From positions 36,270,001 through 36,334,000 of the forward strand of contig OX597830.1 of the NCBI GenBank assembly GCA_951406725.2: DNA of 64,000 nt. The letters are read 5' to 3'. Position numbers and translations under genes: made by a program. Source of the stretch: Octopus vulgaris (Eukaryota). The notes below the pieces were generated by a model. The model saw only the letters and a list, made by a program, of their open reading frames with translations, was not told where the DNA came from and did not search any database. The stretch's first letter is position 1, and each line of letters begins with the position of its first letter. Positions 1 to 64,000 of the stretch are shown here, in pieces.

Positions 1-108
1 CAAAACACACAACAAAAACAAAACAGAAAAACAATTCGGAAAGGGGCCTGGCAATTTTACAAACAATCTCCCGCGCTAGTTAACCCACGTTTTTCACTGG
101 TAACTCCA

Positions 109-170
<62 letters not shown>

Positions 171-209
171 CAACAACAACAACAGCAATAATAGTGATGA
201 TGATGATGG

Positions 210-287
<78 letters not shown>

Positions 288-560
288 AGGAGGAGGGAGA
301 TAAGGATGAAAATGTCAGCAGTGCTGGTAGTGGTGGTGCTGGTGGTGCTGCTGCTGCTGCTGGTTGTTGTTGTTGGTAGTGGTGATGGTCGTCGTCGTGA
401 TCGTGGTCGTCCTGGTCGTGGTTCAGGTGGTGGACGTGGATTTGAGGGAGGTAGCAGTCGTGGCGGTGTGAGGGAGAGAGGGTTGGTAACTGGTGGTGAT
501 GGTGATTGTGGTGGTGGTGGTGGTGGTGGTGGTGGTGGTGGTGGTGGTGGTGGTGGTGAT
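109..560. repeat. Compound trinucleotide microsatellite (AAT)n-(AAC)n-(GAT)n-(GGT)n
   Basis: Visible tandem triplets; explains the poly-I/M/H/G ORFs. Confidence 0.95.
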
Positions 561-986
561 GGTAGTAGCGACGGTAGAGATGACGGTCAATACGACAACA
601 GCGTTGACGGTGGCAGTGATGAAAACACGAGTATGGCGGCGACGGCGACAATAATGAAGATCAGTAACAGCAAAGAAAACCGGAAAAACCAGAACAAGAA
701 GAACAAAACAAGAAATAAATAAAAGAAAAAAAGAAAACACCGAAAACTTTCATAATTTCAGAAGAGGAACTTATAAAGAATATTGTAAAGGATTTAATAG
801 TATTTTTTCGGTTCTCTTTTGATAAGAACAACAACATTGCAATATGTACAACATAATTGGCAATTTTTCATGACTGATGGTTACCATGCATACGGTACTT
901 ATGCAGAATATATATATATATATGTGTATGTGTGTGTGTGTGTGTAGCGTGTATCTATAGTGCATATGTATGTATATACATATACT

Positions 987-1052
<66 letters not shown>

Positions 1053-1099
1053 TATATATATATATGTATATATATACACCTATATATACACACACACAC

Positions 1100-1134
<35 letters not shown>

Positions 1135-1490
1135 TGTGAGTGTGTGTGCCTATGATTATATACATATATAGTCACGGCTATATACATGTAATCCTAAAAC
1201 TCTTACATTGCATGTTTAATACCATTTATGTATATCCAGGTGTGTGTGTGTGTGTGTATGCGTGTGTTTGTATGTATCTATGTATGTATATCGTAAATTA
1301 CGATATTTTGAATGTTTAAAATGATCCCTATGTATATACATATATGTATATACATATATGTATATATATATATGCACATACGTACACACACATACATGCA
1401 CAAATACACACACATATATATATATATGTGTGTGTGTGTATATACAAGTCAATATATATGCCTATATATGAATACATATATACACACACG

Positions 1491-1574
<84 letters not shown>

Positions 1575-1782
1575 TATATATATATACACACATATTTAAA
1601 CATACATACATATGAAAAACTATAGCCAATGATAGAAAACTAGAGATATTTTTTCCTTATTACCAACAAGGCATTTAATTCGAACCGCTTCATACATAAT
1701 TGTTACGTATTAACCAGAACCCACAGTCTGAGACTCTAACATTAGATGAAGTAACGTAATAATAAATATTAAAGTAAAAATG

Positions 1783-1981
<199 letters not shown>

Positions 1982-2515
1982 TCGCACCAACGTTGTATTA
2001 TAGATATTCTGCGAATAGCCTTAAAAGAAGCAATGTTCATCAGGAAATTATTCAGAAGAAACGGATTTAGGCAGGTCGAAGATCAAATGTCAAGTAACAA
2101 CGTCAAATGAGCGATAATGTCTTAATCAGCATATTGTAAGCAAGCCGTACTGTCACATTGGACGTAGTCATTTAGAACCATTTCTGGGAATTGAACATCA
2201 AATGGCCAATCAGTTTTATCAATAGGCCTGAAACGATGTAGAACATATGTGTGCGTGTGTATGTGTGTGTGTCTGCGTGCGTGCGCGAGTATATATATAT
2301 ATATATTATTATTATTATCATTAGTATTGCTATTATTATTATTATTGTTGTTGTTAACGCTTTTGCAGAATATATATGATAAATGGTAATTATATATGTT
2401 AGGTATAATTATATATACGTGGTGCTTTTGTATTATATGTATATGTACATGTGCTTGTATATATTATACGTATGTATATGCTATACACATAAGCATAAAT
2501 ATCAACATATAAGTG

Positions 2516-2571
<56 letters not shown>

Positions 2572-2721
2572 TACACTCACAATTAAAATAATACGACTGA
2601 TACACTTACTCACACACACATACACCAATGTATATATATATATGCATGTGTGTGTAAGTATGTGTATCATAGTATGTCATCTTTTCATCCATATGATAAT
2701 GTGTATACAACAAAATAGGCA

Positions 2722-2768
<47 letters not shown>

Positions 2769-2825
2769 GTGTGTATATGTGTGTGCGTTTGTAAATGTAT
2801 GTATACCAACAGCAAAGTATATATA

Positions 2826-2885
<60 letters not shown>

Positions 2886-3563
2886 ACGAGCTCATGATTA
2901 TATGTATAGCTGACACATGAAATTCTCATTTTTGCCCTTAATATAAAAAAGAAGAAGAAAAACAGGAACAAAATACGAATAGTAATATAGTAATTGCGAC
3001 AGGACAGCATAGCAAAACAAGAATCTAACGATATGAAGAAGCTTCTAAAGAAACTATAGCATCGCGAAAAAAGAGCTTGAGATGTAAATGATAAAATATA
3101 AGTCAGAGTTGAACATAACAAAGAGATAATTTCCTTCTTTAGATGTTCATAAGTATCTCATTAGACTACTTAAAGAAATATATAGGAACAGCTAAAATTT
3201 TAAAGAATTATCAGGGGAAAAAGTTTTCGGATCTTTCTTTATCTCTCTTTCTTTTTGGGGTCTTTTTTTCCTTTTTGTATTGTTTGTTGTCTTTGTGTTT
3301 TTATTTTTGTGCATTTTTTTTTGGGGGGGGGGGAATTGACTGCGCTTAATAAAAAGTGTTTCACGTAATTCGGATGCAAATAAGATTAAGGGTTCATTTT
3401 GTTAATAGGAATTCTAAGAATATGCATATGTGAGTGTATGTGTGCGTGTACGTGCACGCGTGTGGATAAGCATATGTGTGTGTTTATATGTATTATATAT
3501 ATATATATATATAGTATGAATATGAGTATTTTATATGTATATATAATATGCATATATAATTTA

Positions 3564-3605
<42 letters not shown>

Positions 3606-3815
3606 TATATACACGTTTATACATATATACTTTTACATAGATACATAAGAATCTATATACCGTAACATATATGGCTTATATATATGTATATATTCATGTG
3701 AATGCATGTACGCACGTATATATGCACACGTGTGTATATATACTTAAATGCATGCATGCAAGAATAAATACATATGCACACACACTCACACACAAATAGA
3801 TAGTTAGATAGATAA

Positions 3816-3919
<104 letters not shown>

Positions 3920-3999
3920 TACGTATTCAGTTTGCGCTGTTTATAGTGAATAAAGACAATAAGTGGCATATATAAATTGGTTTCAATATTATTATTAGA

Positions 4000-4290
4000 A
4001 TCTTAAATTCCGCCAAGGTAGACTTAAATTTTTGTCCATTCGACGTCGATAAAACAAGTACCAGCTAAATACTAGGGTCGATGCAATCGACTTGTCTCAT
4101 TTCCCAAAACGGCTCGTTAGTACGCCGAGCGAAATTTCGTTCATTGCTACGTTCTGAGTTCAAATTCCGCCGAGGTCGACTTTGCCTTTAGTGGTCGATA
4201 AATTAAGTACTAATGAAAGACTGGAGCCGATGTAATCGACTAGTCGTGCCCCACAAACTTCAGTCCTTGTGCCTTGAATAGAAAGGCTTA
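4000..4290 (+). mobile_element. SINE family C, two partial copies, ending in tail ...ccttgtgccttgaatagaaagg(tta)n
   Basis: gttctgagttcaaattccgccgaggtcgactttgcc (B-box-like) core shared with many copies in the window. Confidence 0.75.
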
Positions 4291-4320
4291 TTATTATTAT
4301 TATTATTGAGTGAGAGAGCA

Positions 4321-4362
<42 letters not shown>

Positions 4363-4474
4363 TTCATATATACTCAAGAGATTACACTGTTGGTAAAGAA
4401 AAAATCCTAACATCAGGTTAGGATTTAGATGCCCAGAACCCTCCCAAGTATCCTAGATGTCCCTAATAACATTG

Positions 4475-4824
4475 CAGCGTGGAAGGTGTTTGTAAGCCAT
4501 TTAAGAAACACACAAAAGCCGTTCGATTCACTTCAACATTTAAGTTTAATTTGTCAAAATATGTTCGTCGCTAAAATCCGCGACTTGTTCACTGACAAAA
4601 ATCCGTGCTGCATCTCATGCAGCACGGATTTTTGTCAGTGAACAGGTCGCGGATTTTAGCGACGAAAATATTTTGACAAATTTAAACTTAAATGTTGAAG
4701 TGAATCGAACGGCTTTTGTGTGTTTCTTAAATGGCTTATAAACACCTTCCACGCTGCAATTGTTTTCGTTTCAGCACACGATCTCAGATCAAATTACTTG
4801 CTATGCGAGTACATCTCCGTAAAA
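4475..4824 (+). mobile_element. Fold-back insertion, about 350 bp, probably PLE-derived
   Basis: Near-perfect inverted arms about 4471-4613 / 4617-4760; direct repeat CCTAATAACATTG at 4462-4474 and 4825-4837. Confidence 0.85.
4631..4680 (+). ncRNA. Minimal hammerhead ribozyme-like motif, G3:C8 variant
   Basis: Stem I tttgtca/tgacaaa, core GUGAACA(G), stem II gtcgc/gcgac, GAAA, palindromic stem III AAUAUU, triplet UUU. Confidence 0.65.
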
Positions 4825-5402
4825 CCTAATAACATTGTTTTCTGGATATATAATAAAGTGGCTTTTATGCCTATTTTCTCTGTCCATCTGTTCAGATCTT
4901 TAGGGATAGTTCCCAATGCACCTATAACTACTGGGATACATTTTACTCGCACTTTCCATAGTCTCTATAATTCAATAGCTTGGTCTTGGTACTTTGCTAT
5001 TTTTTCTATACTTCTCATATTAATTTTTTCATTTGGGACAGTCAAGTCAAATATCTATCACTTTCTATTCTTTTATCTACTACAACCAAATCAGACCTCC
5101 AAGCTTCTATTGCTGTCAGTCTGATTGTTGAAGTCCCACAACATCTGATATATTTCTCGCTTTCTTGTACTTTACTAGGTTCCTGTTCATACCATTTATC
5201 AGTATGGTCAAATCCTAGCTTTCTACATAACTCCCAGTAGATTACCCTCCATAGGTTGTTGTCTTTTCTTGTATTCTTTCTGTGCCAGCATGCTACATTC
5301 ACTTACTATATGAGTAACACTTTCCTCTTTTGATTTGCATAATCTACATTGGGAATCTACTGGGTTTTTGTCTATCTTGACTTTTATCCAAGATTGACAA
5401 AC

Positions 5403-5459
<57 letters not shown>

Positions 5460-5476
5460 CATTATTATTATTATTT

Positions 5477-5690
5477 AAGGCAGCGAACTGTTAGAATCGA
5501 GAGCACGCCGGATAAAATGATTTGCAGCATTTCGTCCGTTTGTACATTCTGAGTTCAAATTCCGCTGAGATTGATTTTTTTACCTTTCGGGGTCGATAAA
5601 ATATGTACCAGTTGCGCACTGGGGTCGATGTAATCAACTAGTCCATTATAATGTCAGGCCTTGTGCCTTTAGTAGAAAAGATTATTATTG
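5477..5690 (+). mobile_element. SINE family C with (TTA)n-ending tail
   Basis: Head aggcagcgaactgttagaatcg..., B-box-like gagttcaaattcc, tail ggccttgtgcctttagtagaaaag(att). Confidence 0.8.
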
Positions 5691-5711
5691 TTATCGTTGT
5701 TGTTGTTGTTG

Positions 5712-5790
<79 letters not shown>

Positions 5791-5859
5791 CATCATCATC
5801 TTGATCAGTATTATTATTATTAGTACAGCTATTTATGATCATGTATACTGGATATTGGT

Positions 5860-6318
5860 TTTAAATTTTAGTTCAAGCAGAGCAAGTTCGGGAAATGTGG
5901 GAGGTAAGTGAGTTATATCGACACCAGTGCATAAGAGGTACTTATTTTATCGATCCTGAAAGAGATGAAAGGCAAAGTCGACCAAGGTGGAATTTGAACT
6001 CAGAACGTAAAGGAGGTTGAAATGCCGCTAAGCATTTTGCTCTGTGTGCTAACGATTCTGCCAGCTCGCAGCATCATTGACTACTGAATATGCCTTTCTG
6101 TTATAAACTCAGGGTCTGAAAAATTTTTTTTTTGGCGGGTGGGGGTGTTAGCCGTTTACATCGACTCTAATGTTCAGCTGGTACGTATTTTATCGTCCCC
6201 GAAAGGGATGAAAGGTAAGGTCGACCTCGGCGGAATTTGAATTGAGAATGTAAAGACGGATGAAATACCGCAAAGCATTTTGCTGGCGCGCTAACAATTT
6301 CGCCAGCTCGCCACCTTG
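5860..6318 (-). mobile_element. Two tandem SINE family C copies
   Basis: Reverse complement of the family core twice (ggaatttgaactcagaacg...ttctgccagctcgc). Confidence 0.8.
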
Positions 6319-6930
6319 TTGAATGCTGAATATTATTAAAAAGACTGTATTTATCTTATAATAACCGAAGAATAATGTGAGAAGCTAAGTGGAAGAACTT
6401 GCTCAAGTCCCAAGCACCAGGTCATTTCTTATATTTCGCTATTGGAAGGACTTTACATCTTGTGACGTAATCCCATGCGATACGTCTATATGTATCTGTA
6501 TATAGGTACCTATTCAACGCGCGGCAACATACACATGCACAGGCGCTTACAGATACACACACACACACACACACACATACAAACACACACATATACACAC
6601 AGACGTACACACACATGCATACATGCATATATGCGTGCAAATATATATATATCATATATATATATATATATATATGTGTGTATATATACATACATATGTG
6701 TGTAGCGTGGGTGCGTGTGTGTGTGTGTGTGCAGGAAGGGAGTGGAGGGAGGGAGGAGGAGCGAGTGATGGTGAGAGTGAGGTGGGAGGTGGGAGAGAGG
6801 GAGAGAGGGAGGGAGGTAGATATAACTATATTCATTTAATTATAGATTACGGATACGTCTAACGTTTCTCCCTTGTGCTGACCTACGAAGACCTTCTGTC
6901 ATATGGCTACGAATGCTCGAGATTTATACA

Positions 6931-7016
<86 letters not shown>

Positions 7017-7176
7017 TAATAGTAAGAAAAGTGCGTGCAATTGTGAGATACCTTGATGAAACAGAAAATTGAATCTGGAACTCATCTATATATTGACAGA
7101 CATTAGATGTATATACAGACATATATTACACAGGAATACATGTACACATTCACACTTATATACACACACAGACGCA

Positions 7177-7233
<57 letters not shown>

Positions 7234-8173
7234 CTGTGTGTGTCTGTCTGTATGTACCATATATAATACATACTATATATACATAATATATTTATATTTA
7301 TATATATATAGCATATATATATATATATATGCTATATGTATATATATATATATATAGCATATATATATATATATGCTATATGTAGGTATGTTTGTATGAA
7401 TGTATGTATGTATATGTGCGCGTGTGGGTGTGTGTATGTATGAGGGGTGTTGCCTTGATAGACTGATAGATTGATTGATAGATAACTTACTAGTTAGGTA
7501 GCTGATTCTAATTGAGTATTCATTGAAAGAAGGGATTAAACTGAGGCTGCTGTTGGCCAGGTAGGAAGTGGAACTTTTTTAAGAAAGCATTTTCTTTGGC
7601 CTTATTTTAACTTAGAACTCTTTTTCTCTCTGTTTTTTATTGTTCTTCTTGTTGTTTTTTGTTTTTGTTTTTTGTTTGTATGATGGACTATTTTTTTTTT
7701 TTGCCACTTCGTCATACATCTGGGGTTTTTTAACTTTTCGGCAACTTTCTCTGACATATTGCCATGGAGAGAAGTTATTCTTTTAAATTACAGCAGTAAT
7801 ATAATCAATATTCAATCTCCCTCTCCTCTCTTTCTCTCTCTCTCTCGCTCGCTCTTTCGTTCTCTATCTGTCTATCTCTCATTCTCTTTTTCTTTCAGTT
7901 TCCCTTTCATTTTCTGTCTTATACCAGCCAACTAGTTATATATATAGACAGATAGACATATATGTATATATTTATATATACATGTGTGTGTCTGTGTGTG
8001 TGTGTATGTGTGCGTTAGTGTGTGTGTATGTGCGCATGTGTGGTGTGTAGACAGATAGATAAAGATAGATACAACTATCTATATAGATATGCGATTATTT
8101 ATACATATATATATATATATATGTATATATGTACACACACATACATACATACATACATACATACATACATACA

Positions 8174-8206
<33 letters not shown>

Positions 8207-8384
8207 GCATACAAACATACATAGGCGCAGGCTGAATGTATGACAAGAAAATTTGGTTGGTGAAAACTGGAGAAACCCATAATCACATGCACTGGCGGAC
8301 TGGGTCTAAAGATATTGGTTGTCAGGAGACTAAAGGGGCCCACCTGCAACTACAAAGAGGCCCATCCGCAACTACAATGCTATC

Positions 8385-8600
8385 TTTTATTCTTTTATTC
8401 TTTTACTAGTTTCAGTCATTTGACTGCGGCCATGCTGGAGCACCACCTTTAGTCGAGCAAATCGACCCCAGGACTTATTCTTTTGAAGCCTGGTACTTAT
8501 TCTATCGGTCGCTTTTGCCGAACCGGTAAGTTACGCGGACATAAACACACCAGCATCGGTTGTCAAGTGATGTTGGGGAGACAAACACAGACACAAACAC
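8385..8600 (-). mobile_element. SINE family B, 3' half
   Basis: tttcagtcatttgactgcggccatgctggagcacc tail; runs into (CA)/(TACA) repeat. Confidence 0.8.
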
Positions 8601-8640
8601 ACAAACACACGCACGCACACACGTACATACATACATATAT

Positions 8641-8714
8641 GCTCCAAGGCACCAAATGCTTTTGCTGCCCTTTGAATTCGTAGATGTACTTCTGTATCAA
8701 GATGTTCATCACTC

Positions 8715-8720
<6 letters not shown>
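8641..8720 (-). mobile_element. RTE-clade LINE fragment
   Basis: Translates VQSDEHLDTEVHLRIQRAAKAFGALE, like the post-RT D.EV..RI.KA..AFG.L motif of RTE elements. Confidence 0.55.
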
Positions 8721-8758
<38 letters not shown>

Positions 8759-8844
8759 CATACATACATACATACATTGATAGATAGATAGTTAGATAGA
8801 TAGAAATACATATATGAATATATACTTATATATGCACATATTTA

Positions 8845-8885
<41 letters not shown>

Positions 8886-8943
8886 TTATATATATATACT
8901 TATACTATATGTGCATATATATACTTATATCTGCACATATTTA

Positions 8944-9010
<67 letters not shown>

Positions 9011-9088
9011 AGCAACATCTGATAGCCTGGTCGGTCACGGTGATATATATATATATCCCCGTGACCGATCAGGCTATCAGATGTTGCT

Positions 9089-9121
<33 letters not shown>

Positions 9122-9298
9122 CACATATATAAATATGTGCATATATAAGTATATATATGCACATATAGTATAAGTATATATATATAAGTATATATATATA
9201 CACATATATAAATATGTGCATATATAAGTATATATTCATATATGTATTTCTATCTATCTAACTATCTATCTATCAATGTATGTATGTATGTATGTATG

Positions 9299-9360
<62 letters not shown>

Positions 9361-9418
9361 GAGTGATGAACATCTTGATACAGAAGTACATCTACGAAAT
9401 CAAAGAGCAGCAAAAGCA
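8654..9418. repeat. Large inverted duplication, about 370-390 bp arms, centred on a (TA)n at about 9050
   Basis: Unique blocks mirror each other (tgcttttgctgccctttgaattcgtagatgtac... vs ...gtacatctacgaaatcaaagagcagcaaaagca; tagcaacatctgatagcctggtcggtcacgg vs ccgtgaccgatcaggctatcagatgttgcta). Confidence 0.9.
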
Positions 9419-9443
9419 ACATCTGATGGCCTGGTCGGTCACG

Positions 9444-9479
<36 letters not shown>

Positions 9480-9623
9480 GGTATGTAGAAAAATACAACA
9501 TGGACAAGAACGTATAACTCTTAGAAGACGATACAATAAACACGGACAGCACATTCGAAACCCTCAGTCTTCAGTCAAGAACCGGATCATCGTAGTAATT
9601 TCGGCTGATATATATATATATAT

Positions 9624-9925
9624 CCCCGTGACCGACCAGGCTATCAGATGTTGCTACACATCGCTGGTCACAATGCGTTTCGCATTGTTTTAGCCTTTAA
9701 ATGACGCCACCCCGCTGGCTAAGCGAGCTGGCCAACAGAAGAAAGAGTGAGAGAAAGTTGCGGCGAAAGAGTACAGCAGGGATTGCCACCACCCCCTGCC
9801 GGAGCCTCGTGGAGCTTTAGGTGTTTTCGCTCAATAAACACTCACAATGCCTAGTCTAGGAATCGAAACTGTGATCCTATGACCGCGAGTCCGCTGCCCT
9901 AACCACTGGGCCATTGCGCCTCCAC
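9624..9925 (-). mobile_element. tRNA-derived SINE family A (tail type 3)
   Basis: Head gtggaggcgcaatggcccagtggttagggcagcggactcgcgg...gtttcgattcc with A/B boxes. Confidence 0.88.
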
Positions 9926-9949
9926 ATACATATATATCTATTATGCATG

Positions 9950-9997
<48 letters not shown>

Positions 9998-10085
9998 TAT
10001 ATACATATATGAATTTATACACATATTTATATATGTACATATATATGCACATATTTATATATGTACATATATATATATATTATGC

Positions 10086-10116
<31 letters not shown>

Positions 10117-10125
10117 GATAGATAG

Positions 10126-10182
<57 letters not shown>

Positions 10183-10361
10183 AGATGGTTTTGGAGTAGA
10201 AAAAGGGCGAAAAAAACTAGTTTAATTATAAAATGTCATTCTACTAACTCGACGATAAAAACAGAGGAGTAAATCTAAAATTAAACCTTCTTCGAGAGAG
10301 ATATGACTTATAGATATTTTGATGTATTTAATTCAATATATTTGTGTGTGTGTGTGTGTAT

Positions 10362-10413
<52 letters not shown>

Positions 10414-10815
10414 ACATCTATACGTATATAGCTAAAATAGTTCGTCGCGTTTCTGTCATCGTTTTTTTTTTTCTTTCTTTACTTCAATTTGGTTTTTCTC
10501 TTATCAAAACTTGAAATCAATTAGTATCTACGTATCGTATGAAGACAAAAGTAGGAAGAATTTCAGAAGTATTTCATTTCTGCCAGCATATGTGTGTGGG
10601 TGTGTGAAAAAGAGATATAGAGAAAGTGTGCGTATGTGTGTGTGTTTGGATATAAGTATGCGGGCGTTGGTACATAGAGCTCGATAGATAGGTAGGTAGA
10701 TAGGTGGGTAGTTAGGAAGGTAGGTAGGTAGGTAGTTAGGTAGGTAGGTAGGTAGGTAGGTAGAAAAACAGATAGACAGGTAGGTAGCTAGCTCGCTAGA
10801 TAGATAGATAGATAT

Positions 10816-10978
10816 GTTTCTTTATTAGCCACACAGGGCTGCACACAGATAGAACAAATTACAAGGTAGAGCTTTTCTTTTGGGGGTAAAAAAAAAGGGG
10901 GTCGATCAAAAGGGATCGTAAAAGGAAAGAAAGAGGACAAAAAAGGGGGGAGTTTTAAAAAAAAGGGGGGAGAGGAAA
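10816..10978 (-). mobile_element. Retroelement 3' end embedded in (GATA)n, possibly a Tx1 3' UTR
   Basis: Minus strand is pyrimidine-rich and ends gccctgtgtggctAATAAAgaaac; (TATC)n on both sides. Confidence 0.55.
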
Positions 10979-10980
10979 GA

Positions 10981-11102
<122 letters not shown>

Positions 11103-11133
11103 TACAGACATACAGACAGACAGACAGACAGAC

Positions 11134-11205
<72 letters not shown>

Positions 11206-11429
11206 GTTAGCACAAATTTTTAGGGAATGCAGTGTCTCAGTTGGTGAAGCTGAACACGTAATCGCATTTGCTACCATCATTCTATCGCCATACAAAACCA
11301 ATTCACTTCTCACACGATGCTAACGTCTTCGATAACTAACAGGAATCCGTTAGATCTGTTACTAAACCATAAAACATTCTGAAGAGAAACTTAAAATCTT
11401 CAATGGATTGTTCATATATTCGTTTCGTT

Positions 11430-12390
11430 TAACATTTCGGCACAATGCCAGCAGTTTCGATTCTTCTGCTCAACTAGTACATATTTTATCGACTCCGAAA
11501 GAATGAAAGGCAAAGTCGACTTCGGTGTGTGTGTGTGCGTGTGTACAATGGACTTCTTTCAATTTCACTCCACCAAACCTGTTCAGAAGGCTTAGCTTTG
11601 TTCGGGGCTATAGTAGAAGACAGCCGTAAAAGGTGCCACGCAGTGGGACTGAACACGGAACCAGGTAATATCTGCGTCTATATTATATATTATATATTGT
11701 GTATTATCCATTGCGCAAACTGTAATAACCTCCCAGTTCACTGTGTTTGATATCAGGTTCCGATTTCCAATGAAAAATCGGAACCTGATTTCTTTTTATT
11801 ATGACCAAGAAAATGTCATAAAAATTAGTTTCAAATTTTGGCACAAGGCCAACAATTTCGAAAGACAAAGTCAACATCAGTAGAATTCGAACTCAGAACA
11901 TAAAGACAGACGAAATACCCCCTAAACATATCACCCAGCCTTATAACGTTTCTGCACACCCGCCTTCGCCATCATAAATATTCTTTTCTACTCTAGGGAC
12001 AAGGCCCGAAATTTTGGGGTAAGGGGCCAGTCTATTAGATTGACCCCAGTACGCAACTGGTACTTAGTTCATCGAGCCCGAAAGGAATTTGAACTCAGGA
12101 CGTAAAGACAGACAAAATACCCGCTAAGCATTTCGCCCGGCGCGATAAAGTTTCTTATTTCTCTATTGCCCACAAGGGGCTAAACATAGAGGGGACAAAC
12201 AAGGACAGACAAACGGATTAAGTCGATTGCATCGACCCCTGTGCGTAACTGGTACTTAATTCATCAACCCCGAAAGGATGAAAGGCAAAGTCGACCTCGG
12301 CGGAATTTGAACTCAGAACGTAAAAACAGACGAAAATACCCGCTGAGCATTTCGCCCGGCATGCTAACGATTCTACCAACTCGCCGCCTT
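11430..12390 (-). mobile_element. Cluster of SINE C copies (including a dimer at 11980-12390) and a SINE B 5' half (11545-11665)
   Basis: Repeated family cores; tail gtttagccccttgtgggcaatagagaaat. Confidence 0.8.
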
Positions 12391-12976
12391 AATACCCGCC
12401 TTCATAAATATTATTACCTGATTTTGTATCCCATCACCTTGGTTTCTGCAAGTCAAGGGACGGGTTCCAAAGTAAAGAATCAATGCTGTGTGACCTTCAA
12501 TAACCAAGTGCAACTCAATGATTTTATTATAGTATCCGCAAATGCAAAATTGCAATCATATATATTGCTAAACCAATTCCAGACCCGAAGCAATGGTTAA
12601 TTGGATTCTCTGCATGTGTTTAGCCAAATTCTTAGTGTTAGTTAATTAAGGAATCTCTCCAACTAGTTATCGTTCTTTTTAGTTAAATCATTTCTTTTCC
12701 TCATCCTAATTATTAAATTTCTCCAGGAATCGAAAACAGCAGCATTTTTTGTTGTTGTTGTTGTTGTTTTTGTTTTTAATTCCGAATTAACTAAAAATAT
12801 ATGCCTAATGTTAACGAAACTTAATTACGGCATTACCATTATAAGAAAATTGCCGATGAAGCAACATATATTAGAATAGCTCATAACATTTAAAACAAAA
12901 CAAAACAAAAAAGGAATAGATTTAAACAAAAGATTCTAAAAACAAATATACATGCAGATGTTATATCACTGAAATA

Positions 12977-13370
12977 GATGATGACGATGATGATGACGAT
13001 GATGATGATGATGATGATGACGATGATGATGATGATGACGATGACGATGAGGACGACGATGATGATGATGATGGAGAAGAGGAGGAGGAGGAGAAGGATG
13101 ACGACGATGATGATGACAATGATGATGATGACGACGATTACGATGATGACGATGATGACGATGGTGCTGGAGGTGGTGGTGGTAAAGGTAGGGACAATGT
13201 CTATGGTTTTGAAGACGATGGTGGTGATGATGATTGTGATGGTGATGGCGGTGGTGGTGGTCGTGGTCGTCGTCGTCGTCGTGAGGATAATGACGACGAT
13301 GAGGATCATGATGATGATGGTGATTCTGGCTATGATGATGATGATGATGACGATGATGCTGATGATGATT
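12977..13370. repeat. Degenerate (GAT/GAC/GGT)n microsatellite
   Basis: Visible triplets. Confidence 0.9.
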
Positions 13371-13734
13371 CGTCTCGTAACCCATGAGTAATCCGGACGT
13401 TGCGAAATCTATAAGTCACAGTGGAACAAAGGGCAACAATTAACCATGGGTTCTTCTGAAGACAAATGTTTAAAACGTAATCATGAAAAGCCCAAAGCAA
13501 ACAAAATATGCAAGTATAAGATAATATGGAATTTAATTAGTTAATGATTTCTTTTTCCTTTATTAAGTTGTTGGGGCATCAAAGGAAACCTTATTGTAAT
13601 ACAGTGATAAAAATGATGAGGATACGGTTGAGTGAGTTTCCCGCTGCTTTATCCGGAATGTGACTTTTAACTACATCCGGTAGTGAGGCCTTGCTTCGGA
13701 AGTTCCAGAGTTTTGAGATGTGTGGAACCCCTCT

Positions 13735-13975
13735 TCATCATCATCCACTCAGGTTGTTTGCCCGGGTCAGCCTGACTACCTCTCTCCATCCCTTCCGATC
13801 TTCCATTAGCGTTTTAGGTCTTCAACTTGTCATCCAACATCTTCTACAAGCTGTTGTATATACGTCTCTCGTGGTCTTCCAACCGCTGTGGTACCACGAT
13901 TTGGTGTCCACAGCAACACATAATTCACAAGTTCTTCTTTACTTCTCCAGCAGTGGCCAGCAAGCTTCAATGTCC
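13735..13975 (-). mobile_element. RTE-clade LINE 3' end with (TGA)n tail
   Basis: Translates LKLAGHCWRSKEELVNYVLLWTPNRGTTAVGRPRETYIQQLVEDVG...LMEDRKGWREVV, a typical RTE C-terminus. Confidence 0.8.
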
Positions 13976-15272
13976 GCCACTGTTGCTCCCAGGTCTACTC
14001 AGACCCGGAGTAATGACACCTGTCAGGGTCCCAATCATGAGTTAATTAGTGAATTGTGAAAGAAACTTCAAGCACAAGCCCTCACAGCTTTGAGAGAACC
14101 TCGCGAAAGGAAAAAGCGGAGCGAGTCAACCTCAGCTGCCAGTCAATGAGTGGAGTCCCTGGGGCTGTCCTGTGCCTTCTTTGACAAACCTTCCGATAAT
14201 TCCAGACTAGGAGGAGCTCTCCAGTTTTCTAAGGCAATTCCCCGAGAAGGAGACCACTCCAATATAAAACCTACAACTTGCTGATCCTCGCATTTGTCTT
14301 AACCCACTGAGCCATTGTAGTTAAATCTCCAAGTCTAAAGAGTTGGATCACATTGCATGGACTGAATCTCGCTTTAAAACTACAAAGCACAGATAGGAAG
14401 AAAAACCCTGAGGTGTCAAGGATCGGTTTACACAACCACTTGAGGGCATGCCACTTTTCATCATATTTTTTAAACAAAAGAAAACTGCCATCATCAGATC
14501 CTGTCAATATCAGGTTTTGAATATAGTCCTGTATGATAACGAAACAACGAAACATTGAGCAGTCGTGCAGCGCAAAGATATCATTTCTGATACTAGTTAT
14601 TTGCATATATACTTATTTGGGCAAGTGAGAGGCTGGAATTAACAGAGTAGATTTGATTTCCTTATAAAAGTGAGTTTGTACGTATTACACGGGAAAGTAG
14701 TAGAATTTCAACTCAGCCCTCAACTTTGATACGAATGAAAGGGACCTCTAAATGGCTATTTAAACTGAAAGAATTAGTAACCAAATTTCACAAAAGCGCA
14801 CACAACCATATTAAAAAATGTAAGGAATATATTAGACAAATATAATCATGAGCACGCTATGCTTGATAAAAGAAAAATGGGATGGTCCTGGCGGGTAGGT
14901 CTTGAGAAAATACTGACCTTGCTCTAGGTTAAACTACAACACCAACAGCAAGAACTAGATTCTAATAAGCCGAGATAGAGGTAGACGTGGATACGCTCTA
15001 CGAAAAAACAAATACAAAGATCTGTAGACGCTGGTAAGGTATTCTACTTCACATAGAAATTTATGTTGAATATTTTTGTTAACTTTAAATATATTTGTTA
15101 GCGATGAACATTCTCATGAACTTATAACACCATTGTCAAACCCGAAAACAGGTTGTCTCTTGAAAATTCTTGGCGACAGTGAGCCAAAATATACCCAGCT
15201 CTAGTTCGATTAAATGAATCTCTGGATGTGTTTCTCATGAATAATAATAATTATTATTATTATTATTATTAT

Positions 15273-15485
15273 CATTCAGTAGTTTTATTTTTATAACGTG
15301 CTTTCACTTCACTACCGAGCGCAGCTCTGTGTGCCTTGGGTATGTGCTGTGATTTGTTGTGATGCTCTGATGGTTATTGTATGGAAAGTGTTCTGCGTAG
15401 GATGTGGGCAGTGCCCAGTAGTGCAATTTTCTGTATGTTATATGTGTTTGTAAGTCCTGGTATTTTTTTTCATGTATTTGTCTGT
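15273..15485 (-). mobile_element. R4/Dong-like 3' fragment
   Basis: KYMKKIPGLTNTYNIQKIALLGTAHILRRTLSIQ* plus 3' UTR abutting (TAT)n. Confidence 0.8.
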
Positions 15486-15554
15486 TATTATGTATTTGTC
15501 TGTGTTATGTATTTATCATCATCATCATCATAATCATCATCTCTGCAACAGAAT

Positions 15555-15740
15555 TTATTAAGCTCGAAAAATATAAAGATTTGCTGATTGAAATCAAAAA
15601 TAAAATGTGACGGCTTCGATACCAATAATTGTAGGAGCACTGAAAATTGTTTGAGGATGATCATTGGCTTACAATCCCTGCAAGAAGATTGTTTTAACTG
15701 GAACGTCACACATATTGAGAAGAACATTTTTCGCTGCGAA
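15555..15740 (+). mobile_element. Degraded R4/Dong-like 3' fragment
   Basis: KLEKYKDLLIEI, IPIIVGAL and KIVLTGTSHILRRT in shifting frames. Confidence 0.7.
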
Positions 15741-15974
15741 ATTTCTTTCCTTTTTTCTCCTTTATTTTCTTTGTTTACTTCTTATTCATATTTTCCTGTT
15801 TTTTTCTTTCCTTTTTCCTTATTTCTTCTTTTTTTTTAGCACATGATTTTGTAGATGAACAATCTGGTGTGTTTATTTCAGCGGTCTGCCAATGCATCGG
15901 GAATGTGTCTGCTCTAGGTTTCGGGAAGACATGCGGCAAGAAATGGAAACAAAACTGAAAGCTAAATTGAAAGG

Positions 15975-16252
15975 ATAATGATAATAATAATAATGATGAT
16001 GATCATTATCATCATCATCATGAAGAAGGAGGAGGAGGAGGAGGAGAAGAAGAAGAACAACAACAACAACAACACCAACAACGAAGAAGAAGAAGAAGAA
16101 GAAGAAGAAGAAGAAGAAGAAGAAGAAGAAGAAGAAGAAGAAGAAGAAGAAGAAGAAGAAGAAGAAGAAGAAGAAGAAGAAGAAGAAGAAGAAGAAGAAG
16201 ACGGCAACGGTAGCAACGGTGGTGGTGGTGCTGGTGCTGGTGCTGGCGGTGG
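15975..16252. repeat. Compound triplet repeat with pure (GAA)n at 16083-16200
   Basis: Visible. Confidence 0.95.
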
Positions 16253-16446
16253 TCTCTTTATAGGTAAGAACTCTTGCCGGAAGCATACTAAGAATCTAGC
16301 GACAAATACGAACGAGCGATCCAACGATCGATAAATTCGTACCCCCTATTCAAAGGGTCAGTTTTGTCTTTTCATAATACTCTACACATATACACAGAAA
16401 CCTGATATTTCCCTGTCCTACGGGAAAATTTTTAGTGTGTGTATGT

Positions 16447-16544
<98 letters not shown>

Positions 16545-17334
16545 GTTGGCGGATGTAAATATGTAGGAAGGTTGTGGATGTATGCATATATATCTGTACC
16601 GGTGTTCTTATATATCTCATTTCTGGGTAGTGTGTGTATGAACGACCTCGAGACTTTCTGAGTCTGTATAAGCGCATGTGTGTTATGTGTGTGTGTGTGT
16701 GTGTGTTATGTGTGTCTGTGTATGTGTGTGTATGTGTGTATGTACGTATGTGTATGTATATATATATACATATATATATATATACATATATATATAGAGA
16801 GAGAGAGATAAATAGTGAGAGAGAGCGTGTGTGAGAGAGAGAGAGAGACTGAGACAGACAGGCGGGCAGATTGATAGATAGATAGATCGATAGATATAGA
16901 CATACATACTATATGTCTACATATATATCGATATATGTGCGTGTGTGCTTGTGTATTTGTGTGTGTGTGTGTGTGTGTGTGTGAAGTATGTAATTTAACA
17001 CTTCACTTCCGCGGGTGTTATATTTCTAATTTCTCCTAGTCTCATTTTATATATGTGTATTCAGGTGTGTGTACATGTGTGTACATGTATGTGTGTGTGT
17101 TTGTGTATATTTGTGTGTGTGTGTTTGTGTATATTTGTGTGTGTGTGTGTGTGTGTATTCATATCATGCATCTATTTTCTAAACGTCGGAATAAACATAT
17201 ATATGTCCGTGTATGTTTATATATCATAAAGACTGCGACACATACGTCCATATATGAATAGTATACAACTGTACACGTATTTACTTATAATGAACAGGAA
17301 GTATAATAAATGTGTATATAGATATAGATATTTC

Positions 17335-17382
<48 letters not shown>

Positions 17383-17457
17383 GATTCACATAAGTACATA
17401 CATGTGTGTGTGTTCGTTCATGTCAGCACATGTATGTGGTGCATGCTAATGCATGAG

Positions 17458-17695
17458 TATGTATGTATGTATTTATGTATGTATGTATGTATGCATGTAT
17501 GTATGTATGTATGTATGTATGTATGTATGTATGTATGTATGTATGTATGTATGTATGTATGTATGTATGTATGTATGTATGTATGTATGTATGTATGTAT
17601 GTATGTATGTATGTATGTATGTATGTATGTATGTATTTATGTATGTATGTATGTATGTATGTATGTATGTATGTATGTATGTATGTATGTATGTA
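17458..17695. repeat. (TATG)n microsatellite
   Basis: Visible. Confidence 0.95.
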
Positions 17696-17925
17696 CGTAC
17701 GCCTCTGTATTACGGTTTACAATGACGGATGTTGAAGACGTGAATACAATTATATATTTTACCTATGATTATTATATTTACTTTTATTCATTATTTGAAA
17801 AAACACCGACAATTTCAAACTTATTCATAATATAGATGAAAAACTTTCTATAAACACTTACGCATATATATATATAAGCACATATACATACACACATACA
17901 TATATATTTACCTCTGAGTGTGTGA

Positions 17926-18007
<82 letters not shown>

Positions 18008-18360
18008 GTATATATGGTGCACACATGTACAATTTATGTTTCAAGAAATATATACTCTCATATGTACGCGTGTGGATATGTGTACATTTATGTATGTATA
18101 TCGGAATTTATATACATATATATGTATATAAATGCGCGCGCGTGTGTGTGTGTGTGTGTGTGTGTACGTACTCCTTCGTGAAAGCATAATCGGAAGTGAG
18201 AGTAAAGCTGTTTATGAATGAGATACGTTTGAATAAAAACGTAATAGAATTACATGTATTTAGTGATTATACTTCTTATCTAAATATACGGATATGTATC
18301 AGTATATATTCAGCATCCATACACACACATACAGACACACATATATATATATATAATTGC

Positions 18361-18423
<63 letters not shown>

Positions 18424-18445
18424 TATATAATTACATATTTATACG

Positions 18446-18511
<66 letters not shown>

Positions 18512-18937
18512 CATAAGTGTGTGTGTGTGTGTGTGTGTGTGCGTGCGAATGTATGTATCTTATTTCTATGAATTCTATTCATTGAAAAAGCACAATAACA
18601 ATCAGGTTTTATTGGAATTGTTATCAACACTTTATCCACAATATATTCCAATGATTGTGACAAACTCTATTATTACTGATATACCAATAGGTATGCATCA
18701 ATATACATAAATATACATGCATACATACCTATAAATATAACTACACATATTTATATAGAGAGAATGTATGTGTATAATCATAGTTGTATGTATGTGTTAC
18801 AGTATGTTGGTGTATTTGTTTGTTTTTACATGGTTATATCCTGTGCACTGTAGCTCTGTGTATCTATCAGGTGATATGTCTAACGTTTTGTATAATTTTC
18901 TTTACCCCTTTTCTTTTCTTTTTTTATATTTGTACGC

Positions 18938-18968
<31 letters not shown>

Positions 18969-19365
18969 CATCTGCGTGTGTGTGTGTGTGTGTGGCGGGG
19001 AGAGCTTTTGTTCAGATATTTTATTACTGAAAGGGAGAGTGAACGGTAAAACGAGTTACAGAGATAGTGAGGTGGAGTTAAACCAAAAAAAATATGGTGC
19101 GACCATACATTAGATTTGGTGAAATAATACCACTGAAGAAAAGAATAAGTGAAGGAAGGCGAGAATGAAAGAACGAAAGAAAGGTAGAAAAAAAGGAAGA
19201 AAACAGAAAGGAAGGAAGGAAGGAAGAAAATCGTATATGCATACATAAATACACATACACATGTAGATATAGATGTGTATTTATTTATGTATTCATGCAT
19301 GCGTGCATGTGAATACTAGAAACAAATCGGCGTGATGGAGAGAGAATGAGTGTTAATGTAAGCAA

Positions 19366-19454
<89 letters not shown>

Positions 19455-20384
19455 GACAGACTGACGGACAGACTGGCAGACAGACACACAGAGATACAAA
19501 CAGATAGACAGACAGGCAAACAGAAGCAGAAATATATTCTTGCGATGAAAGCAATTCTCAATCAGTGATTACTTTGCAGATTCGATGAGAAATTAGTCAA
19601 CAGTCGAAAGTCGCTATGGCTACCAATCAAAATTCTTTCTACTTTTATTATATTTCTCTCTTCCAGAGAAATTCAGAACTTTTGAACAAGTCCCAACGAG
19701 AAGTAGTCACTACATACAAATATTTGAAACATTAACTTTAGGCTATATACGTGTGTGTATATGTAGATTTAAACAAAAATTAAGGGAAATAACTTAGTGC
19801 GACCATTAGTATGAATGCGAACAATAAGAACGAAAGAAAGGTTTAATAAATACCATAAAAGATAAATTATTGATTTATTGAATGTATCTTGTTTCGAAAG
19901 TAAACATATACATAGAAGCAATTCCAAATGACTCCGAATGGGAAAGGGAGATAATCTCAAGGATTTTCGAGGCGTCAAGAAATCTCTGGAACTAATATGA
20001 CATTAACGAGATGTCCATTAGGAGCGATAAAGAACAGTTTTGAAGGGGTGTTTCTGCCTCTGTAGGCGTCATCCGCTTGTGATTGTTGTCAAACCAGACG
20101 TAAGACTTAAATATATACAAAAAGAAGAGAGAATATTTATGGCCTAGAGTATTTTGGTCGCTTAAAACAAAATGTGCTAAGAGAAGTAACTAAGGTGGCC
20201 CTAAGCAAAAACTTAGACAACAGAGACAAAGTTATGTAAAAAACCAAATAAAATGAATTCGTGTATCACTGAAATTGCCCTCATTTCAAGAAAAGCTAAA
20301 TGAGAGAATCCTATATGTATATGCATATATATGTGTGTGCTTGTGTGTATATGTGTGTGTATGTGTGAGTGTGCATGTGTGTGT

Positions 20385-20578
20385 GGTTCAAAATTGTACA
20401 CAAAACAAACGATAGAAGACAGGTAAGGGAACAAGAAGCATGGTGTGTTAGATTGACGCTCAGAAAAAATGGAAGTCTTTGAGGTTTCGAGCCTGCGCTC
20501 TTCTACAGAAAGAAATGAGGTAAAACACATGGAGGGGAAAAAACGGAGAGAGAAAAAACGTATCTGGATTAACAGTTT
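20385..20578 (-). mobile_element. PLE-type terminal fragment with degenerate hammerhead-like motif
   Basis: Minus strand ctttctgtagaagagcgcaggctcgaaacctcaaagac; homologous to 46070-46190. Confidence 0.6.
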
Positions 20579-20701
20579 CACACACACACTCACACACACA
20601 CCACATACACAAACGCAGACACACACACACACATATCTATATGTATATATATTTTTTTTAGGATTAAATACAAAGAAAACAAATGGAAAATATGACATAC
20701 C

Positions 20702-20751
<50 letters not shown>

Positions 20752-20862
20752 AAGACAAAGACAAACACACACACAGGTATGTTGTATTTTCCGTTTGTTG
20801 TCTCTTTATTTAATCCTGAAAATATTTATATAACGCAAACACTCATTCATTCTTTTACCTCC

Positions 20863-20960
<98 letters not shown>

Positions 20961-22075
20961 GCACACACTTTATCACAACATTATAATGAAACGTAATGTC
21001 GTTTCTTTCCATCATATATAAAAAAAAAACAAATGCTGTAAAATTAAACATAACACTAAACTAACGATGGATAACGCTAGTAAGCATGCAAACGCATATT
21101 TTACAAGCGCCATCTAAGACATCATCTTTATATGTCTGCTGTCTATTTCATGCAGGTGTAATTCCTTTAAGGTAAGACTAATCTTAAAATGCAAAATACT
21201 AAGTAAAGAACTTAAATATATTTGTATGGGTTTAATAGATACAATTTAACACATTTCTAAAGCAGGGTGTCTCTTTGATCTTTATTAATCCATTTAAAAT
21301 TCTCGCAACTTTGTTTTCTTCGGTATACAGAGCAGAAAGTGTTTCCCACTAAGCTACGTTTTCTGCTGGTTTCTTAGACGTCTCATTAAATGAAAATTGT
21401 TATAAATTAGGACAAATGAATAAATGAGAAGATAGAAGCAATAGTACAAATTAAAAATAAAGCAGCCACGTGACGAAGAACTTACGAAGTTTACCAGAAT
21501 CAAATCTAGTCATGTTTTGTTACTGTCTGGTTTTGAGTTGAACTGAGAAGTGGTGAGCAGATACTCCTTCAAATTTTTACTTTCCAAGTATTTATTCCTT
21601 CCTTGATTCATGATACAATGACGACTAAACATCTTATTGTGCCCCACCGCCATTTGTGGACACATACAACTAAAGAAGACGACACTGGAAACTAAATCAT
21701 AAGTCACGGATCCAGCTCGCATGCGCCCTGTTCGGTTCTGTCACTGCGGAGGAGATAACCAGTGCAAAATGCTAGCATCTCACTGCGTGGGTAGGTGGCA
21801 CTGCGAGCTGATTTAGATGTATTTACACCATTCGTCTACAGTGAGAAATCTTCTCCAAGACAAAACACAGTGAATGGCTCGCTTACGAATTCGAACGTGC
21901 CACAAGCATATTTGAACATTGCATTTAAATCATAAGTGTCATGGAGATTCAACGATGTTAGTGAACTGCAGAAATTAGAAGAGCCCTTGGAATGCAACCG
22001 ATAATCGCACAAGTAATTCATAATAATGCAGACGAAGTTAGAGCTTATTCTCAAGGTGTAGAACCTTCTATCTCT

Positions 22076-22542
22076 GTGGAGGCGCAATGGACCTGTGGTT
22101 AGGGCAGCGGACTCGCGGTTTCGATTCCCAGACCGGGCATTATGAGTGTTTATTGAGCGAAAACACCTAACAGCTCCACGAGGCTACGACAGGGGGTGGT
22201 GGCGATCCCTACTGTACTCTTTCGCCTTCTTCCAATTGTACCTGTATTTCAAAGGACCAGCCTTGTTACACTCTGTGTCACGCTGAATCTCCCCGAGAAC
22301 TACGTTAAAGGTACACGTGTCTGTGGAGTGCTCAGCCACTTGCACGTTAATAAATGAACTGCGATGTCACTGGTGCCAAGCTGTATCAGCCTTTCCCTTG
22401 GATAACATCGATGGCATGGAGAGTAGAGGGTGGTATGTATGGGCGACTGCTGGTCTTCCATGAACAATCTTGCCCAGACTTGTGCTTCGGAGGGTAACTT
22501 TCTAGGTGCAATCCCACGGTCAATAATCACCGAAGGGGTTAC
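22076..22542 (+). mobile_element. SINE family A (tail type 2)
   Basis: Same head and body as 39257-39644, diverging after cacttgcacgttaat. Confidence 0.85.
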
Positions 22543-22704
22543 AACAGAACCTTCTATTTCAATAAAATTATCCCGACTTGCCACAGAAGTTTTTTTATTT
22601 GATAGCCTTAAAAAGGAAAACTTCATGGCAAGACGTAATTGGTTAGAATAGTTCAAGAAATGCTGTTTATCCTGCTTTACTGAAACACATTGGTTTACCT
22701 TCTA

Positions 22705-23400
22705 CCTTTTATTTGTTTCAGTCATTGGATTGCGGCCATGCTGGAGCTCGGCCTTCCATGTTTTAAGTCGAAACAATCGACTCCAGGACTCGTTTTTATA
22801 AAAGACTGGTACTTACACTAACGGTCGCTTTTTGCCTAACTGCTAATTTATGAGGAAGTAAACCAACACCGCTTGTGAAGCGGTGGCAAGGGACAAATAC
22901 AAACGGAGTGACACAGATATATATACACACAGAAACACACACACATATACGTACGCACGCACACACACGCACGCACACAGATACACACACCGTGATATAT
23001 ATATATATATGTCGACCACACTATTGGATGTTATCAGGCATCGCTGGTCATAATGCGCTTTGCGTCGTTTTAGCTTCTGAATAATGCCACCTCATTGGCT
23101 GGGCAAGCCGGCCAACCTTCTCGCAGATCTGAAGGTTCTTCCATCGGTGGCTTACCCATTTACAGTTAAGTAGACTGGAGCAAAGTGAAATGAAGTCTTT
23201 TGTTCAAGACCACAACACACAGTCCGGTCCGAGAATCGAACTCACTGTCTAGTAATCGTGAGTGCAAGGCCCAAACTACTAGGATTTTCACAAAGCTTTT
23301 GCCAACCAAATCCACTCGGTCCAGGTCCATAATAGAAAACACTTACCACAGTGCCGTGCAGTGGAATTGAACCCGAAATCAAGAGGTTGCTAAACGAGCT
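22705..23400 (-). mobile_element. Cluster of SINE fragments (B 3' half, A tail 3, D head, B 5' half)
   Basis: Recognisable diverged matches to fuller copies elsewhere in the window. Confidence 0.65.
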
Positions 23401-23709
23401 TCTGAAGTAATTTATTTGCTTATTATTTTAAGCCTTTTTACGAAGCTTAATTTTGAGCCATTTTCTGAATTACTTGGATGCAGTAAATTCTAAATAAATC
23501 AACATTCTGGAACCAACTGAAAATTGCCAGCATCCTTTTAAGGTAATTTTTTCCCAAATTATAGTGAATTTGTGTGATTATATATATTTTATGTATTAAT
23601 AAACATGGAAAGGCTGCCAAAACATACATACATGCGTATATATATATATATATATATATACATACATACATACATACATACATACATACATACATACATA
23701 CATACATAA

Positions 23710-23742
<33 letters not shown>

Positions 23743-23756
23743 CATACATACATACA

Positions 23757-23792
<36 letters not shown>

Positions 23793-23856
23793 TAAATACA
23801 CCCACACATGCATATATATGTAAGTATGTATGTCAACATACATGTATACATACATA

Positions 23857-23892
<36 letters not shown>

Positions 23893-24051
23893 TGTGTGTG
23901 CGTGTGTGTGTGTGTGCGTGTGTGTGTGTGCGTGTGGGTGTGTGTGTGTGTGTGTAATAATAGCTCGGAATCTGACATAGGTATCTTTGTTTCTGAAACA
24001 AGTTATATGGTTATTAAGATATAGCGAGATACATACATACATTACATTACA

Positions 24052-24082
<31 letters not shown>

Positions 24083-24088
24083 CATACA

Positions 24089-24122
<34 letters not shown>

Positions 24123-24825
24123 CATATCTTAAATTTTTATTTAAATAAAGGTACGGATGGTTAACTTTTAATATAGCAAAAGTGAACGCAGTTTTGAATG
24201 AGCGTGCAACGAATTAATGATTCTTCTTTTTTTTTTCGGTCATTTTGTTATAAGTTAAACATACGTATTTTATAAATATTTTAATTATATTTCCTTTAGT
24301 TTGGATGAATATATAATTAAGTATTGCAAGTTATTGGATTCACTCTTTTAATATATTTTTTTTTTGTATCTCCTTATATTGTGGCTAGGCATTTATGCAC
24401 GGACTTTATCAAGTATCTATTCGCAAACTAAAAAAATGATTCTTTGATGAAGAGATTGGTATAGGAACCTATCTAGGAAACAAAAATATCTATGTAAGAA
24501 TTTGAACGGCTAATATTGTCTTTGACTTTTACTTGTTTTGTTGTGTTAGCTATTGTGTTCCATATTGAAGTCTGGCCTAATAAATCGTTGGAGTTTTAAA
24601 CACACTCACATGTATACACTCTCACATACACACACATACACACACACACATTCACATGCGCATATATACTCAGGCAAACATAGGAATATGAATGATTTCA
24701 AAAAATTTAATTAACTGAGATTCTCCTTGCAATTAGAGGAAAATAACTCCCTATCGGTGTGTTTAAAAGTGAAAAACCGTTAGCAAAGCAAACACGCGTA
24801 TATATATACGCACAGACACCTCCTC

Positions 24826-24889
<64 letters not shown>

Positions 24890-24979
24890 TATATAGATAC
24901 GTATATGTGTGCGCGTATGTTTGTGTGTGTGCGTGTGTGCGGATAAACATGCACATATGTACATATCCTTATGCATTGC

Positions 24980-25018
<39 letters not shown>

Positions 25019-25032
25019 ATATATATATCGTA

Positions 25033-25156
25033 AACAAGAATATTGTTGATGGTGACTTCAGAGTTTCGGTTAGTTAAGTCATCGTCAGATTGCTGATGAT
25101 GGCTTAACTAGCCGAAACTTCGAAACATCGAAGTCACTATCAACAATATTCTTGTT
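25033..25156. repeat. Hairpin (about 56 bp arms, 4 nt loop) carrying hammerhead cores on both strands
   Basis: aacaagaatattgttgatggtgacttc...gtttcggttagttaagtcatcgtcag ATTG ctgatgatggcttaactagccgaaac...gaagtcactatcaacaatattcttgtt. Confidence 0.85.
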
Positions 25157-25304
25157 CAAGATGTTAGAATATACCAAAATATAGAGTAACTCCTCAGATT
25201 AATGAAAAATTGTTTTCATTATAAGTAGACATAAAAACAAATGTGTGTGTGTGCGTGTGAGTGTGCGTGTGTGTGTGTGTGTGTGCGTGTGTGTGTGTGT
25301 TCGT

Positions 25305-25775
25305 TTATTCTTTTACTTGTTCTAGTAGTTTGATTCCAGTCAGTTGTGTGCTCCCTGCAGGAGCATTCCCATGAAGGCTTTTAGTTGAACACATCGACCC
25401 CAGAACTTACTTTTTTAAAGCCAGTTATTCTATTGATGCTGAACCGGTAGGTTACTGTAACGTAAACACACCAACACCGTTCGTCAAGCGGTGGTGAGGA
25501 GACAAACACACACATACATAGATGTATATACATACATACATACATGCATACATACATACATACATACATACATACATACATACATACATACATACATACA
25601 TACATACATACATACATACATACATACATACGTCAGGCTTCTTTCAATTTCTGTCTACCAAATCCACTTGCAAGGCTTTTGTAGACCCAAGACTATAGTA
25701 GAAAACACCTGCCCAAGGTGCCATGCAGTGGTACCGAACCCAGAATCACATGGTTGGTGAGTAAACTTTTTACTA
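25305..25775 (-). mobile_element. SINE family B with internal (TACA)n
   Basis: Both halves present around the microsatellite. Confidence 0.82.
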
Positions 25776-26230
25776 CATACACACGCGCGCGCACACACAT
25801 ATACTTCTACCTTTACGGTGCTTTATTTTACTGGAAAGTAATACATTTGTATTGCAAGATTTTATTTTTCATTGAAAACTTTTTTCACTGTTCTCAGTCT
25901 GTTAACGGTTAGGCTTTCAGGCGAGTATACTGGCATTGATGTAGCAAGATTTGAAATACTGTCCAGGTAAATCTAGCTGAAGAAGACTAATCAAATTTAT
26001 GATAACAAACGTATTTGAAGAATCCGAAACCAAGGTACTAGATTATCCGATTCTTGGTTGTCCATTTATCTAATGTTCTTCCTAGAGGAATTTTTAATGT
26101 TCGCTGCCCTCAAGAGCCTTTGCCAGTATATACACATTGAAGCTTTACTATAGCGTCGTAAATGTATTGACTGCTATTTCCAGTGTACATTGGTGCTTTG
26201 TTGTATCATTACTCTATATTTATTTATATA

Positions 26231-26625
26231 CTAGCAGTATCGCCCGGCGTTGCTCGGGTTGTAAGTGAAATAACTATATAAGCATTTTTAGAGAGTTATA
26301 GCCAAAAAATAGCAAAAAAATGCATTAAAAATTGAAAAAAAATTAAGGTAAATTTTTTTTTTAAATCGTTGACACATCGTAGATATTTTTAGAGAGTTAC
26401 TTCCCTTATATAACAGCGAAAAAATGCATTAAAATGGAAAAATATGATGGTAAATTTTTTTTAAATCGTAGACTCATCGTAGACGCGCGCTAATACCCAG
26501 AAGGGCTCGATATGAATCACGACTATAAGATACCCGCTTTTGGTTAAACTGCACCGCAAAATGTGGGAGTAGTTACGAATCTAAATCGTAGGAGACAGAC
26601 ACACAACTTCACTCTTATATAAAGA
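26231..26625 (-). mobile_element. Non-autonomous Helitron
   Basis: Minus strand starts TC, ends with hairpin cccgagcaacgccggg then CTAG; inserted between A and T with no TSD; internal tandem sub-repeats. Confidence 0.85.
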
Positions 26626-27511
26626 TGCTTTTTTTTTCAGTCATAGAGTTAGATTTATGAAGGTCTTCAGTAGAAAATCCTTCGAATTCTGACTCGCTGC
26701 TTGATATAATGAAATTCGTATCCATTTTTTGTCAGCATTACAAATTTTGAAAACACAATAGGAACAAATTTCGGAAAAAAATCTCCCATAATTCACGGAA
26801 TTAAAATTACACTTCGATTTTTGTACAAAACTGTATTTGAAGTGTTTACGAAGTATAATACGTGTTTTCACGAATGTACTAAAGAGATTTACTCTGATAT
26901 TCTCATTTAAATATGAATAGGTAAATTCGGGCGGTTTGGTAACGAAAGGGTTTATATAAGTGTCGTCTGTTTATACATAAACACTGTTTCATACTTTCAG
27001 TTTAGTCTTCCTCAAATCACTCTGTCGCTATTTACTCTCTTCCAAGAACATTTTCACTCACTCTTATCTGTTAGCTTGCCATACATTTTACTCATGTATC
27101 TATCAGCGTGATAGACAGAAACAAATATTACATCTAGTTTCACTTTATTCGTTGCACACTGTGTGTGTGCGTTTGCGTGTGCTGTAAACCAGACTAAGAA
27201 AAGCATTTGACATACACACCAGAATGTGAGTTTTCTGTAAATTTTGCTTAATTGGAGTTTAAATTTTAAAAACTGGACCTGGCAAAACCCGATGCATTCT
27301 ACTCTTAAAAATGCTAGGTAAATTGTAATTGAAGAAATCCTATATTGTAGATTTCTATAACTGACAAAGTGAGGCAGATAAAATCTGCCTTTTATAATAA
27401 GATATATATATATATATATATATTGCATTTCAATATGTGACCGCGTGTGTATCGATTTTCTTTCTCCGTCTTCCCTTCTTTGGACATTTTCTATATTTCT
27501 GATGAAGAGTT

Positions 27512-28348
27512 CCGCATTATCAGTTGAAGAATTGGCAACAAAACTTAGTTCAAAACATACAACTGTTCATCGTCATCTTCAACAACTTGGAATGGTTCCT
27601 AAACTTGGAAAATGGGTGCCTCATGAATTTTCCGAAAGCAACTGCAAATTCCGAGTTGACATCTGCTCTTCTCTCTATTCTCGTGAACTCCTTTCACCCT
27701 TTTTGGATAGACTTGTGACTGGTGAGGAAAAATGGATCTTCTATCGAAATGTTAAACATCGTAAACCGTGGGTTGGTAAAAGGGAAAAGGCTCAACCACA
27801 ACCGAGAAGGGAACTTCATGGGGAAAAAAGGTTCTATCTGGTGGGATTGCAAAGGTGTAATTCACTTTGAATTGTTATCACCTAATGAAACAATCAATGC
27901 TCAAGCCTACTGTCAGCAATTAGAGTGTTTCAACCAAGCTTTGAAGTAAAAAAGACACGCTTTAGTGAATTGAAAAGGAGTGATGTTTCATCAGGACAAT
28001 GCGCGACCCCACACTTCAAAGATCACATCACAGAAGATCGAAGAGCTTGGTTGGGAAAATTTTCCTCATCCACCTTATTCTCCCGTCCTTGCTCCTTCAG
28101 ACTACCATTTGTTTCGTAGTTTACAGAATCATTTGGGGGACATAAATTTCGCAAGCCAGGGAGAGGTCGAAACTGACATTTCAGAGTTCTTCGTTTTGAA
28201 ACCAAAAGAGCTTTACATTGATGTGATTTAAAAGCTTGTAAATAGATGGAAGGCGGTCATAGATAATCAGGGAAAGTACAATTAGATATAACATTTAATC
28301 ATATGTTTTCTTTATTCAAAATTCGGACAAGACTTATGGGATGACCTG

Positions 28349-28351
<3 letters not shown>
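27512..28351 (+). pseudogene. mariner (DD34D-type) transposase relic, 5' part missing, right TIR intact
   Basis: WVPHEF, DRLVTGEEKW, HQDNARPH and YSPVLAPSDYHLF motifs; frameshift near 27830, stop at 27947-27949; TIR ...cggacaagacttatgggatgacctga+TA. Confidence 0.92.
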
Positions 28352-28389
<38 letters not shown>

Positions 28390-28442
28390 GTAAATAGAGA
28401 GAGACTGACAGATAAACAGAATGTGGAGAGAGACAAAGAAAG

Positions 28443-28643
<201 letters not shown>

Positions 28644-30275
28644 TTGGTTGTTATCTTGGTTAGAGCGATTAATGAAGGCTGGTTCTGCGCTTGAAACGAT
28701 TGCTAACTCTTAATCATTGTAAGCACTTATCAAACTGAAATGAGTTAGTAAAATTACATTTACTGCCGATGAATTGTATAAAGCTCAAATAAGGTAGTTT
28801 CTAAACTACAATATTTATTCCGTCAATTTTACTTATATTTTCTTAATAACTTGGTCTAAGTAGGGGTGGAGTCGTATTGCCTCCGATCATTTCAGCCTCT
28901 CCAATATTAGTATCTGATGCTCCGTTTGAATATCTGAAAGCCCATGTCTACAGGTAAAACATGGGCTATGAAGGAACAAGGGGTTTGATCCGGATTCTGC
29001 AAACAGAATAAATTCCGCTGCGTGAAGAATTACGATGACTGTATTTATGTTCTAATTCTGTCAGAAGTCGAGGAATATTCTAAAATATACTACAAGTATG
29101 TTTTGTAAGTAAGCAGGAAATGAAATCAATACTTAATAGTAGTATCTATCAGTTTGCTGAAATTGGAGTTTTCACAAACAAAAAGTAACAAAAATTAGCA
29201 CATTGTCATATCCGTTGATAAACCAACAGCATTGATAAACAGGAATTTCATAAGGGTGAGACTCTAATAAATAATCGCCATTTTTGCTTCCACTTTACCC
29301 GACCATGTTTCAATTACTAGTTGAATAAAACTATCTCTTGCAAGATCTATTTATTTATATTAACTTTATTCCGGATACTGCTGCCAAATCGAAACGGGAA
29401 GATGCACTATAGTGACAGAGAGCAATTTCCTGTCTACATATATAAAAGTGGTTATTTTCTGTCCCACTCCACCACAGCACCAACGCCATCACCAAACTAA
29501 CAACGCCAACACTGCAATCCTTACATCTTTTTCGACGGTCGCCACCAACAAGGAAAAACAAATAGTCGATTTCGGACGAATTAATCAAAAGATAGTACAA
29601 AAATAATTTTTACTTATAAAAGTGGGTGGTTTAAAATAATATGAAATGTAATCGAGAAAATTGGAAGAAGAAAATATTGTCATTATCTGTAGTTGTTACT
29701 GTACAATATAACGAAGCTGTTTGATTTCCTCTTTAGATTTTATGCCGGTCAGAACACTCGGACCAATTTACTTCAAAACCTTCGACACAAAGACGACCGT
29801 CATCATTGTTGTTTAAAAATAGGTGTTCTTTTTCTCTTTGCTTTTTTTTTCTCCTTTCTCACTTCTTATTCTTATTTCTCTTCTTTCTCAAGATCTTGTA
29901 TATTTTGTTGATTCTACCGCAGTACTTAATGTAAATAAGAGGCTAAGCAAAATTGTTACTTATTGCCAGAAATCTTTGCTCATAATAAACTCCTATCACA
30001 CCCGCCACACAAGCGAGATAAGTTGACTGGCTATGAATAATAAATAATTAAATATAAACATTGTTAAACAAACGGCGACCGTCATGAACTTTATCAGAAT
30101 CCGTTTTAGTCGAGAAATCACGTGTGCAATCCAATAGATGACATGTTGGTTTTCCAATGAGGTTGATTTTATTTCAGTGTAAGACATCAAAGATTATTGT
30201 TCCCCCAGTGTATGGACACATTCATTATATGTATGTATACACATGTGTACGATTCATTTAATGTGATCACATATA

Positions 30276-30312
<37 letters not shown>

Positions 30313-30445
30313 GTATATGTATATATATTTATATATATGTATGTGTATGTAAATATATATATATATGTATGTATATAAATATATATATATATATATATGT
30401 ATATGTATATATATATATGTATGTATGTATATAAATATATGTATA

Positions 30446-30499
<54 letters not shown>

Positions 30500-31107
30500 T
30501 CTTTACGTGTGCTTTTATGTATATATACATATATGAATGTAAGTATGTACGTATATATTTAAATATTATGCTGTGCGGTTGTATATGTGTACGTAGGTAG
30601 ATACAGCGTTGATTTTCGCTCTTATGTATTGATGACAGGGTAAGTAAAACAACGCCATTTTGTTAACAGCGAAACATAAGTTTTGTGTAAACGAACTGAT
30701 TTGCTGTTGACTCATTGGTACACCGTCCTTTCTAACAAGACGGACATCCAATTATACACTGTTACTAAACCGGATTCTTCGGTCGACTCTTTTCTAGGAT
30801 CTTAATATTATTGATGATGGCAATGATGATGGCGATGATGATGATGACGACGGTGACGACAGATGCTGACGATGACAGTGACGATGCTGATGCTGGTCTT
30901 AGTTCAATGTTAAATGAAATCGTATTACTACAATGTTTAATTCAACTATTGATATTTTACCGACAAACAGAGCTGTTAGTTGTTGCAGATCTTTGAATGG
31001 CAATCACTTCCTCCAAACATTTTCATTATCAAACCAAGGGATGATCCCCTTGTTATGTTCTTGATAAGATTGGCCAGGGTCACGGTTTCGGATCCTGGTC
31101 AATACTA

Positions 31108-31410
<303 letters not shown>

Positions 31411-31656
31411 ATGGATAGATATATGTCGAATCATTAAGTTACGGGGACGTAAACACACCAACACCGTTTGAAAAGCGGTGATGGGGACAAGCACAGACAC
31501 CAAACCCACTCAGAAGGCTTTGGTCAACCCGAGGCTATAGTAGATGGTGCTTGCCCAAAGTACCGCGCAGTGGGACGGAACCATGTGGTTGGAAAGCAAG
31601 TTAGTTACCACACATCCACCACTGCATCTACATATACTATATGTATATATACTTAC

Positions 31657-31767
<111 letters not shown>

Positions 31768-31834
31768 GAGGGAATATTATTCAAAACTTACAGGGAAAAA
31801 TTCAATTTAGAAATACTATATCAAATTTTACAAA

Positions 31835-31901
<67 letters not shown>

Positions 31902-31904
<3 letters not shown>

Positions 31905-32299
31905 GGAAAAAACACCATTAATCAATTCAGTAATGAAAAATTAAATTATGCCATTTAGAAAAATTACATCTTGTAGAAAGATTAAATATAAGATAAAACA
32001 TATACCAAAGATTAAGTAAGGTGCAAAATAATAAATAAAACGTATACATTTGGTAGAATAACTACATGTGTTTCGTGGCTATATTTAAGAAATGATAATA
32101 GTAAAATCACTACAATGTAAATATACTCACTCCTCAGGTTAAAGATAAAAACAATAAAATAATTAATTAGATAGATTAATAAATATACGTATATAATCTT
32201 GTAAAATACGAAATATCTTAACAAATATATTCTTGTTTAAATAAAAAAATAGAATAAAAAATAAGATACAATTGATCAAAATATTAAAAACAAATATAT

Positions 32300-32350
<51 letters not shown>

Positions 32351-32650
32351 TTATCGCCATACTAATATGGCATTCTTATAAAAATAAGAATAAAGCTGAC
32401 CGCTTATTAGCTCCATGAGGCCATCGCCTTAAGTTAGCTATTTGATACACAAACTGTATCCATATAACCTTTGAACAAGGGAGGTCAGTCGCTCCACACT
32501 ACTTGGCCGGCAGCTACAGACGCGTTTCGGGGTATTGCCCCTTTTCAATGCAGCGTAGCCAAACCAGTAGGTGTCGCTTCTGATAACTAATATTTTCCGG
32601 GAACGCTGCCGTTGTTCTCTTTTAGAGAGACTTAGTAATTTTAATATTTC

Positions 32651-32690
<40 letters not shown>

Positions 32691-33380
32691 CAAAATATAC
32701 ATTAAGTGAAAACTAAATACTATAATTCAATCTATATATATTAAACTAAATAATTTATTTATTTATTTAATAAACATCTAAATAAAATCTTATACTCATT
32801 AAGTAATTTATATTAAAAAACTTAATGTTAAGTAATACACATAATGCTAGTACAAGCTATATATATATCATAATTAAAAACAGGAAATGGTTCAAATATA
32901 TACAACCTATTATATAAACTAACTATATTATTAATATATACGTAGTATCTATAGATTTAATATTTTACTCAATTATAAAGTTGACCAAAATATCAATATT
33001 AAACTTATTTACTCAAATGTAATACTACGTAATAAATAGACCACCTAACTATTAAATAAAATATTGTCCTACAAAACTATTTCTCAAATTAAATTATATG
33101 TAATAGGTTAAATCACATTATAAAAATAATAATATACATAATAAATAAATAAATATACATATCATAACTAATAATTATCAAGAAATTATATATAAATAAA
33201 TATTTTAACAACAATAATAATAATCAAACATAATACAATTCAAAATTAATATTTTGCACATTACTTAATCATTGGTATATGTTTTATCTTATATTTAATC
33301 TTTCTATAAGATGAAATTTTTCTAAATGGTATAATTTAATTTTTTCATTATTCAATTGATAAAAGGTGGTTTTTTTTCTA
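31902..33380. mobile_element. Very AT-rich (TA)n-flanked element with about 130 bp diverged inverted ends and an internal hammerhead; probably PLE terminal repeats
   Basis: 31902-32030 is the reverse complement of 33250-33380 with scattered substitutions. Confidence 0.65.
32513..32554 (-). ncRNA. Minimal hammerhead ribozyme motif, U3:A8 variant, GUC site
   Basis: gctgca UUGAAAA gggg caata cccc GAAAC GC GUC tgtagc: all three stems close. Confidence 0.75.
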
Positions 33381-33383
33381 ATT

Positions 33384-33458
<75 letters not shown>

Positions 33459-33460
<2 letters not shown>

Positions 33461-33628
33461 GACGGGTTTTTCAGTTTCGAGTCTACCAAATTCACTCACA
33501 AGCTTTTGGACGGCTACAACCCAAAGCTACAGTAGAAAACACTTGCCTGAAGTGCCACGCATTGCGACTGAATCCAGAACCCTATGGTTGGGAAGCAACC
33601 TTCTTATCATACAGCTACGCCTGCGTCT
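33459..33628 (-). mobile_element. SINE family B, 5' half
   Basis: cgacgggtttttcagtttc...gtagaaaacacttgcc. Confidence 0.75.
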
Positions 33629-33722
33629 ATAATAGTCAAACCCCTTCAGATCGATCACATTCTTACTGTCTTAGAAAAGGAAAGAAGACGCTACATAATG
33701 TACTTCTAGATACCTCTAAGTG

Positions 33723-34030
33723 AAGGCACGTGGCTTAGTGGTTAGGGCATTCAGCTAACGATCGTGAGTTCAATTCCCGGCGATGCGTTATGTCCTTGTG
33801 CAAGATACTTTATTTCACATTGCTCTAATCCATTTATCTGGCAAAAATGTGTAGTACCTGTATTTCAAATGGCCGGCCTTTCCACACTATATGTCAGATT
33901 GAATCTCCCAGAGAACTAGCTAAGGGTACACGTATCTGTGGAGTGCTCAGCCACTTGCACGTTGATTTCATGCGCAGATTGATCGGATCGACTGGAACCC
34001 TCGTTGTCGTAACCGACGGAGTGCCAGCAG
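33723..34030 (+). mobile_element. tRNA-derived SINE family D
   Basis: A box tggcttagtgg, B box gagttcaattcc; body and tail shared with family A (tgtggagtgctcagccacttgcacgtt...gtcgtaaccgacggagtgc); (GTA)n tail. Confidence 0.8.
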
Positions 34031-34359
34031 TAGTAGTAGTAGTAGTAGTACTTGTAAATGCCAATACGGGATTATGATGGTTGGAATCATTTTGACCATA
34101 GGTCAGATTATACAAAGCTGGTCTGGGACTCACTAATGTGTAAAAAAGTTATAGCAAATGATTGTGAAAAACTATGACCATATCAGATAGAGAGATGAAG
34201 AAAATGTTGAGATCTTTCTGATATAAAGTTTTAAAATTTGTAAAGTAGGCCATGTTGAGACGCAACATTAAGTCATATTATTGTTGTTCAGATAGTACAA
34301 CCAGTAATACGATTCGGGAGACCGAGCACACGTATCTTCTACTATTATAATGTTTCTTA

Positions 34360-34773
34360 TATTTTTATTGCCCACAAGGAGCTAAACATAGAGGAGACAA
34401 ACAAGGCCAGACAAACGGATTAAGTCGATTACATCGACCCCAGTGCGTAGCTGGTACTTAATTTATCGACACCGAAAGGATGAAAGGCAAAGTCGACCTC
34501 GGCAGAGTTTGAACTCAGAACGTAGCGGCAGACGAAATACCTATTTCTTTACTACCCACAAGGGGCTAAACACAGGGGGGACGAACAAGGACAGACAAAC
34601 GGATTAAGTCGATTATATCGACCCCAGTGCGTAACTGGTACTTAATTTATCGACTCCGAAAGGATGAAAGACAAAGTCGACCTCGGCGGAATTTGAACTC
34701 AGAACGCAGCGGCAGACGAAATACGGCTACGCATTTCGCCCGGCGTGCTAACGATTCTGCCAGCTCGCCGCCT
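34360..34773 (-). mobile_element. SINE family C dimer
   Basis: Full monomer, tail, then a second monomer starting at ggtatttcgtc. Confidence 0.88.
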
Positions 34774-34949
34774 TTAATGTTTCTAATATACTAGTCACGA
34801 GGTTCGAAATTTGAGGAAGCGTCGTCTTCGAAATCAGAATGTAAAAACAAGGATGAAATATCGCAAGGCATTTTATAGACATTCTATTAATTACATACAA
34901 CCTTTAGAAATATCAAGTGATTTTTCCAAGGAATAAATGGCACTACATC

Positions 34950-35260
34950 GGTTAGAATGATGAAGGTTCCAGTTGATCCAATGAATGGAATCGCCTGCTT
35001 TTGAAATTAATGTGCAAGTGGTTGGGCACTCCACAGACACACGTAACCTTAACATAGATCTCAGGGAAATTCAGAACGACACAGAATGCGACTAAACTGG
35101 TCCTTTGAAATGTAGGTACAACTCATTTTTACTAGCTGAGTGGATTGGAAGAACGTGAAGTAAAATGTCTTAGTCAAAGACACAACGCGCGACATAGAAT
35201 CGAACTCACGACCTTACGATTGGGAGCCGAATATTCTAACGACTAGGCCACGTGCCTTTA
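34950..35260 (-). mobile_element. SINE family D
   Basis: Reverse complement homologue of 33723-34030. Confidence 0.75.
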
Positions 35261-35437
35261 CTACTTCCAAGGGATACCGAAAAACTTACGTAGCCCTTGA
35301 ACCATAAGCGTTACATGTGAAAGGTATATGACAATTACAAGCTGCTTTCAAAGATGTACGATGTCCAGTTCAGTATGACATGAGTTCAAACTAAGCTTGA
35401 AGACAAATATAGAAATAATTTTGATGTCATTCAATAG

Positions 35438-35838
35438 AGGCGTAGGAGTGGCTATGTGGTAAGTAGCTTGCTTACCAACCACATGGTTCCGGCTTCAGTT
35501 CCACTGCGTGACACCTTGGGCAAGTGTCTTCTACTATAGCCTCGGGCCGACCAAAGCCTTGTGAGTGGATTTGGTAGACGGAAACTGAAAGAAGCCCGTC
35601 GTATATATGTATGTATTTATGTATGTATGTGTACGTATGTGTGTCTGTGTTTTACTCCCCAACATCGCTTGACAACCGATGCTGGTGTGTTTACGTCCCC
35701 GTAACTTAGTGGTTCGACAAAAGAGACCGATAGAATAAGTACTGGGCTTACAAAGAATAAATCCTGCGGTCGATTTGCTCGATTAAAGGCGGTGCTCCAG
35801 CATGGCCACAGTGAAAGGAAACAAGTAAAAGAGTAAAA
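35438..35838 (+). mobile_element. SINE family B (tRNA head, CORE-like accttgggcaagt block, internal microsatellite, LINE-like tail)
   Basis: Full-length copy ending ggcggtgctccagcatggccacag...gaaacaagtaaaagagtaaaaga. Confidence 0.88.
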
Positions 35839-37282
35839 GAGAGAGAGGGGAACCAAAAAGGTTAATTTCAAATACAATTTGATCAAAATTAATTTGTTAG
35901 GATAACACCAATCTTAAACCCTCGGAGGCAGAAAAAAAGATCATGACTGAGCGAGAACTCAAACGTATGCCCCTGATCATTGTGATTTTATTTCAGTCTT
36001 TATTTTACTCGAAGCAAGCGCTGATTTTAAGAGTTATGAGGGGAAAAACTTGTAGAAGAGAAGAATCGTTTCAAATAGCTGAGAAAAGATATGTGTCACT
36101 GGCGTCATAAGTTCATGAATTCTATGGAATGTATAAGACACATCGCTGTGTGATAGGTTATGGGATAGGTCGGTATTAAATGATGATGTTCGTTACCCTG
36201 AGGGGGAGTCGACGATGCATGCCAGACAAGACAGATCACGTCCAGTCGGCCAATACCGACTATATTTTCAAACCTTATTTACAAACGTCACTAATTATTC
36301 GACATTTGAGTCGTTGAGGAAGGAAATCTGTATAAGGATTAGCCTGAGAGGCAAAACAAGCCTAATATTAGTACTTACCGTTGTACAAACATATTTTGCA
36401 ATTGAAAAACGTTGCCCGAGGGTTGGCAATTTTCTAGTTACAGCAGCGGGAGGAGACGAACTTCTAATTGCCTCTTAGTTCTGGCCACCAGCTCTTCTCA
36501 GCAGAGTTCTAATAACAACCTCAAAACCAAAATAGAATTGATTAGGTTAAGGGAATATAATTACTACATTTCTGCACCATTTCACTTATTAATTCACTAA
36601 GGCGATCGATCAAAACGTAGCGATATTAACAGCTGGAATAAAAATCACTTTTCCCAATTATATTAGTGTGTATCTTACTAAATAGTAATTAACATGTAAT
36701 TTCTTTCTGCGTCTTTCATTCTTGCAATAAACAAGCAAACTACAAGATTTTTCAACTAAGATATCCCCTGCCTCCCACACATTATCACTGTCTCTCCACC
36801 TCCTCCTTACACTCTTGTCACCTTCCATTTTACATGTTTAAGAATATATATACATATATATAAATATGTATATATATATATAATACCTATATATACATGT
36901 ATATATATACATATATATACATATATATACATACATATATATACATATATATACATACATATACATATATATATATATATATAAACATATATATATATAA
37001 ACATACTTAGCTACGTATATGTATGAATGTATTATACATTCAAGTACCTATAGAGACGTATGTGGCATGCATGAGCGTTTGTATTTATATGTATGTATAA
37101 TGTACAAGTGTGTGTGTGTGCGTGGATGTATGCATTCATGCATGTTTCCACGTATGTTTCTATACATCTGTATATGTATATATACATCTGTATATGTGCT
37201 CCTACGTATGTATTTATTTAAGTCTGTATATGTGTACGCAACATATACTCAGCTGAACAGAAACTATGTATGTTTGTATGTG

Positions 37283-37338
<56 letters not shown>

Positions 37339-37357
37339 TGTGTATATATATACACAT

Positions 37358-37405
<48 letters not shown>

Positions 37406-37415
37406 AACATTACAT

Positions 37416-37579
37416 AGGCGTAGTAGTGGTAAGTAACTTGCTTACGAACAACATGGTTACGGGTTCAGTCCCACGGTGTGGCACCTCGTGCAAGTATCTT
37501 CTACTATAGCCTTGGGCCGTCCAAAGCCTTGTGAGTGGATTTGGTAACTGGAAACTGAAAGAAGCTCGTCGTATATATG

Positions 37580-37642
<63 letters not shown>

Positions 37643-37872
37643 ATGTATGTATGTATGTATGTATGTATGTATGTATGTATGTATGTATGTATGGTTGTAT
37701 GTATGTGTATATGTTTACGTGTCTGTGTTTGTCTCCCCGACATCGCTTGACAACCGATGCTGGTGTGTTTACATCCCCGTAACGTAGCGGTTCGGTAGAA
37801 GACCGATGGAATAAGTACTAGGCTTACAAAGAATAAGTCCTGGGGTCGATTTGAAACAAGTAAAAGAGTAAA
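37416..37872 (+). mobile_element. SINE family B with expanded internal (TA)(TG)(TATG) repeat
   Basis: Homologous to 35438-35838. Confidence 0.88.
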
Positions 37873-38353
37873 TAGTATACCAGAAAATGTCAGGAGCTGA
37901 GAGAAGTAAATATATTTATTTAATCTCTTGATATACGTAGGATTACAGCCGTTTCACAGCCTTCATCATCTAATATTAATTTCTGTGTATAATATATTGT
38001 TTCTACATGTCTGCACCATTATGCACGCTACGCATGGTTCAATACAACTGTAAATTTACAAATCAATGCCGACATAGATCAGCATACCACCAAAGTTACA
38101 CAAATGCTACATAGTTTTAGTTACATATGAAGTTTTAATTACTTCATATATACAATGTATGGAAGACCGATACTAGAAAAGGTGGATCAAAAGTCACTAC
38201 GTTTGCTTGCATAAAGCAATCTGTGGGCATAATCTGTCGGCATCAAGTGTTGCACTGAGATTTTATACATCACGACCTTTTCCTTACCCTGTATTTATTT
38301 GTATGTGTGTATGCTAGTGTATATGAACATATATGTACATATACATACATGCA

Positions 38354-38393
<40 letters not shown>

Positions 38394-38553
38394 ACCATCA
38401 TCATCATCATCATTTAGCATCCTTTTGTCACTGCTGGCATGGGTTGGCCAGTTTGACTAGCGATGGTAAGCTGAGGGGCTCTATCAGACCCCAGTCTGAT
38501 TTCGCAGAGGTTCTACGGCTGGCTGCGCCAACCACTCCGAGAGTGTAATGGGT

Positions 38554-38588
<35 letters not shown>

Positions 38589-38770
38589 CACACATACATA
38601 CACATACATATATGCATATTTATGTACACACACACACATATATAGATACATATATACTCTATATTCAGATACATATACACGTATATCTATGTGCTACTAA
38701 GTGTATATTGAATACATATGTATCTATGTCTGTGTGCATATACATACATATGCATTTATAGGCATTCATG

Positions 38771-38822
<52 letters not shown>

Positions 38823-38823
38823 C

Positions 38824-38920
<97 letters not shown>

Positions 38921-39256
38921 GATACAGTGTAGCGTGAGAGAGGGGAAAATATCGTGACGAGTACGATTGAAGCACTTAGTTGTAATCCACGTCGATGCTA
39001 ACTGCATCACGTTGAAATAAGTATTTAAAATTACTTGAGGTAAGTAATTCCATTGTATTTTATCCGATGGGTAAGTCATAGGTTCGCTTCTATAGATCAT
39101 GAACATTTAACCTAGTGTATATCCAATACAGTAACAATAAATGCCGAGCTTAGTATATATTATTTTTAATAATTTCTACCGTCAATTACATATTTGATTT
39201 AAATTTTCCCGGTGCATGTTTCTGCTGCTTAGACATCTACCAATTACACTTGCATC

Positions 39257-39644
39257 GTGGAGGCGCAATGGCCCAGTGATTAGGGCAGCGGACTCGCGGT
39301 CATAGGATCGCGGTTTCGATTCCCAGACCGGGCGTTGTGAGTGTTTATTGAGCGAAAACACCTAAAAGCTCCACGAGGCTCCGGCAGGGGATGGTGGTGA
39401 TCCCTGCTGTACTCTTTCACCACAACTTTCTCTCACTCTTACTTCCTGTTTCTGTTGTACCTGTATTTCAAGGGGCCGGCCTTGTCACTCTCTGTGTCAC
39501 GCTGAATATCCCCGAGAACTACGTTAAGGGTGCACGTGTCTGTGGAGTGCTCAGCCACTTACACGTTAATTTCAAGAGCAGGCTGTTCCGTTGATTCGGA
39601 TCAACCGGAACCCTCATCGTCGTAACCGACGGAGTGCTTCCACC
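39257..39644 (+). mobile_element. tRNA-derived SINE family A (tail type 1), full length with TSD
   Basis: A/B boxes; 11 bp direct repeat ACACTTGCATC at 39246-39256 and 39645-39655. Confidence 0.92.
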
Positions 39645-39904
39645 ACACTTGCATCCAGTTACTTTCAACTAGGGACTAGCCTATGCTCCTTCATTCAAGA
39701 TCCACCCACTGAAGTGGACTGATGCGAACTAAAGCAATGTAGTTTTGGCTAGTGATATATATTCGGTGGTTGACTACAGATTTTTAGTACAAAGAAGGTG
39801 GGAGGAAAATTTGGTAATCTGATATGGTTATGAAGTTTGTTATGATGTTGACCCTCTACTGATCCTACTTAGATATATCTGTATACATACACATATATAT
39901 ATAT

Positions 39905-40124
39905 TCTTATATTCTTTTATTTGTTGCAGTCATTTGACAGCGGCCATGCTGGAGCACCGGCTTTAGTCGAACAAATTGACCGCAGGACTTATTCTTTGTA
40001 AGCTTAGTACTTATTCTACCAGTTTCTTTTGCCGAACCGCTAAGTTACGGGGACGTAAACATACCAACATTATGGTTGTCAAGCGATGGTGGGGGGACAA
40101 ACAGACAAACACAGACACACAATC

Positions 40125-40125
<1 letters not shown>
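39905..40125 (-). mobile_element. SINE family B 3' half (5' half at 43391-43457)
   Basis: Family tail; split by the PLE. Confidence 0.8.
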
Positions 40126-40167
<42 letters not shown>

Positions 40168-40171
<4 letters not shown>

Positions 40172-42294
40172 TAAGACTCACCGAGGCATTTCAAGACAAA
40201 CAAATAGAGGAGGACTCAATAGCTAGAAACAAGAGCAATTACACCCCCACCAAAGGTAAGAATAAAGCCTTAGACCGCTATTGTGACTACATAACTAATT
40301 TCCCGTTTCAATTCATCAAGAAACAAAAACACAGCCCTAACTTCAACAAAAGAGAATGGAACGACCTCATCAAAATAAGAGAAGACAAAACAATAACAAT
40401 TAAGGAGGCAGATAAGGGCAACGCGATAGTAATAATGAATACAAACAATTATAAAAATTTAGTGCTATCCCTATTAAGAGATGAAACGTATTATGAAAGG
40501 GCCCAACAGTATAACCAGCAAAAAATAATGCATAACCTTAGGACATTAATCAACACATACCAAGAAGGACTCACGAACAAGGAGTATGAATACATCACTA
40601 ACTTCAAATGCAAATCGAGTTTGTTCTATGGTATCCCTAAGGTACACAAAAGCCAAACCATTAGTGAAACGTGCAAAACATCCACCGACACACTCATCAA
40701 AATCCCTTCACCAAATGATCTTAAACTAAGACCGATAATAGCAGGACCAGCATGTGAAACTCACCGCCTCAGCAATTTCTTAGACACACTTCTTAAACCT
40801 TTCCTAAAACACATCAAAAGCTACGTAAGAGACGATATAGATATGCTCAACCACCTCCCTAAAACAGTCAATGAGAAAACCCTTCTAGTATCATTCGACG
40901 TAGTTAATCTTTATTCTAACATCCCTCACAACCTAGGAATAGAAGCGATCACCTTCTGGCTGAATAACTACCCCTTTGAACTCCCAACTCGCATAAACAA
41001 AGACCTTATAATAGAAGGACTTAGATTCATTTTAGAGAACAATTATTTTATTTTTGACAATGATTTCTACAGGCAAAGATCGGGAACAGCGATGGGCACG
41101 CGTACTGCACCATCTTTTGCCAACCTAGTGATGGGATACCTCGAGAAAATACTATACCGGATGACACTCGAGAAATATGGAAACACCTTCGCCACCTATA
41201 TCCATAACAACTGGAAAAGATACCTCGATGACTGTTTCATCATCTGGGACAAAGGTATAGAGAAACTTGAGGAATTTAAAATACTATTAAATGGAATAAA
41301 TGACAATATACAATTCACGATGGACCACAACGAAAAAGAATTACCATTTTTAGACATCCTCATTAAGAAAACCGGCAACAAAATAGAGACAGATATCTAC
41401 TATAAACCGACAGACTCTAAACAGTACCTACCCTTTGATTCATGCCACCCACGACACACTAGAATGAATGTCCCTTTTTGTTTAGCTAGAAGGATTTGCA
41501 CCATAATATCAGACACAAACACCCGACACACACGTCTCCAGGAACTTAGAACCACACTCACAAATAGAAACTATCCACAGCCCCTAATAGACAGTGCAAT
41601 CCAACGGGTACTTAAATTAAGTATAGAAGACCTGAGACAAACAAAACCAAAAAAGAAAGAACAATTAAAAACCCTTCCCTACATCTCTACACACAACCCA
41701 CTCAACAATGAGGCCTTCAACACCATACTACAAAGCACAGCCCTACTAAACGGAGACCCAAAGATGAACCGGATCCTCGAAACACACACCATCATTAAAA
41801 GTAAACGGCAACCAAAATCCTTGAAAAGGATTTTAACCCAAGCTACACTGCACTCAACATCAACCACAAAACCAGCAGTTAGAAAATGTGGAAGGCCCAA
41901 CTGCGGAATCTGTGTCATCTTGAAAGAAGGATCAGAATTTATACTGGAACAAGGCCACCAGTTCACCATTAGAACAAACTTCACCTGCGCATCAGAAAAC
42001 TTAATTTACGTCATAACATGCGCAGGCTGCAATAGGCAGTATATAGGCCATACAAAAAATAGCTTACGTAACAGGATGGCGGTGCATAAATCACAAATTA
42101 GAAACCCTGATTACCGCAAAATACCGGTCAGCGGACACATAGATAGATGTGCTGGAAATGTAAATCCGAAATTTACAACTAACCCGCTCTATAAATTCAG
42201 TGACAACGCAACCTTCACACAACGCCAAAATAAAGAACTATATTTCATAAAAAAATTTAGACCAAGTTTAAACACCCTGGGCCAGGAATACTAA
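40168..42294 (+). CDS. PLE reverse transcriptase / GIY-YIG endonuclease (no start codon, frame open to the stop)
   Basis: LRPII, LVSFDVVNLYSNI, QRSGTAMG, RYLDD, LPFLD, YYKPTD..QYL...SCHP, CGRPNCGIC linker, NLIYVITC..C..QYIGHT. Confidence 0.93.
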
Positions 42295-42462
42295 AACAAA
42301 AGATAAGTCCTCCGAAAAGGAGAAGCAAAATTCCACCACGGCCGCTACTTCAAACAGACACTCACTCTGACGGAAATATGCCTAAGTAAAAAAGGAAAAA
42401 ATTCTTTCGTGCAAATCTGACCCTGATACATACGATACAGCTAAGGGTCAGACCCGATTCTG

Positions 42463-42926
42463 ATTGGTCAACAAGTTGATGACGTCTAGCTCAGCTAGAA
42501 TGGACAGGATACAAACAGGGGACAGTCATTAGTCAGAATATTGATGACGTCCTTTTCTGCTTGAATAGTCACCTAACAAGTACAGACAGGGGGCAGATCT
42601 AATGTAGCTATAAGTCGTGATTGGGCAGAATCTGCATGACGTCCCGTTCTGCTTGACTAACGAAGCGACTGGTCAAAACAGGAAACAAACAAGAGGCAGT
42701 TATAATGCAGCGATTGGTCAAAATAATGATGACGTCCCGTTCTACTTGACTAACGAAGCGACTGGTCAAAACAGGAAACAAACAAGAGGCAGTTATAATG
42801 CAGCGATTGGTCAAAATAATGATGACGTCCCGTTCTACTTGACTAAAGCCACCTAACGAAACGATTGGTCAAAGCGTTGATGACGTCACGCTACGCTGGA
42901 TTGACCACCTAACAGGCATTATAAAA
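42463..42926 (+). promoter_or_regulatory. Array of six ATTGG-N12-TGACGTC modules plus TATA box, including a 93 bp tandem repeat
   Basis: TGACGTC at 42480, 42545, 42637, 42730, 42823 and 42881, each 12 nt after ATTGG (one ATTAG); TATAAAA at 42920. Confidence 0.7.
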
Positions 42927-43232
42927 CCGAGCACTTCACAAAAACTCATTAGAACCACCCAGCGAACATCCACCATGGGTCATCACATTTGCTTAAGGTA
43001 AAAATGAATTCCTCAATCTTCTGTATTGACCGCTTTCCACCACTTTGATCTGTTTTTTGTATTGAATACGTATCGCCACCGTGGGCCACTGCATCGAACA
43101 CTTTGAACATATACTTCAAACTATATATCAACTATACATGAACTATATATCAACTATACATGAACTCTAAGATGTCTGACTCCGTTGTGTATTATAAATG
43201 AATTTCTTGTGTTTGACGGCATGAGCTGTCTT

Positions 43233-43302
43233 TTTTTATATATAACTTTTTTGATAAAGTTCATTTCAGGAACTGAAACATGTTATAATGTATATATAAA
43301 AA
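43233..43302 (+). ncRNA. Minimal hammerhead-like motif, U3:A8 variant, at the PLE 3' end
   Basis: UUGAUAA agttc atttcag gaact GAAAC AU GUU; distal stem I tttttatatata/tatatataaaaa, weak next to the core. Confidence 0.6.
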
Positions 43303-43346
43303 TTAAAAATTGTATAATACAGCAGCATTTTCGAACTTCATTTTTT

Positions 43347-43396
<50 letters not shown>

Positions 43397-43577
43397 GAAG
43401 ACACTTGCCCAAGATGCTACGCAGTGGCACTGAACCTGGAACCATTTGTTTGGTAAGCAAGCGACTTACGACACAATCAAGCTGAATTAGTTACGTAAAT
43501 TGAGGCACCAAGTCCGTCCGGTATTATTCGCACACCACAAAGTAAGATGAATAAAAAGCAAATAAGTGACTAGGATG

Positions 43578-43683
43578 TCAAGGTATCAGTGCATTACGGT
43601 CGTTTCAGACGGCAGCATCTACTGCTTGCATTGTTCGGCTACATGGAGCCACCTGAAACGGCCATAATGCACTAATACCTTGA
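43578..43683. repeat. Imperfect 36 bp inverted repeat (MITE-like hairpin)
   Basis: tcaaggtatcagtgcattacggtcgtttcagacggc / gccacctgaaacggccataatgcactaataccttga. Confidence 0.7.
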
Positions 43684-43716
43684 TGTCTTTGTTATTTGTT
43701 TTATATATATATATAC

Positions 43717-44092
43717 GCGCAGGCATGACTGTGTGGTAAGAAGTTTGCTTACCAACCACCTGATTCGCGGTTCAGGCCCACTGTATGGTACCTTGGGCAA
43801 GTACCTTCTACTATAGCCTCAACCCGACCAAGACCTTGGGTGTTGATTTGGTAGACGGAAACTGAACTATGTGTGTGTGATTTGTGTCTGTGTGTATCCC
43901 CTCACCATCGATTGACAACCGGTGATGACGTGTTTACGCCCTTGTTACTTAACGGTTCAGCAAAAGAGACCGATAAGACAAGATACGGGCTTTTAAAACA
44001 TATAAGTAATGGGGTCGATACATTCGAGTAAAAATTCTTCAAGGCGATGCCCCAGCATGGCCGCAGACAAATTACTGAAACAAGTAAAAGAA
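43717..44092 (+). mobile_element. SINE family B
   Basis: Head, CORE-like block and tail present. Confidence 0.82.
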
Positions 44093-44593
44093 TTTTTAAA
44101 ATGGCGTTCTTCCGCTCAACTTCCATCAACCGATTTCACTCATAAAGCGCTGCTTACCTGCAGGTTATAATGCACAAGGCATTTACATAAGATGCTGGGC
44201 TGAAGAACCGACCCCGAAGAAGCATGGTAGAGATGTGAACTCTCAAACTGCATAACCATGCCTTTATCTATCTCACAGATATTTCTTCCGGACTTCTCTT
44301 TTCTTCTTTTCCAATTCGAACTTTCCATTTCAATGGAAATTTTCACAGCGCCATCTAGTGAGTGTTGGGAGAGCGATGGATGAAGCCATTTTGGTGCATA
44401 TTGGTGTGGGGTTTCCTTTGTGTTGGGGTCATTCAGGAGAAACTGAGAAATGGTGGAAAACCAGACGTTCTTTAAGTAATTTAATCAAAGTGAAACTGAG
44501 ACTAAAGAGTACGTGCTGCAATCAATGAACCGTATTTGGACAAATAATTAATGATGGCTTCTTAAAAACATTGGTGATAGGGGTGATTAACAA

Positions 44594-45600
44594 TGATGGC
44601 TGGTGGTGATGATTGTGGTGGTGGTGGTAGTGGTGGTGGTGGTGGTGGTGGTGGTGGTGGTGGTGGTGGTGGTGGTGGTGGTGGTGGTGGTGGTGGTGGT
44701 CGCGAGAATAGTAGAGGTAATGAAAGTGATAACAGTATTGTTAGTGGTAGTGGTGGTGGTGGTGGCGTTGGTTGTGGTGGTGGTGGTGGTGGTGGTAGTG
44801 GTGGTGGTGGCGGCGGCGTTGATTGTGGTGGTGGTGGTGGTTGTGGTGGTGGTGGTGGTGGTGGTGGTGGTGGTGGTGGTGGCGTTGGTGGTGGTGGTGG
44901 TGCTGGTGGTGGTGGTGGATGGTGGTGGTTGTGGTGGTGGATGGTGGCGTTGGTTGTGGTGGTGGTGGTGGTGGTGGTGGTGGTGGTGGTGGTTTTGGTG
45001 GTATGGTGGTTATGGTAATCTTATATGTTATGGACATTTATGGTGGACGTGATAATGCTGTCGTTGTTCTTCTAACTGATGATGATGTTTTGTTGTTGTT
45101 GTTGTTGTTGAGGATGACATTTTTATTGTTGCTTTTGTATGGTATTGGAGTTTTCGTTGTTGTTGCTGCTGTTTCTGTTGCTGCTGTTTAATATGATGAG
45201 CCGGAGGGGGAGGAAGAAGAAGAAGAAGAAGAAGAAGAAGAAGAAGAAGAAGAAGATGAAGAAGAAGAGGAGGAGGAGGAGGAGGAGGAGGAGGAGGAGG
45301 AGGAGGCGGATGGTGGATGTGATGATGTTTATGATGATGCTGATGGCAATTATGTTGGTGATGCTGATGGTGACGGTAATGACGATGATGATGGTGATGT
45401 GATGATGACGAAAATGAGGATGTGGGGGAGGAGGAGGAGGAAGAGGATGACTACGACGACGACGAGGAGGAGAAGGAAGGTGAGGGTAATTATGATTTTT
45501 TATGATGATGATAATGATGATTATTGTAATTATGATGATGACGATAGTAATTATGATGGTGATGGTGATGACGATGATGACGGTGATGATGATGATGATA
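44594..45600. repeat. (GGT)n, (GTT)n, (GAA)n, (GAG)n and (GAT)n compound repeat field
   Basis: Visible. Confidence 0.93.
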
Positions 45601-45767
45601 TTTCTGTAATTACTGTCGCTGTCGGTTGTTGATACCAAACACACATTTTCTAGCTTATCCATATTCTTGCATTGGAGCTCGGAATCACTACATTGTCAAA
45701 TCTACGGAAACACTCAGCACATATTTGCAATCATATTCTGTACGCTAACCAGTATATACATATACAA

Positions 45768-45829
<62 letters not shown>

Positions 45830-45924
45830 TCACATATATATATATATATAATATATATGCATGTACGTATACATATATATGTGTGTGTGTATATGCATAT
45901 ATAAATATATATATATACATACAC

Positions 45925-46187
45925 CGCTACTATTTTTTTTATCTCTCCTTCTTCCTAGCCCTCCTGTCTGAACCACCTCTGCCCGGCCTTCGCCATGATA
46001 GATCGCTAGCCACTATACATTTTTCTAGTTTCTAGTTTCTATTTTCTCCCCCTATTCATAACTGTGCTCCTTTCTGTCGAAGAGCGTAGGCTCGAAACGT
46101 AAAAGACTTTCTCACTTGCCGAGCGTGAAACTAATACATCTCTTTGTTGCTTACACACCCGTCTTTGTCTTTTGTTTTTTTGTAAAT

Positions 46188-46190
<3 letters not shown>
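45925..46190 (+). mobile_element. PLE-type terminal fragment in (TA)n with hammerhead-like motif at 46070-46105
   Basis: cttt CUGUCGAA gagc gtag gctc GAAAC GUA aaag (A6U variant, palindromic ACGU stem III). Confidence 0.65.
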
Positions 46191-46231
<41 letters not shown>

Positions 46232-46476
46232 CAGTAAATTTTTTAATTTGGTTAAGAGGAACACTTAACCCTAGCAGGCACCGTGCTCGCTCTTATCGGT
46301 TGACAGTGCTGGATAACCTCAGTAAATGTAGCTGAACTCCAGTGAGAGGAATTTACTATGCTCGGTAAATCTTCACTTTGGTAAATACAAATGTCTTTAT
46401 AAAAACTGCATAAAGACTTTATAAATTCTATATAATAAAACCTGGATACGTAAATCTCTATTCTCCTAATATTTAT

Positions 46477-46585
<109 letters not shown>

Positions 46586-46799
46586 TTATTGCTGTCTCCT
46601 TGTACTTCCTCTTACGCAATATCATTTATGACTCTCCATCCATGAGAGTCTCAGATGACTATTCAGTCCTGTTGCAGATCTTGGTTTAGAGTATAGGTGA
46701 CAGACGAAAGTTGTAGCTTACTGTGCGCTTCAAATTTGTTCAAATCTACACAATTCACCACTTTTCCATGGCTACAGGTCTTTCTGTAGATCGTATGAC

Positions 46800-47202
46800 A
46801 AATAATCTTTTCTATCCTAGGCACACGGCCGGAAATTTTGGGGAGAAAGCCAGTCGATTAGATCGACCGCAGTACACGATTGGTACTTAATTTATCGACC
46901 TCGAAAGGATGAAAGGCAAAATCGACCTCGGCAGAATTTGATCTCAGAACATAAAGACAGACGAAATACCTATTTCTTTATTACCCACAAGGGGCTAAAC
47001 ACAGAGAGGATAAACAAGGACAGACAAACGGATTAAGTCGATTATATCGACCTCAGTGTGTAACTGGTACTTATTTAATCGACCCCGAAAGGATGAAAAG
47101 CAAAGTCGACCTCGGCGGAATTTGAACTCAAAACGTAACGGCAGACGAAATACCGCTAAACATTTCACCCGGCGCGCTAACGTTTCTGTCAGCTGGCCGC
47201 TT
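46800..47202 (-). mobile_element. SINE family C dimer with two different tails
   Basis: Same junction aaagaaata|ggtatttcgtc as near 34541. Confidence 0.85.
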
Positions 47203-47633
47203 GTTTGAATGTCAAATAATGTCACTCTAAAGAGACATCTCTATGTCGTTGAATTATAATGATTAATACTTGTACAACACGGATATCACTCTCTGAGTCT
47301 CTGCGATTAGTACACAGTGATAGGCCGAAGTGATATGACCAATCATCTTGTGAAACAATAGGCTTTACGTAAGAGTAACCCCTCTTCTAGAAGGGTTCTG
47401 CGACAACTGTTAGGGATCCCTCACTCCCGGCAGATTTACTGTGCGCCCTGACCTCAAACCAGTGAATTTCTGCGTTCCCGTGCTCAGAATGTTATCACAC
47501 ATGCTAGTTAGCTAGACTCTGACATAGGTAAAACCTTGACGGGAGCTGCTGATCCGGGTCAGAGTAGACCTTGTAGCAATAGGGACTCAAAGATGGTTCC
47601 ACTCTGCTCAAAACCCTGGACCTATGGAACTTC

Positions 47634-47715
<82 letters not shown>

Positions 47716-49376
47716 GTTTCCATGTATGTAGGTATTTATGTATGTATGTAGTATGCATACATGTGTGTATATATATATATATATATTATATATATTAGTG
47801 TGTTTGCATGTATATAGGTATATATGTATACAGATAAGTAAATAGATTTAGTTATATATATATATAAACAGACATGGGGGTGCGGACGCGCACATATTAG
47901 TGTCATAGGTTTCTAATATGAATGGATATATGCGAAACAGCAATGAAACATTATTACCTGAAATAGTGAGCAATACCAACTATAGAGTAAATTACATATA
48001 TTTTATACAAGATGACATTAACTCATAAATTTCGACTTCCAGGCTTGACAAACAAGCCAACTAGACGAAACTTTTAAGCAAATGTTATTCTTATGCTACA
48101 TATACATGTGTGCGTGTATGCGTGTGTGTATACAAACATACTTGAATATGCATATACAGATAGAGCGACAGAGAGATGTTTTTATATGTCTATGCATAGA
48201 CCTTGTTTAATCTACATATCTCTCAAAATCTACTTATGTCAAAATCAATGCTGAAAATAATTTTTAGTCCTCCTTGGTAGATGCTTCCCAATAAACCATA
48301 AGTACCAGAAGTTATTCAATCGTAACACATTTAAGATAATCTACAGTTGTCCAATCGACAATTAAAATATCTAAACCATATATTAAAGATATATAATAAA
48401 AGTAGTGTCAAGTTGATTTTAAAGTTGTGCTTAAAACTTCGTTGCATCCATAACCAGTGTGAACGGATTCTGCAGTTTTGTGTAATTACAGCAAACCTTA
48501 GCACTACTCTTTCAACGATACGAGTTCTTCCAAAGAATCAGCTTATAAAGTTATAACCGCCTTCTCTGACAATACGGCTTGCTGAAAATCTAACAGTTAA
48601 ATACTGCGTCGTGAAAACCTCTCCACATAAGGGGGATCTTGCAACATATGCACATATTCAGACACTCAGAAAGATTTGCCTATTATAAAGCAAGCATCCT
48701 TCCTTCCATATTAATGTTCCAAACTGTGTAATCTCTGTTCGAACAGAGCTTATAGTAGATGTGTGAACAAATGTTGGAAAATACAAGCATTTCCATTACT
48801 ATTTATTGGAGAATTCCCATCTAACAACAGGTAAAACAGTTTATTTCCTGGTAATAGGTTTCATTTTTTTTTTCTAAAATGTGGGGATATAATAAAAACC
48901 ATTTCTTTGTTCATTGGTATTATCTGAGTGTCTTGATAACGTGTATTTTTTACGTATGATACTGAAGATTTCTCGACATCTCGTGACTTCGCATCCGAAG
49001 ACTTGACTATATGAAAAACTCAACGCGTAACAGTAGAGTGGCTCAATAATAGATGTATATGCTAAAGACGTTTCGACAACCACCCAAATTCCAATGTATT
49101 AGTAATTATATCATATATATTAAATATTTTCTTGCTGGTTCGCGAATACATCCAATGAACTAGACCAATGATAAGAGATATTCTAGACGTAGCTGCCCTG
49201 TCGTTCTATGTATAAGATAATTTACATTGTCCGACGTGTCATTTAATTTTTTTTTTTTTAAAGATCGCATTATCTGCTTTGATAGATATTTAAGTGGTAT
49301 TTTTATAGGGTCTAGTTACCATATACAGACGCCATTGTTGTCAGATATATATGTTTGTGTGTGTGTGTCTGTGTGT

Positions 49377-49408
<32 letters not shown>

Positions 49409-49432
49409 TTGTGCGCGTACATAATAAATAAT

Positions 49433-49466
<34 letters not shown>

Positions 49467-49517
49467 GTATATAAATATAAAATAGCGAGAGATATACACA
49501 TTCGCACACACATAAGC

Positions 49518-49560
<43 letters not shown>

Positions 49561-49733
49561 TATATATAAATACATAGAAATATATAGATCCATGAGCATA
49601 TTTCTGTACTTAGGTGTATGTATGTATGTATGTATGTATGTATGTATGTATGTATGTATGTATGTATGTATGCATGTATGTATGTATGTATGTATGTTTG
49701 TATGTATGTTTGTATGTATTTAGGTATACACAG

Positions 49734-49770
<37 letters not shown>

Positions 49771-50728
49771 AACCAATGATTCCAATCTGTGGCGATGTCA
49801 CGGAATTGCCACTGAAATTTCAGTAAATTTATTTGTAAATTTATTCATCTAAAATTCCGTATTGCTAATTAGCTTCAAATACTGAGTGAGATCGTTTAAT
49901 TATTCTAGCAGAAGTGAATTTGAACCTCTTTGCAATTTCTTCGCAACTAAATATAGCTCTTTTTGCATATTTGCATACAACCTTGCTTTTCTTGTGTTTT
50001 TTCTTTTCTTTTAGTCTTTATATTTTTTGATCTTTTGATATATTTTGAGTTTTACTCTGTATATGTATATATTTATTTATTATTTTTGTTTTTTTTTGCC
50101 TTTGTCTTTGCCCTCGCTTGTCTTCGATAATTATGTTTATCTCTTCTTCTAAACAGACAATTATAATGCAAATGAATATTTACACATTCTTACTTTGTTT
50201 TGCTTTTATTTATTTATTTATTTCTCTTTCTGTTTTGTTTTGTTTGTTTTTTTTTCATTATTCTTTGTGGTCTTTTGTTTCTTTTTCTATCCTATTATGT
50301 ATCATTTGATTTATTTTCAAATGAACTTCCAAATTTTCTGTTCAGTTTCGACAATTTATACATATGTGTCTTCGTATCTGTCTGCACTGAATGTGTGTGT
50401 GTGTGTGTGTGTGTCTCTGTGTGTGTGTGTGTTTGCATGCGTGCGTGTGTGTATATATGTATGTGACTATGTGAATATGTTTTTTAGGTGTATGTGTGAG
50501 CGTTGGTGACTCTCTGTGTGTGTGTGTCTGTGTGTGTGTGTGTGTGTGTGTACATATAGACACATACATGAACACGTGCTCATGACATGCAAGCATTTAT
50601 GTCTGAAAATATATGTATGTGTTTGCATTCCTGTGTGAGTATATATGTTGCTTATATACACGAACACACACACACATACATACATACATACATACATGCA
50701 TACATACATACATACATACATACATACA

Positions 50729-50762
<34 letters not shown>

Positions 50763-50836
50763 CATACATACATACATACATACATACATACATACATACA
50801 TACATACATACATACATACATACATACATACATACA

Positions 50837-50870
<34 letters not shown>

Positions 50871-51398
50871 CATACATATGTACATATATCTTTTTATAAT
50901 TAAAGTGCTTCTAATGTACATGTGTAATTGGAAACACGCGCATACATATAACTAAACGCACATAATATAAATATATATATATGTATGTATGTATATATAT
51001 ATATATATCCGTGTGTGTTTTTTTGTAATTGTATGTGTGCATACACATTCACTGTATATATATATATATATATTCAATGAGGTGTTTAGATACATGTTTC
51101 CTGCGTCAAGATTGCATATAAAGTGATGGGTACGGAATAAATTATTTCCTGTGCCAGACTTTTGTAAAACACGAATAATTATCTCTCTGTTCTTTTATTG
51201 TTCTTATAATTGCTGTTTAACTTTCTTATTATTTGCATTTTTGTTATTTTTGTTTAATTTGGTTGTTTGTTGTGTCAAATTACAAAACAATTTTCAATGG
51301 AAAAAATAAATTTGAAAGATTTCTACAATTTAACTCGTCTCAGTAAAATTTAAATCTTATACATCGCAAAGGAAGACTAAACCAGCTGTGCCTGCATA

Positions 51399-51435
<37 letters not shown>

Positions 51436-51761
51436 GTATGTACATATGTATATGTATGTGAGTATGTGTGCGCGTTAGTGTATGTGTGTATGTGTGCGAG
51501 TATACATTTTAATATACGTGTATATAGACATATATATACACAAATACATGTTTGTGTACGTACATAATATCTACATACAATTTATTTCTCTTTATCTCTC
51601 TTCATGTATATATGTGTGTGTGCATATAAGCATAATATATATATATATATACTTACATATAAATATATATACGTATATATATGTATTTATATATATATAT
51701 ATATATATATATCTTTATATATATGTGTACATATAAATATATATACATATATATATGTATT

Positions 51762-51795
<34 letters not shown>

Positions 51796-52535
51796 TATAT
51801 CACCATACATAGATATATGCATACATATTTATGTTATATACAAATCTTTGTAAACTTTTCGCCTATCATATACAGTTTGAGTGTTTTCATCTACTAACAA
51901 ATACATCACCAAGAAGATGCTTCAAAGTGGTGACTTGACTTGCTAAAAATAACGGTCAAATCTTCCACAAGTTCTTGCCTTCTCCTTCAAATAACGTAAA
52001 TAAGACAAATTATATTTGGCTCTACATACCTCTAAAATCAGGCTAGAAAGTGTTTGATGATTGGTGTTAGAGGGAATAAGTTTGACCTCAGCTTAAAACC
52101 CAACTTTACCCTTGTTCAAATATTAGAAATCTTTATTGTCGCTTCTTCGTGGGACGTCCACAGTCCACTAGGCCGGTTTTGTATTGAAACCTTCCGTGAT
52201 ACTGAGATGATGATAAGGAAACTGTGCTCTGACATCACAGGTTGTCGTTGTTGTTATTGCAGCTAATGTTGTTGATGATGCTGTTGTTGTTATTGTGTTG
52301 TAGCACTTGTTGTTTTTTTGCTATTGTTGTTGTTGTTTAGTCGTGAGTCGGCCATCCTGATGGTGCAGACTTTGTCAAGAAAAGGATTTCAACCACGTTC
52401 ATCCTATCTTTTTTTTATTTCTTACTATATCGTCCCTCGAACTACAATGTCAATTATTTTTTTTTAATTATTATTGTAAGTCAACACAACTACGTATATC
52501 CAAATAAGGTCGTGTTCCATTATATACAAAGATAA

Positions 52536-52775
52536 AGGCGGTGAGCTGGCAGAATCGTTAGCACGCTGGGCGAAATTCTTTTGAGCTATTTCGTCTACCG
52601 TTACGTTCTGAGTTCAAATTCCGCCGAGATCGACTTTGCCTTTCATCCTTTCGGGGTCGATTAAATAAGTACCAGTTACGCACTGGGGTTGATGTAATCG
52701 ACTTAATCCGTTTATCTGCCTATTTTTGTCCCCTCTATGTCTATGTATAACCCCCTGTGGGAAATAAAGAAATAA
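52536..52775 (+). mobile_element. SINE family C, full monomer
   Basis: aggcggtgagctggcagaatcgttagc...cccctgtgggaaataaagaaat. Confidence 0.87.
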
Positions 52776-52814
52776 TTATTTACAAAGATTAAGCTCTACT
52801 GATACGTTACAATA

Positions 52815-53158
52815 TGCGTGGCTGTGTGGTAAGAAGCTTGCTTCCCAATCACATGATTCAATGTTCAGCCCCATTGCGTACCACCTTGGGCAAGTAGCTT
52901 CTACTATAACCTATGGCAGACCAAAGCCTTCGGAGTGGATTTGGTAGCCGGAAACTAAAAGAAGCCCGTCATATGTGTTTGTGTCTGTGTTTGCCCCACC
53001 ACCACCACCAACACCGTTTGACGATCGGTGTTGGTGATTTTATGTCCCTGAAGCTTAGCAGTTCTGCAAAATGAGACCGATAGCACTGTGGTCGATACAT
53101 TCGAACAAAACCCTTCAAGGCGGTGTTCCAGCTTGGCCGCAGTCAAATGACTGAAACT
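52815..53158 (+). mobile_element. SINE family B
   Basis: Tail ggcggtgttccagcttggccgcagtcaaatgactgaaac. Confidence 0.83.
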
Positions 53159-53307
53159 GTTGGTATTGATACATCAATTACAAAGCTTTTTTTCTTGATG
53201 ATCTCTGACAAATATATCTGGCCTTTTGACTTTAATTTCTCTATCTGTGTGTATTGGTATATCCCATAGTATGGTTGCGTTCTCATTTTATTATTATTAT
53301 TATTATT

Positions 53308-53861
53308 GAGTGAGAGAGCAGTTCATGCCATCAAAGTGACACTGGGGTAAAATATACGAAGCCCAATATACCCATCATGACTACCCGTCTGATAAAGGTA
53401 CACCAGGCACATGCATCACAACCATATGTGCGCGACATGGTGATCTCATATCAAGATAAACAGCACATGACCTTGCAGGTGGGGCCCAGTTAGAATTTTC
53501 TTCAGGTTGAGTAGCCCATCCCGCTCAAACGGTCCCTGAATAAGGGTTGTTTAAGGATGTTGAAAGAACCACCCATGTTTCCAGAGGTGAACTATTCAAA
53601 CCCCAAAGAATCCCTCGCAACACATGGCTATGATGCTCCCCCACTACTTCTGCTCGTGATCAGAGATGCACATATCGTCAGCCACTAAGGGACATGCTCA
53701 ACTGGTTAAGGTCAAACAACTGACAAGCAAATCTGTGGTATTGAGCAGAATATTTGCTGTAGCCCATCTTTTATACCAAGACAAAACAATGTACATGATA
53801 ACACTTCCAATCAGTTAAGATCAGAAGCCATGAGAGCCACTGCCTGGTACTGCATCAGGGC

Positions 53862-53862
<1 letters not shown>
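53308..53862. mobile_element. 555 bp non-coding element between (TAT)n tracts
   Basis: Sharp boundaries; its first 15 nt recur exactly at 4308-4322, also within (TAT)n. Confidence 0.6.
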
Positions 53863-53946
<84 letters not shown>

Positions 53947-55167
53947 GTCTTTGCACAGCTTCTAACGCTGGACATGTGCTACGGTGCCAACTGTTCACTA
54001 TCAGTGAACTACGGTAACATCCTTTATTTTTCGAGCACCATCCGGAGTATTCAAGCGGTTCCAAGCAGTGCTGTTTTCTGCAAGTGCTCCACCCTTATTG
54101 CAGCCCCTATTTGTTCCATGTACTTCTCAAGATTTTTACTCACTGTTCCCAGGGCTCCGACAATTATTGGTACTACTACCACCTTTTTCAGCGACCACAA
54201 CTGCTTAACCTCCCAAGCTAACCTGTCATATCTATCGACTTTTCTTTCTTCCTTATCGCATACCTTGTTGTCAGCTGGAAATGCTATATCTATGATCCAG
54301 CATCGTTTGCTTTCTTTCTCAATTAACACTATGTCTGGTTTCCTATTCTCTATCTCATGGTCGCACTGAATCATAAAATCCATAGGATCTTTGCATTATC
54401 ATTTTCGATGATGCCTTCGGGTTTATGTTCGTACCACTTTTTGCTCTGTCAAGTCCATACTTGTTGCAAAGTGTCCAATGGACAATCCTTGCTATATTGT
54501 CATGACGTCTCTTATATTCTTTCTGGGCTAGTGGCGTACATTGACTGGTAATATGCCATACGGTTTCACCATTTTGTCCACAAATTCTGCACTTATCACT
54601 TTCTGATGTGTTGTCTATTCTGTATTTGATGTAATTGGTTCTTAATGCTTGCTCTTGGGCAGCACAGATTAGAGCCTCCGTTTCCGGTTTTAAATCACTT
54701 TTAGTCATCCATAGCCATCTTTTTTCTCTGTCTGTCTTATCTTCAACATCCCTATGAAATTGTCCATGCATTCTTTTCTTTATCCACCTATTTTCAGTTT
54801 CATTCATTCTCAAGTGCTTGTACAGTGCTTTATCTTTGCAATCTTCCATCCTACACAAGCCTGACCTTCTTACTTCCAATAATAGTGATTTTTTACATAC
54901 CATGCTATGTTGTTTTCTTCTGCTCTAATGCTGTGTTCGCATCCAATCAGTCCTCTTCCCCTTCTTTTTCTTGGTACATACAGTCTGTCTGTGTCACTTT
55001 TTGGGTGGAGTATCTATATCTAGTCAGCAACTTCATTGTCTTCCTGTCTAAGCTGTTTAGTTCGTCTATTGTTCATGCGATTACCCCTGCTCCATATCTA
55101 AGGAGTGAAACCACCCAGGTGTTGATAGCTTCAATCTTATTCCGTCCGTTTAATTTCGACATAAGGA
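53947..55167 (-). mobile_element. R4/Dong-like RLE retrotransposon, 3' part (frameshifted), runs into the gap
   Basis: TEALICAAQEQAL, CRICGQNGETVWHITSQC, RRHD, RKPDIVLIEK...IIDIAFP, LQKTALLGTA; 3' end on (TAA)n. Confidence 0.9.
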
Positions 55168-55267
55168 NNNNNNNNNNNNNNNNNNNNNNNNNNNNNNNNN
55201 NNNNNNNNNNNNNNNNNNNNNNNNNNNNNNNNNNNNNNNNNNNNNNNNNNNNNNNNNNNNNNNNNNN
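55168..55267. other. Assembly gap (100 N)
   Basis: Run of N. Confidence 1.
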
Positions 55268-58200
55268 TGATTGATTGATTCTAGTTTCAGCTTATGAGCT
55301 GTGGCCATGTGCTGGGGCACCGCCATTTGGTGTTGCTACTTGGTTTCACTTCATGGAGGCTTTCTAGCAACTGCTATTTGGTGCATGAGAGAGTTTGATG
55401 CAGCTGCCCTCATCTGCCCCTCCTGCCGTGAAGTTGGTTCATCTGGGACACCTGACAGGAAGAGATCCAGCTTCATTTTAAAGACATCTGTATCCACCCC
55501 ATGCAGGTCTCTCAGGTTCTTCGGGAGGATATTGAAGAGTTGTGGGCCTCGGAAGCCCAGGCTATCACAGAATCTTGTCCTACATCTTGATGGCAGGTTT
55601 GGAGTCCTAGGCACCACGCAGTGGCGCCCAGTTCTGGCATTTGCGTAACTCTCGATGGCAAAGTTCAGGACACTTCCCTCCAGGATCTTCCAGATGTATA
55701 TTATGGCATATCTTTCCCGCCTACGCTCCAGGGAATATAATTTTAATCTCTTGAGTCTTTCCCAGTAGCTTACATTCTGCATAGAGGCTATCTTCTTTGT
55801 GTAGCTTCGTTGGATCACCTCAAGTTCTGTGATCAACTTGACACTGGATGGTGACCATAGCTGAGAGCAATAGTCAAAGTGGCTTAGGACAAGTGTCTTC
55901 CAGAGGACCATCATGGTTTCTTGTTCTCTTGTTCTAAAGGTTCTAAGAATCCATCCAGCCAGCCGTCTACATTTCATTGTCAGTTTAGCAACATGTACAT
56001 GAAAGGTCGCGTCATCACTCATGTGAATACTAAGGTCACATGCACTGATTGTGCCTCTGGGATTGCAATCCCTCCGGGTCCAGTGTATTCATTGGTTATT
56101 GCATTCAGTTTTGCATGCTGATAGTATAAAGCTTGAAACTTTCCAGCATTGAACTGCATGCTATTCTTTTCAGCCCACTTGTATATTTCGTCCAGCTCAC
56201 ATTGCAGGTGTTTAGTGTCCTCAGGGTTCTGTATTGCCTGTGAGACTTTTGTATCATCTGCATAACTTGTGATCGTGGCTCTCTGCGTGGCTGAGGGCAT
56301 GTCTGAGAGGGCCATTATGAACAGTAGTGGTCCCAGAACAGTGCCCTGCGGAACACCGCTCACTATTTGTGTGTTAATGGAGGTGGCCCCATTGGCTACT
56401 ACCACCTGACTTCTATCCTTCAGAAAGTCATGAAGCCATTCTCCCAGTTTTCCAACTATGTTGAGATCACGCAGTTTGTGACATATCATTCCATGATCGA
56501 CTTTATCAAAGGCCTTTGCAAAGTCGAGATATATCACTTCCACATTTGAGTGGTTGAGCAGCCGTTTCAGCACCCAGTCATAGTGTTGTAGGAGCTGAGT
56601 TAAACAGCTTCTCCCTGGTCGGAAACCATGTTGGGTGTCGGGCAGCAGGTCATTCTCTTCAAGGAAGGTGATCAGCTTCCTTCTGACCTATTCGTTCCAT
56701 GACCTTGCTGATGTGTGAGGTCAGAGAGATAGGTCTATAGTTCTTGGCTTCCGCTCTGCTACCTCCTTTATGAATGGGGCATATTTTACCTTCCTTCAGT
56801 TTTCCTGGAAGTTTGCCAGCTGCAAGGAAGCTCTGAAAGAGGAACTGCAGTGGTCTTGCTAGGACTCTCTTACATGCTTTTAGGAAGATTGCCGGGAATC
56901 CATCGGGGCCAGTAGCTGAGTCTGTTTTCATTTCATCTATAGCCTTGGTTACATCGTCTTCCTTTATATCGATGTAATCTATCGTCGCCGCCTCTGATTT
57001 TATATCTGCAGTGGTAAAAAAGTCAGTTGGATTGGTGATTTGGAGATGCCCAAGGGGTGGAGTGAAAACACTCTTGAATTGCTCATTCAGTATTTCACTT
57101 ACCCTCATTGGTTTTCCTGTAAGTGTGCCATCCTTTTCAAGGAGTGGCCCTATTCTACAGTGCACTGTAGCTGTTTCTTTGGCATACCTGTAGAAAGCTC
57201 TGGGGTTAGATTTTATGTTTTCTATAGCCCAGGCTTCTTTGTCTGCTCTTTCTTTTTCATGGGAGAGTTGCAGACATTTTTCGATTTCCAACAGTTTTAT
57301 TTTTAGGCGGGACTTTTCACTGCTTTCAATCTGTTTGTTTAGGCGATTTGAAAATTTCGTACGCCGTCTCATTAAAATTTTCCTCTCTCTGGGGATTTTG
57401 TTCTTGTGTACAGTGGCCTTTCTCTCTGGGACACATTTGTAGCATATGGCTTGCATTACAGACATGAATTGTTGAAGTTTCACATCGATGTCTGGCGAGG
57501 AGAGACATTCAGGCCAGTTTTGTTTGAGGATCTCTTTCTCAATTTGTTTCCAGTTTGCCTTATGGTAGTTCAAGCTGGAAAGATTTTGAGGGTTTCTTGT
57601 AGGCTGCATGTCCATGCTCTCTTTTGGCCCGTACATGGTCAGCTCTATCATGTTGTGATTCGAGAGTAGTGTCGGTGTCACTTTCACATTATGGATGAGA
57701 TCCATGTCATTTGTGAAGCAGAGATCCAGTGTGTTACCTGTCCTGGTTGGTTGGAGTATTACCTGCTCCATGTACAGGGTGTTGATGAGGTTCAGGAGGG
57801 ACCTCGCCTGTCCTCGTTCACATCTTGTCATTCCTGGGAGAGAAAGGCCCTCGGGCCATCTGACATTGGGCAGATTGAAGTCTCCCATAAGAAGCACACC
57901 TATGTGTTGTTCTAATGTGGTTAGAATTTCTTCTATTTTTATAAGGCAGTCTTCGAACTTGCCCACATGGCTTGGGGCATCTGGAGGGCGATATGTAGCA
58001 CACACAACTACATCAAGTTGCCTAATATGTACAATTAGTGTGTCACACACCGAGTTTGAGTATGACAAGAGGACCTGGGGTGTGAGGTCCTCACGGATGT
58101 ACATAGCAACACCTCCATGACTCCTTTCTTTCCTGTCGGTCCGTAGTACAGCATACTGTGGTATGTGTAACTCCGCATCTGCTATGTCCGGTTTCAGGTG

Positions 58201-58699
58201 CGTTTCTGTAAGTGCTATGCATAAGGCTTGATTGCATGCAACAAAGTCTCTCAGGAACGGGATCTTTGTCCTGTTACTGAGTGTTTGCAGTCCTCTGATG
58301 TTCAGTAGGAGTATCGAGGTGAGGTGTACGTTGTTGCCGGCGGTGTCCATCCTGTGTCTGTTTGCTGTGGTGGTCTGGTATATAGTGGGTAGTCCCACCT
58401 GCGGGCTTGGGTTTGATGAAGCCAGGTCAGCTGCTGTACAATCTTTTGTGCCATGCACAAAAAAGATTGTTGCTCAGCAGCTGCTCTTTCGACAACATCA
58501 TGTTGGCTGTTTGTGGCGCGCACAACATCTGCATACCTCCGCTTTGGGGCAGGTGGTGCGTAGTCCATCCCTTTTCTTTGTGTTGATGGTTTGTCCATCT
58601 GCCTCGTGTCTCTGTGGCAGGGTCCCCGATGTGCAAAGCGGCAGCCTGCACCTTCCTTTCCGTGCCAGCAGGAACCTCTCAGGTAGAACATACACACCC

Positions 58700-58700
<1 letters not shown>
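55268..58700 (-). mobile_element. CR1-group LINE, 5'-truncated, ORF2 frameshifted, (AATC)n tail
   Basis: APE motifs LLNIRGL, ALTETHL, GDFN, LDLCF, SNH; RT motifs ATGPDG, NYRPISLTS, YLDFAKAFDKV, SGVPQGTVLGP, YADD; C-terminal LYSLERRR; shifts near 56690 and 56035; upstream ORF end with CCCH-like finger. Confidence 0.92.
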
Positions 58701-60010
<1,310 letters not shown>

Positions 60011-63000
60011 TTGACTGACGGATGTGATGTCGTTTCGGCTCCGAAGGTAATCATTTATTTTGACTATTTAAAAGTGTATATTGACAAACATTTTTTGCTT
60101 AAAAGTTGTACAACAACATCCACTGTAAACCTTTGATAAATATCGACACAAAATTTTGCCCCTTGTGGGCAAAATTTAAAAGAAAAATTCTCATAGCCTT
60201 CGTGGTTTCATTTAGCCATTTTATTTCCAAAATGGCCACTGACCACCACGAGGCTGAGTTGCAAGTCAAGCGTGACGGAGAAACAGAAAAACAGGATGCT
60301 CTGTTAGCATACGCCGAACCTGACAACTCCACCACCACCAACAGCAACAAATACAAAACAAAGGTCGCAAGGCCAAGCACCGTCAACACCATCAGTGAGT
60401 CCACCACCACCACCAACACCATGGCAGAATCTGCTACTAAAACTGCTATCCCTACTAAAGATATTGCCACCAATAACAACACCAACATCACCATCACCGC
60501 CACCAAAGACCGTGCCGTCAATGCTACAAATACTACCAACACCACAGCCGTCACCAAGAACGACAATAACAACAACAACAACGACGACAACAACAATTCC
60601 CTTCAACCACTGCTCACTCCATCACCAACAAGTGAAAAAATAACGACGACAAGCAAACGAAATGTCGAATTTTGCCCTAGTGCAGGACTAAAGTACGCAG
60701 GCAATTTTCCACCCCTTCCTACTTGCACGATCGAACCTAACACACCAATTTTACAAACTGCAGCCAACAACATCACCACAAGCAACAACAATAACAAAAC
60801 AACAACAAATTTCGCTGAGGCGATTAAAGAAAAAAAAAACAACAATATACTTTACGGCTCAACAATTACAGGACACGAACATCAAAATAACAGAATCAGA
60901 AGGTATCGTAAAAATTAACATACCAGAAGATATTTTGGAAAATGAAAAAAGACGAACAATCATTTATAAAATAGTTAACAAAAAAACAAAAATCCCAGAG
61001 AAGGCCAACACAGGCAAAATAGAGAAGTGCTTGAAACCCATCTGGGATCACAAAGAATATGTAACCTGGTGGAACAAATTTGCCCACATACAAGTCGTTT
61101 TCTACACCGAAGAGTTAGCTAGACATTTCTCAACGCTAACTCTTCACTCAGATGAACTCCAACTTACACCAAGCTATCGGGGACAGAAAGTGACTAAGAT
61201 CACTCTAAACAATGTCCCCAAAATAGCCAATAGTCTATGGCTTGTAAAGGCTTTATGCATAAAAATGGCGAATTATACTATTTTGGAAACCACAGTCACA
61301 GAGCATAAAAACTGGGTGGGAAAGAAAATAGAATTTCTTCTACATATACATCATGAAGATATAAAAAAAATACCCACCCAGATATGTGTATCAGACGACC
61401 ACAAGTTATATGTGGTCGTCGATGGCAGAAGACCACGTTGCTACATATGCGGCAGTGAGCAACATCTCAAAAAGACTGCAAATCTGCCGCAAGAAAACAA
61501 CAGCAGCCGGAACACAGCCGGAAACAAATAAACAAGGTCTACTACCCACACCACTTTTTGCAGGAACAAACCTCACCAAACAAACAACCACACCAACTGC
61601 AGCACCAAGAACAGAAGCAGCATCACCAACAACAACAACCAAGAATATACCAACTCCCAAACCAAGGACATCTGCCAAAAAGACACCCAGCATAAATGAA
61701 GAAACAATTACAACTCCAAATCCCCACAAAATTGAGACCCTAAACAACACAACAATACCCACAATCACTCAAACACAAAATACCCAAACCCCACATCCAA
61801 AACCGCACACACCACAACCAAACGCTCACCAACCAACACCAACAACAAAACCAACACAGTCGACAATAGACCCCAATACTTTCCCTCTTCCAGACTCCGA
61901 TTCGTCTGATCTGTCATTAGACGAAGAAGACACGGAAGATTGGCAAATAGCCACAGGGGGAGAAGAAAAAGGGGAAAAAAAGAAAAGAAAAAATAACAAA
62001 CAAAGCGGGAAGATACACCACTCCCGAAACAAAAACATCCACAGAAAACACACACATCAACACAAACACACCATCATCAAACCCCCCAAAAATGTTGACA
62101 GCCATAAACACAAACAACCACGACCTAATGGAACACATTAGGTCAAACACTAACATTACTGAAAACGACATAAAAACAAGTAACCACCCACACACAACAC
62201 CACCACAACACATTAAAATAATACACGTGACACAGAACACATACAGCACCCTGAAATCTCTTTACCCTGATGCAGTAGGGAGATTTCAAAAGTACTCATC
62301 GAAAAAACTGTATAAAAGCCTCATAGAAGAAGACCGTGAGGTGAAAGACAAAGAACTTTCGAAAACAAGTAACCTTTTCTCTCTCCTTTTCCTTTTTTGC
62401 ACTTTTATCGGAACATGCTCAGAATAGGTAGTATAAATGTACGTGGCTTGGGGTCGCCTTGGAAACAAGGCTACCTGTTAAATGACATCAAGTCACTAAA
62501 TCTGAATATCATAGCCATCAGTGAGACCAGACTCCACAGCTTGCGGGCACTCCAGCACATTTTCGGTACACATTTCAACATTTATTTTTCTCCGTGTCTA
62601 CCGAGAATGGGCGGAGGTGGCACTGCGGTGCTTATCCGGAAGAGTCTGGATCTCAAAGTAAGAGCAAATTTCCTAGACCCGGAGGGTAGGCTGGTCGTTT
62701 TGGATGTCGATGGCAGCAATGAGTGTGCTTTTCGACTGATAGCAGTTTATGCTCCGTCCTTAACGGGCCGACCAGATTTCTTTCGACGTCTAGAGTCTTT
62801 CATGGGAACGTCTCGTCCTTTACTTTTAGTGGGGGATTGGAATGCCACCCTGGACACGCATCTAGACTACGTGGGCAGAGATAGCAATAGAAGGGGATGC
62901 AAATGCCTCAAAGACCTGCTCAGACGTTTCCAACTGTCTGACAGGTACCGACTGGACCACCCGAATGTGCCAATGTGGACATGGAGTAACCGCATCGGGT

Positions 63001-64000
63001 CGTCCAGATCATACTTAGATAGAGTATTCTGTAGGACAATAGATAAAAATAGTGTAGGTTGTCCACAATTTCATATAGTCAGTTACACAGATCACAAGTT
63101 TGTGACTTGTACACTTGACTTAGATAAGACACATAGGCAGGGTCCTGGCTACTGGAAACTGAACGCGTCTTTTACAGCACGACAGGTTTACAGGGACCGG
63201 ATCAGCACATTAGTTAAGAGAGCTTTTGACGGGTACCATCATCAACAACAGATGGTGGTATTCCCTAAAAAAGCGATTAAAGCAGAATCAGTCAGATACA
63301 GTAGAGCCCTAGCATTAGACCGAAATAGAGTAGAGGGAGAATTTAGTTAAGGTTTTAGAAGAGGCACTTAGAACTGGCATCGCGTCCAACGTACTGGCGG
63401 CGAGATTGGCCCTCGACCAACACCTCAACGCCAAACACGAGGATGCGTTGTCAGAGCTAGGATGCGTGCTCTGAGGAACGAAGGAGTTGGAGCCGCCCAA
63501 GAGGCCCGAGTGGTGGAGACGCAACGAGGCAACAGAGCCACCATCAAGTCTCTTATAGATGAACAGGGGCGCGAATTACTCGAGCCTAAAAGGATGTGTG
63601 GGGTTTTTCAACAACACTTCACCCAACTGTTTGGGACAAGTGGTGAGTCAGAAAGCAGAGTGGACTTTAGTGCCTACCTGCATGCCTTGCCACGACTCTC
63701 AGCAAGGGAGGTGGAGTCTTGTGAAAAGCCTATCACAGCTGCGGACGTACAGGATGCGATGGTAGGCTGCGCGAGAGACAAGTCACCAGGCTTGGATGGT
63801 CTGCCCTACGAATTTTATTTTCATATGCCAGACTTGTTTGGAGGCGTCTTGGCAGCTGTCTACTGCAACTGGCAGCAGAACGGGAGTATTCCTGCTTTTG
63901 TAAAGCGAGGAGCAGTGGCACTGATCAAGAAAGACCCAAACAAGGGGGACGTCATAGATAATTTCAGGCCCATCACTCTGCTCAACGCAGATTTGAAAAT
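60011..64000 (+). mobile_element. L1/Tx1-clade LINE with 5' UTR, frameshifted ORF1 and ORF2, continues past the window end
   Basis: ORF1 from ATG 60232 with CYICGSEQH zinc knuckle; ORF2 from ATG 62415 with SINVRGL, ISET, VYAP, GDWN, SYLDR, TDH, GYWKLN, KSPGLDGLPYEFY, NFRPITLLNADLK. Confidence 0.93.

Follow-up and report, generated by a model that had tools for sequence, protein, structure and literature searches.

A CCAAT/CRE-type array with a TATA box in the tail of an octopus Penelope-like element: a probable external promoter captured in reverse

The window, i.e. the whole 64-kb stretch of Octopus vulgaris DNA analysed here, contains a 5'-truncated Penelope-like element (PLE) between two (TA)n runs (40168–43350), with its tail present once. 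The truncated ORF2 (40168–42294, + strand, stop codon at 42292–42294) encodes a reverse transcriptase (RT), a CX4CxxC linker and, at its C terminus, a GIY-YIG endonuclease according to its translation and to Pfam, where RVT_1 (E 1.2e-6) fell just under the cut-off and GIY-YIG lay over it; no integrase match was found in the Pfam search of the element. The RT-endonuclease linker reads CGRPNCGIC, which fits CX2-5CxxC, and the CCHH motif of the endonuclease consists of LIYVITCAGCNRQYIG, its two cysteines lying between GIY and YIG, and of two histidines after it. These residues and the (TA)n flanks indicate that the element is an EN+ PLE with features matching the Neptune/Nematis type. The likeness is one of features, and according to the cited text it covers the RT, the CX2-5CxxC linker and the C-terminal GIY-YIG domain with CCHH, as well as partial tandems, inverted 5' copies, a 30–40-nt tail, (TA)n targets and a pLTR hammerhead (PMC8557442). 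The tail extension corresponding to the 30–40-nt tail of EN+ PLEs is seen in several copies. Assignment to Naiad/Chlamys was rejected because the endonuclease is C-terminal, and assignment to Hydra because CCHH is present. Elsewhere in the window lie a LINE in fragments (53710–58473, − strand), which matches AP endonuclease, RT and zf-RVT, and a repeat with a tRNA-like head that looks SINE-like by eye (39260–39640).

The 3' tail (42295–43350, + strand) was delimited by comparison of copies, which share a 3' end at ~43350 followed by (TA)n. As follows from subfamily comparison, it begins with a native part common to module-less sister subfamilies (42295–42348, +), followed by an eroded remnant of a captured block (42352–42462, − strand), namely donor sequence that lies downstream of the donor modules and is reversed here. 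A 7-bp hairpin at 42418–42450, just upstream of module 1 (z −3.2 versus shuffles), is made of duplicated donor sequence. The array and the TATA box come next, and then a putative transcription start zone (42947–42966, +) deduced from copy 5' ends, with TCATT/TCACT at 42946–42950. A short upstream ORF of 8 codons with strong ATG context (42975–43001, +) is missing in the sister subfamily, and ~20 nt present in other copies just after this ORF are missing from the window copy (43013). The 3' part of the tail harbors a minimal hammerhead motif (43251–43284, +), recognized by motif comparison, with a predicted cut after 43284; its core is the U3-A8 variant described in the cited part of PMC4209133. 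Stem II comprises 5 bp, AGTTC/GAACT in the window and GGTTC/GAACC in sister subfamilies, i.e. a two-sided change. Free folding of the region recovers stems I and II weakly (z −1.8), and an Rfam scan of 38900–44500 gave 7 weak matches, none of them credible, and did not detect the hammerhead.

The array is formed by six TGACGT cores starting at 42480, 42545, 42637, 42730, 42823 and 42881. Five of them have ATTGG exactly 12 nt upstream (42463, 42620, 42713, 42806 and 42864), and ATTAG (42528) takes its place 12 nt upstream of the core at 42545. The modules, all defined by sequence pattern on the + strand, are ATTGG-N12-TGACGTCT (module 1, 42463–42487), ATTAG-N12-TGACGTCC (module 2, 42528–42552, without intact CCAAT box), ATTGG-N12-TGACGTCC (module 3, 42620–42644, the sole one with a clearly diverged spacer), the identical modules 4 (42713–42737) and 5 (42806–42830), the latter belonging to an extra 93-nt unit missing from most intact-ORF copies, and ATTGG-N12-TGACGTCA (module 6, 42864–42888). 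The full CRE palindrome TGACGTCA occurs in the last core only (1/6), the five other cores being near-CREs that contain TGACG. Module 6 lies 39 nt upstream of TATAAAA (42920–42926, +), which according to subfamily comparison was derived from GCTACAACCCC in the lineage of the window family. The strict ATTGG-N12 pattern gives 5 matches in the 64-kb window and none in 100 shuffles. The preliminary description of this DNA had proposed six CCAAT/CRE modules with invariant 12-nt spacing upstream of a TATA box. The six TGACGTC-type cores, their spacing and the TATA box are borne out by the window sequence, as is the perfect palindrome in the TATA-proximal module; module 2, however, has no CCAAT box and only one core is a full CRE. 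Since module 2 carries ATTAG, the array is counted here as five plus one.

The six modules are paralogues, i.e. duplicates of one unit. A 93-nt tandem repeat with 99% identity spans 42636–42846 of the array, and five of the six spacers are identical to one ancestral unit at 9–10 of 12 positions (module 3 at 6/12). The modules being copies of one unit, their fixed 12-nt spacing within the array is largely a matter of common descent. The earlier argument that the motifs were kept while the spacers diverged is accordingly weak inside the array, where only module 3 has really diverged. Five modules were found in 31 of 42 family rows, six in 7 and four in 4; the rows were picked by endonuclease match, some copies being counted twice, and the four-module rows result from one mutated module. 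A count of seven modules in intact copies, suggested by the splitting of BLAST matches, was rejected, as direct counting gave five.

Full-length relatives extend further 5' than the window copy. Part of the tail is repeated upstream of ORF1 in 9 of 40 long loci, with an inverted piece in 4 of the 40, and a tenth full-length copy with a 5' pLTR was found beyond those 40 loci. As full-length relatives repeat the tail at their 5' end, the tail in the window is pLTR sequence; the proposed location of the array in a PLE pLTR thus holds by virtue of the other copies, the window copy itself carrying the 3' tail only. Judging from its sequences, the window family is young: among the family matches listed, 40 scored at 94–100% identity, the endonuclease matches listed include 150 at 97–99%, many within 781-aa open frames, and the 18-mer at 42970 has 455 exact copies in the genome. 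The full-length copies L033 and L038 have two overlapping frames, a lysine/glutamate-rich ORF1 of ~480 codons and a 781-codon RT-endonuclease frame, which lies in the −1 frame and overlaps ORF1 by ~80 nt. Canonical EN+ PLEs are described with a single ORF, and a figure legend of PMC8557442 allows for an optional, frameshifted ORF1.

The origin of the array was followed in a motif-independent sample of 50 loci picked by GIY-YIG match, 47 of which aligned to the endonuclease. Modules are present in 15 of the 47, all at 12 nt; the loci without modules are 5 close relatives (76–93% endonuclease identity) and 27 distant loci, some with short readable tails. The close loci can be arranged in stages. 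Stage 0 (L116, L120, L121, L129, L135) has a low-complexity tail with neither module nor TATA. Stage 1 (L108, L118, L124, L090) has the stage-0 tail with an insert of ~310 nt. L108 corresponds to the module-less L121 plus this insert, which, across 320 columns, is 81% identical to the L107 tail read on its reverse strand and shows a 5-nt ACAGT microhomology at one junction. The endonuclease of the donor L107 family is only 43% identical, and the donor-family modules read TGACGTCA-N12-CCAAT and point to TTTATAAA, the donor motif that older subfamilies retain; the window family has lost it, the reversed donor TATA being gone there. In stage 2 (L092, L123) an imperfect donor unit, ATTCG-N12-TGACGTT, is duplicated 2–4 times. 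In stage 3 (9 loci), as in the window family, there are 3–6 units, which now read ATTGG-N12-TGACGTC, except that two first units still have ATTCG.

The ready-made ATTGG unit of the donor is gone from stage 3 and the window family. All 32 array units examined are nearest to the donor ATTCG unit (mean 9.8/12 vs 3.1 and 4.3), and hence ATTGG was gained within the amplified unit. The changes are directional, namely ATTCG to ATTGG, TGACGTT to TGACGTC and a new TATA at fixed distance. The latter arose from the native GCTACAACCCC through the series gctacaacccc, gatataacccc, gatataaaccc, gatataaaaccc and cattataaaacc, and came to lie 39 nt downstream of the final CRE. For phylogeny, the final 900 nt of ORF2 were compared in 29 rows, a set without the donor rows, three distant and two short rows; the tree was rooted at its midpoint, distant families serving as outgroup. 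In it the 17 rows that bear the block form a single clade (99/96) nested in the module-less stage-0 relatives, and the 13 ATTGG-array rows likewise form a clade (100/99). Support for which of stages 1 and 2 came first is weak (89/80, 88/79). Taken together, the related copies show that a block was captured in reverse from a distant PLE family, then duplicated and given a new TATA.

With the window family excluded, the module pattern has 460 matches in the genome at N12 (138 for the reversed control), 159 at N11 (control 220) and 111 at N13 (control 231). Inspection of 30 N12 matches assigned 12 to LINE RT codons and 15 to tails of other PLE families, with 3 standing alone. As 12 of the 30 are a coincidence in LINE RT, the pattern alone is no proof, and the count was not used for function. 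The LINE family concerned (L081, L097 and 10 further loci) matches ATTGG-N12-TGACGTC by chance through the antisense of the RT codons for YADDVTLIVSN.

Conservation was read from units diverged to below 80% identity and anchored on TGACGT alone, a set in which the donor loci had first been found via the motif. In 13 of these 20 units ATTGG stands at 12 nt, and no unit has it at a different offset between 6 and 20. In pairwise comparison the box is 0.84 identical, the spacer 0.47 and the flanks 0.32 and 0.36, and in donor copies taken from an unrelated anchor all 15 ACGTCA-CCAAT pairs are 12 nt apart. The box is thus kept across families whose spacers and flanks diverge, so that the expectation of motifs and 12-nt spacing preferentially conserved among related PLEs is supported. 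Compared with the extended NF-Y flank consensus, the 13 diverged units with the box have C/G beside it in 12 cases and two purines before CCAAT in 11. The ER stress element, CCAAT-N9-CCACG, was rejected as the identity of the module: here the partner site lies on the opposite side of CCAAT, 12 nt away. The geometry, with a partner site 12 nt 5' of CCAAT, is that of an NF-Y and bZIP composite. In human ChIP data, ERV repeats included, bZIP and bHLH sites are reported 10–12 bp 5' of CCAAT (PMC7793273), and 12 nt is a known NF-Y partner spacing there (PMC7793273, PMC4889920, in the parts cited); tandem NF-Y and partner modules of ERVs with this arrangement are similar to the present array.

Inserted copies (n=82) behave differently. 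Their private changes amount to 9.1 per 1000 cells at CRE CpGs, 5.2 at other CpGs and 3.0 elsewhere. The faster decay of CRE CpGs gives no sign that the host keeps the CREs. The ATTGG boxes show 0.9 per 1000 cells vs 3.0, a value from 2 changes and too small a number to use. As far as these sequences tell, the constraint is acting on the active lineage and not visibly on inserted copies.

A second line of evidence comes from the 5' ends of family copies. How far a copy reaches upstream was mapped for 94 copies out of the first 100 listed for the 18-mer at 42970 (455 in total), 6 being omitted as already sampled under other ids. Twenty-seven of the 94 end at 42947–42966 and none at 42911–42946; further upstream 41 ends are spread across 1469 nt, and 26 copies run beyond. 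The end density is 14.1 vs 0.68 per kb at risk (1.3 ends expected, Poisson P ~3e-26). Plain (TA)n-flanked insertions account for 18 of the 27 pile-up copies, and promoterless copies of ~400 nt (42947–43350) make up more than a quarter of the sample (~27/94). The upstream edge of the pile-up lies 27 nt after the TATA box and the deduced transcription start 27–30 nt after it, which agrees with the start predicted by the preliminary description 25–30 nt after 42920.

In a sister subfamily with different downstream sequence (anchor 47 nt after TATA; 30 of 55 copies sampled, two ends read by eye) 5 of 30 ends lie 10–18 nt before the anchor and none at 19–64 nt. TATA-less subfamilies showed no pile-up among 30 of 147 copies, the ends being evenly spread. 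The donor family (30 of 43 copies) showed no clear pile-up, 7 ends lying within 82 nt of the anchor, none at 83–121 and 4 at 122–143, with the predicted start at ~88. We infer that the pile-up is a fossil transcription start, i.e. the 5' end, or cap site, of the RNA template. For another PLE, reverse transcription was shown to be primed within the RNA, close to the junction of pLTR and ORF, in the cited part of PMC11167929. A splice joint from the GT at 42999 to ORF1 was not found when four sequencing runs of presumed RNA were compared with a full-length 5' end; one contig bridges pLTR and ORF1 unspliced and may be DNA.

Most probably (we put the chance at roughly 0.75), the array is a Pol II promoter belonging to the element itself, TATA-containing and lying outside the transcript, which works when the tail sits 5' as pLTR and which arose from a block captured in reverse, duplicated and supplied with a new TATA. 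As judged from the motifs, each CCAAT box would be a site for NF-Y, and TGACGTC, 12 nt away, a site for a bZIP dimer of CREB/ATF type, while the TATA at 42920 would set the start at ~42947–42953. A partial tail copy landing upstream of ORF1 as 5' pLTR would drive the ORF1-ORF2 transcript, much as the U3 of an LTR or the 3' promoter of HeT-A does. If reverse transcription is primed at the end of the pLTR and runs to the RNA 5' end, the ~400-nt promoterless copies would result, and selection may have caused the stepwise changes of array and TATA. In the truncated copy of the window the promoter faces outwards, away from the element, with no ORF for it to transcribe.

An alternative raised by the preliminary description is that the array is a cAMP- or activity-responsive enhancer that makes neighbouring host DNA responsive as well. 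This is compatible with a promoter of the element itself, and we regard it as unlikely. The full CRE 39 nt upstream of TATA is suggestive, five near-CREs containing TGACG accompany it, and at least 455 copies are present in the genome. Against it, TGACGTC also fits ATF2/Jun, XBP1 or CREB3-type factors, the CRE CpGs of inserted copies change at 9.1 per 1000 cells vs the 3.0 background, and selection on a transposon presumably acts on germline expression. For Penelope it was proposed that a pLTR can drive host sequence downstream of it (PMC2377424); in liver, however, cAMP induction is only weakly predicted by CREB binding and TATA, according to the cited text of PMC3671974.

It is very improbable that the pile-up of 5' ends marks an RNA processing or polymerase-stop site (splice acceptor or cleavage), with transcription starting elsewhere. 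A YAG does occur at 42950–42952 and four copies begin at 42953, the pile-up ends are spread across 20 nt, and the 5' pLTRs of 7 of the 10 full-length copies start upstream of the pile-up. However, no pyrimidine tract precedes the YAG, no copy has a joined upstream exon, and the sharp upstream edge stands 27 nt after TATA in two subfamilies of differing local sequence. A structural stall is unlikely given the weak RNA folding near the pile-up, −0.9 to −5.4 kcal/mol per 60 nt (mean −6.8). Least credible is a neutral tandem expansion of an inherited unit with motif and spacing kept by descent alone, since the paralogy of the six modules with their 99% identical 93-nt duplication, the variation of their number (3–6), the loss of the module 2 box in nearly all copies and the spread of module-less subfamilies are opposed by the directional gains (ATTCG to ATTGG, TGACGTT to TGACGTC, TATA at fixed distance), by cross-family conservation of the box far above spacer and flanks and by a pile-up at TATA+27 in TATA-bearing subfamilies only.

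Some observations limit the reading of the array as the element's own promoter. The block is absent from all five close subfamilies (76–93%), which branch first, and from the 27 distant loci, all of which spread, and thus the captured block is not needed for PLE activity. Another concerns the 5' pLTRs of the 10 full-length copies (L033, L038, L161, L162, L164, L167, L170, L174, L178, L273), which start at 42385, 42784, 42861, 42866, 42871, 42878, 42920, 43042, 43277 and 43278. All six modules are contained in one of them, two modules in one, one module in one, CRE and TATA in three, TATA only in one and none of these in three. The predominance of 0–2 modules fits the module adjoining TATA being the best one. 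Seven of the ten extend upstream of the inferred start, 5 of these by no more than 90 nt. None has its 5' end at that start, as a simple model of linear RNA would predict, and single copying of a linear RNA therefore cannot account for these pLTRs. Two of the ten begin within 7 nt of the predicted hammerhead cut.

In retroviruses the enhancer repeats and TATA of U3 stand upstream of the start within the terminal repeat. The likeness to a retroviral U3 noted earlier holds for this geometry, with repeats and TATA upstream of the start in a terminal repeat. In contrast to a retroviral LTR, the window element has a GIY-YIG endonuclease, a hammerhead and microsatellite targets, and complete identical LTRs were not encountered, the 5' repeat of the PLE starting anywhere from 42385 to 43278.

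To our knowledge, the internal TATA-less promoter of Penelope is the sole PLE promoter that has been dissected. As in Penelope of Drosophila virilis, promoter and start lie in the pLTR, and there the full copy downstream relies on the tail of a partial copy lying upstream (PMC2377424). The Penelope promoter is internal and TATA-less (PMC2377424), whereas in the window family the elements are upstream of the inferred start and include TATA. They are thus absent from the RNA 5' end, unlike in Penelope, and each active new copy must regain sequence that its RNA 5' end lacks. This need bears on the question of pLTR regeneration, for which the Penelope authors saw no obvious mechanism, as stated in the cited part of PMC2377424. 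The Pen2a pLTR of Adineta vaga likewise has a putative TATA and Inr, and a bidirectional promoter was suggested; it belongs to the Penelope/Poseidon clade and, in the cited part of that report, is described by motif only, with no upstream modules or start-site evidence (PMC3846280). For Neptune/Nematis-type EN+ PLEs promoter anatomy or exchange is not described in the cited text (PMC8557442).

Mouse LINE-1 offers a parallel in which one ladder-like ORF lineage acquired new promoters from another family, probably by template switching (PMC3600994). There an internal 5' UTR was swapped in the same orientation (PMC3600994), whereas in the window PLE the block entered the 3' tail reversed and was apparently rebuilt to fire the other way. 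What is new here is a PLE with a probable external CCAAT/CRE-TATA promoter and its inverted capture, promoter replacement itself being well known in mouse L1 according to the cited text (PMC3600994). Neither such a promoter nor inverted promoter capture was found for any PLE in the literature searched, and repeat-database entries may annotate the family; the cited part of an octopus repeat annotation counts active Penelope families without promoter detail (PMC13282606).

A wider proposal can be put forward tentatively. PLEs might trade promoters as pLTR cassettes, and the pLTR of this lineage might be a working U3-R equivalent, i.e. an external NF-Y/CREB-TATA promoter captured reversed, rebuilt stepwise by selection and restored whenever a full-length copy inserts, either because synthesis jumps between the redundant ends of the RNA or because the template is circular or multimeric. 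If so, the fossil start makes pLTR regeneration directly testable, and hundreds of outward-facing tails could supply nearby host DNA with signal-responsive starts. The family would provide a second PLE promoter design, whose start site can be read off the genomic copies. It would also offer something rare, a complete fossil series in which a promoter is captured, inverted and amplified and then tuned one base at a time. Its natural intermediates would be ready-made material on how a TATA box and a fixed NF-Y/bZIP spacing arise.

Two minor observations concern other loci. In L174 a ~620-nt unrelated, partly GC-rich insert (L174:3140–3770) separates the 5' pLTR tail and ORF1. A distant PLE family (L141, L114 and related loci; 35–41% endonuclease identity) has several CCAAT boxes in its tail and no CRE, and this CCAAT-only tail possibly represents a third promoter type.
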